A stretch of 64,000 nt of DNA. Source: a virus. The position numbers and the translations under genes were made by a program. The notes under the pieces are model-generated. The model ran no database searches and was not told the origin of the DNA. It saw only the letters and a list, made by a program, of their open reading frames with translations. The DNA lies in the IMG/VR virus record IMGVR_UViG_3300028629_000007; one strand, given 5' to 3'. Shown here in pieces: positions 1 through 64,000 of this stretch; within the stretch, counting starts at the first letter, position 1, and the number at the start of each line of letters is the position of its first letter.

Positions 1-854
1 CCTTCTGGTTCCTGCCCGCCGTCTGGTTTGATTTCTGGGTTTTTCTTTCCCATCTCGTCGGGGGTTACTATAACTTCGTGGTCCGAATCAATGATATCAT
101 CTTCTAACATTCCAGTATTGCCCTTGTTCAACTTATCGTCAAGTGGCAATCCAAACCCGCCCTTATTAACAGGCTTCTTCATTTCATCTGGATTTACGAT
201 AACTTCGTTATCAGAGTCGATAATGTCATCTTCTTTAAGATTTTTACTGTCGAACATATCTTCGCGATCATCATCTAAATGTCTATTCTTCTGACTGTCC
301 CCATGATCGAACATATCTTCTGGTCTGTCATCTTCCGTATCTTCTTCCTTTTCGGGAGCACTTTCGTTGACTTTCTTACCGCGACGTAAGAAAGATGCCA
401 TTACTGGCGACAAAGGTCCGGTTGGACCTGCGGGAATTGGCATTCCTGGGGTTGTTTGTGTTCCAACTGCGGGTACTTCTGTTCCAGGTGTCTCTGGGTT
501 GGTTGGGCACCCGGGCTGCTGGCAGCCAGCAGCACCAGTCAAGTCAATGAGCTTCTCTGGTCCCATTGGTCCTGCTGCACTAAGCTCTTCTGCCTTGGCT
601 ACAACATTATCAATGGATGCTGCGTCTGCGCTGGTTGCCCAGTTAAGCAAGTCACGTAACAGAGTGGAATTGACCGTAACGGTCTTATCTGGAACCGATG
701 CAGCTACTTGAGCAGCATCGACGGCTGGGTTCTCTGGATAGAGGGGATCTACCGCCCCGTCTTCTATTAACTTGCCCATCTTATCATACCCTTCAACGAT
801 CTTCGTGCGGATACTCTGACGAACGTTGTCGAGAGATGGAATCTTGATGTTCAT
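1..854 (-). CDS. Acidic, Pro/Asp-rich hypothetical late protein, runs off the window edge (MNIKIPSLDNVRQSIRTKIVEG...)
   Basis: Manual translation from ATG 854, RBS AGGAGA, late promoter GATAAATA at 877-884; no stop before base 1; internal repeat EDDIIDSDxEVIVxPDEM twice. Confidence 0.85.
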   Translation of the reverse strand, partial: MNIKIPSLDNVRQSIRTKIVEGYDKMGKLIEDGAVDPLYPENPAVDAAQVAASVPDKTVTVNSTLLRDLLNWATSADAASIDNVVAKAEELSAAGPMGPEKLIDLTGAAGCQQPGCPTNPETPGTEVPAVGTQTTPGMPIPAGPTGPLSPVMASFLRRGKKVNESAPEKEEDTEDDRPEDMFDHGDSQKNRHLDDDREDMFDSKNLKEDDIIDSDNEVIVNPDEMKKPVNKGGFGLPLDDKLNKGNTGMLEDDIIDSDHEVIVTPDEMGKKNPEIKPDGGQEPE

Positions 855-856
855 AG

Positions 857-1027
857 TTATTCTCCTGATATTCTTTTATTTATCTGTGTAGCTATGTTCG
901 CCTTAGCTCCGGGTGTCAGCTTCTTAGCTGTTTTGAACTTCCAAGCCCCTTCTATGCGCCTTGCTGTCCATGGCATATCCAAGTATGTTCCCTTTGCGAA
1001 TCCGTTAGATGCTTGCTGGATCTGCAC
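857..1027 (-). CDS. 56-aa basic hypothetical protein, absent from ORF track (MQIQQASNGFAKGTYLDMPWTARRIEGAWKFKTAKK...)
   Basis: GTG start after GGGGGAG; stop TAA 2 nt before the next ATG; fills the gap exactly. Confidence 0.6.
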   Translation of the reverse strand: MQIQQASNGFAKGTYLDMPWTARRIEGAWKFKTAKKLTPGAKANIATQINKRISGE

Positions 1028-2486
1028 TTTTATGCTCCCCCGTTTCGGGGGATTCCTCCTGCTCAGCGTCTCCGCCTACCATGTCATCTACGGGTTCTTC
1101 TTCGGTTCCACCAGCAAGGAACGCTTCCCACTGTTCTGGTGATAGGGCTATGGAGTCAGAGGATATTTCGGCTGCCACTTCTTCCTCGGCTCCTGCCTCC
1201 AAGCCCCCTAAGCCCACATCACCCATTTCGCCAGCTTCGGCTCCTGCTTCACCGCCAACTTCCATTTCTGGAACATCGGCAGTTACTTCATCTCCTTCTT
1301 CACCCATGACTATAGACTCTCCTATTCCATTGAGTCTCTCCTTAACACCCTGAACTATCATGTCAATCTTGTCAATGTCAGATGGGTAATGCTTAAGAAC
1401 GAACTGTGAGATAACTTGTCCATTGACTTCCCCACCAAGTCCAGCAGCATAATCTGCTGCATCTTGAATAACGAGGTCTAACTCGGACGTTGCGCTCTCT
1501 TCCTGTGGGACAGGAAGCTCTTCTCCACCAACATCTCCCAATCCTTCAGCGCCAGGAACGCCAGTTTCTGAGGCTCCAAGGTCTTCTTCTCCACCGATAT
1601 CTTCTATGTCGCTTTCGACAGGAATGGTTTCAGCTACTTCTTGTGCCTTTGCGACTGTCTCGGCATCGAAAGGAACTTCTCCTGCTTCGATGGTAACAGT
1701 GATCTTAGCACCTGGGAACTTAGCTTGGAGGTCAGCAATCAATCCAGCTTCCGGTGGTGCGTCCTGACCAACATTGTCAAGCCCTGGCTCCACGTCCATT
1801 TCAGGGACTTCAGCTTCAGGTGCTACTTCTGGAGTTACTTCTGGAGTTACTTCTGGAGTTACTTGGTCAAGATTTAAGCCTTCCGCTTCCATAAACTTGC
1901 GGAAATGATTAAAAAGTCTCTTTCCTTTAGATTCTTTTGTGGTTACTTTCTCTGGAAAGGTGCGCTGCTGTGGCTTTGTCTTGCACTTCTGTCCTGGCTT
2001 GCAGCCAAGACGTTCAGGAAAGCGAGCAATACCAGTTGGTCCTGTTCCTTCGGCTGGGTCGCCAGCGCCGGGGGCACTTACAGTGGCTCCACCAGCAGAT
2101 CCGGGCGCAGCGTCTTCAGTTGCCTTCTTAGCCTTTTCTTCTTGTCTTTTCTTTTTCTCAGCATCAACTACTTTTTGCTTAGCATGGGCATGTGTCCACC
2201 CCATCGTTGGCTTCTTTCCTTCGGTTGCCTTCTTGCCGAAGATGGTCTTACCCTCGGTCTTGTCTTCTTTCTTATCGTCTTCCTTTTCTTCTACCTTTGA
2301 TGCTTCCTTTTGTTCTTCAGCGCCCTTCTTTTTGAACTGGTGTGCCTTTAGGGCATCTGGTAGCTTGCGCTTGCCCTCTTCCAGCTTCTCCTTCTTAGTA
2401 GCGGAGACATTGACTTCAGTGTCCTCCTTCGCCCAGGATTCTTGTAGTTGCTTCCACTGATTACGATAGTCGCGCATGTCTGCCAT
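1005..2486 (-). CDS. Very acidic low-complexity late protein, possible head scaffold or internal protein
   Basis: 493 aa, Glu/Gly/Ala-rich, PEVT repeats, AGGAG RBS, TATAAATA at 2521-2528. Confidence 0.8.
   Translation of the reverse strand: MADMRDYRNQWKQLQESWAKEDTEVNVSATKKEKLEEGKRKLPDALKAHQFKKKGAEEQKEASKVEEKEDDKKEDKTEGKTIFGKKATEGKKPTMGWTHAHAKQKVVDAEKKKRQEEKAKKATEDAAPGSAGGATVSAPGAGDPAEGTGPTGIARFPERLGCKPGQKCKTKPQQRTFPEKVTTKESKGKRLFNHFRKFMEAEGLNLDQVTPEVTPEVTPEVAPEAEVPEMDVEPGLDNVGQDAPPEAGLIADLQAKFPGAKITVTIEAGEVPFDAETVAKAQEVAETIPVESDIEDIGGEEDLGASETGVPGAEGLGDVGGEELPVPQEESATSELDLVIQDAADYAAGLGGEVNGQVISQFVLKHYPSDIDKIDMIVQGVKERLNGIGESIVMGEEGDEVTADVPEMEVGGEAGAEAGEMGDVGLGGLEAGAEEEVAAEISSDSIALSPEQWEAFLAGGTEEEPVDDMVGGDAEQEESPETGEHKSADPASI
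1824..1864. repeat. 12-nt tandem repeat (TACTTCTGGAGT x3) encoding PEVT repeats
   Basis: Direct inspection. Confidence 0.9.
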
Positions 2487-2540
2487 AAGTGTCTCCTAAA
2501 GGGGTATAATACTTCAATAGTATTTATACGACTTTCATTA

Positions 2541-2700
2541 TATCAAGTAGCCAAAATTATGTGAACTACCCACCCGCTAAAGCGAGTGGGCTTCAGGTTT
2601 CATAGACACTTCTATTGAAGTCGCCTCCACCTGTTTTTGTTTAGAGTCCGATTTAATTCCTAAACCAGACTTTTGATTTAAACCTTGTTGTAATATATTA
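2541..2700 (-). ncRNA. Predicted omegaRNA (tnpB 3' end plus right-end hairpin) with guide ATAATTTTGGCTACTTGATA
   Basis: Known TnpB architecture; 5' boundary approximate. Confidence 0.6.
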
Positions 2701-3851
2701 AGACTTGCATTTAAGTCTCTATCTATTACTTTTCCACATTGACAAGTCCATTCACGGTCTTTTATATTTAATCCTTCATTAATCCAACCACAATGACTAC
2801 AAGTTTTAGAACTTGGGAAGAAGCGGTCTATTACGACCAATTCTCTTCCATACCATTCTGCCTTATAGTTTAGCTGTCGAACGAATTCACCCCAACCACA
2901 ATTGCCGATTGATTTAGCAAGATTGTGATTTGACATCATACCTTTAACATTCAAATCTTCAATACATATCACTTGGTTTTCGTGAATTAACTTATGTGAA
3001 AGTTTATGTAAGAAGTCTTGACGGTTATTATGTATTTTTTCGTGAACTAATGCTACTTGTTTTCTGTATTTTATTCTACTATTACTCTCCTTTTTCTTTT
3101 TACTTAATTGTCTTTGTGTGAACTTGAGTTTCTTTTCTAACTTATGATAATGTTTGGGATTATCAAACTTATCCCCATTACTACAAACTGCGAAATCTTT
3201 AATACCCAAATCTACTCCTATTGACTCATCATTCTTTGGAAGTTTTTGTATTTCTCCAACTTCACAAGTAATTGAAACAAAATACTTCCCCAATGGAGTT
3301 TTAGAAATCGTAATGAAGTTAATATCTCCTATTTCACGATGAGCATTTAACTCTATACCTTCATTAAACTTTGGAAAGTAAATCTTATTATCTTCAATTG
3401 AAATATGCTGTGGAACTCTAAAAGATTGTTTATCCCATTTACTTTTAAACTTTGGAAACTTACTTTGTTTACGGAAGAAACGATTATATGCTCCATCTAA
3501 ATCTCTTAAAGTATGTTGAAGTGTCTGTGAGTTTATTTCTTTTAACCAAGCAGTTTCTTCTACTTTCTTTAATTCAACCAATTCAGTTGCACAATCATAG
3601 TAATTTAGTGTCTTTTCATTCTTTAAGTATTCGTCTTTTCTTCTGTTTAGGAAGTGATTCCAAACAAATCTCTTACAACCAAAATGCTTGGCAAGTAGCA
3701 CTTCTTGGTCTTTCGTAGGTAGAAGTTGGAATTTAAACGATTTGAGCATATTACTATTATACCACCTTCTAAAGATATTTATACGAGATTTTTAGTTTTT
3801 GTAAAAGTTTCTTTCAAGTAACCACCACTCATTATAAATGGTGGGAATATG
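2561..3851 (-). mobile_element. IS200/IS605-family (IS1341-like) tnpB-only element
   Basis: Right end GAAGCCCACTCGCTTTAGCGGGTGGGTAGTTCAC at 2561; left end TTTAT|CATATTCCCACCA at 3851; no tnpA. Confidence 0.85.
2577..3749 (-). CDS. tnpB: RNA-guided endonuclease TnpB
   Basis: N-terminal HTH, RuvC motifs GVDLG / IEDL / DRDLNA, zinc finger CSHC..CQCG. Confidence 0.95.
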   Translation of the reverse strand: MLKSFKFQLLPTKDQEVLLAKHFGCKRFVWNHFLNRRKDEYLKNEKTLNYYDCATELVELKKVEETAWLKEINSQTLQHTLRDLDGAYNRFFRKQSKFPKFKSKWDKQSFRVPQHISIEDNKIYFPKFNEGIELNAHREIGDINFITISKTPLGKYFVSITCEVGEIQKLPKNDESIGVDLGIKDFAVCSNGDKFDNPKHYHKLEKKLKFTQRQLSKKKKESNSRIKYRKQVALVHEKIHNNRQDFLHKLSHKLIHENQVICIEDLNVKGMMSNHNLAKSIGNCGWGEFVRQLNYKAEWYGRELVVIDRFFPSSKTCSHCGWINEGLNIKDREWTCQCGKVIDRDLNASLNILQQGLNQKSGLGIKSDSKQKQVEATSIEVSMKPEAHSL

Positions 3852-3895
3852 ATAAAAGTTATGTAATGCTTTTATCTACATGGTATAATACAAAC

Positions 3896-4078
3896 ATGAC
3901 AAAGAAAGAATTAGATTGTTATGATGCCACAACGCCCGAATGCGTGGAAGACGTTTGGAATTCAGACTTAATATATAACTCAAAGATTGTAGGGACTATT
4001 TTTGGTCAATCTGAACGTGAAATAAAAAAATATATTAAGCGTTGGGTCCAGCAAACTCGGACTGACAGTAAGCCTTAA
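3896..4078 (+). CDS. 60-aa hypothetical protein, rare plus-strand gene
   Basis: TGGTATAAT extended -10 just before ATG; nearly leaderless. Confidence 0.5.
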   Translation: MTKKELDCYDATTPECVEDVWNSDLIYNSKIVGTIFGQSEREIKKYIKRWVQQTRTDSKP

Positions 4079-5564
4079 ACTTTTCTTTATTTTCTGGTGT
4101 TAGCTTCTTATACCAAGTGTCAATATCTTTCATTGGTATTTTCTTATCTTGCTGAATAGCCACTAAGACAGCATCTCTTAATGACTTATCAGCATCTCTT
4201 ATCTCTTCTATAAACATGCGAGCGAATGCGGGGAATTCTCTTGGAGAGTTGATATATGCGGCATACGAAGATAGATCTTGCTTATGCTGTAATCTATTGG
4301 GATCATTCACATGTGTCAACTCATGCCATATACCGCGTGTAACAAATGCCTTTATTTTGTCAAGTTTCTTCAAGTTGCTAACAAGTGAATCAGCAGAGAT
4401 ATAGATTGCATCTTCTTTCTCGTTGAAGTAAAGAGCAGATTCAATATCTGGTGACGTACTTAAGAGTTTCTTTTGGATATTTACAGATATGGAACGACCG
4501 TCCATTTCTATAGAATCTTCCACATAAGTATTATAGCCTTGTGTATATGTTTCTTGAATCTTCTGAAGTAATTCATCAATGTTTTTCGACAGCCATTGAC
4601 GAATAGAATTCGTAGGAAGGCTGACGAGAGTTTCGTTCATAGTATCATCTTCTATAAGATATTCGGTCGATACTACAAATCGTATATTTTCCGAACCCAT
4701 CATATCTCTAGTAAACTCATCAACTGCTTCAAGCATGTTTTCTTCTTCGTTATAAACATACTTAAAATTGAAATATTTTCCAAGTTTGACCCACACATCA
4801 AACGAACCCTTTCCAGTTTCGCCAGTTAGTGATGTATCGGAATATAAAGTCTTCATGAATTCTTCTATAGCATAAATGTAAAGCTTGATAGCTATGCCTT
4901 TACCCTGTGCCTCTGGGGCAAGAGCGACTGATTCTGTTTTCCATTGACCATCTTCGGTATACCAGATAAATTCACCGACATGCGTTCCTTCGGCGTTATA
5001 TAGATGTATTTGAAGATTATCTCTTCTTGACCACGTTTCCGCTTTGTATCCACTTATGTTAAACTCATCTACCAAAGTCATACCCCTACGGTTTAACATA
5101 GATAATACTTCTCTTTTATTTTGTTTAACAACGTAGTTGGAAATGTCTTTATTTCCGTCATTCCATGCTGGCATTTCGACCAAGCGACTTTCCCGTATCT
5201 CTTGATTACGTATCAACTCGTTTATCATCTTGCCGTATGCGTTTATAGCCTGTACCTTGACATTGATCAGCTTCATACCACGCTGCTTGGCTGCGGCAAG
5301 TCGATGATGTCCGTTCTGACAGATTATCTCTCCATCACGATATATCGACACATCTATAGGCTCACTGAAGTCCATGGATGCTGCTACATCATCAGGGACA
5401 GAACCGACTTCACTGGAATTGAGTCGCTTGATAATCTGTGGGTTCATGAACTTGATTTCTGGAATAACTTGATGATACTTCACATTGTCTTCATAAACCA
5501 TCTGAGCATCGGCTTCCAGTTGACTCCAAGTTTCTTTCAGTATCTTTAAGCGATTATCCCTCAT
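4035..5564 (-). CDS. Multidomain late protein: ParB/Srx-like + GNAT-like + HExxH metallopeptidase-like
   Basis: PIDV..NGHHRLAAAK; LAPEAQGKGIAIKLY; IWHELTHV. Confidence 0.8.
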   Translation of the reverse strand: MRDNRLKILKETWSQLEADAQMVYEDNVKYHQVIPEIKFMNPQIIKRLNSSEVGSVPDDVAASMDFSEPIDVSIYRDGEIICQNGHHRLAAAKQRGMKLINVKVQAINAYGKMINELIRNQEIRESRLVEMPAWNDGNKDISNYVVKQNKREVLSMLNRRGMTLVDEFNISGYKAETWSRRDNLQIHLYNAEGTHVGEFIWYTEDGQWKTESVALAPEAQGKGIAIKLYIYAIEEFMKTLYSDTSLTGETGKGSFDVWVKLGKYFNFKYVYNEEENMLEAVDEFTRDMMGSENIRFVVSTEYLIEDDTMNETLVSLPTNSIRQWLSKNIDELLQKIQETYTQGYNTYVEDSIEMDGRSISVNIQKKLLSTSPDIESALYFNEKEDAIYISADSLVSNLKKLDKIKAFVTRGIWHELTHVNDPNRLQHKQDLSSYAAYINSPREFPAFARMFIEEIRDADKSLRDAVLVAIQQDKKIPMKDIDTWYKKLTPENKEKFKAYCQSEFAGPNA

Positions 5565-5566
5565 AT

Positions 5567-6046
5567 TTAAACCCCTGCCGTCTTTAATACTTTATACATT
5601 GATTTCCATTCGGTATTCCAGTTTGTATTATTTCTAATAATAGATAAAAACACTTCTCTACCGCCAAGATATTTGTAATTTATAATATTTGCATGCTTTC
5701 CGTATTGATCAAGTGCTAGTTTTTGTAGATATTTAACGTTAATTTCTCCCATTTCATCAAAATATCTATTACCATGTGATATTGCAACATGATATATATC
5801 AGGCTCCCCATCCAGTAATTCATCATCGGTAATCACATCAGTAACGAATGCAATTTTTAAATTTTTGTCTTTAAGATATTCTAAAATAGCGATGGCAGCC
5901 ATTCCGCAATTTCCCCCACCAAGAGAGCAACCATGTGATTTTAGAATTTCGTAACATTTTATGATTCTTGAGAATATATCATTCTCTTTGTTTTTTTCAA
6001 CTATTTTATTCCATGATTCCTTGAGATTCTTAAGCAGGTTGTCCAT
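5567..6046 (-). CDS. Hypothetical protein with papain/transglutaminase-like Cys-His-Asp motifs
   Basis: GGNCGMAA..YHVAI..YFDEMG. Confidence 0.6.
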   Translation of the reverse strand: MDNLLKNLKESWNKIVEKNKENDIFSRIIKCYEILKSHGCSLGGGNCGMAAIAILEYLKDKNLKIAFVTDVITDDELLDGEPDIYHVAISHGNRYFDEMGEINVKYLQKLALDQYGKHANIINYKYLGGREVFLSIIRNNTNWNTEWKSMYKVLKTAGV

Positions 6047-6924
6047 TAGTCACCACCCACTTCATCACTTATCTCTTCTCTGCTTCCATTGACAATGACA
6101 TACTTCAGCATGCGTTGTCCCTGTAGAGGAATTGCGAGGCACTTCAGCGTTAGCTGCCGATCAAGTCCCTCGTTGTTATTTCCCATGTAATAGGTAATCC
6201 AATCCTCAAGAATAGGCAGATAGAGGATGACCCGTTCCTTGACCAGCGACTTCCTAAGAACCTTACCTTTCTTCAAGCGGTTCTTGTCGATGGTGGCAAG
6301 ATGGTAGCCAACAGGCTCTCCATCTTTTTCTTCAGGCTGATTCCAATACAGATATGGCTGCCCGTCAAGATAGGTCTGCGACTGCTTCTTCAGGTTCTCA
6401 AACAGGTTTGATTCCATGCTGGCGTCTTTGATAATCTCATTCAAGTCTCTCTTGAATCCCTCCATGATATACAAACCAATGGCTTCAAGAAACTTGATGT
6501 CTCCTTCGTTGAGGGCTACAATGTTCTTGAAAGAGGATGACTCATGAAGAATAGACTGGGTGAAGAGTCTCTGGATTCTACTTCTATTTTCGTTGGTTGT
6601 CATGTTGGGTTCAGCAGGAGGCTTGCCTTCCCATTCCGCTGGCTGGTTGAATAGCTTGTGATCCACTTCTTTTCCGTTCATCCACACCGTGAACCATATA
6701 CGACTTTTGGGAAACTTACCAAATACCCATTCTGCTCGCTTTAGCGCACCTTCAAGCGACTTGGCAGAACCATAAGCGTCTTGAAACTTTTTGACAGATC
6801 CGTCTTTATCTATAACTTCCCAGTTCACAGTGTAAGTAACTGGATAGACTCTTCCGGGGCTTGTGTCAAGACCAAGTTTTGACTTATACTTTAGCTGTTC
6901 TTGGTCGAAAGTTTCTTTGGGCAT
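6046..6924 (-). CDS. Hypothetical late protein
   Basis: 292 aa, TATAAATA at 6930-6937, coupled to downstream genes. Confidence 0.8.
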   Translation of the reverse strand: MPKETFDQEQLKYKSKLGLDTSPGRVYPVTYTVNWEVIDKDGSVKKFQDAYGSAKSLEGALKRAEWVFGKFPKSRIWFTVWMNGKEVDHKLFNQPAEWEGKPPAEPNMTTNENRSRIQRLFTQSILHESSSFKNIVALNEGDIKFLEAIGLYIMEGFKRDLNEIIKDASMESNLFENLKKQSQTYLDGQPYLYWNQPEEKDGEPVGYHLATIDKNRLKKGKVLRKSLVKERVILYLPILEDWITYYMGNNNEGLDRQLTLKCLAIPLQGQRMLKYVIVNGSREEISDEVGGD

Positions 6925-6932
6925 GCCTTTAT

Positions 6933-7073
6933 TTATATCTTCTTGATCTGATCCTCTACCCTGTCAATGGTCTTTTTAGCAGTCGCAATAAGAAACTTTC
7001 TTATAGTCCAGAGCATATATAGATTTACAGCAAGTGTCGTAAGGTTGGCTAAAGCGATTATTATGGTTAGCAT
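6933..7073 (-). CDS. 46-aa single-transmembrane peptide (MLTIIIALANLTTLAVNLYMLWTIRKF...)
   Basis: Manual translation; AAGGAG RBS inside a hairpin; late-type AATAAATA at 7092-7099. Confidence 0.65.
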   Translation of the reverse strand: MLTIIIALANLTTLAVNLYMLWTIRKFLIATAKKTIDRVEDQIKKI

Positions 7074-7094
7074 AACAGAAACTCCTTCTGTTAT

Positions 7095-7553
7095 TTATTC
7101 CTTGATGTATATCGTAATAGGAATCTTGGTAGCTTCTTCGAACTTCTGTAAAGCCGACGAATACCATTCCCAATTCCCTCCGCCTAACCCACAACCAATT
7201 TTCGCAGGGAACGCAAGTGACTTAGGATTCAACTTCTTTATCTCCCGTAGGCACGAAATAAAATACTTTTTACGATGCTCAGCGGAGTCCCCAACGGGGT
7301 CATCGTCACGGGGCTTCCCCGGATTATATTGGGCGAACATGTTGATGATGTTCGGCTCACATGGTTCTCCACCACGGGCTACATTGATGGTTCCTGGCTT
7401 ATCTGGTTCCCAGCGAGTTGAGTAACAGTCTGCGTATGTGTAGTTAGCAAACAGAACAGCAGCTAATCCAGCAGCACCATGTGATACACAATTGCATTGA
7501 TGACATATATACTCTTCACGAGCCTTCAAGATGTCAAGATGCTTGGTTTCCAT
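7095..7553 (-). CDS. Macrodomain ADP-ribose hydrolase (TARG1/DarG-like)
   Basis: ICHQCNC..GAAGLA; IINMFAQY; AFPAKIGCGLGGGNW. Confidence 0.9.
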   Translation of the reverse strand: METKHLDILKAREEYICHQCNCVSHGAAGLAAVLFANYTYADCYSTRWEPDKPGTINVARGGEPCEPNIINMFAQYNPGKPRDDDPVGDSAEHRKKYFISCLREIKKLNPKSLAFPAKIGCGLGGGNWEWYSSALQKFEEATKIPITIYIKE

Positions 7554-7582
7554 GTTCCATCTTTCTTTGACAGCTATTGTGT

Positions 7583-7801
7583 CTATCCAGCATATCCCAT
7601 AAAACTTCTGGGGGCAAGAGAATTCAAGTATTCTTCAAAACCATCACGAGACTTCATACGGCACTTGACAAGCTGACAATCAATGGGATTGCCATGACAC
7701 TCGGGACATTCACTATGCAATGCCATGAGGCTGTTTATAAGATCTTCTCGTGTGATTCCTTCCATCAATCTCTCCTTAGCCATGGAGGAACCACACGACA
7801 T
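7583..7801 (-). CDS. Small Cys-rich hypothetical protein
   Basis: ORF track; CPECHGNP..C..C; operon packing. Confidence 0.6.
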   Translation of the reverse strand: MSCGSSMAKERLMEGITREDLINSLMALHSECPECHGNPIDCQLVKCRMKSRDGFEEYLNSLAPRSFMGYAG

Positions 7802-7974
7802 CTTTCCTTGAATTTCCTCATAAAATCCTCACGCAATACATTCGTAAGATGCACATGCTCTGGATCAGACAAGGTAGTCTTGAAGTCGTGAAAGAAATCT
7901 TCAAACTCGCTCCACCTAAAGGTAGCAGATCCATATTTTTCAGTTTCCATAGAAGAACCTTTCATGGTCATCAA
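7765..7974 (-). CDS. Hypothetical protein
   Basis: ORF track, operon packing. Confidence 0.55.
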   Translation of the reverse strand: MMTMKGSSMETEKYGSATFRWSEFEDFFHDFKTTLSDPEHVHLTNVLREDFMRKFKERCRVVPPWLRRD

Positions 7975-8716
7975 TCCACCCCTTGGGCATGAATTGAGGC
8001 TTCATATTGTCAAGAAAATGCTTTCGCCAGCGCACAATGAATTCGCGAAGATCCTTTTGATGTGATACGATAACAGAAGCTGGAGAAACACTTGGAGTTT
8101 CTTTGGCTATTTCTTGCCTAAATGATGATATTGAAGTTTTGTCAATATCAACAACGCCAAAATGGTCGCCAATTTCTCTTAATAGAACATCTCGACGTTG
8201 CGGCGGAATATCGTCCCACTTGCTTTCCAGCGTCATGATGATAGCGTTCAGCTTTTCTGCCTTGACTACTTCGGGTAGCTTCTGGTTGTTCTTGGTGACT
8301 ATACCAGCCTCTTTTGCGAGCTTGGCGTTGAACAGATCAGCTTCTCTTTCATATTCTTCATGATGTTCTATACAAACAGGAAGAATGTCAAAATGATTAT
8401 GCGACTTCAGGACATCTGGGAAATGCTTTCGGTATTGGTAAGGAACGATATGATGCTTGGTCAGGTTCTTATCAGTTCCACATATGACACATTTATTACT
8501 CATGTTGTTTTTATAAACATCGGACAGGTGAAGATTGCCTATTCCCTTTGGTTCAAATAATAGTTGTATTGTCTTTTCGTCAACTTGTTTCGCCAATCCC
8601 TTCTTTAGATACCAGCGTATCTTCTTTCCATCGCAAAAACACATTCTATCACCACTAGGATGGAGTATAGAGTAGTTTTCATATATGTCAGTATCATTAC
8701 CGTGAAGATAAGTCAT
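7940..8716 (-). CDS. HNH-like protein resembling the EXD2 C-terminal domain
   Basis: YEN..ILHPSG..CFCD.KK..WYL.KG; CVICG..LTKHHIVPYQYRKHFP..KSHNHFDILPVC..HH. Confidence 0.75.
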   Translation of the reverse strand: MTYLHGNDTDIYENYSILHPSGDRMCFCDGKKIRWYLKKGLAKQVDEKTIQLLFEPKGIGNLHLSDVYKNNMSNKCVICGTDKNLTKHHIVPYQYRKHFPDVLKSHNHFDILPVCIEHHEEYEREADLFNAKLAKEAGIVTKNNQKLPEVVKAEKLNAIIMTLESKWDDIPPQRRDVLLREIGDHFGVVDIDKTSISSFRQEIAKETPSVSPASVIVSHQKDLREFIVRWRKHFLDNMKPQFMPKGWIDDHERFFYGN

Positions 8717-8723
8717 TAGTAGT

Positions 8724-8751
8724 ATTCTAACGAATCATATAGGGAAGTCAA
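8724..8751 (-). promoter_or_regulatory. Early promoter TTGACT-N16-TAGAAT
   Basis: Consensus match upstream of 8716. Confidence 0.7.
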
Positions 8752-9545
8752 ATGTTTTTACTTTTTAGGTATTTGTCAGAGTGACTTCCAACAAGAACCC
8801 AATTTCCAGACCTACCAGATTTTAGTGACATTTCACTTCTACATAAATGGTATTTTCTCGCCAGTTCACTTACACATCCAGATTCCTGTTCACCTGTCGC
8901 AATATTTCTAATCGTAGCTAACTTTGCGTTTTTAATAGACAATCCCTTACACAACTCTTTATCTCTCGGTATTGATGGCATTGTAACATCAATTCCGTCC
9001 TTTGTTGTCAACCGAACCATTCTCCAATCTTTCGACTTTCCTCTCGCACTCATATGCTTGTAGTTAAAATAATATTGCTTAGCCAATACCTTCATACATC
9101 CACTTACAATTTCATTAGTTTTAATATTTCTTATGGTGGTTATAAGCGCATTAGGGTGTGATATTCCTGCCTGTTTTCCTTTTCGGCTTATACTCCATTT
9201 TCTTTTGGTTTCCTCATTATGTTTTCCATGGGAACCACCTTCCATTAAATTAAACCCACACCTTTTGTCTCGACACTTATATTTTTTGATATAGTATCTT
9301 TCCATTATATCCAGTCTCTTTTTGCTATATGCCTTACATATTACTGCGAAATCAAAAGAATCAATTCCATACTTTTTTATTGCTCTGTTTAGGTGCGTTC
9401 GATTGCCTCCTAAAGAACATACGTACTCTCGTCTATAATACTGGTATGGATCTTGTGTAGTTTGTCCAAAATACTTCCTATTGTCTTTTTTCAGAGTTAG
9501 ACAATAGATATAACCATATACAGGTTTTATAATGTTTTCATTCAT
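8748..9545 (-). CDS. Free-standing GIY-YIG homing endonuclease
   Basis: GYIYCL..KYFGQT; E..YIKKY; N...GG; duplicated C-terminal DNA-binding module. Confidence 0.9.
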   Translation of the reverse strand: MNENIIKPVYGYIYCLTLKKDNRKYFGQTTQDPYQYYRREYVCSLGGNRTHLNRAIKKYGIDSFDFAVICKAYSKKRLDIMERYYIKKYKCRDKRCGFNLMEGGSHGKHNEETKRKWSISRKGKQAGISHPNALITTIRNIKTNEIVSGCMKVLAKQYYFNYKHMSARGKSKDWRMVRLTTKDGIDVTMPSIPRDKELCKGLSIKNAKLATIRNIATGEQESGCVSELARKYHLCRSEMSLKSGRSGNWVLVGSHSDKYLKSKNI

Positions 9546-9698
9546 AATAGTTTCTCCTAATCAGAAGTAAGAACGTTGGGTTAGATCGTGGATTAGGCAC
9601 AATCAGGGGGATCAATCCTTGTCCCCAACATACTTATTTATACGTGAAACTGAATGTTTTTGTTATGAATCTCCAATTTTATTGGGGTGGATCGTAAC

Positions 9699-10331
9699 TC
9701 ATGGCTTCACAGATTCAACCTGCGTAGCAGGAATGTCTTTTTGGTCGGCAAAATACATCTCACCCGTATTGTAATCCTTCACAAGAACCGTCTCTTGGTT
9801 AAACTCTTTAGCCAAGTCGGTTGCTATATTCTCCAGTGTCTTGGAGTCAACATAAAGAATCTCGACAGATAGCGAGTTCTCGTTGAATGTCTTTCCACTC
9901 TTCGACTTGTAGACTCCACGGAAGAATCTTCCAATGGTCATACCACCGCCCCCACCAGAGTAGACCGTGTTTTTGATTCTACTAACGCTGGTTAAGCGGT
10001 TCAACAGGGTATTAGCCCACGCCTTTATCTTTCCAATAATGCCGGATCCTGCGGTTGCGTTGATGTCGGTTGACAGGGTTATAACTCCACCTTTTAGACC
10101 ATCAGGAATATTCTCGGCTCTTGCCTCCTTGATGACTTCGAGGACATTGTTGTTGGTGTCAATGGATATGGACTGAAGACGAAACTTGCTATAGACACCG
10201 TTACCCATAGTATCTTCAATCAGAGTCTTTTTGTATTCTCCATTGCCGATGATGACAACGCCGTTGACCATACGGTTGAATACTTTACTAACCTTGTTTT
10301 CCAGCGATTCTTTGAAATCTTTCATTGACAT
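9699..10331 (-). CDS. Hypothetical late protein
   Basis: ORF track, RBS GGAG. Confidence 0.75.
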   Translation of the reverse strand: MSMKDFKESLENKVSKVFNRMVNGVVIIGNGEYKKTLIEDTMGNGVYSKFRLQSISIDTNNNVLEVIKEARAENIPDGLKGGVITLSTDINATAGSGIIGKIKAWANTLLNRLTSVSRIKNTVYSGGGGGMTIGRFFRGVYKSKSGKTFNENSLSVEILYVDSKTLENIATDLAKEFNQETVLVKDYNTGEMYFADQKDIPATQVESVKP

Positions 10332-10334
10332 ATG

Positions 10335-10658
10335 TTACTCCTTGGTTCTCTTAGGTCTTTCGCCCAGAGACGCACGAATGGCTGACATTTTCATGATACC
10401 AGAGTCAACGTCGTAGTCAAATTTCAGCCCCAGCGGCTCCTTGGAGTCACGAACATACTTAATGGGCTGTAGGAGCATCTTAACCGTGTTATTCCTCATG
10501 CGGAAAAACATCTTGGGGTCATTTACTGGATTTTCAGATTCAAGGACCGCCTCATATTTAGAGAAGAGTGTCTCCAGTACCTTCTCAGCGACGGTAGTAA
10601 CCTGTCCAACTGTGACAGTTGGTTGAAGCGTGATAGTAGCAGTAAGATGGTCTTCCAT
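10335..10658 (-). CDS. Hypothetical late protein
   Basis: CATAAATA at 10680-10687, RBS AAGGA. Confidence 0.75.
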   Translation of the reverse strand: MEDHLTATITLQPTVTVGQVTTVAEKVLETLFSKYEAVLESENPVNDPKMFFRMRNNTVKMLLQPIKYVRDSKEPLGLKFDYDVDSGIMKMSAIRASLGERPKRTKE

Positions 10659-10682
10659 GTGGTCCTTATGAGTAACTTATAT

Positions 10683-10937
10683 TTATGCTCGGGCGTTGGC
10701 TTCAATCTCACCACAGACATACATGAGCATATGGACGATAGCTGAAAGTTTAACCATTTTGTACTTCTGACAGAGTTCCTTGTCTGGATCTAATGCGAGA
10801 ATAGCATCGGAGCGAGTGTATAACACAGCATCACCGAAGGTGCCAGCATAGAAGTTGTCTTCATAGTGAGCATAGAAGGTGCCGGAATCAGTCTTATCTT
10901 GTAAGACATACATATCAGCGATGGTGTTGCGGCTCAC
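10683..10937 (-). CDS. Hypothetical protein
   Basis: ORF track, coupled. Confidence 0.7.
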   Translation of the reverse strand: MSRNTIADMYVLQDKTDSGTFYAHYEDNFYAGTFGDAVLYTRSDAILALDPDKELCQKYKMVKLSAIVHMLMYVCGEIEANARA

Positions 10938-11137
10938 TTTAGCTCCTGAATGGTCTTGACAATGCCGATTGCTTCAACAAGAACATCTCGTTGATGCTTG
11001 ACAGCACGATACTCGTCTCGTAAAGTCTCAAGCTCCTTGAACATACAGAGCGGGCATATCACGGGATGCCCCGTTGGGTTCTCGTATTCAAAGTCAAGGT
11101 CATGGATGTTGCAGTGAAATTTCATGTGATTCCTCAA
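10934..11137 (-). CDS. Small zinc-ribbon/coiled-coil protein
   Basis: C..H..CPLC then coiled coil. Confidence 0.7.
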   Translation of the reverse strand: MRNHMKFHCNIHDLDFEYENPTGHPVICPLCMFKELETLRDEYRAVKHQRDVLVEAIGIVKTIQELK

Positions 11138-11331
11138 GCCTTCGTGACTTCGGCGTAGATATAGGTTTCTGGTACAGGACCAACGAAGTCCCTTTGGCAG
11201 TTGACGGCGCGGGCTGCTTCGATAGCCTCCTGCTCATCATCGTAAAACGAGACATCCAGAATTTCCTGACTCCGGAATCTATCGGATTCCCTGACAGTGA
11301 CTTTCCAGAGTTTATCGGTGGTAATCTTCAT
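11134..11331 (-). CDS. Hypothetical protein
   Basis: Early promoter and RBS upstream. Confidence 0.75.
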   Translation of the reverse strand: MKITTDKLWKVTVRESDRFRSQEILDVSFYDDEQEAIEAARAVNCQRDFVGPVPETYIYAEVTKA

Positions 11332-11372
11332 ATAGTTCCTTATGCTACTATCTTACAGAAAGGGAAGAGAAG

Positions 11373-11690
11373 TCAAGCACCTTTCCAGCCACCACCATAT
11401 TTCTTCTGCCAGTAGTCAGGATTCATGAACTCCTTGTGTCGCTTTACCATGGCTTCCCATTCTTTCTTCGTCATGGACGCCTCCTGAACAGCTTCAGTGG
11501 CTTCACCACACTCATCGAATACTTCACAGCCATGACAGCCCTTTGCCCAGGCACTTTCATTGCCCTGTGGGAGACTTCCCCAGCAGTCGGGGCACTTGTC
11601 GATGGTGTAGTGGCGTGTAATCGGCTTGAAATTCTTGACAGCGGCTTTCTGTGCCTTCTTCCAACGCTTATAGTATGCCGATTCGCTCAT
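11373..11690 (-). CDS. Cys-rich hypothetical protein
   Basis: ATGA overlap with upstream gene; CPDC..CHGC..C. Confidence 0.7.
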   Translation of the reverse strand: MSESAYYKRWKKAQKAAVKNFKPITRHYTIDKCPDCWGSLPQGNESAWAKGCHGCEVFDECGEATEAVQEASMTKKEWEAMVKRHKEFMNPDYWQKKYGGGWKGA

Positions 11691-12031
11691 GGCGTAACCT
11701 TGCCAGCATGCTTTCGGGCAACCTTCGCAACCCACTTGAAGATGCCAGATTGAGCCAGCGCATACTCTTCGACGGTGAAGCCATCGTTGCAGCCGCCGCT
11801 CGCCCAGTTGATGCTGTCGGTTGCCTTACCATTCCATTCCTCACGGTAGTCCAGCGTAGCGATGTCGGACGACCAGTGACAGGACGAACCGAACTTATAA
11901 CTGATGCGAGTGACCTTCTTTCCCCTGCGATACACGCAGCGGAACATGGTCAGTGTGATACGGTCGTTCAGCTTCTTGGTGAATTTCTTTTCGGTCCAAG
12001 TGTCGAGAACTTCTGGTGCAGGCTTGCTCAT
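11687..12031 (-). CDS. Hypothetical protein
   Basis: Promoter TTGACT-N15-TATGAT at 12052-12078; RBS AAGGA. Confidence 0.75.
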   Translation of the reverse strand: MSKPAPEVLDTWTEKKFTKKLNDRITLTMFRCVYRRGKKVTRISYKFGSSCHWSSDIATLDYREEWNGKATDSINWASGGCNDGFTVEEYALAQSGIFKWVAKVARKHAGKVTP

Positions 12032-12096
12032 AGTGGTTTCCTTATAGCCCTATCATATGGACAGGGAAGAGAAGTCAAGTGTTACTTTGCGAGTAA

Positions 12097-13389
12097 TTAA
12101 CGAACAGGAGCAGATGCTCCTAATACTATAACCATCCTTGGCTCACGACTCAAACGATATGCAGCGTCCCTCCTGCTTTGCTCAGCCCTAGCTTTTGATT
12201 CGGCTTGCCGGGCGAGTGCTTGGCGACGAGAATTTTCTTTTTCGTTCTCAATTCGACTCTTTTCTTCTGGGCTATTAATTCTAGCAACATATGCATTCCA
12301 ACTATTGAGTTTCTTTCTAGTCACCACAAGCGCACCATTGAATTCTTTAGTCTTATCCTCATACTCCTTATATTCCTTCATAGCATAAACATCCTTCAAG
12401 TATTCCGCCGGGAGTTGGGTAATGTTTTTCTGAATTGCATCAATGAGGAATTGAATGTTAAGATTATCGTCTTCAAAAGTTCGAGGGATATTATACATAT
12501 CATAAGGAGCAAGTGCAAGATTGATTTCTTTTATAGTAGCAAGCATAAGTGCCTTGGTATCAATAGAGAGTGCATACAGCCTATCTTGCTCTTTTTGAAA
12601 TTCCTTTTCTTTTTCCTCTTGCATACGAAGAGTATCTTGTTGAATTTTCAATTCAGTTTCTTTATTCTTAATGGCAGCATCAGCTTCTTGCTGTTTCCTC
12701 TTGTTTTCGTTAATAAGAATTTGTTGGGCGGTTTGCTCCCGAATGATTTTTTCCTCTGCCTCTGCCTTGGCATAAATCTCACGAATTCTAACATCAGCTT
12801 CAGATGCACGCATTCTCTGTGTCTCTCGTTCTTTCGCTTGTTTTAGACCAGAGAGATATTCCACAATAGCATTCCTATTGGAGTCAATACACAAGGCAAC
12901 ACTTTCCCATTCATTACTGATATTCTTGCCCTTAAGTGACTTAACATTACAAAACTTATATGGGGTTTCTTTACTAATGAGAATTGTGTCATATGCAATG
13001 AAAGGCAATTCATTTCCGGCAACAATGGAGTCTTTAGAAAGAGCAATTGCCTTAAATTCTTGTATATTTCCACTATCCTTGTCACCAACCCAATACTTAA
13101 TGATATAGATATGGTCAAGGTTTTTGGTGAACCCAATTTCTTCAACAACCCTTCCGGGCTTCGGCATTCTCTTGCTACGAAGAGCATCTTCAAAGAGAGC
13201 AATATCCTTATCAAGATTACCAGTAGGTGTGACCAACATATAGGAACTTGGAGCAACCAATTCCACGATATCCTTTATGGCTGCTTTATTTTCCCTATAT
13301 TCGTTGATATATCTAACAATAATAAGTCCAGCAATAATACCTGCAATAGAAAAAGAAACAAGACCTATTATGTATTTGGTTTTAGTCAT
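12097..13389 (-). CDS. Membrane-anchored long coiled-coil protein
   Basis: Start reassigned to MTKTKYIIG after promoter 13415-13442; N-terminal TM helix. Confidence 0.75.
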   Translation of the reverse strand: MTKTKYIIGLVSFSIAGIIAGLIIVRYINEYRENKAAIKDIVELVAPSSYMLVTPTGNLDKDIALFEDALRSKRMPKPGRVVEEIGFTKNLDHIYIIKYWVGDKDSGNIQEFKAIALSKDSIVAGNELPFIAYDTILISKETPYKFCNVKSLKGKNISNEWESVALCIDSNRNAIVEYLSGLKQAKERETQRMRASEADVRIREIYAKAEAEEKIIREQTAQQILINENKRKQQEADAAIKNKETELKIQQDTLRMQEEKEKEFQKEQDRLYALSIDTKALMLATIKEINLALAPYDMYNIPRTFEDDNLNIQFLIDAIQKNITQLPAEYLKDVYAMKEYKEYEDKTKEFNGALVVTRKKLNSWNAYVARINSPEEKSRIENEKENSRRQALARQAESKARAEQSRRDAAYRLSREPRMVIVLGASAPVR

Positions 13390-13438
13390 TTTAATTTTCC
13401 TTATGAAGAATAATATCATACCTATCGGGGAAGAGAAG

Positions 13439-13732
13439 TCAAGGAGTCTTTTTGAAGTTTCTGTTGGTTTTCTTTTCAGCAACACTAATGAACTTACTGA
13501 GGATGTCAAATTCTTCTTTTGTAAGATAGCTACTTTCTGTGGTAAAGTAAAGCTTCCCATGAACATTACAGGATAGAAATATTGTCCCTGATAGTAGAAT
13601 CGAATCTTTGGCATTGGGGTCTATATAGGTATATCTTCTCACAATGTCAAAAGCATTTTCATAGGCTTCTATCTTGTTACGGAGTAGCTCGTTTTCAGCT
13701 TCAATGGACTTGATGTAGGCTTGGGTGGTCAC
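13439..13732 (-). CDS. Coiled-coil-leader family A protein
   Basis: AYIKSIEAENELLR. Confidence 0.75.
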   Translation of the reverse strand: MTTQAYIKSIEAENELLRNKIEAYENAFDIVRRYTYIDPNAKDSILLSGTIFLSCNVHGKLYFTTESSYLTKEEFDILSKFISVAEKKTNRNFKKTP

Positions 13733-13941
13733 TTTTGTTTCATTTTCTCTATGGTTTCTTCAAGCTGCTGAATGCGGGCTTTTTGGAGGGCTATAATCTC
13801 ATCTTTGCTGTTGTCGAGTTCATCGACAACGACGGTGCCAGTTGGAAGCTGGCGAGCGCCTGGGATCTTGCCCGACTTGAAGTGATTCCAGGCGGTCTTA
13901 TAGGATATAGAGTTTCTTATGGCGTATTCAGAGAGTTTCAT
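13729..13941 (-). CDS. IS607 TnpA-like MerR HTH fused to a short coiled coil, no resolvase domain
   Basis: MKLSEYA..ISYKTAWNHFKSGKIPGARQLPTGTVVV. Confidence 0.75.
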   Translation of the reverse strand: MKLSEYAIRNSISYKTAWNHFKSGKIPGARQLPTGTVVVDELDNSKDEIIALQKARIQQLEETIEKMKQK

Positions 13942-13942
13942 A

Positions 13943-14959
13943 TTATTTGACTTTCACATAAAAAATATATTCTTTGTTTCTTGTATGACTTACTTTACCG
14001 ACTTTCTCACCGCTTGGATTATAGATCCCTATTTGAGCGCCAACATATCTCTTGAAGTCTTCCTCAACTACAATAACTTCTCCATATTTTGTAAGAGCCT
14101 TTACCATGTCATCTCTTGTTATATACCCCTCGTTATTGAATGACACAATCATTAGTTTACATTTTATATTGTCACATGTCTTGATAAAACTATCTAAGAT
14201 ATGAGTTTTGCTATTGAATCCTGATTTTCTTTCTTTACAATCAATTCTCTTATTTGCTATTCCGTAGGTTTCTGGTTTATCCCACATAACCAAGGATTCC
14301 CACATATGATAGTTTCCGAGATATGAATGTTGGTTATAGGGCGGATCAAGATAAGCAATATCTACTTCACCTACTTTAGTTCCTATGTCAGCAGCATCGC
14401 CAATAAAAGCCTTTCCAAGTCCATGCGGACTGACATCTACAAGATCCGGAATAGTTAGCAGTAAGTCGTTGTTGGCACGAGTAGCCCACTTCTTTAGATA
14501 CGCCATTTGGACACCACAAGTAGAATCTACACGATCTGCCGCTAACATCAACGAGGTTATAAGAATACTTTTCAGTGGTTCTGGATAGTTTTGTATTTCA
14601 ATATACTCGCGAATTGAATCTACTTTCCCACCATTTTTGGGGTGAATAAATCTTGACTTTATTGAGTAATTATCGAAGAACCACCCATTCTTTGGCTCTA
14701 ATGTATTTAGTGTCTTTATTTCCTTTTCAGCTTCAGCGAGATACTTATCTCTGTCGCCTTCGATATAACACTTGGCTATAGTATATGCATAGGTGTTTAG
14801 GTCATTTGCATAAACAAGAAATCCCTTCTTCTTGAAGAAATGTCCTACTCTCGAAGTTCCAGAGAATACATCAAGGAAGGATTTGTATCTATCAATTTCT
14901 TCGATGTTTTGGTATATGACATCAAGCAGTTTCTTTTTTGATCCGAGGTATTTTATCAT
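13943..14959 (-). CDS. DNA adenine methyltransferase (D12/FokI-like)
   Basis: YLGSKKKL; FLDVFSGT; YLDPPY. Confidence 0.9.
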   Translation of the reverse strand: MIKYLGSKKKLLDVIYQNIEEIDRYKSFLDVFSGTSRVGHFFKKKGFLVYANDLNTYAYTIAKCYIEGDRDKYLAEAEKEIKTLNTLEPKNGWFFDNYSIKSRFIHPKNGGKVDSIREYIEIQNYPEPLKSILITSLMLAADRVDSTCGVQMAYLKKWATRANNDLLLTIPDLVDVSPHGLGKAFIGDAADIGTKVGEVDIAYLDPPYNQHSYLGNYHMWESLVMWDKPETYGIANKRIDCKERKSGFNSKTHILDSFIKTCDNIKCKLMIVSFNNEGYITRDDMVKALTKYGEVIVVEEDFKRYVGAQIGIYNPSGEKVGKVSHTRNKEYIFYVKVK

Positions 14960-15602
14960 CCAATCTCCTTTATTATGTTTTTATCTATGCAATATCTAAC
15001 CATACTATCAACAACAGAAACAAGATTAGATTTTAGTCTTTGTATCTCACTAGCATCGTTCATATAGTAGAAATATTTCCGTCGATCAGAGTCCAAGTTC
15101 TTATACAAAAAGGAGAGTGCTTGTGGTGGACATGCAATACATCCAAATACTGGCTTCTCATATCCCACCGGCATATAGGAAGAAATATCTCCGTGCTTCT
15201 CTATTAGTCTTTCTATCCATAAGAAATAACCTACTCGAAGTAATCTTTCAGGTCCACCATTACACTTTGATTTCTGATCAACATCTTCTACTCTAATAGG
15301 AAGAAGGGTGTTGTCTTTATACAAAAAAGCATCTGGGCAGATTTTTGGGGGAGATTTATATTTTACAAAACTAGGAAGTCCGTCTATAGTGAACCAGTCG
15401 TTGCCAGGATGCTTCTTTTTTTACGCAAAACCTCAATAGTAGGCAACCATCCCTGGATCATGTCTCGGACTGCTTGTTCCTTAGCATCTGCCCTTTCTCT
15501 AACTGCCTTGTCGCCCGTTGAGTTAGTTGCATTATGCTGGTAATTTTCGCTCATCTTCACTATCCTTTCAGGGATATTCATATACTTCGACATAACTACC
15601 AT
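14956..15602 (-). CDS. Hypothetical late protein, apparently one gene broken by a -1 frameshift at an A7 run (15416-15422)
   Basis: The -1 frame is open from the run into ORF 14956-15324, whose TTG start has no RBS. Confidence 0.55.
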
Positions 15603-15705
15603 AGGGGACTCTCCTATAATGTATTTATATCAGATATAAGTATATTTTAGTATATTTTATGAATAAATCAATACCCTACTTCCAGCCCACTCCCAAGTGT
15701 ATCAC

Positions 15706-15921
15706 TCACTCCCCATTCCACTCATCCATTCTACATCTCCCCTGTTGCTTATAAGCCCCTCTCAGATCCTTTCCATGGACTCTAATAGACCACATATTCT
15801 CGGGATCATAACCAGCCATAGTTGTCCCGAAAGTCAATGTATAGTGTATCAATAATCCCATGTCAAGCTTATAGTAGCATCCACCAACAGGATCGTATAA
15901 CTTACTTACCTTCAAGCCCAT
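15706..15921 (-). CDS. Small basic family C protein, paralogue of 20947-21174
   Basis: RVHGKDLRGAYKQQGR..WNGE. Confidence 0.8.
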   Translation of the reverse strand: MGLKVSKLYDPVGGCYYKLDMGLLIHYTLTFGTTMAGYDPENMWSIRVHGKDLRGAYKQQGRCRMDEWNGE

Positions 15922-15924
15922 GGT

Positions 15925-16181
15925 TCACCACCACAGGTGCGGTGCCCACTCGCCAAACAGCTTCAGTGCCTTCTGCGCCTGGGCATGTTTCTTTTTGTCG
16001 TAACCATACCAGTCGTCGCTTGCCATAAACTCGAAGCCCACAAGCATCTCTTCCAGTATCTCCTTCCACTTCTTCTCGGTCAAGTCTCCAGGGAAGCCGT
16101 TGTGAAGCTCAATGAACCTACGGAGTCGCGGAGAAGTTCATTCTCAGCTTCGATGGATTTGATGTAGAGAGCGTCGGTCAC
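15925..16181 (-). pseudogene. Chimeric pseudogene: family A leader fused out of frame to the C-terminal half of a 21354-21755 paralogue
   Basis: GTG-TDALYIKSIEAENELLR then PRLRRFIELHNGFP..HLWW* in another frame; junction at about 16128. Confidence 0.8.
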
Positions 16182-16182
16182 T

Positions 16183-16503
16183 TTATTTTACTTCAAGTAT
16201 GTCTGAAGTCTTTATAATCTCTGGACAGATGACTTCAAGAACTTCTCGGAAGGTTACTTGCGACAGATCGTAGTCCTTGGGTGGAATACATACCATCTTT
16301 ATCAGTTTCTTGAACTTGTCATCTTTCCTGTCATTGGTCCATTCCCACAGGATGTAGTTGACAGTGTGCTGAAGAGCCTGCTCAGAAGACATCTTGGGGG
16401 ATCGCCCCTTTTTTATCTGGTCACGATTCTTCGGGTTGGCAACCTTGTAGTTGCCATTGATGAACTCGTTATAGACTTCGTTGAAGACTTGTTCGAGGAT
16501 CAT
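16183..16503 (-). CDS. Hypothetical protein coupled to the methylase
   Basis: ATGA overlap. Confidence 0.7.
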   Translation of the reverse strand: MILEQVFNEVYNEFINGNYKVANPKNRDQIKKGRSPKMSSEQALQHTVNYILWEWTNDRKDDKFKKLIKMVCIPPKDYDLSQVTFREVLEVICPEIIKTSDILEVK

Positions 16504-17936
16504 CCACGAATCCCATAGTAATCGGGGAGGAACTTGTAGATATAGTCCTGGGTCTTCTGGTCAATGCCAAAGTGCTTGAAGAGCTTCTCATCGTCCCAAG
16601 ACTGAGTGAAGTCGAGCCAGGGGATGAGGGACATATTTCCAAGTGAAAGATCGCAGTTGTTTTTATATAAAGAAAGACAGAAGCGAGCGAAGAAAGTCTT
16701 GCAGTATTCGTGAAAGTTATCGCGTTCGTTTTCGTTAGGAAACTGGAAAGTTGGAATTGGATTACCAGCCCTTGTCAAGTCCAAAATACGAATACCTTTA
16801 CAAGATTCATCTTGTGTATTCATTGTATAAAAATCATCTTTCACAATGGTATTAGAAACGCTATTCGCGGACATGTTGACATTTCCGCGAATAGCAGCAA
16901 ACTGACAATGTTGCTTGTTTTTATCAGCTTTATCGGTTTTCCCCAAACTATAACTCCACACATCGTTTCCGCCGCTACAATCTTTCTTCATTTTTTCCAC
17001 GAAAGGCTTGACGATAGTTTCCCAATCAGCACCAAACTTAGTAATGTTCCAAACATCAGCATCGAACTTCTGGTCGAAATACTCAACAGAACACTTGCCG
17101 TTATAGTCTCGGTCATAACTGATAATAACACATGGAACATAAAGACCAACATCGAAAGTCTTATTCCCATTGAACAAAGTAGCCGACTTCAGCTTACCTT
17201 CCAGTAGCTTCTTGATCTTGATATAACGGCTATTTCCCTTGAGGTCGATCAAATAAGTCGATGGATGAACGATGAGAACATGCTTAGCGTCCAACTTCGT
17301 AATGAACAGATCAAGGAACTTGAGGTCGATGCCCTTCTTGTACGGAGGATTCCCAACCACAACATCAAACTTGATTCCACCCCAGTAGTCAAACTCCAGA
17401 GAATCGCCAACATGGTAGTTGAAGTCGTAGTCATTTTCGTTGCCCAAACGCTGCATGGTGAAGAACACATTCTTCGCCTGGAGGTCAACGAAGTACAACA
17501 TCTTCTCAATAATGTGCTTCTTGCGAGCAGCCTCGTTGGGAATCTGATCAGCCAGTGACACCATCAAACGAGCCAGCACTTCCACAAGGAAGTTACCACC
17601 GCCGACACTGTTGTCCAGCCACTTGTAATCCTTGTGCTTCCATACATCAGCAGGAAGCTTGTCAAGCATATCACGGATAAGCTGCTTAGGAGTGAAACAC
17701 TCGCCAAACTGCTTGCGGTACATGTCACCGGGGGTCAGAATCTTGCTTACATCTTCGCCACGCTTGCGTGCCATTGATACCTCTGCTATGGGGTTATTTA
17801 TCGTTCCATTAGACATTTTATCCAGTAATCGCAAAGTAGCAACAAGTGTTTTCTTGTTACCCATATCGTAGCGACCGATAATGTCATTGACAGTAGATCC
17901 AACGACGGTTTTGCTCAAAGATGACAGACTGGACAT
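16500..17936 (-). CDS. N6-adenine DNA methyltransferase (Eco57I/TaqI-like) with C-terminal specificity region
   Basis: GECFTP; WLDNSVGGGNF; VVGNPPY; start reassigned after promoter and AGGAAAG RBS. Confidence 0.9.
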   Translation of the reverse strand: MSSLSSLSKTVVGSTVNDIIGRYDMGNKKTLVATLRLLDKMSNGTINNPIAEVSMARKRGEDVSKILTPGDMYRKQFGECFTPKQLIRDMLDKLPADVWKHKDYKWLDNSVGGGNFLVEVLARLMVSLADQIPNEAARKKHIIEKMLYFVDLQAKNVFFTMQRLGNENDYDFNYHVGDSLEFDYWGGIKFDVVVGNPPYKKGIDLKFLDLFITKLDAKHVLIVHPSTYLIDLKGNSRYIKIKKLLEGKLKSATLFNGNKTFDVGLYVPCVIISYDRDYNGKCSVEYFDQKFDADVWNITKFGADWETIVKPFVEKMKKDCSGGNDVWSYSLGKTDKADKNKQHCQFAAIRGNVNMSANSVSNTIVKDDFYTMNTQDESCKGIRILDLTRAGNPIPTFQFPNENERDNFHEYCKTFFARFCLSLYKNNCDLSLGNMSLIPWLDFTQSWDDEKLFKHFGIDQKTQDYIYKFLPDYYGIRG

Positions 17937-18020
17937 GTTTTTCTTTCCTCGGGTTATGCTATAAGTATAGGGTGTTTCTACTAACATCAAGTAGTAGCAA
18001 CCCAATTACTCGTCAGTGTC

Positions 18021-19586
18021 TCACACACCCTGTTCGATGAATCGGATGACATCTTCAATGTTCATAACGCTCGTCGGGCAAACCATGAGAAGTTCCTTCA
18101 TCATGCTATTAGCCAGGATGCGAGCCTTGTCCTCGGGAGACATGACCTTTCCTTCCTTTTTGCCTTTCTTGTCACCCTTCCTCTTGATAGTCTCGTTTTT
18201 GCCATTATCGTGGGCGTCATTTGTGTGCATGGCATCGGAGGTCTTGCCTGACGAAGATCCGGTAATATTCAGCGAGTTGAGAAACTCGGCGTCCTTGTCG
18301 TTGATAAGCATGCCGACAATCGTGTTACCAAAGATATTCTCGTAGTAGCCCTCGAAAGTCATCTTACGCTTCATATCAATGAAACGCTGAACGTCAATCT
18401 GGTCGAAAGTGATACCATCATCAGAAGTGTAGATCGGGCAGCAATCAAGAACCTCACGAATAACCTCAAGGTACTGTGAACCCTTGTTGGTAGCCTGACG
18501 AAGCTCAGCCATGCGGTGAACGCAGTGAAGGACTCGGTTGATGTTCATGTCATAAACATAGACACCCTTGCCGTACCGATCATCGCTCGGCTTACGGGGG
18601 GACTGGCAACGGAAGGCAGTCTGGATCCACTCTGACGGACTCTTGCAGTCGTTCATGAAGACCACAGCATCGCACCACGGAAGTGTAACGCCAGTCTTCA
18701 ACTGGTCAACTACAATGACAATGCTGCCCTTCTCTTCTGTCGGAAGCCAGTCATTATGGACCTTGTTATACAGGGCAGTTACATCGTTCTCCCGTGAAGT
18801 GGTCCAGAACACATTGTATTTCTTACCGACCATCTTCTCCAGCTTAGCACGAAGAGCCTCAACACACTTGGAACTCTCGACCGTGATAAGAACCCCCTTG
18901 CAGTTCTTCCGAATCAAACTGTTTTCATTGCGCTGATAGGCACCAATGCCAAAGATCATCTTCAGACCATGCTCAACTGCCTCGTCATACTCAAAGAACC
19001 CCTTCTCGTTGACGGAGAGAAACTTCTTGAAGGTGAACCCCTCGTCCTTGCTATAAACCGAAGCAAGTTCCTTGATGCTCTCTGCCTTGACAGTCGGGCA
19101 GATAAAGTGAATCTGCTCGAAACGCTGATAGGCATCATGACCGGAATTCTTCATCTGCATTTCATCGACCAGATCCCACATATGGGTGTTCTCAATTTCG
19201 AACCGACCATATGACAGGTTGCGCCCAGGGGTAGCCGACATACCGATCAGATACTTGTAGTCGATCAACTCAAGAAGAGCATCGGTACGCTCGGTTTCGA
19301 CACCAAGGTGAATCTCGTCAATGCCCACAACATCGAACTTGACATTGCGAATAGCATCGAACTTCTGCTTTGACCATACGCCAGCATCTTCATCAGCCTC
19401 TCCCTTGCCATCCTGAAGAGAGACGAGAAAGACATTGACAGTATTCTTGGCAATGTACAGTTCCTCACCCTTACGGACATTGATGATGTTGTAGCCCTGA
19501 TAACCGTCCCACTCCATGAAAGTTTCAACCCACTGTTGGTTGAGAATGGGGTAGGAGGACATAATGAGGACATTCATGGAAGGCAT
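18021..19586 (-). CDS. SF2 helicase/translocase subunit lacking motif I
   Basis: Starts at motif Ia VLIMSSYPILNQQW; DEIH; GMSATP; LKTGVTLP; WIQTAFR. Confidence 0.85.
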   Translation of the reverse strand: MPSMNVLIMSSYPILNQQWVETFMEWDGYQGYNIINVRKGEELYIAKNTVNVFLVSLQDGKGEADEDAGVWSKQKFDAIRNVKFDVVGIDEIHLGVETERTDALLELIDYKYLIGMSATPGRNLSYGRFEIENTHMWDLVDEMQMKNSGHDAYQRFEQIHFICPTVKAESIKELASVYSKDEGFTFKKFLSVNEKGFFEYDEAVEHGLKMIFGIGAYQRNENSLIRKNCKGVLITVESSKCVEALRAKLEKMVGKKYNVFWTTSRENDVTALYNKVHNDWLPTEEKGSIVIVVDQLKTGVTLPWCDAVVFMNDCKSPSEWIQTAFRCQSPRKPSDDRYGKGVYVYDMNINRVLHCVHRMAELRQATNKGSQYLEVIREVLDCCPIYTSDDGITFDQIDVQRFIDMKRKMTFEGYYENIFGNTIVGMLINDKDAEFLNSLNITGSSSGKTSDAMHTNDAHDNGKNETIKRKGDKKGKKEGKVMSPEDKARILANSMMKELLMVCPTSVMNIEDVIRFIEQGV

Positions 19587-19631
19587 GTTTTTTCTTTCCT
19601 TGGTTGATGACATTATTGTAGCCATCATTAC

Positions 19632-19659
19632 GGTATATTCAAGAACGGACACAAGTCAA
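19632..19659 (-). promoter_or_regulatory. Early promoter TTGACT-N16-TATACC inside the helicase split
   Basis: Consensus match followed by an AAGGAAAG RBS. Confidence 0.65.
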
Positions 19660-19673
19660 CAGAGGACGGTGTA

Positions 19674-20483
19674 TCACACGCCCCGTTTAGCGTCCCACAT
19701 GTTACGGATAAGTTCGGCAAACATAATGGTCTTTCCAGCCCTCGGCTTGTCAGCAATGAGGAAGTTCCCACCCTTGGGGTTATTCTTGACAAATTCAAGA
19801 GCCTTGCTAACACAATCCTTTTGATGGGGCATGGGTTCAAGGTGCTTACGGTCCTTTACAGCCTCGTCAATTTCAGAAGTATTCCAGTCATGTGCCTTAC
19901 ACTTGTCAATAATCTTGGACCAGAGGACGGCAAGATCGTTGATATCAACGATCAGACAGCGATCCCCAGGAAACTTCTCACGAATAAGCGACGGAACAGC
20001 ACGGTCTTCAATATCGTTCTTGTCACCCACAACAGCGATGAAAATCTGACGGTAGTTACGGTATTTTTCCAGTAGCCCACCATCTAAGATAACTGACCTC
20101 CAATCAATCTGACCCCACTGGGTCTTACCACCACCATGAAGATGCTTGAGTTTCGAGGTTCCTGCGGCAATCGTTTCATCGTCCATGGCAGTAATGTCGC
20201 AACCACCAGACTTGACGCCGAAGCCAATGTCGGTCATCTTGTAGCACTTCTGACCATTCTCATATAGGCTCAGCTTGCGGGGAATCCCCGGAATCTCAAT
20301 GCGAAAGTATAGAGCCAGTTTGAACACCGTTTCACAAATTCTCCCCTTCAGAACAGACGCCTTCTGAACAGTGGAGTAGTGGCTATCAATGTCCTTGAGA
20401 ACCTTCAAGAAGTTCGGACTGATGCCTTTCAAGTCGATGACATCGTGGGACTTGAGGAACGAAGAAATCTGACTAGCGGACAT
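19674..20483 (-). CDS. PD-(D/E)XK (Mrr-like) nuclease ending in helicase Q motif and Walker A
   Basis: GGCDI..TSKLK; EPMPHQ..IADKPRAGKT. Confidence 0.7.
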   Translation of the reverse strand: MSASQISSFLKSHDVIDLKGISPNFLKVLKDIDSHYSTVQKASVLKGRICETVFKLALYFRIEIPGIPRKLSLYENGQKCYKMTDIGFGVKSGGCDITAMDDETIAAGTSKLKHLHGGGKTQWGQIDWRSVILDGGLLEKYRNYRQIFIAVVGDKNDIEDRAVPSLIREKFPGDRCLIVDINDLAVLWSKIIDKCKAHDWNTSEIDEAVKDRKHLEPMPHQKDCVSKALEFVKNNPKGGNFLIADKPRAGKTIMFAELIRNMWDAKRGV

Positions 20484-20565
20484 GTGTGTTTCCTTGGTTT
20501 ACTCTCATACTATACCCACCACTTCCCCAACTTCAAGCCTTATTCCCAGCCCACTTCCAAGTGTA

Positions 20566-20784
20566 TCACACACCATCCCACTTCTCCATTGCCGTTCTCC
20601 CATAGTTCTTACACGCTCGCTTTAGATTCTTCATACGCAAGCTAAAAAGATTACCTTCTGTTGGGGGCAAAGATGAAATATATATTTTATATCCGCTCAA
20701 CAAACCAATATCCAATAAAAAATTATAGCCATGTCGATCAGGATTTTTACTTATCTTGTATCTCATAAGCGTCTCATTCACCAC
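20566..20784 (-). CDS. Small basic family C protein
   Basis: RYKISK..KNLKRACKNYGRTAMEKWDGV. Confidence 0.75.
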   Translation of the reverse strand: MVNETLMRYKISKNPDRHGYNFLLDIGLLSGYKIYISSLPPTEGNLFSLRMKNLKRACKNYGRTAMEKWDGV

Positions 20785-20962
20785 TCCACTTCTTCATCGC
20801 ATCTCTTCCAGTCATCTTATAGTTTTTGTAAAGCATATTTCTTTTTCTATAAACCGTCATCTCAAAGAAAGGCGGCATATGTATAAAGTATCTTCTCCCA
20901 AGGAAAACAAATACTTCATCAGAAGGAAACACGCCTTTTCGGACCTTCATTCGCCACTCCAC
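20774..20962 (-). CDS. Small basic family C protein
   Basis: KRNMLYKNYK..GRDAMKKWSGE. Confidence 0.75.
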   Translation of the reverse strand: MEWRMKVRKGVFPSDEVFVFLGRRYFIHMPPFFEMTVYRKRNMLYKNYKMTGRDAMKKWSGE

Positions 20963-21174
20963 CCATCCATTGTGTTTCTCCCCTGTTGCTTATAAGCCCC
21001 TCTCAGGGTCTTTCCATGAACTCGAACATAATACAAGTTATCGGGCGACCTTCCAATCATAGTAACTGCAAAAGTCAACTTATAGCTACACAATAAGCCC
21101 ATGTCAAGCTCATAGAAGCAACCCGCTACACTATCAAGATTCTTGGTTATCTTCAAGCCCACTCTTCCCTCCAC
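20947..21174 (-). CDS. Small basic family C protein
   Basis: RGAYKQQGRNTMDGWSGE. Confidence 0.75.
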   Translation of the reverse strand: MEGRVGLKITKNLDSVAGCFYELDMGLLCSYKLTFAVTMIGRSPDNLYYVRVHGKTLRGAYKQQGRNTMDGWSGE

Positions 21175-21350
21175 CGAAGCATAGCGTCACTTCCCCGTTT
21201 CTTGTAATAACGGAGCATATACGATCTATTCCAAAAACCACCGGAAGTGTCGGAAGTGTTGAAGAAAAACAAACCCCGTTCAATAAAGTAAGCGTTTATT
21301 GATCCGCGATTCTTGCTTCCATGTAATATTTTACGATACTTCAAGCCCAT
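21153..21350 (-). CDS. Small basic family C protein
   Basis: MGLKYRK..RYYKKRGSDAMLRWREE. Confidence 0.75.
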   Translation of the reverse strand: MGLKYRKILHGSKNRGSINAYFIERGLFFFNTSDTSGGFWNRSYMLRYYKKRGSDAMLRWREEWA

Positions 21351-21353
21351 GGC

Positions 21354-21755
21354 TCACCACCACAGGTGTCTTGCCCACTTCCCAAACAACTCAAGCGCCT
21401 TATCAGCCTTCGCATGTTTCTTTTTGTCGCTACATCCATAGTAGTCATCGCTCGCCATGAATTCGAAGCCCTCAAGCATCTCCTTCAGAGTAGCGTCCCA
21501 CTTCTTCTCGGTCATTCCAGAATGCCCAGGAAACCCGTTGTTCAACTCAATGAACCTACGGAGTCGTGGAACAATCCACTCGGCAAACCTGAAATCAAGG
21601 TTCCAAGTCTCCATGTCACACCAGCCCTGCTTCTCATACTGCTTGGTGAATCGCTTAGCGCGAGCCAGCAGCTTCTTGGTTGGCTTGGGTCCGACACTCT
21701 CGTTGATATACTTGAGTTGCGGCTCAATCCACTTATAGGATTTGTTTTTAGTCAT
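21354..21755 (-). CDS. Conserved phage hypothetical protein ending LWW
   Basis: ETWNLD..IVPRLRRF..GFP..W...L.EM..GF..LFGKW..LWW. Confidence 0.85.
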   Translation of the reverse strand: MTKNKSYKWIEPQLKYINESVGPKPTKKLLARAKRFTKQYEKQGWCDMETWNLDFRFAEWIVPRLRRFIELNNGFPGHSGMTEKKWDATLKEMLEGFEFMASDDYYGCSDKKKHAKADKALELFGKWARHLWW

Positions 21756-21765
21756 ATATTTCCTT

Positions 21766-21891
21766 TTACTCGTCCTTCTTATCTATCTTTTCTCTAAGCA
21801 TTCTAACAACCATAATCCACAGCATTATAGAGGCGGGAACCAATCCACCAAGAAAAACAGTTATGATCACAGTGCCTAAGAGAATGTCCAT
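21766..21891 (-). CDS. 41-aa membrane peptide
   Basis: Manual translation MDILLGTVIITVFLGGLVPASIMLWIMVVR; fills the gap. Confidence 0.55.
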   Translation of the reverse strand: MDILLGTVIITVFLGGLVPASIMLWIMVVRMLREKIDKKDE

Positions 21892-21892
21892 G

Positions 21893-22120
21893 TTATTTTA
21901 TCCTCGCTTCCTTATCATTATACTCAGCCCCCACCAAAGAAGCAAGTTCTTTTCTCAGGGCAGCCCGATCAGATCGACCATCGTTAGAGGGGCGACGAAG
22001 ATACTCACGAAGCTTCTGCTTGAGTTCCTCGTAGCGAGCATAATCCTCGCTTTCACGCTCGCTCATGTCTGAATGGTCTAAGAAGCTCATGTTCACTTTC
22101 CGTTGTAAATCTTCCAACAC
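21893..22120 (-). CDS. Hypothetical protein
   Basis: ORF track. Confidence 0.6.
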   Translation of the reverse strand: MLEDLQRKVNMSFLDHSDMSERESEDYARYEELKQKLREYLRRPSNDGRSDRAALRKELASLVGAEYNDKEARIK

Positions 22121-22599
22121 TTCGCCATATCCTTACGGCACTTGCACTCGGTAATCATGCCCCACCCAAGATACTTGGTACAACGGGTCTTGTACAGATC
22201 GTTGACATCGTGGCTCTGGAGTCCCTGACCAGTGTGCTGATAGGGGCAGTGAAGCTCTTCGATGGGCTTGGGTTCAGCGCCATTCAGCCAATCTTCATAA
22301 TCAACCCCGAAGCGGCTGAAGTGGATGGTGTTGCCTTCACTAGTAGTGACATCTTCAGCAGCAATACCATATCCACTTGCAGTCTCAAAGACTCGCTTGA
22401 CGCCTTCACGCTTCTTGCGCTTCACAAACTTCTTGAAGGTCTGCTTGACGCTGACCTTTCCAGTCCCTTTGCAGTGGGTACAGACAACAGCAGCGCCCTT
22501 CCTTTCAGCCATACCGCAGTAAAGACCAGTTCCCCTACAGGAGTCGCATTCGACCTCGCCAGTGATAGTGTAAGTGGTGTTGGTTTCGGTGAGTTTCAT
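22093..22599 (-). CDS. DnaJ-type zinc-finger protein
   Basis: CDSCRGTG..CTHCKGTG. Confidence 0.75.
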   Translation of the reverse strand: MKLTETNTTYTITGEVECDSCRGTGLYCGMAERKGAAVVCTHCKGTGKVSVKQTFKKFVKRKKREGVKRVFETASGYGIAAEDVTTSEGNTIHFSRFGVDYEDWLNGAEPKPIEELHCPYQHTGQGLQSHDVNDLYKTRCTKYLGWGMITECKCRKDMAKCWKIYNGK

Positions 22600-22623
22600 A
22601 TTGTTTCCTTGATTTTCTATGAA

Positions 22624-22923
22624 TCAGAGTTTGTAGTGAACGACCATGTAACGCTTGCGGTTGTAGGAGAACTCAATAGCCTCCTGCTCAATGTCGTTTC
22701 CAAGAAGCAGAGAAACCTTCTTCGGGTATAACTCCACCTTTCGAAGAACATCGGTGTACCAGCGATAGCGACTGGTGTTGAAGTGCTTGTAAAGCTGCCA
22801 TGTAGGACGCTTGCCCTTGGGCTTGACTTGAACAAAAACCTCAAAACCATAGTAAGTGGTTTTAAGAATGTCTGGTGTCTTTTTCTTCATGGTTATATCA
22901 TATACTTCGATAACGAAAGTCAA
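22624..22923 (-). CDS. Hypothetical protein
   Basis: ORF track. Confidence 0.6.
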   Translation of the reverse strand: MTFVIEVYDITMKKKTPDILKTTYYGFEVFVQVKPKGKRPTWQLYKHFNTSRYRWYTDVLRKVELYPKKVSLLLGNDIEQEAIEFSYNRKRYMVVHYKL

Positions 22924-23105
22924 GCCCCATCTTCATCGGGAACTTCTTCGACTATATAACAACCTCGGAAGCTCTCAATCTCTATAAAAATGTTATTCAC
23001 AATCATGCGTCTTTTTGTTTCGTCAGACTCCACCCATATGTCACGAAGCTTCTTCATGGCACGGGAATCATTCAAGTGCGTTCCTGGGTGGAGAGGTATT
23101 CGCAT
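22920..23105 (-). CDS. Hypothetical protein
   Basis: ORF track. Confidence 0.55.
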   Translation of the reverse strand: MRIPLHPGTHLNDSRAMKKLRDIWVESDETKRRMIVNNIFIEIESFRGCYIVEEVPDEDGA

Positions 23106-23122
23106 TTACATATCTTTTTTAA

Positions 23123-23353
23123 TTATCTTTTCATACTATCAGAAACAATCTTCAAGCCATTAATAAGATTGTCAACGCAAGCAGGATCGAACGACATGCG
23201 CTTTAGCTGCTCGTACTGATTGCTGCTGTTGAAAGTTTTCTCGAAGTAACGGATTTCGACGTTGCCAAGCCCGTCCATATCCTCACCAATCCCGAAGTAA
23301 TAATCGTCTTTTGATACAACACGAACGATGGTTTTTGAAACGAAGTCTGACAT
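23123..23353 (-). CDS. Hypothetical protein
   Basis: ORF track. Confidence 0.65.
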   Translation of the reverse strand: MSDFVSKTIVRVVSKDDYYFGIGEDMDGLGNVEIRYFEKTFNSSNQYEQLKRMSFDPACVDNLINGLKIVSDSMKR

Positions 23354-23355
23354 GA

Positions 23356-23559
23356 TTATGCTCCACAGCCACGCTTGATGGCATCAATGATGAACCTACG
23401 GAATGAAATACCTTCACGCTTAGCGAGGTACGCCAGTCGGCAGCGGAACATGGCTCCACGCTTGCCGACGAAGACGATGTTGCAACCCCGAATTCTGAGA
23501 AGGTTGCGGGTTGGACCGAAGGCGTCGATCCATTCCTTGGTCAGTGATAGTTTATTCAT
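23356..23559 (-). CDS. Hypothetical protein, possibly ribbon-helix-helix-like at the C-terminus
   Basis: LAYLAKREGISFRRFIIDAI. Confidence 0.55.
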   Translation of the reverse strand: MNKLSLTKEWIDAFGPTRNLLRIRGCNIVFVGKRGAMFRCRLAYLAKREGISFRRFIIDAIKRGCGA

Positions 23560-23560
23560 G

Positions 23561-23791
23561 TTAGAAGTCCTTTCCCGTCCATACCTTAAGCATCTTCTTC
23601 TGCCAGTCGTTCAGTTCGTCAATAGACTCCGGTAAGAAAGCATTAAGATGCTGTTGAACTTCAAGCCAACGCATATCCAAAGCCTCTGGTGGAGTATATG
23701 GAATATTTTCAAGAACATGTGAGAGTCTTTGCCTAAGTTCCTCTGGAACAAAGGGAAGCATATCGGCAATAACTTCATCAAGGTTTCGCAT
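23561..23791 (-). CDS. Hypothetical protein
   Basis: ORF track. Confidence 0.65.
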   Translation of the reverse strand: MRNLDEVIADMLPFVPEELRQRLSHVLENIPYTPPEALDMRWLEVQQHLNAFLPESIDELNDWQKKMLKVWTGKDF

Positions 23792-23792
23792 G

Positions 23793-24149
23793 TCAAAATC
23801 CTTTCGGTGGATTAGCTGGTGTTAGAACAACATTACCCCAATCAAGCACATAGTCAATAGTGTGCCAATCTGGGTTTCCAACAAATATGAGATAGACTCC
23901 GGGTGTGGTCCATATCCCATCACGAAACCCTGAACAGGGGCGGGAATATGCCTCTCCCACAACAACGATTTCAACAGGACGGTGAAGTATAATGTCTTTA
24001 CCCGTCTTGTCAAAGGCATTGTTCGCAAGCCAGTAGTAGCCACTGGTAATGTCCTTGATGTTTTCTTTTGTAAATTTGACGATTTTAGACACGCTTGGCT
24101 TCCTCCCAGTAAACAGCCGGATCCTTCCTAAAACCATCCTTTTCGGCAA
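23793..24149 (-). CDS. Hypothetical protein
   Basis: ORF track. Confidence 0.6.
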   Translation of the reverse strand: MPKRMVLGRIRLFTGRKPSVSKIVKFTKENIKDITSGYYWLANNAFDKTGKDIILHRPVEIVVVGEAYSRPCSGFRDGIWTTPGVYLIFVGNPDWHTIDYVLDWGNVVLTPANPPKGF

Positions 24150-24336
24150 TGAAATATGCCTTTAAGCGTAGATGCTCTTCAACCAGCTTCTCGTGATGCA
24201 GGGTACGCTCGTGCTTCCAGTTGGGATTATCAATTACCCTCTTGACACCATCGACTCCATGGCAGATATGCTCAACATGCATATCACAACGATTCTTGCC
24301 AGTAATGAATCTCCAAAGCTTGTTTATAAAGCTCAT
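24085..24336 (-). CDS. Hypothetical protein, C-terminus DUF2934-like
   Basis: RLKAYFIAEKDG..PAVYWEEA; promoter at 24360-24386. Confidence 0.65.
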   Translation of the reverse strand: MSFINKLWRFITGKNRCDMHVEHICHGVDGVKRVIDNPNWKHERTLHHEKLVEEHLRLKAYFIAEKDGFRKDPAVYWEEAKRV

Positions 24337-24382
24337 ACATCTTCCTTTCTGCTGCTCCTATTATGAGCAACGGGAAGATAAG

Positions 24383-25084
24383 TCAAGCCATAAGTTTGGT
24401 CAACATAGCGGCTCGTATGGACTCCTTGACGCCAGCCAGCTTATTCTTTTCTTTTTCGCGCCTGTTCTGTAAGTCCTGTAAAGCCAATGCTTCAAATTCG
24501 TCCTCCCACAATATATCAAATATTTCTCGTAGTCTATCATTGATATAGTCATAAAGAGTCACACCATCTGTCTTAACATAATCTTTCTTTATGTGGGAAA
24601 TAATCTTGTCCTTTACTATAAATTGATGCCTCGTATCAATTCTTCCGTTCAGTGCCTTTTTAAGCTTCTCATAATCACTGACAGGGTATTCTTTAAAGGT
24701 CAACCACAAGTCGTCCTTTAGAGCCAGTACATCATCTTCATCGTGAGGAAGATTGAGCGACTTCATACCACGCTCTTGGTTCAGCTTCTTCACGATGTCA
24801 ACAAGTATTTTATCTATTTCAATCAACTCGGTTTCTTTTCCTATTGACACTATTGGTTTTATTATATCTATTACTTTACTGAGATAATCAACAGGAATTT
24901 CGGTGGCTTTATAATGCTGTATCACTCTCTCAAGTTCAGTAAGAACATGCTTTATCAACTCAACTTTGTTATAATCTTTTATTCTTGTAGTGTTCGCCAT
25001 GCGCTGGCGATTCTGTTGTAAAAACAAATCTATCGGTCCAGCAATCTCTTCGAGGAAGTCTTGTTTTAGTTGTTCTGGGTCCAT
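24383..25084 (-). CDS. Hypothetical late protein
   Basis: GATAAATA at 25103-25110; RBS hairpin 25081-25101. Confidence 0.8.
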   Translation of the reverse strand: MDPEQLKQDFLEEIAGPIDLFLQQNRQRMANTTRIKDYNKVELIKHVLTELERVIQHYKATEIPVDYLSKVIDIIKPIVSIGKETELIEIDKILVDIVKKLNQERGMKSLNLPHDEDDVLALKDDLWLTFKEYPVSDYEKLKKALNGRIDTRHQFIVKDKIISHIKKDYVKTDGVTLYDYINDRLREIFDILWEDEFEALALQDLQNRREKEKNKLAGVKESIRAAMLTKLMA

Positions 25085-25108
25085 AGGTTATATTCCTATG
25101 GTTATTTA

Positions 25109-25321
25109 TCAATACTCCAAGTCTACAACGAACTCTTCATTACATGCTGGACATATTACCCTGACGTCACGAGTCTTATGGGTATTATACTCACATGGTT
25201 CAAACTCGGCATCACACCAGAAATCCGGAGTGTCAAGCAAATTTACAAATTCCTTGCAATGTGGGCAATCGCAGTCAAGCGATAGACTCCATTGGGCGGT
25301 TGTCTTAGGTGGGGTGTCCAT
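25109..25321 (-). CDS. Small zinc-ribbon protein
   Basis: CPHC..CPAC. Confidence 0.75.
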   Translation of the reverse strand: MDTPPKTTAQWSLSLDCDCPHCKEFVNLLDTPDFWCDAEFEPCEYNTHKTRDVRVICPACNEEFVVDLEY

Positions 25322-25515
25322 TACTTCACCAACCTGAAGTAGTCGCAGAACTCACGCTTGAATACCTTCAGAAGATGCTCATAGTCGCCTTCCATCATTT
25401 CATTTTGGATAGGCTCCCAGTCTCTTCCTAGTTGCTTACAGAGGCTACGACCGTAGCCCATGAGAACGAAGGCATTGCCTTCAGGTCCGGATAGGTTGAT
25501 TACTTTCTTAGCCAT
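25321..25515 (-). CDS. Conserved phage hypothetical protein
   Basis: INLSGPEGNAF.LMG..GDYEHLL.VF. Confidence 0.8.
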   Translation of the reverse strand: MAKKVINLSGPEGNAFVLMGYGRSLCKQLGRDWEPIQNEMMEGDYEHLLKVFKREFCDYFRLVK

Positions 25516-25527
25516 GATATGGTTCCT

Positions 25528-25755
25528 TTACTTTTGTTCCACAATGGGGGTTCCGTCGATCTTTACCCAAACCTTGGTAACATAACGATTGTATGTGCTA
25601 TTGGGGTCGCCAATAACAACAACTTTCTCGACATATCCTGCTTTAGCCATTTCAACATCCTTGTCGGTGGCATTGCTGACAGTATGAACGCAGAAACAAA
25701 ATGCACTGGCTGCTATAGCGATAACCAGCAACCAGAAAATTCCTTGGAAAGTCAT
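25528..25755 (-). CDS. Membrane-anchored hypothetical protein
   Basis: N-terminal TM helix. Confidence 0.65.
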   Translation of the reverse strand: MTFQGIFWLLVIAIAASAFCFCVHTVSNATDKDVEMAKAGYVEKVVVIGDPNSTYNRYVTKVWVKIDGTPIVEQK

Positions 25756-25997
25756 ACTTCGCCCTCCGTCATTTCAATAAAGGTTTCAATGTGATAACCG
25801 ACATGCATCTTATTGTCATCTTGGTTGAAGATGACGCAATGCCCAGGCTGATTAGGAATCTCGCCCATGTAGAGCAAGAAGTCGGCTCGACCAAGATGCT
25901 TCTTGTAGTGGTTCATGTGTTCATCGCTGAGTGACGGGTCGATCTTGACCCATGACAGATAGCGAGGATCCTTCGGTTCCTTCGACTTCTTTTTCAT
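25752..25997 (-). CDS. Hypothetical protein
   Basis: YMGEIPNQPGHCV..GYH. Confidence 0.7.
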   Translation of the reverse strand: MKKKSKEPKDPRYLSWVKIDPSLSDEHMNHYKKHLGRADFLLYMGEIPNQPGHCVIFNQDDNKMHVGYHIETFIEMTEGEV

Positions 25998-26191
25998 TTA
26001 GAACTCCATGTGTGTTTGTCGTTGATAGCAACTATCAGTTTCTTTCCCATCTTCGCATTGTAGATACTTACCTGCCCACAGAGAAACCTCAAGTCGAAAT
26101 ACCAGATTCCGATTGTGGTGTCATTCTCACGGCGTACAGACGGAAGCCAGTAAATCTTATTCAGCCCCGTGAAGTTGAAGAGGATAACCAT
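25994..26191 (-). CDS. Hypothetical protein
   Basis: ORF track. Confidence 0.5.
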   Translation of the reverse strand: MVILFNFTGLNKIYWLPSVRRENDTTIGIWYFDLRFLCGQVSIYNAKMGKKLIVAINDKHTWSSK

Positions 26192-26391
26192 TATTCACTT
26201 TCCGATGCAAATATACCAAGAAGAAAGTAGAAGAGTAAGAAAGTCCCACCAGTTGACAAAAAGAGGAAAATTGCAATCATTCTGATAAGAAATACATCAA
26301 CGCCAGTCTTATTGGCAATGGTGGCACAAACTCCCATGAACGATCCGGTTGCCTTTTCAGTCATTTTCAACTCCTTTGATCCATGTCTCAA
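26191..26391 (-). CDS. PspC-domain membrane protein
   Basis: FMGVCATIANKTGVDVFLIRMI..GGTFLLFY. Confidence 0.75.
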   Translation of the reverse strand: MRHGSKELKMTEKATGSFMGVCATIANKTGVDVFLIRMIAIFLFLSTGGTFLLFYFLLGIFASESE

Positions 26392-26704
26392 GATTCTTCT
26401 TCATGCGCTTCATGCTCTTCTTATCCGATGCGTCCCAATCATCACTGGCGATTGCCTCCTTGAGCATCTTGATAGTCTCATGCGTGACATTGTAGAAGTA
26501 GTTGCGGTAATCCTTATCAATCTTCCCGAAGATCGTCTTGTCCTCCATGACGAGAGCCACATTGAGAAAGCCTGGAGTGTTATACTCGTTATCCGTGTGC
26601 TTCAACTCCTTCTTCAGCGTATTTGCCATATTGGACAGAAGCTCTGAGCGGAAGTCAGCAGCGTTGTCAGAATCGCACCAGTGACTAAGACCCATGTATC
26701 CCAT
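26357..26704 (-). CDS. Hypothetical protein
   Basis: ORF track. Confidence 0.65.
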   Translation of the reverse strand: MGYMGLSHWCDSDNAADFRSELLSNMANTLKKELKHTDNEYNTPGFLNVALVMEDKTIFGKIDKDYRNYFYNVTHETIKMLKEAIASDDWDASDKKSMKRMKKNLETWIKGVEND

Positions 26705-26707
26705 GAT

Positions 26708-26992
26708 TTACTCCTTTTTCTCGTTTATACGATAATACCACCAAACAGACAAAATGCAAGTGGCAATAACGCCGATGACAGCAGGCACGGCAATCCACGT
26801 AGATACCCAAACCCCATTCATAATGGCAACAAACGCTTCCTTACCAATATAATCACGGACTAAGCTCTGAGAGCATGCGAATGCAGAAACACCAAGCCAA
26901 AATCCAAGATTGAAGTCCTTGTTACGGCGATTTACCTTATCGTAGATTGCACCTATGACAAACAGAATGACAAGAAGATAAAAAGCAAACAT
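26708..26992 (-). CDS. Three-TM membrane protein
   Basis: Hydrophobic segments. Confidence 0.7.
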   Translation of the reverse strand: MFAFYLLVILFVIGAIYDKVNRRNKDFNLGFWLGVSAFACSQSLVRDYIGKEAFVAIMNGVWVSTWIAVPAVIGVIATCILSVWWYYRINEKKE

Positions 26993-26994
26993 AT

Positions 26995-27330
26995 TTACTC
27001 CTTAAATCCAAATGTATATTCAGTGCAGACAGGACCGCAGCACATACCATGCTCAACGATGCTGTCAAGTTCAATGTCGAACTTCTTGCAGAAGTTCTTG
27101 AGCTTGCGTTCGGTGATGGTATCACATAGGTCATTGCCAATGCTCTTGTCAAGTGCCTTGTCCATCTCGTCGGTGAAGTTGAAGCGATTGACCATACCAT
27201 CAGTTACGACGAATGCAACATGCTTGCAATGGGTGTCGGGGTCGGTTCCAATCTTTTGATCGCAGAAAGGACAGACGATATGCTCGAAATCGTCTTCGGG
27301 GATGCTGGAGTTTCCGTGATGGGCGCACAT
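26995..27330 (-). CDS. Cys/His-rich hypothetical protein
   Basis: CPFC..CKH; promoter upstream. Confidence 0.7.
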   Translation of the reverse strand: MCAHHGNSSIPEDDFEHIVCPFCDQKIGTDPDTHCKHVAFVVTDGMVNRFNFTDEMDKALDKSIGNDLCDTITERKLKNFCKKFDIELDSIVEHGMCCGPVCTEYTFGFKE

Positions 27331-27408
27331 AGTATTTGTTTCCTTACCTTTATGGTAGCAGCTTTTGAGCGCCTCGCAAGCGACAATACAAGATGCTTGG
27401 GGAGTGTA

Positions 27409-27939
27409 TCACACAACTCCGTCGTTCTTGTCATTGACTACTTCAAGATTATGCTTGACAACATAATCACGATACTCGGACCACCACTCGGGTTGCTTAA
27501 TTTTCCATTTTGCGAAACGATATTTAGATCCGGCGTAAAATAATTTATAGGAATGTACTGGATCGTCGGTCATAAATTGAGGAAACATAGCAAGTTTAAA
27601 TTTCGTCAATGGTTTATTTGGAAATATATCTATATATTTTTTTGAATGGTTTACTATATTCATACTTTTATGCGGCTTACCTTGTCTAATAATATTTTCT
27701 TGTCCCAACTGATCGCACATATCCATAAGCCACTTGACATTTTCTCTACTTTCCATAAGCCACAGATTACAGGGGTGCTTAGGGTTAAATTTCTTGTAAA
27801 GAATATCATCATCATCAACCCCTAAGTGACGAATACATGTTGAAAGCATCTGTGCTGATTCCAAAATCATTTTTAAATGTTTGTCACAATGAAACTTAGC
27901 AGATTTTACTGGATTGTGGTCAAGAACGAAGATATTCAA
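27409..27939 (-). CDS. Pyrimidine-dimer DNA glycosylase (DenV-like family)
   Basis: NIFVLDHNP..CDKH.KMILESAQMLST..HPCNLW; TTG start overlapping the endonuclease stop. Confidence 0.85.
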   Translation of the reverse strand: MNIFVLDHNPVKSAKFHCDKHLKMILESAQMLSTCIRHLGVDDDDILYKKFNPKHPCNLWLMESRENVKWLMDMCDQLGQENIIRQGKPHKSMNIVNHSKKYIDIFPNKPLTKFKLAMFPQFMTDDPVHSYKLFYAGSKYRFAKWKIKQPEWWSEYRDYVVKHNLEVVNDKNDGVV

Positions 27940-28926
27940 TGTTTATACCTTTCAAGTTTTTCTTTGGCTCTTTCATCTATTGTTATTTTGCCACTTTTGA
28001 TAAGAAAGTCAATGGTTTCTTTTTTAAGGTAAGGTATGTCGCGTTCTGTAAAAACCTTAAAGTTTTGAAATGCTTTATTAGCAGATTCTAACTTTAATTT
28101 GTTGTTATTATAGCTTAATAATGAATATGGCTTTATTTCGACAACAGTTTCAGTCTCCGCAACAAAAAAATCTGGATAATAACTTTTTTCTTTACCATTA
28201 AGGTAATAAATTACCTTATACTCATTATTCTCTGCTGATAATAATGTATAGTTTTTTTCTTTATATAAGTGTATAAATGATAGTTCGAGGGAACTCCTAA
28301 AATACAAATCACCATAATATCCAGATATTCCCCCTGAATTTTTTGGTATTCTTCCTCCATTATTTAGGTATTTTTTAAATGGATTATTTTCCCCTGAGTT
28401 CATAATGGAGATTTTTAATTTCGTTTCATCTGAATGCTTTGTTGTTCCATTAGCAATTTTTGTTTCTATGATTTTTCTTTGATGCTCGGGAGTTCTTGGT
28501 GATGGTTTGCCTTTAAAACGTTCTGATGTCTTTTTTCTCCCTTCGTGTGTTTCTCCATAATTTGATACTCCGTATTTTTGTACGAAAGTTTTTTTTTCTA
28601 TTTTCTTCTTTTGCTATTTGATCTGTATTCGAAACTCTTTTTAAAACTATATCTTTAGATTGTTTTTTACCTTTCCAAAAATTACCAAATCCTCCATGAA
28701 TTTTCTTGTATTCGGCATCGCATTTCTTACAACATGATTTTAAATAGCCTACTCCAAAATTTCTATAATTTGTTTGATTTCCACAATTCAAGCATATACC
28801 GTCCTTTTCGGATTTAATAAATTTATCATAATATTGTTTTGTGTCCAATTTGTGAATAATGTTTATGTGAGTAGCAAGCGCCTTTTTATTTTTAAATTGT
28901 TTCGAACATATAAGACATTCAACCAT
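27936..28926 (-). CDS. Homing endonuclease (zinc finger + KYGV/NUMOD-like + TnsA-like PD-(D/E)XK), frameshifted at A9 (28589-28597)
   Basis: CLICSKQF..H; removing one A gives KKTFVQKYGVSN..HSDETKLKIS joining FRSSLE..YYPDF..VEIKP. Confidence 0.8.
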
Positions 28927-28957
28927 ATAACCTCCACATATGTATTTATACGGAAGT

Positions 28958-29041
28958 TTATAGAAGCATTCTAACAATATGTCTATCAATAGCCATGGAA
29001 GCGGCTATAACAGGATCATTATGAAGGCGGAAGATGTTCAT
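28958..29041 (-). pseudogene. Orphaned original 5' end of the denV-like gene (MNIFRLHNDPVIAASMAIDRHIVRMLL*)
   Basis: Aligns residue by residue with the N-terminus of 27409-27939. Confidence 0.85.
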
Positions 29042-29046
29042 ATATG

Positions 29047-30174
29047 TTATGCTAAGTCGAAATCGTCATCGGATATGGGTTTATTATTGTATCCCTTTAC
29101 CACATTGCAAGGGAAAAATGCTGTCGGCTGATTTTTAATCAAGAAAGGCACGTTGTCATCTTCTTTTTTGTATCTTTCTTCAATTTCCCTTACCGACTCG
29201 TCGCTTAGATCGCTTTCAAGTATATCTTTTACCATGACACCAGAAAACCCCGTACACTTGGGAAACACTGCACCCCCTTCAACAGCAACACTGGGAACAT
29301 ACATGTTAGCATGTTGCAACTCTTCGAGCCACTCTATAATTGCCTCTGGATTATATGGTTGCTCAAGTAAAGAATCTTTTTCTTTATTACTTTCAGACGG
29401 GTATCTAATATGATTGTAAAGATGCTGGGCGACCTCTTCATTCATAACAGAGCCAGCAGCATGTACAAAGTCACCGAAAGTTTTAAACTTTTTCGTTCCA
29501 AACACTAAAGCCATTTTCATTTCTTCTGCCATAGTCATGGTAAACCCTCTGGCTTTATATTTCTGGGCGCGAAATATAGAAGAAACAACATTATTGGCAT
29601 TTACATTGAATACCAATTCTCTTCTTGCGATATCCTTGAAGAAAGTCTTGTCAAATACAAACTCTCCCTTCTTGAATAGATATGCTCCCATGCATATTGT
29701 AAAATCAAATCCCATGAAGACTTCTTCGGGAGTTCCTACTACGAATCTCGGATCAACCAACTGAATGGCTATCTTCTCATCCTTCCACTTGACATCATAG
29801 GTCGGACCATATTTTTCTTGCTTGATCTTGGCTATTTCACCGCGCTTCGAAGTTCGTGAATATGTCGTTGCTCTTTCGGTAACACATAATTCTTTTGTAG
29901 AAGCATCGTCATACTTTATAAGAACAGAAAAGTACCGCTTGGCTTTTTCGAAGCTTTCTTTGTCTCGAAAGAATATATCAAAGTCATTGATAGGCTGATT
30001 AGAAAATATAGAAGTAATAGATCCACCAGCCAAGAAAGCATCAAGTTTCGCAAACAGGCGACAAAGTTTCGCTCCTATTCTCTCTTCAATAAAATGATAC
30101 TCTTTTTGCGTATATACCAATGACATGGGGAGGCTCCTTCCCCCACATCTTACACTATGCAGAAAGTTTTTCAA
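29047..30174 (-). CDS. Pol-beta-superfamily nucleotidyltransferase-like protein
   Basis: FLAGGSI..NDFDIFF; FDFTIC. Confidence 0.75.
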   Translation of the reverse strand: MKNFLHSVRCGGRSLPMSLVYTQKEYHFIEERIGAKLCRLFAKLDAFLAGGSITSIFSNQPINDFDIFFRDKESFEKAKRYFSVLIKYDDASTKELCVTERATTYSRTSKRGEIAKIKQEKYGPTYDVKWKDEKIAIQLVDPRFVVGTPEEVFMGFDFTICMGAYLFKKGEFVFDKTFFKDIARRELVFNVNANNVVSSIFRAQKYKARGFTMTMAEEMKMALVFGTKKFKTFGDFVHAAGSVMNEEVAQHLYNHIRYPSESNKEKDSLLEQPYNPEAIIEWLEELQHANMYVPSVAVEGGAVFPKCTGFSGVMVKDILESDLSDESVREIEERYKKEDDNVPFLIKNQPTAFFPCNVVKGYNNKPISDDDFDLA

Positions 30175-30547
30175 GACTCTTGTCGCACTTTAGCTCGACA
30201 AGAAACTCGTCAACCAAATCTTCGCACTCGCTTGACACAGTTGCTTTATGCGTATTGGTATACTTGATGAAGTTGCGTAAGTATTTCTTACCAACCAATT
30301 CAAGTTCTTTTTGCGATGGCTCCCATTCTCCATCTTGATCGACTATTGATTTATACTTATGCAGTGCTGTAGCCAACTGGTATATAGTGTCAAGTGATTC
30401 TTTTATTACTTCTTGGTATCTACTCTCTTTATCTTCCTGGGTTTCGTTTATATTATCCAATAAGAGTTCAGTTTCCTCAAGTTTTTTTACTAAGGTTTCA
30501 TTTTGCTTTTCGAGGTCGTGCTCGTAAAGCGTTGACGTGGATTCCAT
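30155..30547 (-). CDS. Coiled-coil protein with family A-like leader
   Basis: LYEHDLEKQNETL. Confidence 0.65.
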   Translation of the reverse strand: MESTSTLYEHDLEKQNETLVKKLEETELLLDNINETQEDKESRYQEVIKESLDTIYQLATALHKYKSIVDQDGEWEPSQKELELVGKKYLRNFIKYTNTHKATVSSECEDLVDEFLVELKCDKSLEKLSA

Positions 30548-30612
30548 GGTGGATTCCTCCTTATTTTTCAGTTGTTAAAAGAACACCTACATAAGTATTT
30601 ATCATGAAAAAC

Positions 30613-30642
30613 AAACACCGAAAGACGAATCTTCCGGTGTTT
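30613..30642 (-). terminator. Rho-independent terminator with UUCG loop
   Basis: AAACACCGGAAGA-TTCG-TCTTTCGGTGTTT then GTTTTT. Confidence 0.8.
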
Positions 30643-30678
30643 GAACTTGCATATAAGCTTCCGACCTGCTGCAAGTTT

Positions 30679-32130
30679 TTATGCGTCTGTTCCTGTTATT
30701 CTACTTATATCTGTCTTTATATTATACACTGCTTTATACACCAATACCCAACTTGCTTCGAATTTTTCAAAGGCATCAAATAACCCTGCTTCTATTTCTC
30801 TACGTCTTGCATTTTTCATGGCAATTATATTATCAGGAGATAAATCTTCTATTATTTCCATCGCTTCTTTTTTCCAGCGACTTGCTATTTTGACAACATG
30901 CTTAAGCATTATTTCCGGAACGGGTCTTTCTTTACCTACAAGCGAATCCAAGCAACTCGAAAGAGCCTTGAAGTAAAGAGCCTTGGTTTCCATATGTGAA
31001 CGCATAGCGGCTTCAAATGCAACATCTGCGTCATCTGCATATCTTACGGTGCTTTTCCAGTTATCATCTACATCTCCCATTATTCTTGATACCATATCAT
31101 CAACTATTATAGTAACTTCATCTGCGAGTGACGCTGGTGATAAATCAAATTTCTTGACCGATTCATTCAACCCAGATTCAAGCTTCTTATAAAAAGAAAT
31201 AACATCATGCTTAATACGATTTTTACGATTTACCATCTCGTCGGCTATACCTTCAATGTCACGATCAATTTCTTCTGGCGTCAGTCCTTTCCAATATGTT
31301 TTATTTCCTGGCTTTCCAACTGGCTGTGACTTCATGGCTATAAGATACTTGGTCTTGAATGCTTCCAAGTAATCCGTCATCCACTCTCTCCAAGTTTCGT
31401 CGGGTATCTTCTCCACTTTGTCAAGTATATCTTTTACATTGCTGAAAGGTGCCTTTATCTTTCCTTCCTTTACACGAATGAAGAACTCGTTGTAATACGA
31501 CTTGGCACCAACAGGCGTCTTGGTTCTCTCCAGCGTATCCGGATCCTTGGGGAAGGTAGCGTTGAGTATCTTTGACAGATACCGCATTGCCTGTCCACGG
31601 TCGATTCCAATGAGCTTTCCACCTACCCTGAGTGTCGTTTCTGCATGAGTGTCCATATTGGATACGAGGTAATCAAACACATGAAGGCGCTGGATTGTCC
31701 GTATATCTTCTGGCGTTAGCTTGTCGGTGTAGTTATCACCAAACTTGTTTTCCTCTGCGTTATCAAGAAACGGCATAACGATACCCAATGTTCCTTGCTC
31801 CACACCATCTACATCATCGAACGGAAATGGCAACTTGGTTACGGGAATATGCTCACCGGGTTCAAGAACGGCTGAAGCTGCTTTCGAGGCGAAGTATTCT
31901 GCGTTAGGCTGGGTGAACTCTTTGTCTCTTGACTTGGCAGCCCGGGGCTTTCCGGTTATCTTGGATACCATGCCTATCTTACGCTTTCCTGACTTCCAGA
32001 GATACTTCTTGCCATTCTTCTTCGACTTGAAGAAATGCTTATCATACGAGCCAGCGAGAGGCGCAGGACCAACATACTCGAAGCCAGCAGATACTATATC
32101 ATCAAGAGGTTCAGTCCACCATTCGTTCAT
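30679..32130 (-). CDS. HipA/PI3-PI4-kinase-like protein with helical C-terminal domain
   Basis: YLWK; FDYLVSNMDTH; LIGIDRG. Confidence 0.7.
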   Translation of the reverse strand: MNEWWTEPLDDIVSAGFEYVGPAPLAGSYDKHFFKSKKNGKKYLWKSGKRKIGMVSKITGKPRAAKSRDKEFTQPNAEYFASKAASAVLEPGEHIPVTKLPFPFDDVDGVEQGTLGIVMPFLDNAEENKFGDNYTDKLTPEDIRTIQRLHVFDYLVSNMDTHAETTLRVGGKLIGIDRGQAMRYLSKILNATFPKDPDTLERTKTPVGAKSYYNEFFIRVKEGKIKAPFSNVKDILDKVEKIPDETWREWMTDYLEAFKTKYLIAMKSQPVGKPGNKTYWKGLTPEEIDRDIEGIADEMVNRKNRIKHDVISFYKKLESGLNESVKKFDLSPASLADEVTIIVDDMVSRIMGDVDDNWKSTVRYADDADVAFEAAMRSHMETKALYFKALSSCLDSLVGKERPVPEIMLKHVVKIASRWKKEAMEIIEDLSPDNIIAMKNARRREIEAGLFDAFEKFEASWVLVYKAVYNIKTDISRITGTDA

Positions 32131-33308
32131 TTTGGGTTTACTCCTGCGTCTTTGAAGTCATCGGTCCCATCATATAGCTTCACAACATTCTTGATGATAC
32201 TCTTGTTTACTATAGCTCCACTTGCCATGTCAATAGACGAATACCACCCAAGTGACGATTTACTAGGTCTAAATCCTTTATCATATGGATTAAATTCTAT
32301 AGCACCAACTCCATTTTCATAAAGCAACTTCCAGTTTATGGCAGAGTCTTTTGGTCTTTCCGGATCAATGATATATTTTCTTTCAAACATCTGAACCAGC
32401 TTTGGTGTCTTTATTGTAAGAGGTTCTTTAGCGAATTCAATAGCATAGTTACATACTTTAAGGCGATCTGTCATGTTTCTCTGGATCCAATCCAACCAAG
32501 CAGTTCCTATACTATACCACTGATGAAATCCCTCAGATATGTCTTTAATGTTATTGGAAGTCAAGTTTGTGCGATTTGTATTGATCAAACGGACGGAATT
32601 TATGTCCAGACCCATCCTGCGAACGGCAGTATTGATTCCTGAGAATTGGCTCATGTAGAGCGATTCCCATGGGCTATCACCATCTTCATCGTCGTTCCAG
32701 CTTTCACCCATGGTCTTGGCTTTATATGCCTTGACGCCTGGGATACTCTTGGCTAATTGTACATTCGAGTCATCGTCATCGAAGAACTTGACCTTGCCCA
32801 TGTGCTTGGCACGAACCTTCTGAAGTATTTCTTTTTTCACTTCTGCGATTGACTTGCCACTCTTGGTGCCTTCGGAAGCTGATAAGTAGCCAGCAATATT
32901 ATTGACACCATGCTTAGCCAGAGTAGATAATACAGCATCCTTTACTTTGGCTGATCGGGCGGTTAGGAGGTAAATCTTGGAGTTGCTTCTTCCCTGCTCT
33001 ATAGCATCGTTGATTTGCTTGATGACTTTGAGTAGATAGGTCGGCTTGGCAGTAGCCATGAATAGATCAGGATCGTCAAACTGAGAGAAGTCAAACGACT
33101 CACCATTTTGCTTCTGATAAGTATTGAACTCTTCAGGGGTTAGTTTCTTGACTGGCTTTCCATTATGAAGAACGATAATCTTGGCATCGGTATTGAAGAG
33201 GGTATTATCAAGATCAAACAAATACGCCGAATCCTTGAAAGATTCTATCAAAAGATTCCTTTTAAGCGACTCACGGATACTCTGAATGTCACCCATGTGA
33301 TACCTCAA
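32127..33308 (-). CDS. HAD-family phosphatase plus second domain, late protein
   Basis: FDLDNTL; LLTARS; FFDDDDSN; TATAAATA at 33313-33320. Confidence 0.8.
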   Translation of the reverse strand: MRYHMGDIQSIRESLKRNLLIESFKDSAYLFDLDNTLFNTDAKIIVLHNGKPVKKLTPEEFNTYQKQNGESFDFSQFDDPDLFMATAKPTYLLKVIKQINDAIEQGRSNSKIYLLTARSAKVKDAVLSTLAKHGVNNIAGYLSASEGTKSGKSIAEVKKEILQKVRAKHMGKVKFFDDDDSNVQLAKSIPGVKAYKAKTMGESWNDDEDGDSPWESLYMSQFSGINTAVRRMGLDINSVRLINTNRTNLTSNNIKDISEGFHQWYSIGTAWLDWIQRNMTDRLKVCNYAIEFAKEPLTIKTPKLVQMFERKYIIDPERPKDSAINWKLLYENGVGAIEFNPYDKGFRPSKSSLGWYSSIDMASGAIVNKSIIKNVVKLYDGTDDFKDAGVNPK

Positions 33309-33326
33309 TCGTTATTTATAGTTAAA

Positions 33327-33357
33327 CAAAAAGAAACTCCGGACTTAGCCCGGAGTT
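33327..33357 (-). terminator. Rho-independent terminator
   Basis: AACTCCGG-GCTAAGT-CCGGAGTT then TCTTTTT. Confidence 0.8.
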
Positions 33358-33433
33358 CCCAAACCCAAAATGGGTTTCCATTTACATCTCCACAACTACT
33401 CTCTCCACTACCTACTACGCCACACCAATCCGA

Positions 33434-34030
33434 TCACCGCTCCTTCGACTTCTCTTCCAACATCTCCTTTGCCTTCTCCAGCGTAATCTCGTTGGTGATG
33501 TAGTTCACGAACTTCTCGAATGCCACACCCTGAGTACGATGGTAGAGCCACACCTTCTTCGACTTCTCGAACAAGTTCTTTCCTTCGGGGGAGTTAAGAT
33601 CAAACCTCTCCTGCCAGTTGAAGTTGCTTTCACCCTGGTTCTGCTCAATCTCGACATCGACATACTGGCGATCAATGTCGTGAACGATACGAAGCGAATA
33701 GACCTTGTGGGTCAGGTCGTAGTCATAGGGGTGGTCGGGGGTCCAGAGGTCAGGCGAATCAAGCAGCTTGATTGCGTTCTCATAGAGCCGAGCAGCGACG
33801 GTCTGAGTGGCAGACAACTGTCCTTCGAAGCCCTTCTTGGCACGAGCGACGAGTTCAGTAGCAGAGTACTGAGCCTTGTCAATCTTGAGGCACTTCTCAA
33901 GCGCAGTACATCTGTTCATCCAAACGTGGTTGTCTTCCTTGAGACGATCATTTTCGGCTTCAAGATCCTTGACATACTGTGGGTCAAGGTGGTTAGTTGC
34001 GGGTTTAGCTCCCGTGGTTGCTTTCAACAT
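33434..34030 (-). CDS. Family A leader protein
   Basis: QYVKDLEAENDRLK. Confidence 0.75.
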   Translation of the reverse strand: MLKATTGAKPATNHLDPQYVKDLEAENDRLKEDNHVWMNRCTALEKCLKIDKAQYSATELVARAKKGFEGQLSATQTVAARLYENAIKLLDSPDLWTPDHPYDYDLTHKVYSLRIVHDIDRQYVDVEIEQNQGESNFNWQERFDLNSPEGKNLFEKSKKVWLYHRTQGVAFEKFVNYITNEITLEKAKEMLEEKSKER

Positions 34031-34082
34031 TATTGTATCTCCTTGGGTCTTATTCTAACGAGGGTTCTTGGGAACGCAAGAG

Positions 34083-34556
34083 TTATTTGTAAGCACCTTT
34101 TATAGTGTGATGCTTCTCTGCGTCAACTATCACACACATGTCTGGATTACCATTGAAAAATCCACGAATGAATGTCTCTGCGTCACTTAATGAAAAAAAA
34201 CATGGGGTTCTGGTTACTTCGCTACTAAGTGGATGCCAGAAATCATTGAAAGCATTACCAGTCAGTTCAATACGGAAGCCATGTTCGGGGTATCTATACA
34301 TTCCATATTTGAGCGTGTGGTCGGTTGAATTGAATACTTCAGTCACGGTGAATCTTTTTACTCCACCAAGATAATAATGCCATACATTAGTATCTTTCCC
34401 TTCTAGTCGGGATGTGAAGTAATATCTGATAAGCTTACATCTCATAGAATCTACAAGCATCCTTAGACGCTCGTTATCAGCTTCAAGATCCTTGAGACGC
34501 CTTAGAATTTCGGCGGTACTATTATTGACTTTTTTGGTAGATGGTCTAGTACCCAT
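34083..34556 (-). CDS. Family A leader protein
   Basis: LKDLEADNERLR. Confidence 0.7.
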   Translation of the reverse strand: MGTRPSTKKVNNSTAEILRRLKDLEADNERLRMLVDSMRCKLIRYYFTSRLEGKDTNVWHYYLGGVKRFTVTEVFNSTDHTLKYGMYRYPEHGFRIELTGNAFNDFWHPLSSEVTRTPCFFSLSDAETFIRGFFNGNPDMCVIVDAEKHHTIKGAYK

Positions 34557-34939
34557 AGGAACTCTTGTTCATTGATTATCTCAGTTCCTACTCGTTTTGC
34601 AAACTTATTCTTTTCTGTATCTGTGTTCTTGTCGTTGGTAACGAGAAACGATACACCATGCGACATCGTAGAACATGGTTGTCCACCAGCAGCACGAACA
34701 AGATCATATGCCTTATCTCGCGTCATTGTTTTCAGTGGTCCCGTAAAACAAAAGCTATTTCCCCTGAATTTTACATATCTCTTCAAGAAGCTAATTTCGT
34801 CACCAAGCTTAGCTATGTGTTCCTCGTATTGCTCGCAACGCCTCTCTAGTTCTTTTGCATAGCTTTCTTCATTTTCTTCTTGTCTCGCTTGTCCTGCTTC
34901 TTGGGATCTGTCTTTTGCTCGCATGTCTGCTCCCCACAT
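34502..34939 (-). CDS. BRCT-domain protein with coiled-coil leader
   Basis: FCFTGPLKTMTR..AAGG..VSFLVTN..K..KA..IINEQEF. Confidence 0.85.
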   Translation of the reverse strand: MWGADMRAKDRSQEAGQARQEENEESYAKELERRCEQYEEHIAKLGDEISFLKRYVKFRGNSFCFTGPLKTMTRDKAYDLVRAAGGQPCSTMSHGVSFLVTNDKNTDTEKNKFAKRVGTEIINEQEFLWVLDHLPKKSIIVPPKF

Positions 34940-35088
34940 ATTTCTTTTTGTCTTTTATCTATATGAATAGCTAATGAAGTTAGTAAAAAAAGCTTATCAA
35001 TGTCGGCTGATGCGTGGCTCAAACCAGCGTCTATGAATTCACATAATGACTTTGATATTATAGATGCGTTTTTACGATTGTCGTTCAT
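34846..35088 (-). CDS. Hypothetical protein
   Basis: Promoter upstream. Confidence 0.5.
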   Translation of the reverse strand: MNDNRKNASIISKSLCEFIDAGLSHASADIDKLFLLTSLAIHIDKRQKEICGEQTCEQKTDPKKQDKRDKKKMKKAMQKN

Positions 35089-35114
35089 ATGCTGGTATTA
35101 TATCATGATATGAT

Positions 35115-35147
35115 AAAAAAGAAAGCCCCATATTTCTATGGGGCTTC
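35115..35147 (-). terminator. Rho-independent terminator
   Basis: AAGCCCCATAG-AAA-TATGGGGCTT then TCTTTTTT. Confidence 0.8.
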
Positions 35148-35177
35148 TTCTAAACTCCTAGTTTTTTTCTCTTTTGG

Positions 35178-35486
35178 TTATTCTTCTTTATCTACTGGTA
35201 ATCCTAAAGTTTTTTGTGCGAAGACCTTTGGGTTGATATCAAGTGCCTTGAGCAACTCTCCGACCACATATACATCAGGGTCGTCCGAAAGAAGCTCCTT
35301 GAAGCACTGCTTGAACTCCTTTACAGAGTCATGGTCAAACTTTTTACGCTTCTTGGTTTCTTCGTTGATATAGTATTCCGACAAACTTTTATCTACATAG
35401 CCGTTATCATAAATGTCAAGTACTACCTTAGCAATCTGCTTTGGCTTCATTACCTTATCATCTTCGTTTGGGGTGCGCTTTGGCAT
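35178..35486 (-). CDS. Hypothetical protein
   Basis: AAGGAG RBS before MPKRTP. Confidence 0.7.
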   Translation of the reverse strand: MPKRTPNEDDKVMKPKQIAKVVLDIYDNGYVDKSLSEYYINEETKKRKKFDHDSVKEFKQCFKELLSDDPDVYVVGELLKALDINPKVFAQKTLGLPVDKEE

Positions 35487-35530
35487 CGTAATCTCCTTGT
35501 GAGATTTATTATACCCACTCCTAAAATAAA

Positions 35531-36601
35531 TCAATACAGGGTAGGTAGAATAAACTCATTATTGAGATTAACATCTACATCTAACCCAAACAAGGTCATA
35601 AACTTAGTGAAACTTTCGCGAAGAGTGACGATGATAAAGTTTACTAGCTTTTCAATATATTTTTTGACTGCATTATATCCTTTACCGATGTAGTTTCCAA
35701 TGTCGGACATTACACCTTCAAGATACATCGACTCAGAGGTTACATCGGCACTTGCGTTCTTTTGTTTTACATCGAATCTTATTTTCCCTGATGGTTGTAC
35801 CATGAATGACGGCTGAATGATAGAAGTCATTTTGTTTATCCATGCATCGTTAGAAACGGGAGTCATGTAAGTGGCATCGGAAATAAAGTCTGGATTACGA
35901 AGTGCTTTCTCAGAAGACATCTTTTGCTGAGTATACTTTATAACCAACATAGTATTGCATGCTGCTAGACTGTCACCAAATTTGAATGTGCCAGTAACAC
36001 CATTTTTTATAAATGCTTTCTTCAGGGCTATATTATCAAAAGTTGACGTAAACTCCTTTGCTATTGCATCTTGGAGAACTCTTGATTTGTCTGCTTTTGA
36101 TAGTCCCTTTTCATATTCCAGTATTCCCGACACTGCCTTTGTAACTCTTGAAGTTATCTCATCTTTTAGTTCTTTGGCGTTGTCTATGATGCTATGGAAG
36201 CAAATAGATGTATCAATCATTTGGTGTGCAAACAACCAACCAGCGTTACACTTCAGTGATATTCTCTGGGTGGAAGTATATAAGTCTGTCTTGGGTGTTC
36301 GGTTGGCTGAGATTGGATTATAGTCAGGAAATAGTTGACGCATTTTCTCTATGTAGCTCGAAGATAGCTCTCCTTTTATTTTTGCTGATCCATAGTGCTT
36401 GGCGTCATCGCCAATATTCATTCCTTTACTTTTCAATATGTCAATGACTTTCTTTCCAGTTGGAAGAAGACTTCTGTATTTTGGTGTTCTTCCGTTTATA
36501 ACGTCAACTAACACTTCTTCTATTTGTAATGTTATGTTTCTATCTGAATACCCATGGGAGTCTTCACACATAAAAAAGTTTGAGAAAGCCACTGTTGTCA
36601 T
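35531..36601 (-). CDS. Hypothetical late protein with possible PD-(D/E)XK core
   Basis: TPKTDLY..RISLK. Confidence 0.65.
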   Translation of the reverse strand: MTTVAFSNFFMCEDSHGYSDRNITLQIEEVLVDVINGRTPKYRSLLPTGKKVIDILKSKGMNIGDDAKHYGSAKIKGELSSSYIEKMRQLFPDYNPISANRTPKTDLYTSTQRISLKCNAGWLFAHQMIDTSICFHSIIDNAKELKDEITSRVTKAVSGILEYEKGLSKADKSRVLQDAIAKEFTSTFDNIALKKAFIKNGVTGTFKFGDSLAACNTMLVIKYTQQKMSSEKALRNPDFISDATYMTPVSNDAWINKMTSIIQPSFMVQPSGKIRFDVKQKNASADVTSESMYLEGVMSDIGNYIGKGYNAVKKYIEKLVNFIIVTLRESFTKFMTLFGLDVDVNLNNEFILPTLY

Positions 36602-36603
36602 AT

Positions 36604-37398
36604 TTACACCTTTGTATTGGGGTAGTCCGATTGAAAGCCCTGGTTATATCCACCAGTAGCTCCATAACCTTTTTGATTGATAAACTCATCAAGTTCCTGT
36701 CCTTCTTCATTGAAGAACTTATCCGTGAAATCTACGAAGTCTCTTCCAAGCTTTCCTGGGTTGATAAAGTGAAAACCAAGATTTTTTGCAAACTGCTCGT
36801 CAGCGCCATCGTAGCTATCACCAATCATATAACACTTTTCCCAATCTGGCTTTCCGTATTTCTCAATGATAGCCAATCCCATCGCTGGGCTTGGCTTGGC
36901 TGCTTTACCAGCTTCTTTTGTTTCTTTACCTAAACCATTCTTGACTAATGAAACATTACCACCATCTGTAACAAATATAGAAGCATCCGAGCAGAAGTAA
37001 ACAGGGAAGTCAACTCCAAGCTTCTTCACTGTCTCGTCCATGACCTTTCCACATCCTATAGCAGCATCGTCTAGTGTAGCCTGATCGGTCATGAAATCTG
37101 GAACATATTGACGTCTACGAAGCGGTCCCTTCTGATTAGATGTTCCACATACCGTCCAACCAGCATCCATCCAAGTCCGAATCGCTTGACCCATTCCTGG
37201 GAATACATTGACTTCTTCTTTTGTCAATGGCGGTCTTCCATCACCATCGGGCAAGTGTATAGCATGTCTAACAGTGTCATCAAAGTCTAAAAACAAATAC
37301 TTTATGCCCTTGTTTTCGAAGGTTGAGCTAAAAGCATTCAACGAATCACTTTCAATAAGAAACTTGCTACTCCAGTTTTTCATGGGATATCTCCACAC
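36604..37398 (-). CDS. HAD IIIA phosphatase (PNKP 3'-phosphatase/histidinol-phosphatase-like)
   Basis: LDFDDTV; SNQKG; KPSPAM; MIGD..DEQFAKNLG. Confidence 0.85.
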   Translation of the reverse strand: MWRYPMKNWSSKFLIESDSLNAFSSTFENKGIKYLFLDFDDTVRHAIHLPDGDGRPPLTKEEVNVFPGMGQAIRTWMDAGWTVCGTSNQKGPLRRRQYVPDFMTDQATLDDAAIGCGKVMDETVKKLGVDFPVYFCSDASIFVTDGGNVSLVKNGLGKETKEAGKAAKPSPAMGLAIIEKYGKPDWEKCYMIGDSYDGADEQFAKNLGFHFINPGKLGRDFVDFTDKFFNEEGQELDEFINQKGYGATGGYNQGFQSDYPNTKV

Positions 37399-37399
37399 C

Positions 37400-38272
37400 T
37401 TATTTATCAGGCTGAAGATTCTCTATAAGCGCCTCTTTATGTTTCTGCCATTGCTCTTCTGCTATCTTTTCCATGAGTGCAAAATCCTGACAATCAAGAG
37501 GAAGAGAAGTTGGTGGGGCAATGTAATGATTATTAAACCCCAGAAGGGTATGAGCCTGATACTCTTCCATTCCTGTAGCAGCATACATCGCAACTTCTAT
37601 TGCTTTAGGTGCCCATTCCAGTAAACCACGAATTCCACATGCTTTTGAATATCCCTCAAGAGTATCACATGCTATATTGACATTATAAAGATTCTCAAGA
37701 GTTGCTCCGGATCTTATAACTTCTGATATCACACACATACTTGGGTTGTTGCAAGCCATTCCACCGTCAATAAAACATTCTCCATTTATTTCATATGGGT
37801 TGAAATAGGTTGGTGCTGCTGAAGATGCCAAAACCACATCAACGGAACTAATATCATCTTTCCACGACTTCCAGAACTTTGGTTTTATACTTTTCCCACT
37901 GATGTTAACGGCATATGCCATATACTTGGTTTTCGAAGTGTTGATTGGGAAGTTTATATATTTCCTAACAATTTCCTGTAAGGAGTCTCGGCTGTATTTT
38001 GCACGAAATAAAGAAGTAATAAACCAACGTTTATTAGAAAAAATCTTAGGAATAAACTCACGATATAATTCAACGGTTTCCTTGGCAGAATAACCTTTAG
38101 CTAACATAGCTCCAATAATAGAGCCAGTTGAGACTCCACCTATCATGTCAAATAGCTGATATGTTTTATACTTATTATCAAATGCTTCTTCAAGACGCAT
38201 AAGTATATAAGCAGACATATACCCCTTGGAGCCACCACCATTTAGAGATAATGTTTTCATATCTTCCTCCAA
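37400..38272 (-). CDS. Patatin-like phospholipase
   Basis: GGGSKG; GVSTG; DGG; GATAAATA at 38277-38284. Confidence 0.92.
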   Translation of the reverse strand: MEEDMKTLSLNGGGSKGYMSAYILMRLEEAFDNKYKTYQLFDMIGGVSTGSIIGAMLAKGYSAKETVELYREFIPKIFSNKRWFITSLFRAKYSRDSLQEIVRKYINFPINTSKTKYMAYAVNISGKSIKPKFWKSWKDDISSVDVVLASSAAPTYFNPYEINGECFIDGGMACNNPSMCVISEVIRSGATLENLYNVNIACDTLEGYSKACGIRGLLEWAPKAIEVAMYAATGMEEYQAHTLLGFNNHYIAPPTSLPLDCQDFALMEKIAEEQWQKHKEALIENLQPDK

Positions 38273-38275
38273 TTC

Positions 38276-38827
38276 TTATTTATCGTATAGGTATTGATGT
38301 AGATCTTTACAATCAAGAATTTCTTCGACTATATACTTATGCAATGATTTTTCTGTTGGTATCATTGTCTTATAGTAATTGTCGAATTCCTCATCCCACA
38401 TGGGGAGAATTCCCGGTGGTTTGTCCATTCCAATAGATATGGAGTACTTTTTCTGCATTGGGTAAACGATATGGACAATATAGGTTCTTTCAAGAGAACC
38501 AAGATACCAGCATTGAAAATCTATCATGCAAATGGTTTTGGGACTTCTTCTTTTCTTTCCATCCACTCTTTCAACATGGGTAAGAATAGCATCAGCCACA
38601 TAATCAACCACTACTTCAAGTGCAGAATCAATATTTTGATGGATAAAGGGATAATGATCGTATGTCGGCAATGGTGATTTCTTACGGTGGTTGATGACGA
38701 ATGTTGGTCTATAGTCAAACAAATAAATTTCTTTTTCAAGCTTCATAAGCTTGCTCGTAGTATCTTCTATGGCATCTCTGAGAGCCTCGTTCTGCTTCTC
38801 TACTTCTTTGGTGTATGCGTCTTTCAT
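38276..38827 (-). CDS. Family A leader protein
   Basis: AYTKEVEKQNEALR. Confidence 0.75.
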   Translation of the reverse strand: MKDAYTKEVEKQNEALRDAIEDTTSKLMKLEKEIYLFDYRPTFVINHRKKSPLPTYDHYPFIHQNIDSALEVVVDYVADAILTHVERVDGKKRRSPKTICMIDFQCWYLGSLERTYIVHIVYPMQKKYSISIGMDKPPGILPMWDEEFDNYYKTMIPTEKSLHKYIVEEILDCKDLHQYLYDK

Positions 38828-39363
38828 TTACCCTCCCCAACAACTCGAATAAGCTCACCCGTGCGTCCCAACGTCAAGAGGTTCTTGACCGAACCATCAA
38901 CACATCTAGTTTGACCGAACCTGATTATGTCAATGTTCCAGCTTCTTATAGTGTCAACTTCATGGATGGGAACGGGAATTATCCTTCTCAGATAAGAAGA
39001 GTCTGAGTGGACTGGTGACGATTCCGCTTGAAATACGAATGACGCAACTTCTTCTTTGAGATACTTATGAGCATCTTCATAGTTACTGAAATATGCTATA
39101 TCATAGTTACATAAAGTTTTTGTTGTTATGGCAACTTTATAGAACTTCTCTTGTAGCTCCTTCACACGCTCCTTGAGATGCTCTTCGCGAATCTCAGCAC
39201 CTTCAAGCTTATCACGAAGCAAATCCACTAATGCTTCTAAGTCCTTGTTATATACTTCAGGATGGCTTGAATGTAACATTGAATGCCTTTTTTCTTGGAT
39301 CATAGTACATAGCCTCGTTCTTGTCTTCAAATACTCTGAATCCATCATACCACATTCTACCAT
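38824..39363 (-). CDS. Family A-like protein, start uncertain
   Basis: VYNKDLEALVDLLR. Confidence 0.6.
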   Translation of the reverse strand: MVECGMMDSEYLKTRTRLCTMIQEKRHSMLHSSHPEVYNKDLEALVDLLRDKLEGAEIREEHLKERVKELQEKFYKVAITTKTLCNYDIAYFSNYEDAHKYLKEEVASFVFQAESSPVHSDSSYLRRIIPVPIHEVDTIRSWNIDIIRFGQTRCVDGSVKNLLTLGRTGELIRVVGEGK

Positions 39364-39730
39364 CTATTTCTTTGTTTTTTGCTCCACTTATGAAAGAAAT
39401 CTGATACATGATATTGGCTCTCTTTATTCCCATGACTCTGGATATTTCTGACCTAACACTATTATAGCACCAATACTTTTCATAATGGGCGTTGATAAAC
39501 TTGACACACTCAGATTGTCTGGAATGGGCAAATACAGGAAGGGTTACATACCCACTCTTCTTGTTACCCAAGAGAATTGATACCAGTCTAACTTCACCCC
39601 TGTCGTAGTGATACGACATCGCATCTCTTTCTTTGACTAATGTATCTTTCTCCTGCTCAACCCTTTCTATATGGTCGCGGAGCTTCTCATTTTCTTCTTC
39701 GATACTTTTGATGTAGTTGAGGTCAGTCAT
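39257..39730 (-). CDS. Family A leader protein
   Basis: NYIKSIEEENEKLR. Confidence 0.75.
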   Translation of the reverse strand: MTDLNYIKSIEEENEKLRDHIERVEQEKDTLVKERDAMSYHYDRGEVRLVSILLGNKKSGYVTLPVFAHSRQSECVKFINAHYEKYWCYNSVRSEISRVMGIKRANIMYQISFISGAKNKEIDGRMWYDGFRVFEDKNEAMYYDPRKKAFNVTFKPS

Positions 39731-40071
39731 CGGTATTTACTCAGTTTCTCAAATGCTTCTTGTATTTTCTTATTCAGACTCTCAAGGTCGTAGGTGTTTG
39801 TTTCATATTTCTTACGCATGTCAACGTGTGGTTCACACTCTACTCCAATTTTAGAAAGAGCCAAATATTCTTCTTCTGTAATGTCTTTGTTATTCGAACC
39901 ACCCCTTACAATTACACTATAAGTCTTCTTCCCTTTCATATCTGTCGTAGATGATAATAGAAGTAATCTGTTGATCTGCTCGAAACAAACAAGAAATCCA
40001 TCAATTCTTTCAGTTAAGTATTCATTTTGCTTTTCGATATTTTTAACATATTCATCGTCATAGTTACTCAT
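39727..40071 (-). CDS. Family A leader protein
   Basis: EYVKNIEKQNEYL. Confidence 0.75.
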   Translation of the reverse strand: MSNYDDEYVKNIEKQNEYLTERIDGFLVCFEQINRLLLLSSTTDMKGKKTYSVIVRGGSNNKDITEEEYLALSKIGVECEPHVDMRKKYETNTYDLESLNKKIQEAFEKLSKYR

Positions 40072-40462
40072 TTGTTTCTTCCTTATTCTTACGAAGCTCT
40101 TCCATTTGCTTTTGATGTTCCAATACCTTCTCAACTTCTTTCTCTATTTCCTCTTGGTTTAAGGCATTTCGTATTATGGGCATGGCTATATTGCCGAAGT
40201 TGGTCGGAAACTCGGGGAACTCCATGGGAGTTACTATCTGAGCGTCTATTCCAACCAACACCAACACTTCTTCATCGACAAGTGGTATCATTTCACGAAG
40301 GGGTCTAAGACGTAAGAAGAACCTTCCTTCTTTATCTTTTTTCACTTCCATATTATCCCGAATCAGCTTATGTAGAGTAGCATCCTGTTTCTCCATGTTG
40401 CTCCTAAGCTTCTCGTTCTCAGCTTCCAGTTGCTTGATGTAATTTGCAGTTGCGTCATCCAT
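40064..40462 (-). CDS. Family A leader protein
   Basis: NYIKQLEAENEKLR. Confidence 0.75.
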   Translation of the reverse strand: MDDATANYIKQLEAENEKLRSNMEKQDATLHKLIRDNMEVKKDKEGRFFLRLRPLREMIPLVDEEVLVLVGIDAQIVTPMEFPEFPTNFGNIAMPIIRNALNQEEIEKEVEKVLEHQKQMEELRKNKEETNE

Positions 40463-40472
40463 AGTATTTCCT

Positions 40473-40916
40473 TTATAGATCAATCTTTTCTGTTTCTGGC
40501 GCGAATCCAAAAGTCCTGTTTTGAAATATGCTCCATTGTCCAGTGTTATTGTTTTTTATAGCAAATTTCATTGCCTGAATCTTACTCTCCAAATCGTTTA
40601 GCCAGATTTTTTTCATTATTGGGTATAACATTGGCATTCTTTTATAAGTATATTCACTATTGGGATGCCATTGAATTGACCAAACAGCTATATTATAATC
40701 CGGACTTCTCCGTGTTCCTCGACATGTTTTATTGTTTATATCACTTGATAAGAGCAAATTTGTTATGTCTTTTTTAAATTCTTGAAGGTCGGAGGCAGTA
40801 GCATGATATTTTCTTTTAGTATCATCACATTCTATTATCTGCTTCTCAAGAGCATCTCTAAGCTTCTCGTTCTCGGCTTCCAGTAGCTTTTCATAGATAG
40901 TCGTAGCTTCGGGCAT
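40473..40916 (-). CDS. Family A leader protein
   Basis: IYEKLLEAENEKLR; promoter 40923-40951. Confidence 0.8.
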   Translation of the reverse strand: MPEATTIYEKLLEAENEKLRDALEKQIIECDDTKRKYHATASDLQEFKKDITNLLLSSDINNKTCRGTRRSPDYNIAVWSIQWHPNSEYTYKRMPMLYPIMKKIWLNDLESKIQAMKFAIKNNNTGQWSIFQNRTFGFAPETEKIDL

Positions 40917-40943
40917 ATGTCCATTCTATCATGGGTTATGGTA

Positions 40944-41138
40944 TTAGTCAAATATGTGATGACATCTCATATAATATTCACCCGTTTCTTTCCAGTAGAC
41001 ATAGGCTTGCCTTTTTCTATTATTGTACGATTTACCAGCTAATACCTCTTTGTATTGCCTCGACCCGATATGGTTATTGAACATATAGTCTCTTCCATAT
41101 ACTCCCCATTTGCCTTTTTTCTTATACAGAGTTGTCAT
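40944..41138 (-). CDS. Small basic protein, tandem paralogue 1
   Basis: GR.YMF.NH..NRKRQ..W..YMR..HIFD*. Confidence 0.8.
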   Translation of the reverse strand: MTTLYKKKGKWGVYGRDYMFNNHIGSRQYKEVLAGKSYNNRKRQAYVYWKETGEYYMRCHHIFD

Positions 41139-41166
41139 TATTCACATTCTACCATAATTGTCGGTG

Positions 41167-41364
41167 TTAGTCAAATATATGCTCATATCTCATGTAGTGA
41201 CTTCCCAAGTGCTTCCAATCCCAATGCCTTTGTCTTTTTCTGTTGTGGCTGCATATCGTAGGAAACGCTCTATGAAATAGACGGGAGCATCTGTGATTGG
41301 TGAACATATATTGTCTTCCGGATAATATACCAAATATATCTTTGTTTCCACAGAGTTTTGACAT
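41167..41364 (-). CDS. Small basic protein, tandem paralogue 2
   Basis: Same motifs as 40944-41138. Confidence 0.8.
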   Translation of the reverse strand: MSKLCGNKDIFGILSGRQYMFTNHRCSRLFHRAFPTICSHNRKRQRHWDWKHLGSHYMRYEHIFD

Positions 41365-41817
41365 TCATTCACCATACTTCTTTCTTTTTATTGACTTGTC
41401 AGTGATCGTCTTATATTCCTCGCCAGTACAATACACTCGTCCCCGACTTAGCTTGTATATAGAAAAGGCTTGATTACCTTTTGCTTTACAAGTCCTAAAA
41501 TCAATATCCCACACTATTCTTGCTGTCATTGCATTCTTATCTTTCTTATACGCATAACACAACATTGATACAATAAGGGAGGTATCCTTTCCAATCATAT
41601 CAGTGTGGATGAAGTCTATCCATCTCCTACATTCGCCTTTATCAAGCGTATAATCAGACTGAAGAATAGTCCCGTCTTTATTACATATCCATCTCTCATA
41701 AGAAAATATATTACGCTTCTGTTCAATCTCGTTGGTCAACAGGGCAGACTCCAAGGAAGCTTTGAGCTTCTCGTTCTCGGCTTCAAGCTGCTTGATATAA
41801 AAATCTAAATCTCCCAT
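41365..41817 (-). CDS. Family A leader protein
   Basis: FYIKQLEAENEKLK. Confidence 0.75.
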   Translation of the reverse strand: MGDLDFYIKQLEAENEKLKASLESALLTNEIEQKRNIFSYERWICNKDGTILQSDYTLDKGECRRWIDFIHTDMIGKDTSLIVSMLCYAYKKDKNAMTARIVWDIDFRTCKAKGNQAFSIYKLSRGRVYCTGEEYKTITDKSIKRKKYGE

Positions 41818-42065
41818 AAGCCAATCCTCTGGAGTTGCATATTATCGGTGTCTTGATTTACATCGCAAGTGTTGTTTCTCTTCAACTTGGAGAACCTTTT
41901 CCAATCCTTTTGAAATTTCTTTTTATATCCGACAATGTTGTATTCAAATATAAACTGAGTATAATTCTCGAAGCTGCGGAGCCATAGAGGAACCTTGACC
42001 GTCAAACGACTCCAGCCTTCCATTTGACCCAGAGATAGCTGCTTACGGATTACTTTTATTTTCAT
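41805..42065 (-). CDS. Small basic hypothetical protein, family C-like
   Basis: KKKFQKDWKRF. Confidence 0.6.
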   Translation of the reverse strand: MKIKVIRKQLSLGQMEGWSRLTVKVPLWLRSFENYTQFIFEYNIVGYKKKFQKDWKRFSKLKRNNTCDVNQDTDNMQLQRIGLWEI

Positions 42066-42526
42066 TTGGACATTTTAGGGTGGTTTGATTTTATATCTTC
42101 CAGAAATTTCTTAGCAATCGCTTCAGTATTCTGGATTTCTATTTGTTCTGTCATCCACATAATAGCATTTTCGTTTATCGTCTTCAAGTCTTTTGGGCGA
42201 GTGTTCTCAACTCTCTCCTTTCCAAACCCAAGAGAATACTCACATGCACGCATGGCTGATGTAAGTGTCAACTCTCGGTTAGGTTCGCTCCAGTACCATT
42301 CCTTTCGATCAAACCTGATGACATAGCACCTGTAATTACCCATAAATGATTGGACAATAACCGCAAGACAGAAGTTTCCTAAGCAGAGTCGATAATTTAC
42401 CTCAGAGCCGTTTATCTCTTCTTTCCAAGTAGCTCCACAATAGTCAATAGTCTCTTGGGCAGCTTCAAGCTGGCGACGAAGTTTCTCGTTCTCTTCTTCA
42501 AGTTGCTTGGTGTAGATATCGGTCAT
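42062..42526 (-). CDS. Family A leader protein
   Basis: IYTKQLEEENEKLR. Confidence 0.8.
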   Translation of the reverse strand: MTDIYTKQLEEENEKLRRQLEAAQETIDYCGATWKEEINGSEVNYRLCLGNFCLAVIVQSFMGNYRCYVIRFDRKEWYWSEPNRELTLTSAMRACEYSLGFGKERVENTRPKDLKTINENAIMWMTEQIEIQNTEAIAKKFLEDIKSNHPKMSK

Positions 42527-42813
42527 TTCTTTCGGTATCCTGCTTCTGCTTTGGCTTCTTCAATGCAGTCGTTGACTATTTTTTGAATAAAGATGTTATT
42601 TTTGGTGCGACGAATAGGGGCAACAATTTCCACATATTTTTCGTCTATTCGGGTGTGATTCAATACATTCTTAGACGGCGTATACATCGTAGCCAGATGG
42701 TCTATGATAAGGTCATAGCACCCAGACTTGAGTCCGTTTTCCTCAAGCTTCTTGCGAAGCTTCTCATTTTCTTCTTCAAGCTGTTTGACATAGGTTTCGT
42801 CTATCATCCCCAC
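42523..42813 (-). CDS. Family A leader protein
   Basis: TYVKQLEEENEKLR. Confidence 0.8.
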   Translation of the reverse strand: MGMIDETYVKQLEEENEKLRKKLEENGLKSGCYDLIIDHLATMYTPSKNVLNHTRIDEKYVEIVAPIRRTKNNIFIQKIVNDCIEEAKAEAGYRKK

Positions 42814-43196
42814 ACCTTCTTTCTTTCGCCTGTTATTACGTCAAGCGAGTAGATGTCAAGTATGAGACTAAGACCAGCGTATTCGCTTTTAGCATAATCT
42901 TGGTCAACACTAACCAATAGTCGCATTCTTCCACCCATATGAAGAAAAGCTATAAAGACATCTTCAATCGTCTTGAAGTATCTTTTGTTGTCCTCTAATT
43001 GAATCAGGTTGTCGCCCTTTGGTTTGACATAATACAACAGATTTTCCTTGACAAGCAATTTGTCAATGACTTTATTTAGTCCCTCTATATGGGCTTCAAG
43101 CTGTTTGACATACTCTTCATCGACCACGAGGAATACTCCTGTAAGAACGAATGCTTCTGATGTAATCATCGACTTCATCAAGTGGACACAGCCCAA
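42804..43196 (-). CDS. Family A leader protein, start uncertain
   Basis: EYVKQLEAHIEGL. Confidence 0.65.
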   Translation of the reverse strand: MGCVHLMKSMITSEAFVLTGVFLVVDEEYVKQLEAHIEGLNKVIDKLLVKENLLYYVKPKGDNLIQLEDNKRYFKTIEDVFIAFLHMGGRMRLLVSVDQDYAKSEYAGLSLILDIYSLDVITGERKKVWG

Positions 43197-43686
43197 GCAT
43201 GTTCACGAAGTCCGGAAGAACCTTGGCATAGTCCCAGTTAGGGCTAAGACAGATGACCACGGAGTTTATATTTCTTAGGCTTATATCTTCTATTCCAAGC
43301 CTAGTCTTGTACTTTAGAGGATAATCTTTCTTCTTTCCATATGGGTTACACAACCCGTTTCTCTGTCTGATACACTCGGTGTAGCTTGGATACCTCCACT
43401 CAAACTCCTTGACACTCTTGGGCATGAAGTTACCCCAGGTTCCTTCATTTAACTCATCACCAGAATCGACAACTATATCGTTATGGAAGTCTATATTAAT
43501 AACCTTTTTGGTTCCTTTTGGAATAAGACCATATTCTACAATGGCATCATGATACTTGATGACATGGGAATACTTGACGCTATCCATTAGTTGCCTAATG
43601 AAACATGAAGCTGCTCGGAGGTCGGACAACGATGGATTGCGGTTGGTCCAATAGTCAAGGTCAACCGTGACGAGAGTATGGGGCAT
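43117..43686 (-). CDS. UPF0489/arginase-fold-like protein
   Basis: VDLDYW; HDAI; NIDFHND; NEGTW; ICLSP. Confidence 0.65.
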   Translation of the reverse strand: MPHTLVTVDLDYWTNRNPSLSDLRAASCFIRQLMDSVKYSHVIKYHDAIVEYGLIPKGTKKVINIDFHNDIVVDSGDELNEGTWGNFMPKSVKEFEWRYPSYTECIRQRNGLCNPYGKKKDYPLKYKTRLGIEDISLRNINSVVICLSPNWDYAKVLPDFVNMLGLCPLDEVDDYIRSIRSYRSIPRGR

Positions 43687-43717
43687 GCTTTATCATAACA
43701 ACGGATTTACCAAAAGC

Positions 43718-43749
43718 AAGGGGAGAGCCTCATAAGAAGCTCTCCCCTT
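43718..43749 (-). terminator. Stem-loop after TROVE, abutting the next -35
   Basis: AAGGGGAGAGC-N10-GCTCTCCCCTT. Confidence 0.8.
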
Positions 43750-43770
43750 TATATCACAGATGTTTTTCTT

Positions 43771-45378
43771 TTACTGCTTCTGCTCGTACATCTTTGACAT
43801 TTGAGCAGCGTAACGAATCACCCCATCAGACCAGCCTCCTAGTATGAAGGTTCGGTCATAGTTCTCCGGAACCAGCGTATCAGTGTACGAAGCAACCTGA
43901 ACCAAATAAACCATGACCTTCGGGTTGATCTTGCGATACTCCTTGATCAGCTTAGGAACGTGGATATGGTTACTTCCCTTCCAACCATATTCCTTCATAT
44001 ACTGACGAGAACATGCTTCAGTTCCGTACAAGCCACCGTGTCCAGCCTGCATGTCGCTGTAGATGAAGATATGATCCCAATGCTCCTTCTCCTTGATTGC
44101 CTTGTCGAAGAACAACCAGATTCCGTTCTCGGTGCTTCCACCGATCCCATCACCAAGGTTGTTAGCCTTCTTCAAGTCATCGAAGATGGATGAAGACTTG
44201 CGAACCGCGAAGGTTTCAAGCTTGTCACCGAAGACACCAACATGTCCGTTCTCGGCGCACTTTGCAGTGACAACTGCGGTAAGGTTGGCAATCTCGGATA
44301 CCTTGACACTACCATAGGCAGAAGTCATGGTTCCATGAGCAGATCCGGAGTTGTCACAGAGCGACATGACATTACCCTTGAACTGCGGAAGGTTCTTGAG
44401 AGAAATCTTCATGCAGTCTTCAACGGCATCCATGACAGATGACTTACCCTGCGATTCGACTGCCTTGAAGGCACTCCAGTAACGGAACGGAAGCTGCTTT
44501 CCAGTCTCGGCAGTTGCAACAAGCTTATCCAAGTAGACACTGGTATCTACACCCTTCTCTTGGAAGTTACGCAAGTTGCGAAGCAGAGCCATGTGACCCA
44601 TGACTTCGACAGCCTTGGTCCAAGTCTCCTTGGTCGATCCCTCCTTGGAGATGATCGCTTCCCAAGTCTCTCCACTGGACTTCAACTCGCCCTTGGCGAG
44701 CTTACCGATAGCATCAGACTTTGGGTGACAGATGTTCATGACATCGACGGTCTTTACTTGATGTCCCTCAAGACGATACTTCGCAAGCGAGTACTCACTG
44801 CAAGCGGAGAGCGCCTTTGCCCAAGCCTTCTTCAAGGAGTTAGGAATTGGCTTACCAAATGCGGACTTCTGGTAGGCAAGTCCCGTTGCTGGCTCGTCTG
44901 CACGCTTGATGATTTCTGGAGCATACTTCTGAACCAATCCAAGTCCCTTAGCAGACTTGTGGTTAGCAGCACGAACGAGAATGACCTGTGGAGTAACACG
45001 GATGTTGTCCTCGTTACGAAGAGCAACAGCGACCTTGAGAGTCTCTTCGACATTGAACGCAAGAGCCTCGTCAATCGTCTTCTCCATGATTTCCTTCGGA
45101 GACATACCACGCCACTCCTGCGGGTCGATAGCGTCGAGTACGCTACGAAGCTCCTTCACATCGGCATCGGAGAGGCGATAGTCAGGGGCGTGACGAACCT
45201 TACGCTTGTCATCGGCGTCTCGGTTATAGTATTGGGGCTCACCGAAAAAGCACGACGAAGCGGCTATACGGAGCTTGTTAAGTGGGTTCTTAATATCCCA
45301 ACTGGTCCCACCCATATAATTGAGATGAGAGTCCTTGGTGATGTCAACTGGAATCTTCTTTGGGTTAATGCAATTCAT
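43771..45378 (-). CDS. TROVE-domain RNA-binding protein (Ro60/Rsr-like) with vWA domain
   Basis: LRIAASSCFFGEPQYY; YSLAKY; MALLRNLRN; CDNSGS; IYSDMQ. Confidence 0.92.
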   Translation of the reverse strand: MNCINPKKIPVDITKDSHLNYMGGTSWDIKNPLNKLRIAASSCFFGEPQYYNRDADDKRKVRHAPDYRLSDADVKELRSVLDAIDPQEWRGMSPKEIMEKTIDEALAFNVEETLKVAVALRNEDNIRVTPQVILVRAANHKSAKGLGLVQKYAPEIIKRADEPATGLAYQKSAFGKPIPNSLKKAWAKALSACSEYSLAKYRLEGHQVKTVDVMNICHPKSDAIGKLAKGELKSSGETWEAIISKEGSTKETWTKAVEVMGHMALLRNLRNFQEKGVDTSVYLDKLVATAETGKQLPFRYWSAFKAVESQGKSSVMDAVEDCMKISLKNLPQFKGNVMSLCDNSGSAHGTMTSAYGSVKVSEIANLTAVVTAKCAENGHVGVFGDKLETFAVRKSSSIFDDLKKANNLGDGIGGSTENGIWLFFDKAIKEKEHWDHIFIYSDMQAGHGGLYGTEACSRQYMKEYGWKGSNHIHVPKLIKEYRKINPKVMVYLVQVASYTDTLVPENYDRTFILGGWSDGVIRYAAQMSKMYEQKQ

Positions 45379-45466
45379 ATATTTACTGCCTTATGAAAGG
45401 AGGTTAATTGTAGTGTCAAGCAGAGTTGCTCAACAGATTATATTCTACCACATGTTTTCTAAAAAG

Positions 45467-46252
45467 TCAATACATTCTTCTGTTACTCGGATCCAGAACA
45501 TCAACTACAGTTGTCATAACTTCTGTCAAGTCATTTTGAAGACGATCATGGAGAACCTGATCGACTTTTCCATCTATCATATACAAGCGTCGATTTACCT
45601 CAATCATATATGTAGATCCAAGTTCCCCGTTATAGTCGCATGGATATATAGACCCCGAATAGGGAATGTTGGTGAAAACCTTGTAGCCCTTTTGTTCAAA
45701 TAGATACTTGAAAGTATCTACAATCTCCATTTTGGAGTGTTGTAAGTCCCAACCTATACAGATGTCGGGTCTTACCGGATCTTGATGAACATCTCTCTTC
45801 AATGGAACATCGGTAAATGAGTGACAGTCGAAGATAACAAATTTGCCAGGATACTCGTTAACTGCTTCTAAAAGCTTCTCATGGTGGGGAACATAGTAGT
45901 CCCAATAGATACTTTCTTTTATTCCGTTCTTATCTTCCCTGAGTAGCGAACCATCATCACAATGGGTATAGAAGTAACCCATGCCCTTTGCGCTCATCGG
46001 TTCCTCAGAGTCCTTGGCGAATCGTTCAACATCGCAAAACACACGGGAGAAGTCGGCTTTTACGATAGTTGCATATGGATAGTAGAAGAGCGTATCTGTA
46101 GCATGGTCGGTTAGCAAGTCAATTTCACTCTGCGGATCTTTCACATATCCTGTCATGTCTGGTATTTTATAAGACGAATGTGGAATGTGTAATATAGGAC
46201 GAACTTTCGTAGGATATCTTTTACCATCATAATAAACATAATCATGACTCAT
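45467..46252 (-). CDS. N-formylglutamate amidohydrolase family protein
   Basis: HIPHSS; SRVFCDVER; DCHSF; RPDICIG; NIPYSG; MIEVNRRLY. Confidence 0.9.
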   Translation of the reverse strand: MSHDYVYYDGKRYPTKVRPILHIPHSSYKIPDMTGYVKDPQSEIDLLTDHATDTLFYYPYATIVKADFSRVFCDVERFAKDSEEPMSAKGMGYFYTHCDDGSLLREDKNGIKESIYWDYYVPHHEKLLEAVNEYPGKFVIFDCHSFTDVPLKRDVHQDPVRPDICIGWDLQHSKMEIVDTFKYLFEQKGYKVFTNIPYSGSIYPCDYNGELGSTYMIEVNRRLYMIDGKVDQVLHDRLQNDLTEVMTTVVDVLDPSNRRMY

Positions 46253-46306
46253 GAAGATATCCTAATACCACCTTTCACCAAGTCAATCCCAATCTCCCAT
46301 TATGAT

Positions 46307-46504
46307 TTAAGAGCAACACTCTTCTTCTGTAGTTGGATATGGACTAACTGTAGTTCTGTATTGTTTGATGTCAGGATTTCCGACCCATCCTGTGTCAGCC
46401 CCAATACCACCATATTGTTCCAACTCTTCTTTTTTTATAAAAAGAGTTGTTTCAGTGACGGTCCACTCACCATCTATATATGTTATTGTTTTTGGGCAAG
46501 CCAT
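46307..46504 (-). CDS. Small acidic hypothetical protein
   Basis: ORF track, fills gap. Confidence 0.55.
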   Translation of the reverse strand: MACPKTITYIDGEWTVTETTLFIKKEELEQYGGIGADTGWVGNPDIKQYRTTVSPYPTTEEECCS

Positions 46505-46506
46505 TG

Positions 46507-47631
46507 TTAAACGTCCATTGCTTTCTTATAGCCACTCTTACGAATTTCCATGACCTCACGGTGAATAAGCGGATAAAGCTTCATTACCCATTCATCGTGA
46601 AACAAATCATAATTGTTTTCTTTTATCCAGAAACGAATTATTTCGTCAATGACTCCACGCTTAGCAAGAGAAGCCAAGTCGCGGTTGGGATGATCTGTTC
46701 TCAACTTACGTGCTATTTCGGCAGCAGCGCCTTTGACAATGTTCATTACTTCTTTCATCGAATGTGAAGCAAGTGCGTCACCGAGTTTTCCAGTCATAAT
46801 GAATTTCGTGAGCTTAGTAGCAAGCCCTCTTCCATATGAGGTATCTGGTATTTTGATTTTTCCAGTCATATCCATCAAATCTACAAACTTTTTAAAGATA
46901 GTTGGATAGTGCGAAGCTTCAAGCTCTCCACTCTTAATCTTCAGTAACACTTCTCTTCTTCTTTCGGAAGGCGAAAGCTCTTTCGAGCCAGTTGGTGCAG
47001 AGGTTACAACGGAGTCTCCTTCGGGAGTTCCAAAGAAACCAGCACCAAGAGATTCGTCGTCCTCTCTTATGCGACTCTCACCTAACTTACGGTATATAAC
47101 AGGCTGCTTACCGTATCTCGAAGCAAATTCACCATTAGGGTCGTAATCTGGATTGTAAGGATCCCTCTTATATTCTTTAAACCCGAGCTTCTCGTAGAAG
47201 TTGGAAAGGAACCCATCAAAGTGATCAAGGTATCTACCACCCTTGCTGATTGCTGCTTTCATAAGAGGCTCGCCTATATTTTTTATAAGCTCGTTATTAT
47301 GAACAGCAACTATTTCAACTGTTCCTTTATCTTCAAAATTCTTAAGAGCAAATCCAATGTTGAAACCCGAAAGCTTGAAGCACTTCATCTTGCTCAAGTC
47401 TTCTACAGTGTAGTCGGTAAGCATCTTAGGATGCTTGCTTTGTCTCAGTGAATGATAAAAAGCAGTAGGGTCGGTTTCCCACTTATCTTTTTTTATAGTA
47501 TCCAAAACAACGCTACGAACGTCTTCAAGCTCATTGATAGCATTTTTGCTACTATCAAATATACTTAAAAGATGCTCGTGGTAATTTGCCTTAGACTGGT
47601 ATTGCGATTGGTAGTATGACTTGAATCTCAT
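46507..47631 (-). CDS. Late protein with GNAT-like domain
   Basis: VAVHNN..IGEPLMKAAISKGGRYLDHFDGFLSNFYEKLGF; TATAAATA at 47638-47645. Confidence 0.7.
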   Translation of the reverse strand: MRFKSYYQSQYQSKANYHEHLLSIFDSSKNAINELEDVRSVVLDTIKKDKWETDPTAFYHSLRQSKHPKMLTDYTVEDLSKMKCFKLSGFNIGFALKNFEDKGTVEIVAVHNNELIKNIGEPLMKAAISKGGRYLDHFDGFLSNFYEKLGFKEYKRDPYNPDYDPNGEFASRYGKQPVIYRKLGESRIREDDESLGAGFFGTPEGDSVVTSAPTGSKELSPSERRREVLLKIKSGELEASHYPTIFKKFVDLMDMTGKIKIPDTSYGRGLATKLTKFIMTGKLGDALASHSMKEVMNIVKGAAAEIARKLRTDHPNRDLASLAKRGVIDEIIRFWIKENNYDLFHDEWVMKLYPLIHREVMEIRKSGYKKAMDV

Positions 47632-47657
47632 ACTCCATATTTATACTTTATATACAA

Positions 47658-47891
47658 TCAGTCTCGGAAGTTTCTTCTGCCATGATTAAAGAAAAACTTC
47701 CAGTTTCTTCGAATAAAAACCTTAGCATCCTTTCCGTGTATCATTCTATCAATCTCTCCCCAAGCGGAAAAGGTATATGAAGCACCAAGGCTCATGTCGT
47801 CTGGCAGAAAATCGAACCCAATGCATCTGGACCGAAGATCGGTCCAGTAACTATTCGATGTAACATGAACAAGTTGCTTGTAGTATTTCAC
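47658..47891 (-). CDS. Small basic protein, family C-like
   Basis: MKYYK..RRNWK. Confidence 0.65.
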   Translation of the reverse strand: MKYYKQLVHVTSNSYWTDLRSRCIGFDFLPDDMSLGASYTFSAWGEIDRMIHGKDAKVFIRRNWKFFFNHGRRNFRD

Positions 47892-48121
47892 CAGTAATCC
47901 TGTCCTTGCGTCTTCATTAGCATTCTACCTTTACTTTTATATTTAAGCAAGAGATACCTGACTGCATCTTTATCATGATGATATATATCACGGGTGGCAG
48001 ACACGTTGCATGAGTATGAATGCCTTCGTATCCAGTTCCTCCACATGGGAAGCTTGGTGTTTATGTAGTATCCTTCTGGATAACCTCTACTATATACTTT
48101 ACGGGGCTTGACGGTACTCAT
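47888..48121 (-). CDS. Small basic protein, family C-like
   Basis: ATGA overlap; start MSTVKP. Confidence 0.6.
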   Translation of the reverse strand: MSTVKPRKVYSRGYPEGYYINTKLPMWRNWIRRHSYSCNVSATRDIYHHDKDAVRYLLLKYKSKGRMLMKTQGQDYW

Positions 48122-48540
48122 ACAGTTACAAAGTAAGCCCACCATACTAACCAACCAATACCCCATACGGCTAAACAGCACACTAAACATATAAAAACAA
48201 TAGTAGCAATCTGCTTTCTTCTTTCCCATTTTATCTCATTTTCTTGTTGCAAGTCATACATCTTTTTTCTTTGTTCAAGATAAGAATGAACCATATCATC
48301 CAATACGGGAAATTTCTCTATATCCTTAATTTTGATAACGAGATGGATTTTCTGAAAGACGTCATCAGGAAAAGAAGGCGACCAACCATCTGACGAGTAG
48401 CGACTGAAATCAATTACTTCTCCTTTTTGGATTATATCAACATAATTCTTATACTCATCGACCAAGGATTGATTGCTAACAAGTTTCTCATGTAGCTTCT
48501 CATTAGCATCTTCAAGTATCTTGATATAGTCGCTATCCAT
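48118..48540 (-). CDS. Family A leader protein with C-terminal TM helix
   Basis: DYIKILEDANEKL. Confidence 0.75.
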   Translation of the reverse strand: MDSDYIKILEDANEKLHEKLVSNQSLVDEYKNYVDIIQKGEVIDFSRYSSDGWSPSFPDDVFQKIHLVIKIKDIEKFPVLDDMVHSYLEQRKKMYDLQQENEIKWERRKQIATIVFICLVCCLAVWGIGWLVWWAYFVTV

Positions 48541-48541
48541 G

Positions 48542-48838
48542 TTACTTCTCGGCTTTATTTTTTAAAGTGATTGTGTAGTTGGTTGTTCTTATTACAGTCC
48601 CATCATTTAGCTCAATTGCCATCACTCCATTGGATTCTTCATATTTTATTATGTCATTGACGCAAATTTTAGTGTCTCCTATTAAGATGATGGCGTCTTT
48701 TTCTTTCAACCCAATCAAAGTTTTCTTGTCAATTGCAATTCCAGCGCAATATGCAAGAAAGAATATAAGTGCTACACAAGAAGTAACTACAAGTATTAAA
48801 ATGAAAAGTCTTATAGTATCATTCATTTGATGCTCCAC
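48542..48838 (-). CDS. Membrane-anchored hypothetical protein
   Basis: N-terminal TM helix; promoter upstream. Confidence 0.7.
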   Translation of the reverse strand: MEHQMNDTIRLFILILVVTSCVALIFFLAYCAGIAIDKKTLIGLKEKDAIILIGDTKICVNDIIKYEESNGVMAIELNDGTVIRTTNYTITLKNKAEK

Positions 48839-48867
48839 ATTTAATGTTACACATTAAATAAATAAAG

Positions 48868-49101
48868 TCAAGAGTCAGTTTTGAACTGGGGCAAATTTCT
48901 TCCCCATCTCTTATGCTCTTCCACAAAATACTTTTTTAATTTACCAGAGATACTTCTACAAGCCCAGCAGGCACCTATGGTGGCAGCGTCATACTCATCC
49001 CCACCCCATAGGAACCTTCGGCTTTCGTGTGGATATGATGTTCCCCACATATTAGTGAAAGGTGGTCCCGTCTTAGTTATCTTGAGGCTTCGACTTCCCA
49101 T
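48868..49101 (-). CDS. Small basic protein, family C-like
   Basis: KKYFVEEHKRWGR. Confidence 0.6.
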   Translation of the reverse strand: MGSRSLKITKTGPPFTNMWGTSYPHESRRFLWGGDEYDAATIGACWACRSISGKLKKYFVEEHKRWGRNLPQFKTDS

Positions 49102-49104
49102 GAC

Positions 49105-49617
49105 TTATCCAACCATTATCAGTAGGTTAAGTTTATCGTTGTCAAACCTACTCATTATCTTATCTTTTATATCTTGCCATCTCTGTTCCACACCACCATA
49201 CATTACCGACCATGGATCCACAATTACACATGATACTTTTCTACCAATGAAGTTGTTGACAGATGCATGATGTCTGACAACACAGTTACCAACCAACGAG
49301 TCTACTGTTTTTAAATTGGTATAGGGATGTAAAATGTCAACTTCAGTAAAAAACTTAGCTGCTGCTTGGACGATTGATGTAGATAACCCAATCTGTCTTG
49401 GTAAGTCAATTTTCAATTCTACCAGTTCTGACCATCTAATAAATTTATTTGGATAGTCAAATACCTTCTTCTGATGCTTCAACGAGGCGTCTATCAGTAG
49501 CTCCAGAGATACTCTTAGTGGATTGCCTTCTTGCCTGTCAAGCTGATATTGAGCCTCTGAAAGCATCTGCCTCAGTCGCTCATTTTCGTCTTCCAGTTGT
49601 TTAGCGTAGATACTCAT
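49105..49617 (-). CDS. Family A leader protein with degenerate P-loop-like body
   Basis: IYAKQLEDENERLR; LPRQIGLST. Confidence 0.75.
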   Translation of the reverse strand: MSIYAKQLEDENERLRQMLSEAQYQLDRQEGNPLRVSLELLIDASLKHQKKVFDYPNKFIRWSELVELKIDLPRQIGLSTSIVQAAAKFFTEVDILHPYTNLKTVDSLVGNCVVRHHASVNNFIGRKVSCVIVDPWSVMYGGVEQRWQDIKDKIMSRFDNDKLNLLIMVG

Positions 49618-50168
49618 GCTGGCTCGTAGCAGATTTTTCCTTCTTTTAAGAATCTCTTTTTCCCGTTTTCAGTGTAATATGGAAGATGAGACACGACATT
49701 ATTTTGTGCGTTTATTCCCAAAAACACAAACTTATTTTGTCTTGCAATGGTATATAATTGTCCAGCGGTAATTGCCATCATCTTTTCTGCGACATCATAA
49801 CTGTTTTTATCTAGATATTGACCACTTGGGTAGCTATAGAATGAAAAATCTACTATATTTTTTCTTGACGAATTTTCTGCATTTACTCTAAATAAAAACC
49901 ACTCTTTCTTTTCCCCTCCAAGCCACGATTTGGATATCTTCACGCATGATAAAAAAACAATATTCGGGACATGGGCTTCTTTAACCTCATACAATTGATA
50001 CCCATTTACAATTTCTTTTTCGTGCGGTACATACACACCAGCATCGCTGGTTTCCTTGATTTTTATCTTTGCGTTGGCAACATCAAGTTGCTCTTGGATG
50101 ACTTCAAGCTGCTGACGCAGCTTCTCGTTCTCTTCTTCTATTGACTTGACATAGGCAACATCAACCAT
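49614..50168 (-). CDS. Family A leader protein
   Basis: AYVKSIEEENEKLR. Confidence 0.8.
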   Translation of the reverse strand: MVDVAYVKSIEEENEKLRQQLEVIQEQLDVANAKIKIKETSDAGVYVPHEKEIVNGYQLYEVKEAHVPNIVFLSCVKISKSWLGGEKKEWFLFRVNAENSSRKNIVDFSFYSYPSGQYLDKNSYDVAEKMMAITAGQLYTIARQNKFVFLGINAQNNVVSHLPYYTENGKKRFLKEGKICYEPA

Positions 50169-50169
50169 G

Positions 50170-50643
50170 TCAATCTACCTTTTCGAACTTCTTGCGAAGA
50201 TGCTCATAGATGTCACGCTCATGCTTTTCGTCGTATTCCTCGCGAAGCTTTTCTCTCTTCTGGATTTCTTCTTCCTTTGCAGTTATTACCTGATGAATAC
50301 ACTCAACAATGAACGGGGCGGTCCTCGTTATACATTCGTAAGGAAGAAGGAAGGAGTCATCGACTTCGTTGAAATGAAAAGATACCAGTATATTATTCAT
50401 TAGGAAGCGAACACCAGTGACGCTGGCTACTCTCCCGAAGACGATTGAAACGGCTTCATCAAGATGTGCTTGAAATTGAGGAAGTCCGGATACATCGTAG
50501 TTCATGTTGCTTTCTCCTTCTAAGAGTTGTAATTCCTCATTCGTTAGCCAATCGGCTTCTCCCATCATAATACCTTTATAGGGAGATGCAAGGACAAAAT
50601 CCCAGTTGACTTGGATTTCATTGACATCTTTATGTTTGCTCAT
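50170..50643 (-). CDS. Hypothetical protein
   Basis: Start reassigned to MSKHKD, embedded in the upstream RY motif. Confidence 0.7.
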   Translation of the reverse strand: MSKHKDVNEIQVNWDFVLASPYKGIMMGEADWLTNEELQLLEGESNMNYDVSGLPQFQAHLDEAVSIVFGRVASVTGVRFLMNNILVSFHFNEVDDSFLLPYECITRTAPFIVECIHQVITAKEEEIQKREKLREEYDEKHERDIYEHLRKKFEKVD

Positions 50644-52225
50644 AGCGACTTTCTGGATGTAGGTCAACTCCCCATTCATGGCGATTGGAGTACGGGAGAG
50701 AAACTTTTCGAGCTTCCTCATAGGAATCATATACTAATGCCTTGGTGATGTCAGCACACCAGCAGCATGTCTTGTCTGGACCGATAATCCCAGCGAAATA
50801 CACGAACGGGCAGAAGTCAGACTCGAACTTACCCCTGTGTGTTTTTCTGAATATGATGTATTTGTCAGGCATATCTATACCTTGGGTGGATGTCAATGAA
50901 TACATACTTATTCATTAGATTTTTTATAATGGAGACATCTCTTTCACCAACAATATCCTTGAAGGCATCTTCATAAGAATCGTATTCCTTAGCTTCCTCA
51001 AATGCGGGAAAGAATTTTTTATTTGACTGCTTTCCTTTGAAATCATCCTTTACAAGAAACAACTCTTGGGCATCTCTTTGGTGATGGCAATACATATACA
51101 CGATATACTTTTCTTTCATGTCAGTCATTGTAACGATCTTCCGGGTACATGTCAATACCATACTTGTAACCACCCGACCTTGACAAGAAGAGTGACTTCC
51201 TTTCCTTTTCAGCTTCTTTGTATGACTTGAAGATGACCACGCTCTTGTCTTCCAGAACATTTATCCACTGTGGGAAGCTAACATTCATATTTCTACGGAA
51301 TATGATGTAGTTTTTCTTTTTTTCATCTTTATGCTTTCCGGTGTAGAAAGAAAGATTCCCCTTGACTCCAGAGACTCGGTAGATTATATATCTCTCAGTC
51401 ATAGCGACTCCTTGGATGTAAATCTACATAACCACCTTTCCGTAGGGCGATCTGCTCGGCTTTCTTTTTACTGACGAAACAATGAGCTTCATCTATGTTG
51501 TTACCCCATATAAAAACTCTATCGTTATGAAGATACTTGATGAAGGAAAACTCTTTTACACCAGCCCAGCTAAAGTCGGAATATACTATCCAGCCCGGTC
51601 GAGGTTTCTTACTCATATCTATATCTCGGATGTAAATCTATACCTCTAGTCCATCGTCCTGATATTATAGATGGACGTAAAGACGATAATACTTTACTTG
51701 CTTCTTCGAAGGTGCTAAACTCCTGTGCATTATCTAAAAGTTCAGTCCAACCTTCGTCGTCCCAAAACAATATTTCGTCCAATGATTTGTTCCGCGAAAA
51801 TATAATATAGGTGTCAACCATAGCGACACCTGGGATGTAAGTCCATTTTTATATCACAATGGGATGAAAAAAGAGAAACAATATGTTTCGCTTCACTTTC
51901 GGTATACACCGAAGCATTTTTTAAAGAGTCTGTCCATCCTGGCTGTGGTTCACTCTTATAATAAGAAATCATATGATCCGAATCCATTACAGATTCAGTA
52001 TAGACTATCCATTCTTTCTTATCAGTCGGCATAACGATCCCATGGGTGAATGTCAACATCACACTTCTTGGCTCTGATCTTTTTACACTTCAGAGCATCT
52101 TCATAGTTGTAAATACGGGCAGCCTTCCAGTCAGGTGTCCACTGGAATCCATTCCATAGCACTACTTCTCCAGTAGTGTCTATCATATAGACTACCCACC
52201 GTTCTTTTCGAGTATCTTCCAGCAT
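50630..52225 (-). repeat. Tandem array of 7 family B paralogues (50630-50872, 50865-51128, 51121-51402, 51395-51616, 51609-51821, 51814-52032, 52022-52225)
   Basis: All have (Y/W)I(I/V)(F/Y) near the N-terminus and end D(L/I/M)(H/Y)P..RY; most have a central A..(Y/F).S.E(E/D)A. Confidence 0.9.
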
Positions 52226-52503
52226 TTGTTTAGTAGTATAGAGAAACGGATGAAGTCGATAATAATAAGAGGACCAGATATTGTCGCAATGATGAAAGCA
52301 CCGATGACGAAGGCACCATCACCTACTTTCTGTCGTTGCTCAATGATCTGCTGAACGACAGGACTCTTTCTCATCTTGAGTATCATTACATTCAGGTCCA
52401 TATAATGTTTAGGACCGTGGCAATAAACAAATACCTTTAGACTATAGATGACAAAACCAGTCAAAAACCAACATCCAATAGCGATAAGAATGCCACTTAG
52501 CAT
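52192..52503 (-). CDS. Two-TM membrane protein
   Basis: Hydrophobic segments. Confidence 0.7.
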   Translation of the reverse strand: MLSGILIAIGCWFLTGFVIYSLKVFVYCHGPKHYMDLNVMILKMRKSPVVQQIIEQRQKVGDGAFVIGAFIIATISGPLIIIDFIRFSILLNKCWKILEKNGG

Positions 52504-52563
52504 TATTTCACCATCACAAAAAGAGCGTATACAAGTGCAATGATAATAGTATTCATGATGTTT

Positions 52564-52890
52564 TTATTCGCTTACAGCGACTTTTTCCATTTGCTTGGGT
52601 ATTGGCATGTTCTTGATGTTTTCTTCGCAATTCTTTATAACCTTCATGACTTCTTCCAAATTCGATGCTCTTGATCCCATGCACTTATCTGTATAAGCAA
52701 TGAGAGCATTTGGAAGAGAGCTATAAAAACCTAGCTCAATTTCGCGTATCTTTCCAATGCTGTCCTTGTTCTTGAGTAAGTGACTTCCCCTTCCCGTTCC
52801 AGTTATAACCTTTTTGTGTATAAGAGTGTAGCATCTAGTTCCATCGAATTCGATGTCAAACTCATTATCTACTGTTATTCTATTAGACAT
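52564..52890 (-). CDS. Hypothetical protein
   Basis: Promoter TTGCTT-N15-TATAAT at 52908-52934; AGGAG RBS. Confidence 0.8.
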   Translation of the reverse strand: MSNRITVDNEFDIEFDGTRCYTLIHKKVITGTGRGSHLLKNKDSIGKIREIELGFYSSLPNALIAYTDKCMGSRASNLEEVMKVIKNCEENIKNMPIPKQMEKVAVSE

Positions 52891-52973
52891 GTATTTCTCC
52901 TGGCATCATTATACGAGCCAGAACAGAGAAGCAAGAGATAAATTACTCTTGTATGTGATAGAGTATTTGGTGT

Positions 52974-53207
52974 TTATGGGTTACTCTTACATCTCTCTTC
53001 AACTTCAGCGATGACCATCATAGTCATGGCATGAACATCGAAGAAGTCACCATAAGTAAGAGGCTTTCCAGTGGCTTTATCAATCATACAGAATGATTTT
53101 GGTCCGAATCTTTTCATATCACGAATTGCCCATCTCTGAACCTGAATAGATTCATGTTCAGCAACCCATCTACGATAATGTGGACAAGGTTCGTTTACTT
53201 CTTCCAT
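52974..53207 (-). CDS. Hypothetical protein
   Basis: ORF track. Confidence 0.65.
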   Translation of the reverse strand: MEEVNEPCPHYRRWVAEHESIQVQRWAIRDMKRFGPKSFCMIDKATGKPLTYGDFFDVHAMTMMVIAEVEERCKSNP

Positions 53208-53208
53208 G

Positions 53209-53547
53209 TTATTTCCTTCTCTTCATTTCTTTACTGAGGTTTCCCATCATTAACCTACCACTTAACTTCCAATTGTCAAGAAGTTCTTTCTTGGGCTTGT
53301 CCCACAGAACTAAAGGATTCATTTCGTTGTACCATGCTGTATTGGCAATCATGTCAATCCACTCCTGTCGAGAGAATCTTACGGAGCCAACGGGGCGTGG
53401 TCTATAGTCGTTAAATGTGACATCTCGACCATAACATATATGGTCACTATATTCTTTACTTGTCCACGGATCGAAACAATGAGAAACTCTTTTACGCTTA
53501 GGTTTCAAAGCTTCCTCACGCTTTCCAGTTTCTCCAAGTCGCTCCAA
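53209..53547 (-). CDS. Hypothetical protein
   Basis: ORF track. Confidence 0.6.
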   Translation of the reverse strand: MERLGETGKREEALKPKRKRVSHCFDPWTSKEYSDHICYGRDVTFNDYRPRPVGSVRFSRQEWIDMIANTAWYNEMNPLVLWDKPKKELLDNWKLSGRLMMGNLSKEMKRRK

Positions 53548-54062
53548 TACAGAACTTTCTTTATTCCATATAGCTTGGTGAGCTTAGGATCCTTCCAGCA
53601 TTCGCTTATGTTGCGAGCCAGCGTCACGGTCTTGACATCTATAGTAAAGTAATCGTTCAGTTGACAAAGCATCAAGTAGTCATTTTCAGCAGGATCAGAC
53701 ACTATAGCGTCTTGGACTTGGAAGCTCCATGATAGACCAAAGCGACTCGCAGTTCCTTCCTTCATGCACTTGACATGGAAGAACCATTCTTTAGATCCTG
53801 CTTGGGCAACCAAGTCACTGGCAAATGACTTTTTCTTTTTACCATAAACAGCGAAGTCAACATCAGTAGTGATAGCCATTCCTCGGGCAATGAGAAGTTT
53901 CTTACAGGCTACTTCAGCGAGCTTACCAACCTTGATGTCATCTATTATCTTTGGAATATCTGTCTGGTTTCTTCTTGCATAGCAATCCTTATTCGTCTCC
54001 ACAACTTCAGTGGAGAACTTGGAGCAGACATCATACTCTTCTTCTGTCAGATGGATAATCAT
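53505..54062 (-). CDS. Putative PD-(D/E)XK nuclease-like phage protein
   Basis: GKLAEVA..DF..SFASDL..HVKC. Confidence 0.6.
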   Translation of the reverse strand: MIIHLTEEEYDVCSKFSTEVVETNKDCYARRNQTDIPKIIDDIKVGKLAEVACKKLLIARGMAITTDVDFAVYGKKKKSFASDLVAQAGSKEWFFHVKCMKEGTASRFGLSWSFQVQDAIVSDPAENDYLMLCQLNDYFTIDVKTVTLARNISECWKDPKLTKLYGIKKVLYWSDLEKLESVRKL

Positions 54063-54298
54063 TCGTATAGATGCCTTATGCGTGGTGCATATATCTTAGC
54101 CAGCTTCTTCATGTATTTCAGATTTGTACTTCCACACCAAGGAACCGAAGCAAATCCAATATCACTTACAATATAGTACATCGGTAGACGCAGATGGGGC
54201 ATTCCAACACATTGTGGATTATGTGACGGATGACAGACTCTCTCCCATATTTTACTTTTTCTTACATAATACATTATTCTTCTCTCCATCTCCAGCAT
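54059..54298 (-). CDS. Small basic hypothetical protein
   Basis: ORF track. Confidence 0.55.
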   Translation of the reverse strand: MLEMERRIMYYVRKSKIWERVCHPSHNPQCVGMPHLRLPMYYIVSDIGFASVPWCGSTNLKYMKKLAKIYAPRIRHLYE

Positions 54299-55358
54299 AT
54301 TTGCGTCTTATACCCTAAAGAAACATCTTTCGCCTTTAGATATAATACACATAATGGATTTCTAATAAACATATTTCGTGCATAAAAGTATCTTGGAGGC
54401 GATGCCGTATCACCACTAAACGGAGAGCGCCAATACTTCTGCAATCTAAGCATCTATTATGACCCAATATACTTATTCTACACTATTGTTATGTAAAGTC
54501 AATCGGAGAAGTTCATATCAGTTTGCTTTAGAAATAGTTTCATAGTAAATTTTCCTCTGCACTTTATTTCGTCTTGAAGTTTCTTTTTTCTTGCCTTGAG
54601 GCTACTGAAGCAGTATTTTCTTCCAATGTTAATTGGGGACCAAATATACTGATGCATAATAGAATAATCAAGAAAAGTTTCTCTTGCTAATGTAACGCTT
54701 CCACCACGAGAGTCCAAATGTGATTTTGGATGGGATGTTTGGGAGTCAATGGTAATACTACTACCATAAACAAAAGTTACTAAAAAAATATATGATTGAG
54801 CGTTGTAGCTTGTCTTATGATATTTCATAATATTCCTCGTATTCCACCCATTCTTTGACTTCCCCAATTCTTCCAACCAACTATAAGCTCCTTCTTTCTG
54901 TCCTTGAGAGTTCTCATATTGCATGGAGGTTCTTCGTAGCAACACCACCAACCAAATCCAAATGTTCTTCCAGTAAACACCATACAACATAACCTCGGTT
55001 CTGCTACGAAATGTCTTTTTCTGGGTATGTAAAATGGATATACCCAACGGTTTCTCTTATGATACTTCATGGTATTATATTCATCCTCATCTGCTGATTA
55101 GTTTTCTTATATTTCACGAGTATCAAATCCTACCATAAGGTTGTGTCCATTGGTCTTCCACGCTATCTTCAGGTCTTTTTTATTACTACGCCATATTTCA
55201 ATAAAGCTCCATTCATGCCACCCATTGAAACAATTTCTATCATCCGTGTCAAAGAAACCCGAACGACGAAATACAATTACATTGTAATATTCACTAGAAT
55301 ATGATATTTGTAATTTCTGCTTCTTCATCTTCATAAGAGGCTATTCCCATATCGCATC

Positions 55359-55761
55359 GTGAATACACCCACCCCCTAAAGGGAGTGGGCTTCTAGGTGG
55401 AGTTTCAACCACCAAAGATTATATACCTAATCTTGTCTGTTCTGTTTATGTTAAGTTTCTTTCTACTTTAAGTAGTTGTATATTATAGAGTTATAATTTC
55501 ACACTCATCTTACTTAACGAAATATACAATATATTTGTTTTAACTGTATATAGTTTTACGAGTAGGTCAGTCACTTCCTAACCAGTTATTGGACTTATTG
55601 ACTTTGCCATTAACCTGTAGTATTGTTTCCTACTCAACCTGTCTACATTGTTTTTCAAAGAACTAAGTTAATTGTAACTTGTTATTTTAGAAAGTCAACC
55701 ATCAAGTTACCCACCATTCATCCCATCGGCTAAAGCCAATGGGTTTTCTGGTGGAACGATG
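55359..55761 (-). mobile_element. Non-autonomous IS200/IS605 derivative (MITE-like, no tnpA or tnpB)
   Basis: LE TTTAT|CATCGTTCCACCAGAAAACCCATTGGCTTTAGCCGATGGG; RE GAAGCCCACTCCCTTTAGGGGGTGGGTGTATTCAC; excision restores the host ORF. Confidence 0.9.
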
Positions 55762-55915
55762 ATAAACTTTCCCCACTCTCGGCGTATATAACGCTTCTCT
55801 TCAGTAATCTTTTTTTGACTATCTCTGAATCTAAAGCTAATAATAACTGATATTTTACCAAGATCAAATCCACTTCCGTTGACTCGTATCATGCCAAACC
55901 GTAACTTTTCTACCT

Positions 55916-56098
55916 TCATTGTAATATCTTTTCCAATATTTTGACAGCATCATCAAACGCAATATCATCATGCTCCCTATGTGAATGTATCAATCTACGG
56001 ATTATCTCAAGATACTGAGAGTTCCTGGCACGAAGTCTTTTGACTAGGCGCGATTGCTCTATCTGGTTCTCCAGACTACAGGGGTAGCGAGTCTTCAT
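55916..56098 (-). CDS. Small coiled-coil hypothetical protein
   Basis: ATGA overlap. Confidence 0.65.
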   Translation of the reverse strand: MKTRYPCSLENQIEQSRLVKRLRARNSQYLEIIRRLIHSHREHDDIAFDDAVKILEKILQ

Positions 56099-57230
56099 AA
56101 GGTTTATTATGAGTCATACTCGCGGTTTGTCAAGTGTTGTGTATGCTGTCCCCATAACTTCCAGATATTTCTTAATAAAACTTTATAGTATTTTGGAGTA
56201 ACTCTTATATCTTTGCTCATCTGAATCCCCAATCTTGCAGACCCAAACGCATTACAATCATTTTCCCTAAACCCAACACTTCTAAACACATATGTTCTGT
56301 GACTAAACCACTTCTCCTGAAATACTTTCATACATCACTGCCTGTGTAGAGTAAATACATCAATTCCCTTCCAACACGTTTATAACTATCTAGAACATCT
56401 CTTTTTTTATTCATAGACAGTAGAAAGAAGTCTTCTTTACCAATAACTAGTCTAAGTGGAATTCTGTCGGTAATAGACATACATGACTTGTATTTCCCCG
56501 ATACATGCCACCACTCAAACCAATAGTCATCGTCAATTGCCTTTTCCCCAGAATACGGAACAGTGTAGTTTTTACGATACTTCAGAGCCATTAGTCATCA
56601 TCTCCCATCATACCTCGACCACATTCTTTCCAGATACGACGAAGCTCTATTTTTGGGTTGATGCCTGTTGCTGATAGAAACCCACCATTTCTTGTTTTTA
56701 CATTACATATGTAGATTACTCGTATAACTTTTCTCCCATTCGGAAAAATATACCGAAACTCCAGGGATCTGAAACTACCAAACTTAGATACTTTCATTGT
56801 CTTCCCCATTCCACAAATTATATTCTCTGTATAAATTCTTATAATTTTGTTTTAAGCTTCTTTTTGGGTTGTGATGGCTAAAAAACAAAGGAAAAGATAC
56901 GCCTGTATTTATGTTATTTACATAACAACAATGCAATGTCTCATGGAGCAGTCTAGCAAATACCCTTCTAAAATAAACTCTATAAGTCCTACCACTATTG
57001 TCAAATGGACCTTTACGGACGCCTGTAATATACTTGCTATACTTCATCATATTCCCATGGTATATTCTTCCAGTATCTACGAAGACGCTTTTTGCAACTC
57101 ATGCTGGTCATTCCATTACAGAAATATTTTGGTTTTTGTGTTGATACACTATCTTTTGGACCAACCATCTTGTTCCTATACTCTATTCTCCATACTCCAT
57201 GAAAAAATCTCGTGTATATTTTATTAGTCT

Positions 57231-57527
57231 TCATGCTTTAGCCTTTGGGTCGTGCTTAGGATGAAGTATCGTAACAATCATCTTCGTAGTCTCTGAATAC
57301 ACGCAGTTGAACCAGATGTCTTTATAGGATACATGAATGTGGTGCTTACCATAACCCAATGGCTTCTGGTAGTCTCTTGCCCAGCTATTACCTTGACATA
57401 TCACGCTCATGGCTTTCAAGTCTTCGTTTGATAGCTCAATACCATATCTCTCAAGTGAACGTGAAGCGGCATGAGGTTGCTTGACAACCTCGCTGTAGCC
57501 ATATATCTCTATGCCTTCTTCACTCAT
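57231..57527 (-). CDS. Hypothetical protein within the family C array (different family)
   Basis: HAASRSLERYG..VYSETTKMIVTILHP. Confidence 0.75.
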   Translation of the reverse strand: MSEEGIEIYGYSEVVKQPHAASRSLERYGIELSNEDLKAMSVICQGNSWARDYQKPLGYGKHHIHVSYKDIWFNCVYSETTKMIVTILHPKHDPKAKA

Positions 57528-60500
57528 AATACTTCCTATTCCAGTTTACGCCTTTCCAACGAGAACGCAAGATGCGTTTTACCTTGAATGGTGTGAGAGC
57601 AAAAAATCCTCTTACAATGTATCTTGCCTTACATATTGTGACGAATGTTTCTCTGGCGTCAATATAATACATTTGCTTATGTCTACCACAATCTTCATGA
57701 ACACGAAACCTATGTATCTTTTCATACTTCATCGTAAACCCACTCTATGTCTTTCCACTTCTGACGCAATATCCATTTTATTTTTTGTGTTTTTGTATGT
57801 GGACGAAATTTTCTTTTCCTATGTAATCCTTGAATCGTCAGTGCGTGGTCATCGAAGAATGTATCACGAAAGACGATAAAGATACCGACTGCTTCCATGT
57901 CATTCATGATTATTTTATTAGTCTTCATGGCTCTTCTCCATTCCAGTTACATGACCCATCATTGAAATCTAGTCTGTACATATCTTTCCAGTAGCTATAA
58001 GTATCTCTCTTGCGATTAAATGGTTTGTATTTGAAGTGATAAACAGCACTAAAAGATTCTATTTGCTCGTATTCCCATTTGATGGACATGCTTCTACCGT
58101 AAGTGAATACATTACGCATCTCAAAAGTAACCATCATGTTTTCTGAATCGTTGGTCTTCTTGAACTTCATTCTTCTCCCGTTCCCCATCGTCTATATCTT
58201 ATGAACGTCTTTTTCCACATATTCTTCAACAGACGCTTTCTTTGCTGGACGGGTGGAGTACTGAGGTTGAAGGTTCCAAAAGCTGCCCAGCCAATGTGCC
58301 AGTTACGACTGCCAGTAAAAACCTTACGAAAATACATTTCATGCACCTTGAATTTATATTTTTTCATTCTTCACCACCATTCCACCACATGTATGACAAA
58401 TTATAAGCAGATGAAGGATGTGTGAAGAATTTCTTCCATTTATTCTTCATGTGTCTTTTTCTGTTTGCATCATATCTCATCATAAACCGCTGAAACGGGA
58501 TAGACGGACCCCATTCAAACCATATATTATTTGGGAACATCATACCGAAGTTTCTACACTTACTACGACTGGCTGTAATAGGCATGAAGATCTTACGGTA
58601 GAATATACGATTCCTATCTAATGCTTTACATATCTTCATTCGTCACACCCCCAGCAGTTCAGACTCTTCCATTCATTCACTAAGTCTCTTTTTATGTTTA
58701 AATGTGAATAAAACTTACGATTCCCAAAAGTATAATATAACTGGGAACTGATACTTATCTGATTAGCACCCGAGACATCATAATACGATGAATAATAACC
58801 TATGAAAGCAAATCGACTAATATAGAATCCCTTTCTTGTCTTCCATGGTTTCTTCATATATTCTTCTCGCTTTCGTCCCATTTGAACATAATATGCCTAC
58901 CATACACCTTCCACTTAATACGACACATCTTCTGTGGGCAATGGACTCTTTCATAATCATACTTACCATTTTTATATATAGTCAAAATCTCAAATGTTTG
59001 AATGCGCTTAATGCTCTTCAGTCCAAGAAACCCCACAATAACAACATAGTATATGTCTCGACTACCATCAAGGAAACTCCTATGCTTCTTGTATAGCTTA
59101 TAACCCATAATGTTATGATACTTCTATTGTGTTATAAGTCAAATTGTTAGTCGTACATACCTTCTATCATCCTCCTGCCTTCTGTCTTATATGCTCTAAT
59201 GGCACATCGTCGCATCTTTATGGCGTGATGTGACCATTTATGCATTGACCATGTATTATAGGGAACCAAATAGAAAGAACTACGCGAATGGTGGTCTAAT
59301 GACTTACAATAGTACACAATGATATGTGGAGCATCTTCCACATTGCCCTTACGAACACGTATCTTACTCATCTAGGTCGTTCCATGTTTTTCTCCAGTAT
59401 CCCTTATAGCAGCACATGTAATTTTTCCTTACTTGAGACATACCAAACATAGATTCACCATTACCATAGGACCAAGAAAGATTGAACATCCCCAAATTCC
59501 TAAAATGATACACCAGACCATTAGCCAAGTATCTCTTATTACATTCACATCGACGCATAATCTTCTCCGAATACTTCATACGATAGACATCTCCAGCCAC
59601 ATTTATAGACTTTCAAGGCTCTTTTACGAAACCTCAAGTAACCATACTCAAACTCAGCATATGATACACGATTACCTGTTTCCCCAACAAACTCTTTATT
59701 ATCTTTATTCCACTTGACAGACCATCCATGGCTGATGATATGTGGAATCGCCTTTGAGGACCATAGCAACTCCTTGGCTTTATATACTTTCAGCTTACTC
59801 ATGATAGTCCCATTTCATGAGCTTGTAGCATAGAATACAATTCTTTTTTTCTTTTCTTATTCGGTTGAAGTCCCAATCAAGAAAGCCAACCTCTCGTCCA
59901 AGAATGTATCTCGGGCGGTCACATTCCAAGTTATTATACTTGTCACCCCATCTCCATGGACTGACCTTATGGATCTTCATTCATCACCCCTTACCCAATC
60001 ATTATACTCTCTTCTTTCACTATAGCAACTCTTCCAGTCATCTATAATTCTTCTCTTCGTGTTCATGATTCGCTTTCCCAGCATGTTACGAAAGCGTATA
60101 GGAACAAATTGTGTACCGCATTTGGTTCGATGGCAACCACGGAACATTCCCCGATACTCTACATAGTATCCCCAGCCCTGAGAAGGTTTGTTATACTTCA
60201 TCGACACCACCCCAAGAACTTACCCTGTTAGCAAACATACTCTTCCAGTCATCTCTTAGGTTTCTTTTCATATTTATTGGAATGTCTCTCATATAGAGGC
60301 TTTCTCTACAAACTTGAACTTCCCACACTTCTTTGAATTGAAAGACGCTTCGACTACAGAACATGTCAACGCCATGCTCTTTGTTTTTCTTATACTTCAT
60401 CTTCACCCCTCCACTTGCACAGATGGTCCCTATATATCAACTTCCATTCTCTTTTCAAGCGTCTCTTGGGATTGACAAATCCCCTGGCTCGTCTAAACAG

Positions 60501-62577
60501 AGAAGGTATGGTTATAACATACAGACTGCTATCGCAACCATATATAACGGGCTTAGAACGGAATACCCTTCTTCCCGTGTAACATACCTTGATTCTATCA
60601 TACCTAATAGGTTTCTTATTATACTTCACTCTTCACCCCTTCCCCAATCCCATTCAGGGCAGTTAGAAGGAACTCCAGTAGCGCGATACATGTTCTTCCA
60701 ATCGTCCCATATATGTCGCTTGCGGTTACAGCATATACCACTACCACTCCAGCCACACCATTGCGAGTCGTTGAACACGAAGCAGTCACGGTATTTCACT
60801 ATGTAGAGGTCGTGGGGGTCTTTACGGAGCTTCATAAGCAACCCCATTCATCTATATTACTTCTAAAGGTATTCTTCCAGTCATTCACACATGCTCTTTT
60901 TATGTTACATGTTCGTATACTACGATCATGACAAAGGCTTTCATCAAAGACACCTATCCAGATGCTCTTATCATCTATATAAGATGATGCGTCCTTAATA
61001 CCATCAAACACATCACGGAATATTATCCGAGCATCGTGTGATTTACGATACTTCATATCTCAACCCCATTCCAACCAGGATCATCAAGACCACTGCTTCT
61101 ATATTCACCTTTCCAGTTATTATATAGCTGGCGTTTCATATTCCTACCACGAACAAAAGAAGTACCTATTTCTGCATTCCCATAAGAAAACGCACATCTC
61201 ATCAGCATCACGGTTCGCATGCCAAACAGAGTGTCAGTTTTTATCTTACGATACTTCATATCTCAACCCCATTCCAAGAGGCATATATCTTATATTGTCG
61301 CTTCCAAGCCTCGCGAACTACTCTCTTAGTGTTACCATTCCTGTCATAGAAGTTTCTACCATCATAGAATATCCCGATCCAACTGGTCATGGGATCGTTC
61401 TTGGCAAATACTCTACGAGCCTCAATACGATCAGCATGCATCCATGTATCAGCTACTTTATTATACTTCATTCGGCACTCCAATGATACGATACCCCCAA
61501 TAAAGCTTATTATAGCAACGAAAGCATATCTTCCATTGTTCCAGCATCATTCGCTTTCGGTTTGTGAATTCAATGGGACTTATGCTCGGTTCAACATAGT
61601 ATACAGAAAGCTCATCGTTCCTTCCCAGAAGAAAGACACTCCTATGGGCTAAACAATAGCGACTCTTACGTAGCTTCATTCTTCCTCTCCATCCCAGTCA
61701 ACTTGATAGTCGTCAAACGGAAGATTCATATACTCATACTTCCAGTTGTCCAAAAGATACCGTTTGACATTCTTTCCCTTTGTATGAGCCTCGTGAACTA
61801 TCGCAATACCGTCATTGCGGGTAAAGATGCTACGATGCACCAAATGAGTGCGTATACCCCAGCCCGTCCTCTGTTTTTGTTTATTATACTTCATGTGGAA
61901 TCCCAATAACCATACCTTCACCACCCCTACGGAAGTGTAGATACTGGTTCTTCCACTGGTTAGCCAAGTCTCGTTTTACATTATCCATGCTGAACGGTGA
62001 TATGATGTCAGGTAGGACAACTATAGCTACAGTATTCGTCTCATTCATGATAAAGGCACTACGAAACCGTACACATCCCCCACTCTTATGAAGCTTCATG
62101 GCACCCGCCCCATCCGTCATACCCAAGTCGCTGAAATTCCTGTTTCCAGTTATCGACCACAGCCCGTTTTCTGTTATCATTATGAAAGTGATCGACAAGA
62201 TACCCAGCCCAACATCGACATCGCATATTGGAAGAGCGAGTAGTCCCATCAAATATCTCCCGATACACGATTATATCACACCAGCGGTCACGGGATTTCT
62301 TATACTTCATCGGCGCTACTCCGAATCCACGGGCGATACTCCTTCTCAACATCTCTACGCATATAATCAAACCTATATTGTTGCTTCCACGCATCAACCA
62401 TGTTTCTTTTAGGGTTTGGTGGTCTAACATTCATAGAGAAGTCAATCAATCGACACCCCCACATACCTAAAATAACATGCCCGTTACAAAAGCAGTCACG
62501 CAGATGATAGCAGTTGATGGTAAAGGCATGGTTGCTCTTAGGGGCTTTACGAAGCTTCATAGGTATCCATGCGGTCT

Positions 62578-62605
62578 ATACTATCAGGTTCCCTATGAGA
62601 GTCAA
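62578..62605 (-). promoter_or_regulatory. Early promoter heading the family C array (TTGACT-N16-TAGTAT)
   Basis: Consensus match. Confidence 0.7.
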
Positions 62606-62689
62606 CCGCTAAAGCCAAGAGTTGCTTATAAGGGACTAGAGAGGGACTTATGGGTTACTGAGGGGCTACCGCTGGGCGAGCAGCAAAGA

Positions 62690-63075
62690 AACTTATAGGA
62701 ACTATGAGGAACTATGAGGAACTATGAGGAACTTGGGAGAGCAACTTATGGGAACTTGGGAGAGCAACTTATGGGAACTTCAAGCAACTTGCAGCTACTT
62801 CAAAGAGGCTATATATGCTTATTTATCAACTTATAGCAACTTCAAGCAACTTGACCCTACTCAGTGATACTTATATACTTAGATTTTTGCAACGGGACAC
62901 AACCCAAAAAGTTTTCCACAGGGTCTATATTGCCGCCAAAAGTCGCCGTCCAGTTTCTCAACAGGTTCTTACAAGTTACTCATAAGCCGCCTATAAGACC
63001 CTATAAAGAAACTTTGCCGCCTTTCCGCTCCTTGTCCAGAAACTCAACAGGTTCTTACGAGTTACTCATAAGTCC
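62690..63075. repeat. Non-coding oriented repeat cluster at the strand switch
   Basis: GAACTATGAG x3, 23-nt GGAACTTGGGAGAGCAACTTATG x2, many GCAACTT, 30-nt repeat 62957-62986 / 63043-63072. Confidence 0.85.
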
Positions 63076-63238
63076 CATGTCAAAGTGGCTCAAAAGTATC
63101 ATTTTTCGGGAAGCCATAAATCGTTTTTTGGTAGTACTTTATAAAAATAACACAACAGATATTATCGGGCATTTTTTGTCTGATAAAAATACACGCATAA
63201 ATATCTATAAGTGATATAATATACTTAGGAGGTAGGAT

Positions 63239-63898
63239 ATGTGGTGGGAAAAGCACGAGGGGTTACATCTGAATAACAAATACGGAATACATCCAAGCGA
63301 TTATAAATGTTATGAAGATTATAGAAGAGCCTCTAAAAATGCTTCTGATAGAGAAAGCATGAAACGGAGATATGCGGCTAATCCAGAGAAGTTTAGAAAG
63401 AAGCAAACTGCTTATAATGAAAGAAACAAAGACGCTATAAAGCAACGACGAATAGATGCTTGGGGTGACTTGGATAATATCGGAAGTGGTAGTAAGTGTG
63501 AAAGATATACTTATAAGCTTCTCCGAGAATACTTCCCGGGAGCAAAAATAGAGAGACAATACTATATTAGATTAGACGCTAATGAGAAACTTGTAAGTGG
63601 AAGAAAGCGTATCTTCGTTGATTTTTATATCCCATCATTACGACTTATGGTAGAATACAATGGTAAGCAACATTATGGCGAAAGCAAGAAATACTTTGAT
63701 AGGTTCAGTGAGTCTATAGTAGGTTACTTAGATACCATGCCCACCCGTGACAAGTTTCTTGAGGATTGGTGTAAGTCAAATGATATATCTCTTATAGTAG
63801 TCGATGGGAGAGTGGCAAGTCGCCCACATCAGATCAAAGATTACTTATATCCGTTACTGGAAAGTCGCTTGCAAGCCGCTCAGAAGATGCTAAAATAA
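63239..63898 (+). CDS. Vsr/DUF559-like PD-(D/E)XK homing endonuclease
   Basis: IERQY..VDFYIPSLRLMVEYNGKQHY..RDKF..WC..I.LI; AGGAGG RBS; CATAAATA at 63196-63203. Confidence 0.85.
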   Translation: MWWEKHEGLHLNNKYGIHPSDYKCYEDYRRASKNASDRESMKRRYAANPEKFRKKQTAYNERNKDAIKQRRIDAWGDLDNIGSGSKCERYTYKLLREYFPGAKIERQYYIRLDANEKLVSGRKRIFVDFYIPSLRLMVEYNGKQHYGESKKYFDRFSESIVGYLDTMPTRDKFLEDWCKSNDISLIVVDGRVASRPHQIKDYLYPLLESRLQAAQKMLK

Positions 63899-63902
63899 AG
63901 AA

Positions 63903-63923
63903 GCGGGAGTGTTGTCCTCCCGC
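63903..63923 (+). terminator. Stem-loop just after the endonuclease gene
   Basis: GCGGGAG-N7-CTCCCGC, no U-tract. Confidence 0.5.
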
Positions 63924-64000
63924 TCCGAAGCTTCTATGAAGCAACTCAATCGCCGCCGGAAGTCGCCGCCGAGTTACTTGGTTTCTTCCTTCGCCGCCGG

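Follow-up and report, generated by a model that had tools for sequence, protein, structure and literature searches.

A tnpB-only IS200/IS605 element with a degenerate left end in a large sewage-sludge phage

The element and its two ends

The DNA analysed here, called the window throughout, is a stretch of 64,000 nucleotides under IMG/VR record IMGVR_UViG_3300028629_000007, and its source is a large sewage-sludge phage. Its minus strand carries a tnpB-only element of the IS200/IS605 family (IS1341 type), 1291 bp long (2561-3851). It occupies a short spacer that has a divergent 60-aa gene on one side and, on the other, the promoter-like octamer TATAAATA of a downstream 493-aa gene. Along its coding strand the element comprises a degenerate left end, a conserved block with another copy of TATAAATA, the tnpB gene, and a right end where a predicted omegaRNA scaffold overlaps the gene. 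The pentanucleotide TTTAT, its target and predicted target-adjacent motif (TAM), lies directly 5′ of the left end and outside the element (3852-3856, minus strand), and TTTAT abuts the left end in most relatives as well; the right terminus is TTCAC at 2561, and the right flank holds no repeat of the target. A tblastn search with TnpAs of the family detected no tnpA in the 64-kb window. The only other family member found there is a gene-less mini element of 403 bp with both hairpins intact (55359-55761, minus strand), which served as comparator.

In the usual layout of the left end, TTTAT is followed by 7 nt, a 6-nt outer arm, GAAAAC, an inner hairpin, ATGAA, and the second outer arm, and the inner hairpin resembles the one at the right end, as seen in alignments with the relatives and the mini element. 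The left end of the window copy (3822-3851, minus strand), examined by alignments, register comparison, and DNA folds, reads CATATTC, CCACCA (3844-3839), TTTATA (3838-3833), ATGAG, and TGGTGG (3827-3822). Both arms of the outer stem, CCACCA and TGGTGG, are retained, and alignment with the mini element and the relatives shows that 27 nt, running from GAAAAC to GATGGG and holding the inner hairpin, have been replaced by TTTATA. The first-pass annotation of this DNA had described both the alignment of this end with an element near 55.7 kb and the loss of the hairpin, and both descriptions were confirmed. Folded as single-stranded DNA, the window left end reaches -5.5 kcal/mol, which is no better than shuffled sequences (z -0.8), as against -16.4 kcal/mol (z -4.3) for the left end of the close relative L098 and -14.4 kcal/mol (z -3.9) for that of the mini element, whose hairpin lies at 55722-55743. 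The right-end hairpin of the window copy (2569-2590, minus strand) folds as DNA at -10 kcal/mol (z -3.6). The replacement hexamer TTTATA (3833-3838, minus strand) itself contains the target pentamer TTTAT.

The same element is carried by 10 contigs from JGI, ENA, and Logan assemblies, drawn from at least two studies, with one SNP over its whole length. Because the same lesion recurs in these 10 contigs, the hairpin deletion is genuine and not an assembly artefact, and the sampled population is fixed for it. The TnpA transposases of IS200/IS605 elements bind subterminal hairpins, and a copy that lacks the left one should therefore be non-excisable. Excision by TnpA has probably been lost, and TnpA would be expected to fail on the remaining 6-bp outer stem by analogy with the biochemistry of IS608 and ISDra2.

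The leftover CCACCA/TGGTGG stem, or some other feature, might nonetheless suffice for a cognate TnpA and leave the element mobile. The outer stem covaries among the relatives (CCACCA/TGGTGG, CCGCCA/TGGCGG, and GAGCCA/TGGCTC), which points to a functional structure that is retained here. It is the inner hairpin, however, and not the outer stem, that resembles the right-end hairpin, the structure TnpA recognizes in characterized family members. The poorly folding left-end variant was also found nowhere else in a search of IMG/VR, and continued mobility is very unlikely.

TnpB, the predicted omegaRNA, and the guide

The tnpB gene (2577-3749, minus strand) encodes 390 amino acids with HTH, RuvC, and zinc-ribbon regions, and its stop codon falls in the loop of the right-end hairpin. 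Pfam matches are HTH_OrfB_IS605 (PF12323), OrfB_IS605 (PF01385), and Cas12f1-like_TNB (PF07282), and comparison with solved structures gave ISDra2 TnpB (8EXA, 8BF8, and 8H1J) as an end-to-end match (E 4e-77). In the alignment, D180, E264, and D345 stand opposite the catalytic D191, E278, and D361 of ISDra2 TnpB, and the RuvC D-E-D triad is intact, in agreement with an initial reading of the gene as an intact tnpB with all RuvC motifs. The second zinc-binding pair (residues 336-338; 2730-2745, minus strand) is C-x-C and not C-x-x-C, and this form is invariant in 21 aligned members of the clade.

Measured against the closest relatives, L098 and L099, tnpB has a dN/dS of 0.10 at a dS of 0.28, a low value that indicates purifying selection on the lineage, although this selection cannot be placed before or after the loss of the hairpin. 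The branch leading to the window copy carries 10 synonymous and 7 non-synonymous changes, none of them at catalytic or zinc-binding residues, and its ratio (about 0.2) is not separable from relaxed selection.

A predicted omegaRNA scaffold of three stem-loops extends over the 3′ end of tnpB (2561-2710, minus strand), and its last stem is the right-end hairpin. RNAalifold, applied to the last 150 nt of 11 elements, gave 33 base pairs, 16 of them with compensatory changes despite the overlap with coding sequence. The window copy keeps 33 of 33 pairs, with a z of -5.2 for its single-sequence fold and a score of 180.6 bits against the covariance model. Following the established TnpB/omegaRNA architecture, the guide is predicted to be the 16 nt directly 3′ of the right end, ATAATTTTGGCTACTT (2545-2560, minus strand), and the TAM to be the insertion target TTTAT. 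The same two assignments had been made in the first-pass annotation, and they are supported by this architecture and by the recurrence of TTTAT in the relatives. The guide sequence is unique in the window and, among the retrieved loci, present solely at this one. Its match at the occupied site is preceded by TTCAC and not by TTTAT, so the element does not target itself.

The mini element was considered as a second source of omegaRNA, but only its right-end hairpin matches the model (25.6 bits at 55359-55498, minus strand, versus 180.6 bits), and because stems 1 and 2 are absent it is a poor stand-alone candidate for this TnpB. Four RNA-labelled runs yielded a few short contigs on the region that carry no information on strand, ends, or level. 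One exact 236-nt piece covers 2506-2741, its library of origin possibly being DNA, and biofilm metatranscriptomes gave exact pieces of 157-184 nt inside tnpB and the next gene. None of these contigs is counted as evidence of expression.

An inert relic would have a different history, in which the insertion, lacking a TnpA, became fixed and began to decay neutrally, with the hairpin deletion as the first lesion and everything else intact through the shortness of time. The counts for the window branch (10 synonymous, 7 non-synonymous) fit such a history, as they represent a higher ratio than the background of 0.10. Yet over a dS of 0.28 tnpB has stayed free of frameshifts and premature stop codons, with its catalytic and zinc-binding positions untouched, and the complete scaffold pairing is accompanied by an intact promoter block, which makes a relic of this kind unlikely.

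Another reading would make the protein a regulator, with a TnpB-omegaRNA complex controlling the downstream 493-aa gene by binding close to its promoter. TldR proteins are domesticated, nuclease-dead TnpB derivatives, some of them phage-encoded, that have no transposon-end function (PMC10705468). The guide sequence does lie inside the promoter region of the 493-aa gene, and the right terminus and flank together (2537-2565, minus strand) form TTCACA-N17-TATAAT with an upstream TG, a pattern match at 11 of 12 positions that may constitute a hybrid outward promoter facing this gene, just upstream of its own TATAAATA. The window TnpB is not a TldR, since its catalytic residues are intact, unlike those of TldR (PMC10705468), and its guide is the native flank. 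A regulatory role is also at odds with the TTCAC that takes the place of the TAM at its own locus, and is extremely improbable.

Relatives of the element and the block upstream of tnpB

Protein searches placed the window copy in a tight TnpB clade with identities of 65-95%, apart from the general family at about 61% or less. All examined neighbourhoods of clade members are phage-like and comprise T4-like and jumbo-phage contigs. L017 is regarded as T4-like because it adjoins gp32, a gp44-like clamp loader, and regA; the contigs of L016, L002, and L020 measure 320-460 kb, and L103 and L104 stand amid long one-strand runs of small ORFs. TnpB homologues were found in 402 of 50,697 isolate-phage records, with all matches below 60% identity. 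A scan of contigs from bacterial genomes returned only a relative at 37%, by an exact-peptide-word method that gives no proof of the clade's absence from bacteria. Distant members (51-56% amino acid identity) encode a divergent Y1 transposase, tnpA.

At least nine relatives retain the inner left-end hairpin, namely L098 (95% amino acid identity), L099 (94%, with a shortened loop), L001 (88%), L017 (86%), L016 (81%), L023, L104 (69%), L003, and L020. Every one of these hairpin-bearing copies occupies a different insertion site, so the lineage has been recently mobile. The distance between TTTAT and the outer stem is fixed in 7 of 10 relatives, and the variants of the target are ATTAT in L001, TTTAC in register in L017, and TATAC in L003, which is read as a 1-nt poly-C offset. 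In L003 and L020 a passenger ORF separates the left end, 400-600 nt upstream, from the tnpB promoter block (L003:5570-5945 and L020:2395-2945). This ORF, of about 148 aa and without a Pfam match in L020, represents cargo in a tnpB-only element.

A recognisable left-end hairpin is missing only from the window copy, L002, and L021, and L103 is without the standard motif. Left-end loss is specific to the window copy among its close kin and is not unique in the clade. Its recurrence in L002 and L021, along with a loop deletion in L099, is consistent with the inert relic considered above. The L099 deletion removes 4 nt from the loop of the left-end hairpin at about 440-480 of that locus (CCCATTGGCACCGATGGG) and may represent a left end caught partway through erosion. 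The L002 locus, on a 323-kb viral contig, also carries a second TnpB element (L002:61-1372) that is roughly 48% identical, has its own left-end hairpin, and lies about 4.6 kb upstream of the first.

Upstream of tnpB lies a conserved block (3776-3805, minus strand) that lies about 56 nt before the ATG and consists of TTTACA (3805-3800), a 16-nt spacer, and TATAAATA (3783-3776). The octamer is on the coding strand, 26 nt before the ATG, at the position first reported for it. All eight copies of TATAAATA in the window are on the coding strand shortly upstream of ORFs, each preceding a ribosome-binding site and start codon, and seven of them fall within the 9% of sequence outside ORFs. From this distribution, the phage appears to use the octamer as a promoter-like motif.

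The combination TTTACA-N16-TATAAATA occurs in all the close hairpin-bearing relatives (L098, L099, L001, L017, and L016), where it is conserved although the sequence of the spacer varies. The exact octamer is present in all six elements whose TnpB is at least 81% identical and in two distant relatives that bear tnpA (L059 and L081). These two are among the roughly 20 distant members, out of about 75, in which TTTACA-N16/17-YATAAA recurs in register. Because the block is shared by hairpin-bearing and tnpA-bearing relatives, it was inherited with the transposon and not acquired, and it is older than the loss of the hairpin. The first-pass annotation had taken TATAAATA for a phage late promoter marking domestication, an interpretation that the presence of the block in these relatives does not support: the octamer and its -35-like box predate the hairpin loss, so TATAAATA marks neither acquisition nor domestication. 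The conserved TTTACA at sigma-70 spacing suggests that a sigma-70 promoter, early or host-type, is at least as likely as a late one. A scan with the sigma-70 consensus does not list TTTACA-N16-TATAAA, in which TATAAA lacks the final T and forms an imperfect -10 box, so the sigma-70 reading draws on conservation and not on a consensus score.

These observations bear directly on domestication by the phage, in which the element would serve as a late RNA-guided homing or competition nuclease, the hairpin having been lost under selection to stop excision and TATAAATA assigning tnpB to the late programme, as with the seg and mob genes of T4. The placement of the octamer before ORFs throughout the window, including one copy ahead of a GIY-YIG gene (8748-9545, minus strand), its exact conservation in the six closest elements, an intact tnpB with low dN/dS, and the similar lack of a recognisable left end in the L002 copy on its jumbo-phage contig are all in keeping with such a role. 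Against it, TATAAATA with TTTACA at 16 nt was present before the hairpin was lost, mobile hairpin-bearing relatives share the same block, and the guide is a natural flank that has not been retargeted. Relatives also split phage genes, which is selfish behaviour: the TnpB of P0004, 93% identical to that of the window, lies between two DNA_methylase (PF00145) fragments and its element has apparently interrupted a phage methylase gene. Domestication in this form is possible but improbable. Quite unlikely is a version in which a phage-adapted TnpB lineage uses the block as a dual early and late promoter and has shed the hairpin under selection to become a fixed RNA-guided homing or exclusion nuclease against co-infecting relatives. 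A second TnpB-like gene lies 3.6 kb from the tnpB of P0004.

The insertion site and RNA-guided homing

The 509-aa gene neighbouring the element has tnpB alongside it in 10 of 10 places among the matches listed. In a phage whose neighbouring gene is 84% identical (L100 and L101), the same intergenic spot holds, in place of tnpB, an unrelated 213-aa ORF on the reverse strand that belongs to no known family (L100:6282-6923 and L101:4012-4653). In a more distant phage (L102, neighbouring gene 62% identical) nothing interrupts the spacer, which is about 50 nt long as against 54 nt in the reconstructed empty site, and the target is not conserved in it. Judged from these loci, the spot looks like an insertion hot spot, and a variable position between conserved genes would also suit a domesticated nuclease.

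The allele without the element, TTTAT followed by the guide sequence, had been proposed as the target in co-infecting phages. Searches for the exact empty junction and for TAM-plus-guide patterns gave no matches in metagenome contigs or viral contigs. A megablast of window positions 1-12000 against isolate phages was likewise without a match, a search of viral contigs with the two flanking proteins found no related loci, and an exact look-up of the 493-aa protein returned no match. The proposed homing is thus without an observed substrate in the collections searched, and with every sampled genome already carrying the element, there may at present be no target for it. Fixation with no target found speaks for an inert relic, and the failure to find an empty allele in these collections speaks against domestication.

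On balance, the element is best read as a stranded, probably competent selfish TnpB-omegaRNA module that would home into element-free alleles without TnpA, and this reading is given a probability of roughly 0.55. A non-autonomous tnpB-only element of a phage-associated lineage would have inserted 3′ of TTTAT, and a later replacement of 27 nt by 6 nt would have removed the inner left-end hairpin that TnpA must bind, after which the copy could presumably be neither excised nor transposed. Every component that RNA-guided cutting requires is still present: the native promoter block, an intact TnpB whose lineage shows purifying selection, the predicted omegaRNA scaffold, the right end, and a guide taken from the flank. 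Were TnpB-omegaRNA expressed, it would cut TTTAT plus ATAATTTTGGCTACTT, which is the allele without the element, and recombination with an occupied genome would copy the element in, amounting to TnpA-independent, non-restorative homing during co-infection.

Cas12 descends from TnpB, whose natural role is RNA-guided homing. Such homing is the ordinary selfish function of TnpB and not a new role in the service of the host, and the term homing nuclease, which had been offered as a sign of domestication, carries no such implication. In its present state the finding amounts to an ordinary tnpB element borne by a phage, with one decayed end.

Several described systems share parts of this arrangement. 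Like ISDra2 TnpB-omegaRNA, the window copy combines a D-E-D triad, a structured RNA over the 3′ end of tnpB and the right end, a guide derived from the flank, and a 5-nt target and TAM 5′ of the left end (TTGAT in ISDra2, TTTAT here); unlike ISDra2, it has no tnpA in the element or the window, its inner left-end hairpin is deleted, its second zinc pair is CxC, and it resides in a virulent-type phage genome. Among phages, tnpB-only IS200/IS605 elements (ISCaje1-3) were reported in 2010 from the T4-like Campylobacter phages CP220 and CPt10 (PMC2853527). These elements resemble the present one in being TnpB-only inhabitants of T4-like phage genomes, with closely related copies inserted elsewhere in related phages, but they belong to another TnpB lineage and were described as complete IS elements, whereas the left end here is degenerate.

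TnpB has been established as a homing nuclease (Meers et al., PMC10055086), and TnpA-independent, TnpB-driven non-restorative homing of IS605, including homing into co-infecting phages or plasmids, has been discussed in a 2026 review on the basis of plasmid data (PMC13565253). The mechanism suggested for the window copy has the same elements, with an RNA-guided cut of the transposon-free allele and repair from the occupied copy in the absence of TnpA. Such homing has been demonstrated with IS605 on plasmids, whereas for phages it is no more than a proposal and for the window copy purely an inference. Homing into co-infecting phages is plausible, and the idea is already in the literature. A phage copy that TnpA can no longer move, but that keeps its nuclease, scaffold, and promoter, would offer a clean natural case for a test of TnpA-independent homing, and the comparative set assembled here, with its TAM (TTTAT), omegaRNA structure, and left ends with and without the hairpin, eases the design of such a test.

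The free-standing Seg and Mob homing endonucleases of T-even phages provide a further parallel, being nuclease genes at variable spots between conserved phage genes. They differ in that recognition here is guided by RNA and not by protein, and in the transposon ends and transposon origin of the present element. The window also holds a seg-like gene behind TATAAATA, the GIY-YIG homing-endonuclease gene mentioned above, with the octamer 89 nt upstream, and an HNH-like gene (7940-8716, minus strand) lies about 4 kb from tnpB.

Follow-up and report, generated by a model that had tools for sequence, protein, structure and literature searches.

The window, a stretch of 64,000 nucleotides of DNA from a large uncultured phage (IMG/VR record IMGVR_UViG_3300028629_000007), carries on its minus strand a cassette of nuclease, helicase-like ATPase and methylase sequences, in which the ATPase is divided between two genes, here called the N-half and the C-half. 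The features of this cassette, in the order of transcription, are:

20481-20574, minus strand: junction module copy 1, ahead of the N-half gene (sequence model, E 2.4e-20, a 72-bit-class match)
20483-19674, minus strand: N-half gene, 269 aa, stopping just past Walker A and helix alpha1
19587-19676, minus strand: junction module copy 2, the 90-nt spacer between the halves (alignment and sequence model)
19586-18021, minus strand: C-half gene, 521 aa, beginning at the motif Ia strand
17937-18030, minus strand: junction module copy 3, at the C-half/methylase boundary (alignment and sequence model)
16500-17936, minus strand: gamma-class N6-adenine DNA methyltransferase, 478 aa (N6_Mtase, E 4.7e-7, plus the Eco57I motif)
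16183-16503, minus strand: 106-aa ORF with no family match, its ATG overlapping the stop of the methylase (ATGA)

Translation of the open reading frames confirmed the cut between Walker A and motif Ia reported in the preliminary description. An SF2 helicase-like ATPase with motifs I to VI is present, the Pfam ResIII match spanning both halves (the N-half covers profile positions 2-50 and the C-half 55-163). Residues ~215-267 of the N-half contain a PHQ (Q-like) motif, strand beta1, Walker A (KPRAGKT) and helix alpha1 of RecA1, and the protein ends in ADKPRAGKTIMFAELIRNMWDAKRGV, the gene closing with RGV-TGA. The C-half opens with MPSMNVLIMSSYPILNQQW and carries motifs Ia (NVLIMSSYP), II (DEIH, within GIDEIH) and III (SATP), motif VI (QTAFRCQSPR) in RecA2 and, beyond RecA2, a basic linker and C-terminal helices; its gene ends in QGV-TGA. 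RecA1 is thus cut in a loop of 3-4 residues that leads from helix alpha1, the helix following Walker A, to strand beta2, which bears motif Ia. Fifteen fused relatives have just 3-4 residues at this point, where the split clade adds RGV* and MPSM. The second cut of the cassette falls in the linker before the methylase. Also borne out in the window was the description of two ORFs in the same frame, separated by a 90-nt gap with two TGA codons, promoter-like hexamers and a Shine-Dalgarno sequence.

Residues ~20-200 of the N-half form a predicted nuclease domain of the PD-(D/E)xK fold, in which G47, E51, D96 and T109-S110-K111 are conserved. In VIA-align it shared the top of the list with the nuclease of LlaBIII (Z 7.2); the basis for the fold is a Z of ~7, in the middling range of the tool, together with a match list made up uniformly of PD-(D/E)xK enzymes. 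A Foldseek search with the N-half alone returned no match at E<=0.001. Motif III reads (S/T)xK (T-S-K here) and is non-canonical in comparison with (D/E/Q)xK. Given the fold and the top structural match to LlaBIII, the name restriction nuclease-helicase used in the preliminary description is reasonable, with the nuclease a predicted one of non-canonical motif. When the N-half was modeled alone, the nuclease domain was confident (pLDDT 87.9) and residues 239-245 formed no strand. In the linker-joined AF2 model, beta1 (239-245), alpha1 and beta2 (303-309) were confident and the linker had a pLDDT of <50; because the translated spacer joins the halves covalently in this model, it cannot serve as evidence of docking. 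The best PDB match of the joined read-through model in Foldseek was LlaBIII (4xqk, E 5.6e-13), over 746 columns and most of the model.

The methylase carries DNSVGGGNF (xGxG) ahead of GNPPY and is 44% identical to residues 798-969 of a single-chain relative, P0018. The only match to its C-terminal ~270 aa is phrog_11371, a family of unknown function, and this part may be the target-recognition region. The cassette may include the 106-aa ORF as a fourth, translationally coupled gene. At 13943-14959 the window has another methylase, which is Dam-like.

Relatives of these proteins are few and, in the databases searched, exclusively metagenomic: the family gave 20 matches among 1.84 billion representatives. 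A megablast search of 16000-21000 against phage records gave no match, and tblastn gave one distant, unannotated match (24%) for the C-half and none for the N-half. Scans of IMG/VR for relatives, PDB sequence searches with a profile of either half or with the methylase, and searches of NCBIfam and PADLOC for a family of either half found, respectively, no relatives, nothing significant and no family. The split occurs at the same loop in at least six diverged metagenomic relatives, with identities of 44-84% in the N-half and 60-93% in the C-half. All seven N-halves, that of the window included, end at the identical residue, and 5/5 database C-halves start within a few residues of the cut, directly ahead of the motif Ia strand. 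N- and C-half partners sit on contigs of matching size (30011, 4360, 5302, 4298 and 82367), and from these identical sizes both halves are probably co-located in four relatives. The methylase is present on four contigs that are the same as or related to these (7956, 4360, 30011 and 5302), and one relative, L001, has all three genes in order.

The more distant relatives are all fused, either as nuclease-helicases of 780-840 aa (such as P0016, 842 aa) or as nuclease-helicase-methylase single chains of 1230-1370 aa. Among the latter are P0018 (1231 aa; its methylase is of the Eco57I type) as well as P0022, P0023 and P0028 (1273-1367 aa), and a bacterial MAG carries a 1241-aa single ORF of the family. 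The preliminary description had set a meaningful split against a pattern of homologues that are always fused and halves that show decay. The first part of this pattern holds for the distant relatives, but the survey of homologues it proposed recovered the same split in the close ones, without decay and in one clade with 100/100 support and end branches of up to 0.45 substitutions per site. In the DNA-level comparison, which for both dN/dS and the spacer is that of the window with L001, dN/dS was 0.097 for the N-half, 0.045 for the C-half and 0.17 for the methylase, at a dS of ~0.8-1.0. Furthermore, LIADKPRAGKTI is invariant among N-halves that are just 44-84% identical overall, DE.H, SATP and Q..FRCQSPR are invariant across the C-halves, and in the nuclease E51, D96 and K111 do not vary among members down to 44% identity. 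The split is inherited, with strong purifying selection on both of its sides and the ATPase motifs intact, and is neither decay nor an artefact. In annotation, the two ORFs should not be labeled as pseudogene fragments.

The spacer between the halves is one copy of a stereotyped module of ~90 nt, found four times in the 64-kb window, that consists of a Gly-Val-stop within GTGTGAyACAC, a sigma-70-like promoter sequence, the Shine-Dalgarno sequence AACCAAGGAAA and an ATG. In copy 1, the Gly-Val-TGA of the preceding gene lies inside GTGTGATACAC (20571-20561) and is followed by promoter-like TTGAAG-16-TATAGT (20536-20509), AACCAAGGAAA (20499-20489) and the ATG at 20483. In copy 2, GTGTGATACAC encloses the N-half stop (TGA, 19676-19674), a second in-frame TGA follows at 19658-19656, and then come TTGAAT-16-TACAAT (19642-19615) and AACCAAGGAAA (19605-19595), the last base of which is 8 nt before the ATG. 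Copy 3 has GTGTGAGACAC with the stop, promoter-like hexamers spaced by 15 nt (TTGATG-15-TATACT), the Shine-Dalgarno variant AACCCGAGGAAAG and the ATG at 17936. The resemblance noted earlier among the leaders of the nuclease, helicase and methylase genes was confirmed, the three junctions aligning over ~95 nt. A sequence model built from them and scanned over the window recovered these three, a further copy at 27330-27417 and a weak match at 34033-34108, and the motif GTGTGANACAC was observed 4 times against 0.13 expected. The 3' 44 nt of the spacer are 100% identical to L001 despite near-saturated synonymous sites. The conserved hexamers (CTTGAA and TAnAnT) suggest that each module includes a sigma-70-like promoter, a case that rests on conservation and not on counts because a generic promoter scan of the region found 11 against 9.5 in shuffles, without enrichment. 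The GTGT-GAy-ACAC hairpins had folding energies of -3.8 to -11.4 kcal/mol (z-scores of -1.3 to +1.1), and the weak folding and lack of a T-run make the inverted repeat unlikely to be a terminator.

These results make it likely that a Type ISP-like single-chain relative has been fissioned into three genes in one phage lineage, with the ATPase rebuilt in trans from two proteins. The ancestor would have been a single chain of PD-(D/E)xK nuclease, SF2 translocase ATPase and gamma-class adenine methylase. Fission would have occurred through an inserted module of ~90 nt, which supplies the Gly-Val-stop, a predicted sigma-70-like promoter, the Shine-Dalgarno sequence and the start codon, and which is found before the other cassette genes as well. 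The 269-aa chain (nuclease, beta1, P-loop and alpha1) and the 521-aa chain (the rest of RecA1, RecA2 and the C-terminal helices) would then be translated separately and dock non-covalently to restore one ATP site, much as other phage "genes in pieces" do. Joined by the methylase subunit, this complex would be an ATP-driven translocating nuclease. Of the two outcomes previously proposed for the split, a two-chain ATPase assembled in trans is supported by the conserved clade, the dN/dS values and the invariant motifs, and a disarmed R subunit is unsupported on the same grounds.

A reading in which the chains act apart, with the N-half as an independent nuclease, its P-loop segment serving only as a peptide for docking or regulation, and the C-half as an ATP-independent DNA-binding scaffold for the methylase, we consider improbable. 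It agrees with the confident folding of the nuclease domain alone and with the finding that Type ISP domains can leave DNA separately (PMC4666363). Nevertheless, it gives no reason for the invariance of K251/T252 on one chain and of DEIH and the motif VI arginines on the other unless they meet at one ATP site, and modeling gave a beta1 strand only with the C-half included.

Orphan methylases are frequent in phages. This frequency, the second, Dam-like methylase of the window and the harm to folding expected from a cut through the RecA1 core would suit a restriction subunit whose motor was inactivated by the split, leaving the methylase alone at work in self-protection or anti-restriction and the R fragments decaying or non-catalytic. 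Such disarmament is nonetheless improbable: both halves have a lower dN/dS (0.097 and 0.045) than the methylase itself (0.17), Walker A, DEIH, SATP, motif VI, E51, D96 and K111 have stayed invariant down to 44% identity, and the split is old, as the length of the end branches in the clade indicates.

Production of one polypeptide through recoding (TGA read-through, a bypass like that of T4 gene 60, or RNA or protein splicing) is the least credible reading, with hardly any probability left to it, although the ORFs of the window share a frame that is interrupted by just two TGA codons and the phage has T4-like features, a 50-nt ribosome bypass being described for T4-type phages (bioRxiv 10.1101/2022.08.31.505936). 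Read-through and ribosome bypass are excluded because the L001 spacer, at 89 nt, is 1 nt shorter, which puts the two ORFs in different frames, and the N frame there meets TGA, TAG, TGA and TAA; the TAG and TAA also rule out the reading of TGA as Trp. The codon before the stop is GTG in the window and GAG in L001, with no matching landing codon, so that a take-off/landing pair of the gene 60 type is lacking, the spacer varies in size, and the second ORF comes with a Shine-Dalgarno sequence and an ATG of its own, both conserved. The translated spacer is without a counterpart in the 15 fused relatives. An intron was rejected, with no Rfam family in 15500-21500 and 90 nt too short for group I or II, as was an intein, because the tails are just 3-4 residues; intein blocks are absent.

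Trans assembly has a precedent in the split NrdA of Aeromonas phage Aeh1, whose pieces NrdA-a and NrdA-b assemble in trans (PMC3045599, PMC2988022). In both cases, an enzyme gene of a large phage is cut within the catalytic domain and both pieces are retained, so that a single ancestral gene survives as two intact ones, which in the window case are conserved among relatives. In Aeh1 the product is built from two polypeptides without splicing, whereas for the window pair assembly is predicted only. The Aeh1 cut was made by the homing endonuclease gene mobE, and the new tails are interaction domains (PMC3045599, PMC2988022). In contrast, the gap in the window holds no endonuclease gene or ORF but just the ~90-nt stop-promoter-Shine-Dalgarno module, and the 3-4 residues added at the cut, unlike the interaction tails of NrdA, count against trans assembly.

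Type ISP enzymes have all their activities on one polypeptide, with a target-recognition domain and a coupler among its parts; they translocate with ATP and cleave unmodified DNA in a collision-dependent manner. The predicted parts of the cassette match those of the Type ISP enzyme LlaBIII in order, with an N-terminal PD-(D/E)xK nuclease, an SF2 helicase-like ATPase, a helical connector and a gamma-class N6-adenine methylase, the methylase after the motor being homologous to the C-terminal part of P0018, and the 1230-1370-aa distant relatives have this layout in one chain. However, the window has three ORFs, each with its own Shine-Dalgarno sequence and ATG, and one cut falls inside RecA1; single-polypeptide forms occur only among distant relatives (P0018, P0022, P0023 and P0028). 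The Type ISP nuclease is N-terminal and of the Mrr family, with a motif I Glu, D-G-x-x-D and QxK (PMC2790908). The window nuclease instead lacks the Mrr D-G-x-x-D and QxK, has D96 and (S/T)xK, and is without the supplementary Asp (K-S-G-G-C-D). It also differs from LlaBIII and LlaGI in being phage-encoded and in showing no similarity to them detected in PDB sequence searches. Type I HsdR and Type III Res likewise combine a PD-(D/E)xK nuclease with an SF2 (ResIII-family) motor and have the methylase on another subunit, an arrangement that the 780-840-aa fused relatives resemble. Those enzymes, however, are single chains, the Res nuclease is C-terminal, and sequence similarity is weak (3h1t, E 0.023); no HsdS-type specificity subunit was seen. 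By being encoded in one, two or three genes, this Type ISP-like family connects the single-chain and the multi-subunit kinds of ATP-dependent restriction enzyme. If the two chains rebuild one ATP site, they would represent a natural, selected case of an SF2 motor that tolerates a cut between motifs I and Ia, a tolerance useful for the design of split helicases or split restriction enzymes and for the understanding of RecA-fold assembly. A literature search for an SF2 helicase split between these motifs found no such paper, which is not proof of absence.

It is conceivable, though unlikely, that the ~90-nt unit is a portable regulatory cassette able to enter a surface loop of a coding sequence and thereby divide a working enzyme into subunits with promoters of their own, the two-chain ATP site then becoming a control point; for example, restriction might wait for both chains to reach a threshold after methylase action. 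If true, this would be a regulatory path to gene fission without a homing endonuclease, intron or intein. More generally, the split suggests that short promoter cassettes, besides homing endonucleases, can give rise to "genes in pieces" in large phages. The promoter-early stem-loop (PeSL) cassettes of T4-type phages combine a strong sigma-70-like promoter with a transcription-terminating stem-loop and have been proposed to drive modular shuffling (PMC2839356). The window module is similarly a short, repeated intergenic cassette, with a predicted sigma-70-like promoter and an inverted repeat, of the kind that large phages carry at the gene boundaries of their variable regions. It differs in that its repeat, GTGT-GAy-ACAC, embeds a stop codon, folds weakly and has no T-run, and in that the module stands inside a former coding sequence, with four copies only in 64 kb and three of them in this cassette.

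The predicted restriction nuclease-helicase of the window is divided between an N-half, comprising the nuclease domain and Walker A, and a C-half, which runs from motif Ia onward:

20483-19674, minus strand: N-half, 269 aa, protein ending in FLIADKPRAGKTIMFAELIRNMWDAKRGV before the stop
19586-18021, minus strand: C-half, 521 aa, protein starting with MPSMNVLIMSSYPILNQQW; GIDEIH, SATP, and QTAFRCQSPR present

The preliminary description of these ORFs was accurate in its coordinates, the common frame, and the 90-nt spacer with two TGA codons in its region (19676-19674 and 19658-19656). The Pfam ResIII profile is split between them, the end of the N-half covering positions 2-50 and the beginning of the C-half 55-163, and the alignment to PHROG helicase family 16 is divided in just the same way. 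The break thus separates motif I from motif Ia in an SF2 ATPase.

A search for relatives of both halves among 5.8 billion protein clusters recovered six N-half relatives (44-84% identity), all of which end at one identical residue past the Walker A helix, and five C-half relatives of 494-534 aa (60-90% identity), each of which starts within a few residues of one point immediately ahead of the motif Ia strand. Since N- and C-half partners lie on contigs of identical size (30011, 4360, 5302, 4298, and 82367), we take them to be co-located. The window's own protein cluster is also present on a 177.5-kb contig. In L001, a metagenome contig with a related cassette, the gene order is that of the window (N-half, spacer, C-half, methylase). 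Between the two, dS is 0.8 to 1.0, with synonymous sites near saturation, and dN/dS rises from 0.045 in the C-half through 0.097 in the N-half to 0.17 in the methylase. Furthermore, LIADKPRAGKTI is identical across all N-halves, and all C-halves agree at DE.H, SATP, and motif VI. Because the split is kept in relatives, dN/dS is low, and these motifs are invariant, a decaying, disarmed subunit is ruled out; a sequencing artefact or a recent pseudogene is excluded on the same grounds, and the disarmed R subunit offered earlier as one option is not supported.

The sequences also indicate that the two ORFs do not yield a single polypeptide. The L001 spacer measures 89 nt, so its N-half and C-half ORFs are in different frames, and the N frame there meets TGA, TAG, TGA, and TAA. 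A gene-60-like bypass is unsupported, as the codon ahead of the N-half stop differs (GTG in the window versus GAG in L001) and a matching landing codon is absent. A group I or II intron would not fit in 90 nt, and the Rfam search gave no match; RGV and MPSM, the only residues added at the new ends, are much too short to form a split intein. The window and L001 share the 3'-terminal 44 nt of the spacer (TACAAT, the -10 hexamer, through AACCAAGGAAAGAAAAAAC to the ATG) with 100% identity, while about half of the neighboring third codon positions differ; such a pattern marks a regulatory element rather than coding sequence.

As previously proposed, similar leaders precede the nuclease, helicase, and methylase genes. 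In the window and L001, the junctions 5' of the N-half, between the halves, and 5' of the methylase align over about 95 nt with one architecture: GGx-GTG-TGA-yACAC (Gly-Val-stop within a GTGT/ACAC inverted repeat), about 24 nt, CTTGAA, 15-17 nt, TAnAnT, about 8 nt, AACCAAGGAAA, 6-8 nt, and ATG. Across the 64 kb, a sequence model of this module found exactly the three cassette copies, a further copy at 27330-27417, and a weak match at 34033-34108. The stop-bearing motif occurs four times in the window against 0.13 expected:

18016-18026, 19669-19679, 20561-20571, and 27404-27414, minus strand: GTGTGA[T/G]ACAC with central TGA stop, each heading a module of about 90 nt

Because the proteins ahead of every copy end in Gly-Val (WDGV, KRGV, EQGV, and DGVV), the last codons of the upstream genes would have come with the module. 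The GTGTGAyACAC inverted repeat forms a weak hairpin with no T-run, which argues against an intrinsic terminator; it may be a protein-binding or recombination site. [quoted passage not shown] We infer from the sequence that the split arose when the cassette's own leader module was copied into the alpha1-beta2 loop.

The proposed survey of homologues for the same split gave a mixed answer: close relatives are split alike with their motifs kept, whereas the remaining full-length relatives are fused. The N-half profile, searched against 1.84 billion representative proteins, gave 20 matches in all, and every full-length match outside the split clade was fused:

P0016 (842 aa), P0024 (804 aa), and P0025 (784 aa): nuclease and complete helicase
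P0018 (1231 aa), P0022 (1367 aa), P0023 (1273 aa), and P0028 (1342 aa): nuclease, helicase, and Eco57I/N6-type methylase in one chain

In P0016, residues 1-252 correspond to the N-half and 261-741 to the C-half. The order along P0018 is that of the window's three proteins, with residues 256-679 matching the C-half (32% identity, 1e-59) and 798-969 the methylase (44% identity, 6e-44). A bacterial MAG, Ca. Muiribacterium halophilum (L002:494-4219), encodes a relative as a single 1241-aa ORF; its N-terminal region differs, the fused motor behind that region is the same, and a gene for an SbcC/SMC-like ATPase follows downstream (5526-7685). In the joint alignment, 3-4 residues connect helix alpha1 to strand beta2 in 15 fused relatives (e.g., KKL-NAK-NILLL), and the split clade reads ...W-DAK-RGV, stop, and then MPSM-NVLIM. 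The helicase core was placed in a maximum-likelihood tree, where the six split sequences form one group on a long branch (100/100 support) with no fused form inside it, and the 12 others are all fused. Since the split sequences group together and all others are fused, this unrooted tree fits a single fission event. The methylase family is much more widespread than the nuclease-helicase (230 versus 20 matches); its matches include Nitrososphaeria MAG proteins, and many cover just the C-terminal 60% of the query. Three split-clade N-halves (P0013, P0014, and P0017) carry an additional N-terminal extension of about 65 residues, absent from the window protein, with GQRGRKPLWV common to P0014 and P0017. 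Two helicase relatives (P0007, 697 aa; P0008, 694 aa; 27-28% identity to the C-half) have a T5orf172 domain (PF10544) where the PD-(D/E)xK domain otherwise stands, so the nuclease module ahead of this motor has been exchanged in evolution.

For structural comparison, a read-through translation was modeled (TGA as Trp, the translated spacer forming an artificial 30-residue linker, 27-row alignment). The model reached a pLDDT of 77.5 and a pTM of 0.73, with the linker (270-298) below 50 and strand beta1 (239-245), helix alpha1 (251-267), and strand beta2 (303-309) confident. Its best PDB match was the Type ISP enzyme LlaBIII (4xqk; E 5.6e-13 over 746-819 aligned columns); Snf2-type motors and others of SF2 ranked lower. 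Modeled alone, the N-half (pLDDT 87.9) loses the strand at 239-245, as expected of an orphan sheet edge. For its first ~200 residues, the top matches in the full structural library were N.BspD6I, the LlaBIII nuclease domain (Z 7.2, rmsd 3.9, 133 residues), and R.BspD6I, followed almost entirely by PD-(D/E)xK enzymes (McrC, MspJI, FokI, Avs4, HamA, HindIII, and Cfr10I). Because the tool itself warns that Z values of this size are middling, the fold is rated no higher than likely PD-(D/E)xK. G47/E51, D96, and K111 are kept in 19/19 relatives. Motif III is (S/T)xK, not QxK, the D-G-x-x-D motif of LlaGI (PMC2790908) is missing, and the domain falls outside the Mrr subfamily; some active enzymes, SsoII and PspGI among them, do have Ser/Thr at this position (PMC2790908).

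The cassette thus consists of three intact genes, each after the same conserved promoter-like/Shine-Dalgarno module, with catalytic motifs on both chains intact and under selection. It is related to two known kinds, Type ISP-like restriction-modification enzymes and phage genes in pieces. Of the options first proposed, a two-chain ATPase assembled in trans is the one we favor as probable, given the shared split, the selection on both chains, and the intact motifs. The chains would associate by RecA1 fragment complementation, Walker A of chain 1 joining DEIH and motif VI of chain 2 at one ATP site. The methylase would be held by the C-terminal helices of chain 2 and its own N-terminal ~70 residues, which both share homology with the P0018 connector region, and the assembled complex may act as Type ISP or Type I enzymes do. 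In the phage, it may serve to attack host DNA, to exclude competitors, or in some other role. Precedent for such trans-assembly exists among phage genes in pieces, as in the split NrdA of Aeh1 (PMC3045599; reviewed in PMC2988022).

Two further ORFs lie beyond the methylase:

16183-16503, minus strand: 106-aa ORF whose ATG overlaps the methylase stop (ATGA)
13943-14959, minus strand: second DNA methylase, D12 (Dam-like) class (PF02086, E 4e-31)

No Pfam family matches the 106-aa ORF, which may belong to the cassette as a fourth member coupled to it in translation. The D12 methylase gene is located 1.5 kb downstream of the cassette.

Follow-up and report, generated by a model that had tools for sequence, protein, structure and literature searches.

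A gene-less IS200/IS605 derivative with base-exact boundaries inside a small gene of a large uncultivated activated-sludge phage

The window analyzed here, a stretch of 64,000 nt from an uncultivated virus (IMG/VR record IMGVR_UViG_3300028629_000007), carries on its minus strand a 403-nt segment (55359-55761, hereafter the mini-element). This segment is very probably a gene-less IS200/IS605 derivative, of the kind called PATEs (palindrome-associated transposable elements), residing in a large activated-sludge phage and having entered by the peel-and-paste route with TnpA acting in trans. The original prediction of a 403-bp tnpB-less IS200/605 element with base-exact boundaries agrees both with a natural contig that lacks the segment and with the ends of a family of related elements. 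The top strand of the element corresponds to the minus strand of the window. The features of the locus are listed below.

55707-55919, minus strand: interrupted host mini-gene, now 70 aa, with its last 18 residues encoded by the left end of the element
55762-55766, minus strand: target or transposon-adjacent motif TTTAT, kept at the left flank outside the element and retained at the joint of the empty allele
55359-55761, minus strand: gene-less IS200/IS605 derivative, PATE/MITE-like, 403 nt; exactly this stretch is absent from the X17 contig
55744-55761, minus strand: left-end linker, 18 nt from the cleavage point to the foot of the hairpin, as read from the sequence
55747-55744, minus strand: putative left guide G_L, AAAA, the final four bases of the linker, which would pair with C_L TTAT
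55722-55743, minus strand: left subterminal imperfect hairpin, with 9-nt arms, a TTTA loop and one T.G position
55671-55698, minus strand: predicted sigma70-like promoter directed towards the element interior (TTGACT and TACAAT, separated by 16 nt; 10 of 12 matches in a scan)
55396-55434, minus strand: two small stem-loops (55434-55415 and 55413-55396) on the 5' side of the right-end hairpin
55393-55390, minus strand: putative right guide G_R, GAAG, which would pair with C_R TCAC
55389-55368, minus strand: right subterminal imperfect hairpin, with an invariant T.G position; the same module occurs in 34 distinct right ends
55359-55367, minus strand: right-end tail TGTATTCAC, whose last four bases are C_R TCAC, with cleavage after 55359
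55339-55358, minus strand: right flank, which together with TTTAT makes up the target in the empty allele

The genes in this part of the window (55,107-55,919) are ordered on the minus strand. In its occupied form the host ORF (55919-55707) ends in ...EWGKFIIVPPENPLALADGMNGG, a tail that also reads ...EWGKF IIVPPENPLALADGMNGG. When TTTAT (55766-55762) was joined in silico to 55358, the ending became ...EWGKFMMRYGNSLL*, which gives an ancestral gene of 61 aa with its stop TGA at 55333-55331. This TGA overlaps the ATG (55334-55332) of the downstream ORF 55334-55107, forming ATGA, so that the restored ending expected from the first reading of the sequence was reproduced. Overlaps of 4 bases had also been described as typical of this gene array, and they are its commonest junction (about 15 of 27 junctions, by gene calls). 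The insertion swapped the final 9 codons of the host gene for 18 element-derived codons, and disrupted the ATGA coupling between this gene and the one downstream.

After TTTAT comes CATCGTTCCACCAGAAAA and then an imperfect hairpin (55743-55722) of 9 bp, closed by a TTTA loop. A similarly built hairpin follows about 350 nt downstream (55389-55368), ahead of the tail that ends at 55359. Folded as single-stranded DNA, the left and right hairpins reach z-scores of -3.4 and -2.9. There is also an outer stem around the left hairpin, CCACCA (55754-55749) with TGGTGG (55716-55711), which covaries among relatives, for example to CCGCCA/TGGCGG. The element begins with CATCG... and ends with ...TTCAC, and has no terminal inverted repeats. 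Besides the tail of the host gene, no ORF of at least 37 aa lies within 55359-55761, and tblastn detected no trace of TnpA or TnpB there. The element's interior, about 250 nt long, is of no recognisable origin and unrelated to tnpA or tnpB.

A protein search with the 61-aa product of the empty allele matched only the product of the window itself and P0002. The latter (5001-5213 in L106/L107) is an unrelated small phage ORF that runs in frame into a left end of the family and ends in ...KFIILPPENPLALADGMNGG.. It was ruled out as a homologue of the host gene, the likeness being confined to the same tail encoded by the left end. Taken together, the tails of P0002 and of the host ORF indicate that the left end repeatedly gives the genes it interrupts the same C-terminal tail.

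The boundaries deduced from the reading frame were corroborated by an allele from nature. The locus was found complete in fourteen 2019 runs from activated sludge, and contigs of four other runs (X15, X16, X17 and X19) were aligned to window positions 53500-57500. In X17 (sludge, 2021, another study), a 422-nt contig matches 55762-56132 and passes directly to 55358-55314, skipping exactly the 403 nt of 55359-55761, with matching sides of 45 and 371 nt. At the joint no letters are common to both sides, so that there is neither ambiguity nor a target duplication, and the contig has zero mismatches to 55358-55314. A skip of exactly this length at the predicted position is far beyond chance. It shows that the breakpoint deduced from the reading frame is real and that no target duplication was made, and it provides the relative lacking 55359-55761 that had been proposed as a check. 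Many nearby sites distinguish the X17 strain from the window, and it therefore represents a separate lineage.

The X17 allele could also be a donor joint left by precise excision instead of the ancestral state, given that excision of IS200/IS605 elements reseals the flanks scarlessly (PMC3201880) and both histories lead to an identical sequence. We consider this quite unlikely. The X17 strain is a separate lineage, the window has no TnpA to excise the element, and the joined form restores the ATGA overlap, which is the commonest junction of the array and is expected of the original state. Because of this restored overlap, a site in X17 that was never occupied is favored.

In X15, 90% of the words of the element are present, versus 32% for a 1.1-kb stretch that includes the flanks, and one contig terminates exactly at 55359. 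In one X19 contig (on 55358-55518 and 55714-55763), the right portion of the element is separated by 58 other letters from a left end whose interior departs from that of the mini-element after 48 nt; this is apparently a head-to-tail pair of family members in a different context. No contig of X16, X19 or X15 crosses 55358/55359 with window-like flank on both sides, and these runs are uninformative on their allele. Among GenBank phages there was no DNA match either to the locus or to the element.

The ends of the mini-element can be compared with those of IS608 from Helicobacter pylori. In IS608, cleavage occurs 3' of TTAC, 19 nt ahead of the left hairpin, and after TCAA, about 10 nt past the right hairpin, and these sites are recognised by the tetranucleotides AAAG and GAAT, lying 5' of the respective hairpins (PMC3201880, PMC5934647). 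In both elements the subterminal hairpins are imperfect, with a single T that is unpaired or in a wobble pair, and guide tetranucleotides stand 5' of them. The left cleavage site lies outside the element and the right one within it, and neither element duplicates its target. The spacings of the mini-element measure 18 and 9 nt, those of IS608 19 and 10. TT(T)AT takes the place of TTAC as target and the right site is TCAC versus TCAA, while the guides are AAAA and GAAG versus AAAG and GAAT; the mini-element also differs in having neither tnpA nor tnpB. At both ends the fourth position of site and guide differs from IS608, in a manner that preserves Watson-Crick pairing. From their sequence, the ends appear to follow the guide and cleavage code of IS608, as membership of the family predicts.

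According to this mechanism, the element would have been inserted by peel-and-paste in the form of single-stranded DNA, directly 3' of TTTAT and with no duplication of the target. The strand that received it would be the top strand, here the one that codes for a small phage gene. A Y1 (HUH) TnpA acting in trans would recognise both subterminal imperfect hairpins, and would locate the cleavage points by pairing AAAA and GAAG, 5' of the hairpins, with TTAT and TCAC.

The statement that no tnpA is present in the window was confirmed: tblastn with two TnpA proteins of the family detected no Y1 transposase in the window (best E 0.8) or within about 8 kb beyond either end. Neither was a Y1 transposase found in four related phage records, which carry 1-5 tnpB each and of which one measures 459 kb at 91% completeness. 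A gene of this kind is present, however, in an autonomous relative of the mini-element (L054, described below). Mobilisation in trans is thus the natural inference, although the "must" of the original prediction is too strong. Near-identical copies of the mini-element occur in multiple contexts (X15 and other phage contigs). TnpB-driven copying into empty alleles may be an alternative to mobilisation in trans. Which TnpA moved the 403-nt element, and when, is inferred; the enzyme may have come from the host or from another phage.

The mini-element belongs to a family of elements with common ends. A degenerate pattern of the left hairpin region had matches at 7 loci of bacterial and archaeal genomes, at 18 of IMG/VR and at 68 of metagenome contigs. 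The boundary position was defined as TTTAT ending exactly 10 nt before the left-end pattern; TTTAT lies exactly there in 61 of 78 distinct left flanks, and most of the remaining ones fit after a shift of one base. With the right-hairpin pattern, 34 distinct right ends were found. All 34 have TTCAC 2-4 nt past the hairpin, and their flanks are unrelated immediately past TTCAC. Hence TTTAT as target and TTCAC as right end, which had been fixed from the single insertion, hold across the family.

The cargo between these ends is diverse. Several TnpB lineages are represented, IscB genes (RRXRR + HNH) occur as well, and a Y1 transposase is found in two loci (Pfam Y1_Tnp, E 5e-34 and 1e-35). The first of these is L054, a metagenomic tnpA + tnpB element of 1675 nt whose left hairpin is the same as that of the mini-element; its 133-aa ORF is the Y1_Tnp protein (E 5e-34) and adjoins a 385-aa TnpB. 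The L054 contig has a phage-like layout, and its matches to PHROGs are weak. The second locus, L081, has Y1_Tnp together with IscB. The IscB genes (420-541 aa) are found in L017, L022, L026, L027, L060, L068, L080 and L081, where they lie between left and right ends of the same type, on the strand opposite to the top strand. Two jumbo-phage contigs of IMG/VR, G002 (323 kb, 2 tnpB genes) and G003 (459 kb, 91% complete, 5 tnpB genes), have family-type ends with their tnpB genes but lack a Y1 transposase. In one G003 element (L097), an additional ORF of about 130 aa separates tnpB from the left end.

Gene-less short elements of 220-430 nt are recurrent in the family. Some short elements (L038 283-633, L014 1024-1255, L041 and L016) retain pieces of tnpB (the zinc-finger and the last RuvC motif) or of tnpA. 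As intermediate forms, they connect full elements with gene-less ones and show the route by which the latter originate. One full-length relative is a 426-nt copy in an IMG/VR contig (L018 5428-5853; 3300025310_000006), which is 84% identical to the mini-element over its full length. About 27 nt are tandemly duplicated inside this copy, and a 7-nt stretch of the copy in the window is missing from it. Other phage contigs have partial copies that are 88-90% identical, and looser relatives measure 326-351 nt. The exact right end of the mini-element was not found in IMG/VR.

The window harbors a second element of the family:

2561-3851, minus strand: tnpB-only element, with tnpB at 3749-2577, a TTTAT target and a TTCAC end; its left subterminal hairpin is deleted

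The mini-element had been described as sharing its target motif TTTAT and its right end TTCAC with this tnpB element. This is correct for the target and the last five bases, but the left end, the right-end linker and the 3' stem-loops resemble those of another TnpB lineage more closely. The mini-element shares with the tnpB element and with L005, whose TnpB is 88% identical to that of the window, the TTTAT target, the TTCAC end, the type of right hairpin and the orientation. The right-end subtype common to the mini-element and the tnpB element was not found in bacterial or archaeal species genomes. The tnpB element differs from the mini-element in the loss of its left hairpin, in a right linker of 2 nt versus 3 nt, and in a guide-RNA region of another type. 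Its left end folds as single-stranded DNA with a z-score of only -0.5, and TnpA would hardly be able to move an element that has lost this hairpin. L005 keeps the left subterminal hairpin. Comparison of 3790-3865 (minus strand) with L005 4899-4950 shows that about 27 nt were replaced by a short AT-rich stretch. Upstream of tnpB, both the window and L005 have TATAAATA, which we take to be the T4 late-promoter consensus; TATAAATT stands at the same place in L002 and in the second copy of L004.

A TnpB lineage represented by L064, L054 and L097, only 32-34% identical to the TnpB of the window, appears to fit the ends and 3' hairpins of the mini-element better than the tnpB element of the window does. 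The left end of the mini-element is 98% identical to the L064 type over 59 nt. The left end of L005 is 94% identical to that of the mini-element over 52 nt. The right-end linker is 3 nt long in this lineage, as in the mini-element. Model R1, a covariance model built on the L064-type guide-RNA region, hits 55359-55495 with 57.3 bits (E 1e-11), versus 28 bits for the model of the TnpB lineage of the window, the two models having been built on only 5 and 8 sequences.

The last 85 nt of the mini-element consist of the two small stem-loops and the right hairpin. The stem-loops (55434-55396) are the counterpart of the 3' guide-RNA region of TnpB-bearing relatives. This raises a reading that would complement transposition in trans, and which we regard as doubtful: the element would owe its maintenance and spread mainly to a role as a stand-alone guide-RNA (omegaRNA) gene, homing without TnpA. 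A transcript from its own promoter would cross the right end and be loaded by a TnpB from elsewhere. In co-infecting relatives this TnpB would cut the empty allele, made up of TTTAT and the right flank, and recombinational repair would copy the element in.

Several features are consistent with a guide-RNA function. The predicted sigma70-like promoter, close behind the left end, stands at the same position in five of the six short elements of alignment A1, the mini-element included, and both of its hexamers are kept in place despite diverged surroundings. Compensatory changes maintain the three 3' stem-loops, which are under no coding constraint. Across 11 aligned elements, of which five are gene-less, 97% of the cells are paired and 13 pairs have changed on both sides. 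None of 500 shuffles reached these pairing values, and slid registers came nowhere near them. In the two main helices, all 11 pairs keep pairing and 10 of the 11 have changed on both sides. The hit of the TnpB-linked guide-RNA model (57 bits) points in the same direction, as do an RNA fold of the element with a z-score of -5.3, the absence of a terminator ahead of the right end, and the natural empty allele in X17 with an identical flank. PATEs often encode omegaRNAs used in trans, and according to Meers et al. these would need TnpB in trans (PMC10055086).

Other features argue against it. The mini-element does not retain the long-range helix that RNAalifold predicts between an upstream segment and the last 9 nt of TnpB-linked scaffolds. 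Over the window plus about 8 kb on either side, the sole TnpB belongs to the other lineage (about 33% identical; 28 bits), and the scaffold models depend on small sets of 5 and 8 sequences. Judged from its sequence, the mini-element may possibly be a guide-RNA gene. If a transcript passes through the right end, its 3' part would match 55358-55339, which is the flank behind TTTAT in the X17 empty allele. By the known mechanism of TnpB (PMC10055086), the right flank 55339-55358 would then be the guide segment.

A stronger form of the same idea holds that the mini-element is a TnpA-independent phage gene drive. A guide RNA from its own promoter would direct a TnpB of the same or a co-infecting phage to cut the empty allele, and repair would copy the element, along with nearby markers, into the rival. 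We consider this unlikely. Homing of PATEs into co-infecting phages has been discussed as a theoretical case (PMC13565253).

The strong structure of the stretch (z -5.3) and its position inside a coding region would also suit a self-splicing IStron-type element or another structured RNA instead of a plain mini-transposon, and PATEs with IStron ends are known. Against this, the ends are of the ordinary IS605 type and the empty allele at the DNA level accounts for the element. Rfam yielded no match at the gathering threshold; relaxing E to as much as 10 brought up noise alone, with neither a group I intron nor any other family. Since no group I intron was recognised, an IStron-type element is extremely improbable here, and a gene-less IS200/IS605 derivative remains the preferred reading.

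The literature already contains elements of this kind and describes their likely mechanism. Gene-less derivatives of IS200/IS605 elements are known as PATEs, for example those related to ISGst in Geobacillus stearothermophilus (Meers et al. 2023, PMC10055086), and PATEs are also found in Haloquadratum walsbyi (PMC3119063). The mini-element shares with them the lack of genes, a length of a few hundred bases and both subterminal hairpins of TnpB or IscB relatives. Further common traits are insertion 3' of the target motif of the family, a presumed need for TnpA in trans and a guide-RNA region that is often kept. It differs in that it resides in a large phage of lytic appearance and not in a bacterial or archaeal chromosome, and in being inserted within a gene, at its 3' end. 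About 250 nt of the interior bear no relation to tnpA or tnpB, and its 3' scaffold is partly like that of TnpB-linked relatives.

Because its kind and likely mechanism were already described, the value of the mini-element is that of an annotation and a test case, not of a discovery. One set of ends is common to TnpB, IscB, TnpA-bearing and gene-less elements in many large phage contigs, among which the transposase itself is rarely seen. The occurrence of both an occupied and an empty allele in nature provides material to test guide-RNA drive of the TnpB type in phage crosses, which for phages is a theoretical idea to date (PMC13565253).

Some neighboring proteins were also searched. A 185-aa protein has no relatives in IMG/VR, and a 493-aa protein has no record in the assembly index. 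The window also encodes a 535-aa protein with a TROVE (Ro-like RNA-binding) domain (43771-45378, minus strand), whose best phage match is gp540 of Bacillus phage G, with 41% identity.

Follow-up and report, generated by a model that had tools for sequence, protein, structure and literature searches.

A stand-alone omegaRNA of compact type is supported by sequence comparisons in the last 76 nt of a 403-bp insertion element carried by a large phage-like genome from activated sludge. The element itself is a mobile, protein-free IS200/IS605 derivative (PATE), as shown by its exact ends, its insertion at TTTAT and its occurrence at several sites, and its identity as a PATE with a compact omegaRNA scaffold is highly probable. 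The explanation that we favour with fair confidence is a non-autonomous mini-element encoding a stand-alone compact TnpB omegaRNA whose partner would act in trans. The window, by which we mean the whole 64,000-nucleotide stretch analysed, is a part of that phage-like genome; sister contigs added 98 kb at one end and at least 8 kb at the other, giving a phage genome of at least 170 kb. The features discussed below are collected in Table 1.

Table 1. Positions, strand and basis of the features described, in window coordinates
Feature	Position	Strand	Remarks
Resident tnpB element (ORF 3749-2577) with long ISDra2-type omegaRNA; left-end hairpin missing	2561-3851	-	probably not the cognate nuclease
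Predicted guide (host flank, 20 nt)	55339-55358	-	TTTAT plus flank corresponds to the empty allele
Protein-free IS200/IS605 element (PATE), 403 bp	55359-55761	-	TTTAT outside the left end, TTCAC at the right end; empty allele, copies
Right-end hairpin (55389-55368), pseudoknot 3' strand TATTC (55365-55361), terminus TTCAC	55359-55389	-	
Putative omegaRNA second hairpin GGTGG/CCACC, followed by conserved linker TAGAAG (55395-55390)	55396-55413	-	
Putative omegaRNA stem 1, 7 bp, loop GGTATA; pseudoknot 5' strand (55426-55422)	55415-55434	-	
AT-rich 5' leader, not tnpB-derived	55435-55652	-	91-96% conserved in homologue; no significant folding
boxA-like antitermination motif GTTCTTTGAAA, the sole one in the 64-kb window	55653-55663	-	consensus match; putative function
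Sigma70-type promoter, -35 TTGACT, 16 nt, -10 TACAAT; predicted start near 55664	55671-55698	-	putative function
Left end with subterminal hairpin (55743-55722)	55707-55761	-	56 of its first 58 nt match the L089 tnpB element at the left end
TTTAT target motif, adjoining the left end outside	55762-55766	-	TnpA insertion motif and predicted TnpB TAM; empty-site joint in run X15
5' part of interrupted small host ORF	55762-55919	-	rejoined empty site gives a 62-aa ORF

Insertion, boundaries and dispersed copies

The element sits within an array of small genes and on the same strand as they do. A contig from a related phage (run X15) joined position 55358 to 55762, omitting exactly the 403 bp, and this empty-site comparison placed the insertion directly 3' of TTTAT, target duplication being absent. 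The rejoined flanks read an ORF whose stop codon overlaps the next ATG (55334). Both ends of the element carry subterminal hairpins, and it has no protein-coding gene; the absence of interior ORFs stated in the original prediction was confirmed, none exceeding 36 aa. An IStron (group I intron plus IS605) was ruled out by the lack of any Rfam match to the group I intron core up to E 10. The predicted guide (55358-55339) presented no other match in the 64-kb window at three or fewer mismatches, and a TTAT-adjacent match to its 12-nt seed, with two mismatches, near 58480 was at chance level.

Another metagenome supplied a copy with 84.5% identity, located in a T4-like viral contig. Homologues (84% identical) occupied five other sites and had a different guide flank at each: the contigs of that metagenome (Ga0209172) displayed five different right flanks after TTCAC, the total being six when the copy of the window is included, so the variable guide lies directly outside the right end. 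Three further left ends of copies were each located behind TTTAT, and in run X20 the 3' half of the element was identical and followed by yet another flank. No match came from a BLAST search of annotated phages and plasmids with the element as query, from viral contigs scanned for patterns of its interior and left end, or from GTDB genomes scanned for two patterns; 16-mer matches to the element were mostly due to chance. Run X23 yielded contigs on no other part of the 4.5 kb compared and run X19 none on the element, and these absences were not used as evidence.

Several minor features of the copies were also recorded. In the X20 contig (matching 55358-55518 and 55714-55763 of the window), the identical 3' half ended 58 nt before a second element with the same left end, another interior and again the promoter-like word TTGACT. 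The leader of one homologue (L022, 5595-5650) contained a 27-nt tandem duplication, either real or an assembly artefact. The copies of L057, L060, and L061 faced a convergent host gene, to whose 3' end the guide flank was antisense. Other protein-free derivatives were present in L077 (2219-2513), L083, L080, L082, and L100; those of L077 and L083 were plain internal deletions, in which about 190 nt from the 3' part of the tnpB coding region remained and the promoter-boxA leader was absent.

Folding of the interior and the 76-nt scaffold

The original prediction had regarded the interior (55339-55700) as a structured candidate omegaRNA, on the basis of five complementary pairs leading into the right-end hairpin and a 20-nt flank (55358-55339), all of which were found on the minus strand where it had placed them. 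Three of these helices were sustained by folding, with pair probabilities of 0.71-0.98 for AAGATTA/TAATCTT, about 1.0 for GGTGG/CCACC and 0.77-0.95 for CTACTT/AAGTAG, the latter as five pairs only (CTACT/AGTAG) because the full helix would leave a 1-nt loop. The two others, long-range GAGTAGG/CCTACTC (0.27) and AGTCA/TGACT (0.03), were unsupported, the leader folding no better than shuffled sequences. The whole element, both end hairpins included, folded clearly better than shuffles (z -5.3), whereas the interior alone (55435-55664) reached z -1.4 (p about 0.1) and that of the homologue z -0.8. Complementary words within 55395-55700 were at chance level for 5 bp (94 vs. 79 expected, p 0.14) and borderline for 7 bp (13 vs. 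6 expected, p 0.05). A broadly structured interior is therefore a weak claim, and the long-range helices lie outside the scaffold, so that the idea of an omegaRNA extending across the interior had to be reduced to the last 76 nt (55434-55359), comprising stem 1, a hairpin, the right-end hairpin and a pseudoknot. For these nucleotides the stand-alone omegaRNA found support in a covarying TnpB-linked family.

This family was obtained by gathering short-tailed TnpBs by protein homology, which gave 28 TnpB-linked loci for the analysis of covariation. These loci present a 7-bp stem with a six-base loop starting with GG and a 5-bp pseudoknot in which the loop pairs with the last bases; in stem 1 and the pseudoknot 99% of the cells were paired, with 126 double changes, exceeding all 500 shuffles and all slid controls. 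The 7-bp stem 1, the second hairpin, TAGAAG and the right-end hairpin of the element are all in register with this compact type. A covariance model (R1) was built from TnpB-linked loci of the short-tailed clade only, leaving the element out of training; it scored the element at 51.8 bits over the whole model (all 79 positions) and its homologues at 47-57 bits, in contrast with 17.8 bits, from the end hairpin only, for the end of the resident tnpB. A DNA profile from 410 nt of compact gene ends matched the element exactly from 55433 to 55359 (E 2e-7) and nowhere upstream. In another phage, the L057 contig carries a copy of the element together with a tnpB whose product has a short C-terminal tail; only a 34-aa fragment of this tnpB, its 3' end, is present, at the contig end, and its RNA end is laid out as the last 76 nt of the element. 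L088, a TnpB fragment in the L022 record, was of non-compact type and was left out of the counts. A second, weaker match to the compact scaffold (30.7 bits), possibly a stand-alone copy, occurred in L089 at 17719-17777, 6.5 kb from tnpB.

The scaffold could be a passenger without guiding role in an element spread by TnpA alone, its RNA shape being kept by ancestry and by the need for DNA hairpins. The pseudoknot of the element (stem 1 loop with the 3' end) has four of its five pairs, position 2 being a U.U mismatch fixed in every element copy and paired in 28/28 TnpB-linked loci, and no cognate nuclease was found in about 120 kb of phage; moreover, with a divergence of only 16% among homologues, a recent origin may account for the conservation. 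Against such a passenger, the scaffold is identical to that of the homologue at 75 of 76 positions as compared to 12 changes in 41 in the promoter zone, and comparison with the nearest tnpB-linked scaffold (L089) revealed two compensated pairs in stem 1 and one in the pseudoknot, the sequence of the second hairpin also differing. In addition, a promoter and boxA are directed into the scaffold. Taking both sides together, we consider the passenger reading improbable, and an ability of the scaffold to guide a compact-clade TnpB slightly favoured.

Promoter, boxA-like motif and leader

The predicted promoter lies inside the left end and points at the scaffold, with the boxA-like motif right behind it. 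The promoter zone was the most diverged part between copies (71% vs. 91-100% elsewhere), the hexamers being kept; the L059 copy displayed TTGACT together with TATAAT. By sequence match only, the boxA-like motif fits the consensus that bioRxiv 10.64898/2026.07.09.737519 gives for the leaders of rRNA and CRISPR. Contigs from an independent metatranscriptome covered 55394-55681 and 55145-55350 with at least 99% identity, the edge of one of them being 17 nt upstream of the predicted start; since such contigs are strandless and DNA is a possible source, they are a weak hint of expression only. The presence of promoter and boxA on an element containing only a guide suggests selection for guide expression and not mere decay of a tnpB element.

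Promoter and boxA might instead be kept mainly for the host, as a portable promoter restoring transcription of downstream genes after the break of a translationally coupled operon. The overlap between the stop of the interrupted ORF and the next start fits this view, as do the lack of a terminator past the right end of the element and the coverage of the downstream gene by an RNA-library contig. However, the downstream gene is convergent in 3/6 copies, where rescue by the promoter of the element would be impossible, and a portable promoter is compatible with the guide role and does not exclude it. As the main reason for keeping these signals, we judge it very unlikely.

The leader ahead of the scaffold might likewise be a separate cargo, a non-coding RNA with a function of its own. 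Conservation was 96% in its first 104 nt as compared to 71% in the promoter zone next to it (p 5e-5), and the leader does not derive from tnpB: in spite of words resembling AKSIS and PTRKT, decayed tnpB was rejected as its source, the similarity being no better than with shuffles as either protein or DNA. The same 104 nt were not more conserved than the remaining leader, though (p 0.16), no meaningful match between the element and Rfam was obtained, and the leader folded no better than shuffles, its two versions folding differently. Furthermore, the leader was seen inside the element only, and its two sequences offer no compensatory change. A cargo RNA thus has little probability, comparable to that of the portable promoter. 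Under the favoured reading of a guide transcript, the 230-nt leader would not need to hinder loading, since TnpBs shorten their RNA at the 5' end (PMC10278001).

Candidate nucleases and relation to known systems

The original prediction had proposed the element RNA as a second guide for the TnpB of the window. That both share a target motif was corroborated, TTTAT being adjacent to the element (55766-55762) and to the resident tnpB (3856-3852), and so was the resemblance of the terminal 35 nt or so at the right end; the view that likeness to the tnpB locus stopped there was not, as the left ends are also homologous. The resident left end (3851-3810, minus strand) lacks the subterminal hairpin present in a relative with an 88% identical TnpB (L071), and consequently the resident element is probably immobilised, its gene and omegaRNA being intact.

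Several data agree with a second guide for the resident protein: the common TTTAT, the TTCAC end, the near-identical right-end hairpin, intact catalytic motifs (RuvC D-E-D), a stem 1 loop able to pair with the 3' end in both scaffold types, and its status as the sole TnpB in about 120 kb of phage. Nevertheless, GGAG and GAA motifs are present in a stem 2/3 domain of the resident scaffold, and when the element was examined as a long ISDra2-like omegaRNA, stem 1 and the end hairpin were not separated by such a domain; the corresponding stems 2 and 3a of ISDra2 make extensive contacts with the RuvC domain (PMC10097598). The long-type model (R2) gave 49.3 bits for the resident scaffold and 16.2 bits, from the end hairpin only, for the element. 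The reciprocal models thus share nothing but the end hairpin, which supports a stand-alone omegaRNA and makes a second guide for the resident TnpB unlikely. The protein itself belongs to another, long-scaffold clade: in a tree of 90 TnpBs, 33/34 compact-scaffold proteins formed one supported group with the resident protein outside (only this separation was used, the label "long" being crude beyond the clade of the window), and the resident protein was 35% identical to the compact-type P0031 and nearer to ISDra2 (263 vs. 162 bits). The TnpB at 3749-2577 is therefore probably not the partner, and we give its use of the element RNA a low probability.

The partner is probably a TnpB of P0031 type. 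The P0031 locus (L089, in GCA_902729835.1) combines TTTAT, a compact scaffold and a left end identical to that of the element at 56 of the first 58 nt, and its P0031-type element is the likely parent. About 120 kb of the phage (at least 170 kb) yielded neither a compact-clade TnpB nor a TnpA; this portion included a walk through sister contigs covering about 48 kb to the left and 8 kb to the right of the window; no second TnpB, TnpA or scaffold appeared in these two extensions. Among relatives, TnpA was present in L105, with a similar left end, and in L078. From the sequences compared, the common motif and ends appear to reflect one TnpA family, which carries either kind of tnpB. The same families of left ends were observed with long-scaffold or compact-scaffold tnpB in L071, L073, L079, L089, and L185. 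Such combinations suggest that tnpB/omegaRNA modules have been exchanged between elements with common ends.

According to the mechanism that we propose, the element would be moved by a TnpA made elsewhere, and its own promoter and boxA would produce an RNA that is not translated and that extends into the flank. Acting in trans, a TnpB of the compact clade (P0031 type) could then trim the 5' leader and load scaffold plus flank. The loaded TnpB would cut TTTAT plus flank, that is, the element-free allele generated by excision or brought by a co-infecting relative such as the X15 phage, and repair from the occupied copy would restore or spread the element, following the published retention model (bioRxiv 10.1101/2023.03.14.532601). 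A bolder extension, which we advance as doubtful, is that large phages use the element as a purpose-built guide cassette: captured promoter, boxA and a functional leader would feed the 76-nt scaffold, and the copies, scattered over T4-like contigs with no fewer than five flanks in a single metagenome, would constitute a guide library for one compact-clade TnpB, driving elements into co-infecting relatives or attacking them, and being orthogonal to a second TnpB system with the same motif.

PATEs with omegaRNAs and standalone omegaRNAs are already known, so the kind of element found here is only modestly surprising. In Geobacillus stearothermophilus, PATEs often encode omegaRNAs that need the TnpB of other elements in trans (Meers et al., bioRxiv 10.1101/2023.03.14.532601). 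The element resembles them in being protein-free with hairpin ends, and differs in its location in a phage, its promoter, boxA-like motif and foreign leader, the absence of a tnpB remnant and a scaffold unlike that of the co-resident TnpB. Standalone omegaRNAs (Altae-Tran et al. 2021, summarised in PMC10691335) have a compatible effector in the same genome and shown activity in trans; they are likewise mobilised without effector or transposase and provide extra guides in trans, whereas for the element no compatible effector turned up in the roughly 120 kb covered of a genome of at least 170 kb. The ISDra2 TnpB omegaRNA (PMC10097598; PDB 8H1J), in which the stem 1 loop pairs with the last scaffold bases, the right-end hairpin is terminal and the guide lies outside, shares this stem 1, right-end hairpin and external guide with the element, whose stem 1 loop forms four of the five pseudoknot pairs of the compact type and which has 76 nt instead of 116 and one short hairpin in place of stems 2/3; the ISDra2-like form in the window is that of its own tnpB. 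The short-tailed TnpB elements of large phages (P0031 in L089; L078, L081), similar in left end (56/58), TTTAT and compact scaffold, encode TnpB and take their RNA from the 3' terminus of the gene, in contrast with the gene-free element; no experimental study of this clade was found in the literature. CRISPR leaders with boxA (Stringer et al. 2020, as cited in bioRxiv 10.64898/2026.07.09.737519) also place it just behind the promoter of an untranslated guide transcript, that of the element being a single guide and mobile; in a literature search of incomplete coverage, no report of boxA in an omegaRNA cassette was found. What sets our case apart is a scaffold of minimal size that does not match the co-resident TnpB, preceded by a foreign leader and by a promoter and boxA dedicated to it.

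A common target motif and end hairpin need not mean nuclease compatibility, and the window offers a ready orthogonality test of two types of TnpB scaffold. The 76-nt scaffold, at the lower limit of the lengths reported for omegaRNAs (79-466 nt when processed; PMC10278001), would be a natural one freed from coding overlap, with a P0031-type candidate nuclease and TTTAT as predicted TAM, and could be useful for compact editors. Regarding other contents of this phage, a protein matching Acb1 (PF23474), an anti-CBASS family, was encoded to the left of the window, at a distance of about 16 kb (L190, 17963-18508). A TROVE-domain protein (Ro60-like RNA-binding family) was located at 43771-45378 of the window, for which Rfam found no partner RNA.

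Follow-up and report, generated by a model that had tools for sequence, protein, structure and literature searches.

A tandem gene family for predicted small basic proteins, joined by start/stop overlaps, in a large uncultured sludge phage

The minus strand at 54499-62560 of the window (the whole 64,000-nucleotide stretch analyzed, from a large uncultured phage of sewage sludge (activated sludge) with a genome of at least 145 kb) contains 34 small ORFs of 60-109 aa each, chained head-to-tail over 8 kb. Twenty-one of them are strong and four are weak members of one family, about five are divergent relatives, and four are unrelated; by these comparisons the 34 genes include about 25-30 paralogs, each predicted to encode a basic protein of ~70 aa. 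A prior reading of the sequence alone had proposed an array of about 30 basic mini-proteins, and most of the 34 ORFs indeed share one profile. We cautiously favor the view that this is an old, clade-specific tandem family, coupled through and recombining at its junctions, whose basic products would bind polyanions and act early on host or competing targets.

Family composition and array layout

The family consensus is MKYxK..YRxVF..NxKRxLxxxWKxxYR..WxGxE, ~70 aa and basic. The shared motifs pointed out by the sequence-only reading, MK(Y/L)xK, RxxF, KRxxxxxWK, and WxG(E/D), are upheld in alignments of 26, 63, and 93 sequences, in which M1, K2, K5, R, F, N, K, R, W, K, and W reach a conservation of at least 85-100%, while nearly all remaining columns are near-random, with entropies of 3.5-4.1 bits. 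Some of these "invariant" residues may reflect a constraint at the DNA level, because dual coding and the need for a Shine-Dalgarno (SD) sequence account for part of the conservation at the N- and C-termini. The make-up of the proteins, small, cationic (median pI 9.7), and aromatic-rich, is as described in that reading.

That reading had also suggested an HMM search as a check for a common family, and a single, independently trained profile recovers 22 array ORFs. Built exclusively from 36 non-window proteins of other metagenomes, this foreign-only profile picks out 22 window ORFs with an E below 0.01, 17 of them below 1e-5; they are all on the minus strand within 54828-62575, with none elsewhere in the window. 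The family has no match below E 0.01 in PADLOC, Pfam, PHROGs, or NCBIfam, and is uncatalogued, being absent from the last three. Its relatives are found only in a few uncultured phage contigs; the three phages sampled here are the window phage, L006, and L008. The genes of the array, all on the minus strand, are as follows.

59977..62560, minus strand: g01-g12, twelve strong members (foreign-only profile E 3e-7 to 2e-16); starts at 62560, 62310, 62099, 61894, 61679, and 61471 (g01-g06) and at 61259, 61056, 60835, 60629 (GTG), 60400, and 60201 (g07-g12); overlaps of 4, 11, or 14 nt at every junction
59147..59980, minus strand: g13-g16, divergent relatives in which the helix motif is RK..YK and not KR..WK; overlaps of 4, 8, 35, and 8 nt
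58854..59108, minus strand: g17, first cistron of the second unit, SD-less
57520..58857, minus strand: g18-g23, six strong members (iterated profile E 5e-5 to 2e-18); starts at 58857, 58639, 58367, 58170, 57928, and 57732; orthologs in both L006 and L008
57231..57527, minus strand: g24, a highly conserved 98-aa protein unrelated to the family
56591..57234, minus strand: g25-g27, three members (E 2e-6 to 3e-17); starts at 57234, 57047, and 56797
56107..56591, minus strand: g28 and g29, weak members (E 0.008 and 0.0025)
55916..56098, minus strand: g30, an unrelated 60-aa protein, first cistron of the third unit, SD-less
55707..55919, minus strand: g31, a small gene in which an insertion has shifted the 3' end
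54825..55334, minus strand: g32 and g33, weak members (E 0.004 and 0.005)
54499..54828, minus strand: g34, the final ORF, with an ATGA overlap with g33

The divergent genes g13-g16 gave no match with foreign-trained profiles; L006 carries an ortholog of each at the corresponding position (39-61% identity). g17 scores only E 0.59 against the family profile and has an ortholog in L008 at 55% identity, g28 and g29 are 57-77% identical to their L008 orthologs, and g30 is 76% identical to its L008 counterpart. The embedded g24 is 89-91% identical to its counterparts in L006 and L008 (pN 0.06), with no match in Pfam or PHROG. The family likeness of g34 is confined to an MKYHK N-terminus, and it is not matched by the family profile.

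Junctions and promoters

Start/stop overlaps occur at 29 of the 33 array junctions, and within units take the form ATGA or ATGAAGTATAA. The recurrence of junction DNA reported previously is borne out by counts: ATGAAGTATAA is present in 5 exact copies and in 14 with at most one mismatch (2.35 expected), and ATGAAGCTNCNTAA in 4 copies (0.03 expected). An exact junction repeat had been noted as well; it is real, but is 32 nt long rather than 31.

61043-61074, minus strand: copy 1 of the exact 32-nt repeat, at the g07/g08 junction, encoding W-N-G-V-E-I-stop plus M-K-Y-R
61246-61277, minus strand: copy 2, at the g06/g07 junction

The two copies lie 203 nt apart, i.e., one unit, and constitute the sole long exact repeat found.

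Within units, the WxGxE codons of the preceding gene are also the Shine-Dalgarno sequence of the next. The median anti-SD duplex energy of the 31 internal starts is -6.0 kcal/mol, versus -2.9 for positions picked at random in the array; at the three starts next to promoters it is -3.1, -0.6 (g17), and +0.7 (g30). Three predicted sigma70-type promoters, conserved between phages, are situated 5-8 nt ahead of these SD-less first-gene ATGs, indicating that the array genes form three units, each opened by its own promoter. The single early promoter of the sequence-only reading is therefore replaced by three (62605-62578, 59142-59115, and 56133-56106). The first cistrons would be translated from leaderless mRNA and the remaining ones by translational coupling through the start/stop overlaps.

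62578..62605, minus strand: head promoter from a consensus scan (TTGACT, 16 nt, TG-extended TAGTAT)
62689..62871: phased repeats of 10 bp and 23 bp, lying upstream of the head promoter (TRF; repeat families D1 and D2)
59115..59142, minus strand: internal promoter 2 (TTGACT, 16 nt, TATCAT), with the ATG 6 nt on
56106..56133, minus strand: internal promoter 3 (TTGACA, 16 nt, CATAAT), with the ATG 7 nt on; conserved in L008

The -35 element of the head promoter and its flanks are invariant in L006 and L008. In these relatives the ATG follows 7 nt past the -10; in the window a mini-ORF of 7 codons (62570-62547) comes between. The repeats upstream (TRF: period 10, 3.7 copies, 100% match) have equivalents in both relatives. 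Internal promoter 2, nearly base-for-base conserved in L006 and L008, occupies the only gap (38 nt) in its part of the array. A promoter followed in this way by an ATG was found 9 times on the minus strand and 0 times on the plus strand, versus 0.2 in shuffles. Five terminator-like matches were found in the 10 kb scanned, none of them at an array gene junction.

The late motif TATAAATA is missing from the array; elsewhere, 8 of 8 copies are on the coding strand and at least five directly precede gene starts. The array thus probably lies in a region transcribed by the host RNA polymerase, "early" here referring to promoter type only. Small, cationic proteins such as these might be packaged in the virion and injected, or be membrane-active peptides; the lack of the late-promoter motif in the array, the sigma70-type promoters, and the fact that no hydrophobic segments were seen in the array protein sequences make this very improbable.

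Age of the paralogs and selection

Family copy number is at least 17 in L006, where the contig end cuts the array, and about 42 in L008. Orthologs between phages are collinear and 39-70% identical, versus at most 39% for the closest paralog within the window phage. For all 20 of 20 ortholog pairs, 13 of them family members, pN (0.06-0.39) is below pS (0.40-0.95). In the family tree the phage label requires 32 changes (shuffled mean, 31.5), and cross-phage ortholog pairs have SH-aLRT values of 85-99; copies group by orthology, not by phage. Collinearity, pN values far below pS, and grouping by orthology together indicate that the paralogs arose before the three sampled phages diverged and have been retained singly under purifying selection.

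These results do not support the earlier suggestion of a hypervariable, diversified library in the sense of current diversification: the array is 100% identical between independent assemblies, and its positional orthologs are under purifying selection. The diversified interiors do exist among paralogs, as near-random middle columns, but they are conserved between orthologs. Programmed hypermutation or frequent gene conversion within populations would fit the near-random columns between fixed positions, and the exact repeat of 32 nt at two junctions points to some conversion. Nevertheless, identity across assemblies, the presence of all sampled array words in 14 sludge runs, the retention of the variable regions between orthologs, the lack of recent paralogs, and the absence of a reverse transcriptase among window ORFs of at least 150 aa leave active diversification barely credible. 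As a target of a diversity-generating retroelement the array was rejected, since no RT domain was found among those ORFs, the 32-nt junction is the only long exact repeat, and the assemblies agree.

Recombination at the junctions

Comparison of strains, which had been proposed for array content, revealed single-cassette differences and copy-number change, and no hypervariability. The features involved are the following.

60191..60400, minus strand: g11, a cassette missing from variant strains
55359..55761: non-coding insertion of 403 nt; an X15 contig joining 55358 to 55762 is the natural empty site
20566..21350, minus strand: satellite mini-array, made up of four small genes that overlap (MGLKxxK..YKxxGRxxMxxWxGE)
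15706..15921, minus strand: satellite gene within a mosaic copy (15674-16132) of 20538-21570

In runs X15 and X17, contigs connect 60190 directly to 60390, an exact deletion between junction repeats (199 nt skipped, 12 nt shared) that leaves the g10 stop and g12 start intact. Identity switches from 85% to 99.7% at this joint, and L006 has no ortholog of g11. Among the runs compared, the two labeled RNA are probably DNA. The empty-site join restores a 61-aa g31 ORF whose TGA overlaps the g32 ATG. The mosaic at 15674-16132 consists of three collinear blocks of 73-79% identity, from which the intervening genes were removed exactly at junction repeats; the gene at 15706-15921 is accordingly the junction chimera that it had been taken for. 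Together these events indicate that homologous recombination acts on the conserved DNA of the junctions, so that whole cassettes are removed, added, and swapped with their neighbors undamaged. Stop codon, start codon, and ribosome-binding site are encoded together in such a junction, and the natural variants of the array illustrate how it could couple translation and still let a single gene be gained or lost cleanly.

The indels and mosaics at junctions, the tolerated insertion in g31, and the lack of a known function for the family are also what would be expected if the array were mostly selfish or near-neutral, with recombination between junction repeats driving cassette gain and loss and each copy having little fitness value. 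We consider this quite improbable: every ortholog pair has a pN far below its pS, the frames are all intact, positional orthologs persist beyond synonymous-site saturation, and the promoters and coupling signals are conserved.

Predicted fold and possible roles

AlphaFold2 models of two members, of moderate confidence (pLDDT 68 and 66), share an N-terminal hairpin and a C-terminal helix, suggesting a β-hairpin packed on an amphipathic basic helix. A third strand present in one model was not reproduced in the other, in which the variable middle was left unmodeled. The best structure comparisons of these models (pLDDT 66-68) are at noise level, with Z 3.6 (1bb8) and weak Foldseek matches at E 6.5 (2wcc) and 1.4; the fold and family searches gave no significant known match, and none that backs nucleic-acid binding. 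The common fold looked for is a consistent core at modest confidence, for which no known match was found. Small DNA-binding domains of the integrase-N/AP2/chromo-like kind, with a three-stranded sheet and a helix, are represented among the weak hits by the N-terminal domains of the Tn916 and lambda integrases and by chromo-like domains. These resemble the first model in element order and size, but the third strand is missing from the second model and the scores are at noise level.

The dozen invariant residues, mostly Lys, Arg, and Trp, could make up a shared site for binding polyanions, with nucleic acid the most likely ligand, and the hypervariable middle may give each paralog its own specificity. 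Jointly, the proteins would target host or competing nucleic-acid-associated partners early in infection; a host-takeover or counter-defense role of this kind is the likeliest one suggested by the sequences. The same basic and aromatic set and helix could, alternatively, serve the phage's own nucleic-acid transactions, in an architectural, chaperone, or regulatory capacity, with paralogs specialized by phage site or time. Long-term one-to-one retention, as in housekeeping genes, and the many RNA- and DNA-handling genes nearby (TROVE, polynucleotide kinase, nucleotidyltransferase, methylases) are consistent with this possibility, which we nonetheless think unlikely: members are singly dispensable in nature (g11 is missing in variants and in L006), copy number differs more than 2-fold among relatives, and members have diverged 3-8 times as far in amino-acid sequence as the embedded g24, traits that are typical of accessory rather than core genes.

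Another proposal, also unlikely, is that the array is a coding-embedded repertoire of cassettes for small nucleic-acid binders built on one fixed scaffold, with each paralog adapted to its own host target or defense and the dual-coded junction selected as a universal recombination handle. If so, co-infecting relatives could trade single expression-ready cassettes, in a gene-sized analog of integron or PeSL (promoter-early stem-loop) shuffling without a recombinase.

Large phages carry many small early genes without a known role, and 25-42 individually conserved copies offer a natural variant series for the discovery of binding partners. Should members turn out to block defense systems or the nucleic-acid machinery of the host, their conserved skeleton of 12 residues would represent a new class of binder; if not, this would be one more lineage-specific phage family.

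Comparison with known gene arrays

Large DNA viruses carry tandem multigene families, e.g., the MGF families of ASFV. Here, too, adjacent paralogs fall under one profile and copy number varies by gain and loss; the head-to-tail runs of tens of diverged small-protein paralogs, their early/variable region, and copy-number differences among relatives are shared with the ASFV MGFs, to which the family has no sequence relationship. Lytic phages have early clusters for host takeover, such as the SPO1 gp37-gp60 module, the T5 pre-early genes, and the T4 early ORFs. These likewise comprise many small, singly dispensable, presumably host-directed genes with strong host-type promoters; however, their genes are unrelated to each other, whereas the array is one expanded family, and no homology was detected.

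PeSL cassettes are found in the hyperplastic regions of T4-type phages, where small, non-essential early genes are separated by short conserved sequences that serve as recombination points for the insertion, deletion, and replacement of single genes among close relatives (PMC2839356; PMC4122927). Similarly, repeated junction elements of the array recombine to yield gene indels and replacements (the g11 deletion and the 15.7 kb chimera). In contrast to PeSLs, the handle is a dual-coded start/stop overlap carrying a Shine-Dalgarno sequence, stem-loops are absent, three promoters serve 34 genes, and paralogs of one family are shuffled instead of unrelated ORFans. An intergenic promoter-plus-terminator cassette of the PeSL type was ruled out by the 29 of 33 junctions that are coding overlaps and by the lack of terminator-like matches at junctions.

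Satellite genes

Satellites of the array had been placed at 15.7, 20.6-21.4, and 47.7-49.1 kb. At the first two sites the likeness to the family is confined to 21 columns at the C-terminus (hhalign E 1.3e-4, probability 53%); the third is not significant (E 0.013 or worse). Better candidates, encoding 64-65 aa with an NRKRxxxxxWK helix motif, are located elsewhere in the window.

41170-41364, minus strand: satellite gene, E 1.4e-4
40947-41141, minus strand: satellite gene, E 0.008

A predicted sigma70-type promoter plus ATG (41174-41138) opens the gene at 40947-41141, and a second promoter-plus-ATG match (40951-40916) opens the next gene downstream.

A family of small basic proteins in a minus-strand array

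Coding between 54.5 and 62.6 kb lies on the minus strand throughout. With starts chosen to give the recurrent M-K-x-x-K N-terminus, 34 chained ORFs of 60-109 aa (g01-g34) run from g01, which begins at 62560, to the end of g34 at 54499. The shared motifs described in the sequence-only reading are seen in an alignment of 26 array ORFs. Across a larger alignment of 93 family sequences, with members from three phages and other metagenomes, conservation of 85-100% is seen at M1, K2, K5, an Arg and the Phe three residues on, in N-x-K-R-x-(L/V/I)-x-x-x-W-K-x-x-(Y/F)-R, and in W-x-G-x-(E/D); another five positions keep a hydrophobic residue, all remaining columns have an entropy of 3.5-4.1 bits, and the middle segment is very variable in length. 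The median pI of the family is 9.7.

Searching 1.84 billion representatives exhaustively with a profile yielded only 51 proteins, 16 from the window and 35 foreign. At E<0.01, a profile built from the foreign sequences only recovered 22 ORFs of the window; every one is a minus-strand ORF between 54828 and 62575, and the rest of the window gave no match. After one profile iteration, 21 window ORFs were detected at E<1e-4 and g28, g29, g32, and g33 at E 0.002-0.008; g13-g16, which have the variant helix motif RK..YK, escape the iterated profile, and g17, g24, g30, and g34 are unrelated to the family or of doubtful membership. The genes at 47.7-49.1 kb, previously counted as satellites (family-like small genes outside the array), are not significant in the profile search and were rejected as members. 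The family had no match among Pfam, PHROGs, NCBIfam, PADLOC, and PDB sequence profiles, a word-indexed homology search returned the window's own proteins only, and megablast matched the array to none of 50,697 phage records.

Overlapping junctions and translation signals

Neighboring ORFs overlap at 29 of the 33 junctions.

Junction types in the array
ATGA overlap: 14 junctions
11-nt ATGAAGTATAA overlap (one frame reads D-E-V-stop, the other M-K-Y-K/N): 7 junctions
14-nt overlap: 3 junctions
8-nt overlap: 3 junctions
Other overlaps (1 nt and 35 nt): 2 junctions
Gaps: 4 junctions

Two of the gaps (38 and 8 nt) contain a sigma70-type promoter and a third contains a 403-nt insertion. The junction motifs occur at a frequency far above chance. 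Pairing of the 18 nt upstream of 31 internal starts with the anti-Shine-Dalgarno sequence has a median energy of -6.0 kcal/mol, versus -2.9 at random array positions, and this Shine-Dalgarno signal consists of the G-rich codons of W-x-G-x-E. Overlap combined with a Shine-Dalgarno signal is the layout of the array, and the genes after the first cistrons are predicted to be translationally coupled.

Promoters and predicted leaderless starts

The array had been thought to start at one early promoter; we find a head promoter (62605-62578) and two internal sigma70-type promoters (59142-59115 and 56133-56106), all on the minus strand and conserved in relatives. All three are near-identical base for base in L006 and/or L008, two related phage contigs with the same kind of array, despite diverged flanking genes. 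At each of the three an ATG lies 5-8 nt past the -10 element, without a Shine-Dalgarno sequence (energies -3.1, -0.6, and +0.7). On its minus (coding) strand the window has nine sigma70-type promoters with an ATG 5-8 nt past the -10; the plus strand has none, and shuffles give 0.2.

62605, 59142, 56133, 51155, 46286, 41174, 40951, 28012, 8751, minus strand: promoter-plus-ATG sites

Eight of these nine run directly into real ORFs, including a 261-aa gene at 46252 and a 258-aa gene at 8716. Judged from these signals, the first cistrons are probably leaderless, and the pattern suggests that leaderless mRNAs may be a general habit of the phage and a clue to its host. In the window, a 10-nt insertion produces a 7-codon mini-ORF ahead of g01. 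This mini-ORF (MDTYEAS; 62547-62570, minus strand) starts where transcription is predicted to begin and overlaps the beginning of g01; it is absent from L006 and L008, in which a family gene directly follows the promoter.

A second type of signal, TATAAATA, occurs eight times in the window, always on the coding strand and never in the array; at least five copies lie a short way upstream of a gene start, and the pattern fits a T4-like late promoter.

2521, 3776, 6930, 9635, 15622, 28943, 33313, 47638, minus strand: TATAAATA motifs

Repeats fill the 630-nt divergent intergenic region at 62606-63238. Phased 10-bp units occupy 62697-62733, a 39-nt sequence is present twice (62948-62986, 63034-63072), and there are also 23-nt units and a 17-nt inverted pair with 400 nt between its arms. 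The phased repeats are found again in L006 and L008, and the region could be a regulator-binding or replication-origin region. Beyond it, 63239-63898 is the sole plus-strand gene near the array; it is homing-endonuclease-like (PHROGs 9084 and 559), with a 69% identical ortholog in L008.

Relatives, age, and selection

Both related contigs carry the array behind a homologous upstream region, with at least 17 members up to the contig end in L006 (from an 89-kb contig) and about 42 in L008 (30.5 kb), where two opposite-strand genes (58 and 193 aa; 8063-8823) break the 42-copy array. L006 has collinear orthologs of g09-g28, 39-70% identical. In L008 gene order is likewise kept over the distal half (g13-g30); the promoter-proximal half of the L008 array is enlarged and in a different order. 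The best paralog within the window never exceeds 39% identity. On a maximum-likelihood tree of 74 members, phage of origin requires 32 changes, about as many as in shuffles (mean 31.5), and many cross-phage ortholog pairs have SH-aLRT values of 85-99. Given the low paralog identity and a tree in which phage labels behave as if shuffled and ortholog pairs are supported, there has therefore been neither concerted evolution nor a recent burst: the family is old, and its copies have been retained individually.

Across the 20 ortholog pairs compared, of which 13 are from the family, pN ranges over 0.06-0.39 and pS over 0.40-0.95, which shows that the ORFs encode proteins and evolve under purifying selection. 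The 13 family pairs have pN 0.19-0.39 and pS 0.60-0.95, mostly saturated, and the unrelated, embedded g24 has pN 0.06. By this measure, the family ORFs evolve several-fold faster than g24, and each copy is retained in its own right.

57231-57527, minus strand: g24, 98 aa, outside the family, 89-91% identical in L006 and L008, far above the conservation of its neighbors

g24 has no Pfam or PHROG match; used as a conserved anchor, it was absent from IMG/VR, and JGI metagenome contigs gave the L006 contig alone.

A DGR or active hypermutation was rejected, as window ORFs of 150 aa or more include no reverse transcriptase and the array is 100% identical across assemblies. The earlier proposal of a diversified effector library holds for the many specialized copies and fails for present diversification.

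Junctions as recombination points

Contigs of variant strains in two sequencing runs from a 2021 sludge study (X15 and X17) join 60190 to 60390, with 12 bases common to both sides, so that exactly g11 is lost and the g10 stop and g12 start are intact. At this joint in one contig, identity to the window switches between 85% on one side and 99.7% on the other. g11 is missing from L006 too. Among the satellites, three blocks of 20538-21570 make up the mosaic at 15674-16132, which breaks at the satellite genes' repeated start and end motifs, and in the array an exact 32-nt junction is common to g06/g07 and g07/g08, one unit apart. Because the g11 loss, its counterpart in L006, the mosaic, and the 32-nt repeat all agree, we regard the junctions as recombination handles, mediating cassette loss and mosaicism.

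Compared with 20538-21782, the 15674-16132 segment is a segmental duplication at 73-79% identity, with intermediate genes lost at junction repeats; the duplicated DNA spans a small satellite gene together with the C-terminal half of a 141-aa gene whose product ends ...HLWW.

55359-55761: 403-nt non-coding insertion at the 3' end of g31

An X15 contig provides the natural empty site of this element, with 55358 joined to 55762; in the joined sequence g31 is again a 61-aa ORF, its TGA overlapping the ATG of g32.

Literature searches on tandem paralog arrays in phages turned up the PeSL papers alone as relevant. PeSL-mediated shuffling in T4-type phages (PMC2839356, PMC4122927) is the nearest published mechanism, but the handle in the array is an overlap of coding sequences, and a single family makes up the cargo. 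Arrays of this general kind are not new; the protein family and the junction design are.

Predicted protein structure and role

AlphaFold2, run on two different members with family alignments, produced models of moderate quality. The g06 model (pLDDT 68) has three strands (4-8, 13-23, 26-35) followed by a helix at 48-63; the g21 model (pLDDT 66), whose middle is of low confidence, has two strands (3-8, 13-18) and a helix at 53-69. The models suggest a common core of an N-terminal hairpin, formed by pairing of MKYxK and YRxVF, plus an amphipathic helix at the C-terminus. Judging by the motif spacing, the helix would present L, W, and Y on one face and K, R, K, and R on the adjacent one. Fold searches (pdb, viral, pdb_via_wide, afdb_clusters, and atlas) and an Atlas feature search returned nothing above noise; the weak look-alikes, integrase N-terminal and chromo-like domains, were at noise level. 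The invariant Lys, Arg, and Trp may form a common polyanion-binding site, probably for nucleic acid, and the proteins are likely to have an early, host-directed role.

Phage genome and its sources

The window DNA is 100% identical in several assemblies, and all sampled words of it are present in 14 activated-sludge runs; no RNA data set is listed among the runs that contain its words. Two runs labeled RNA-Seq, flagged as probably DNA, yielded only short, 100%-identical contigs. A second contig of 85 kb from the same sample overlaps the window start, which puts the genome at about 145 kb or more. Scanning the window for Rfam families and tRNAs found nothing. The genes in the window include methylases, a helicase, a TROVE protein, a polynucleotide kinase, TnpB, and homing-endonuclease-like genes. 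Known phages contain almost no relatives of the large window proteins, with the exception of an ADP-ribosyltransferase-like segment. For the 483-aa protein encoded at 30679-32130 (minus strand), the sole phage-database relatives are ADP-ribosyltransferase domains fused to mycobacteriophage minor capsid proteins (26-29% identity).
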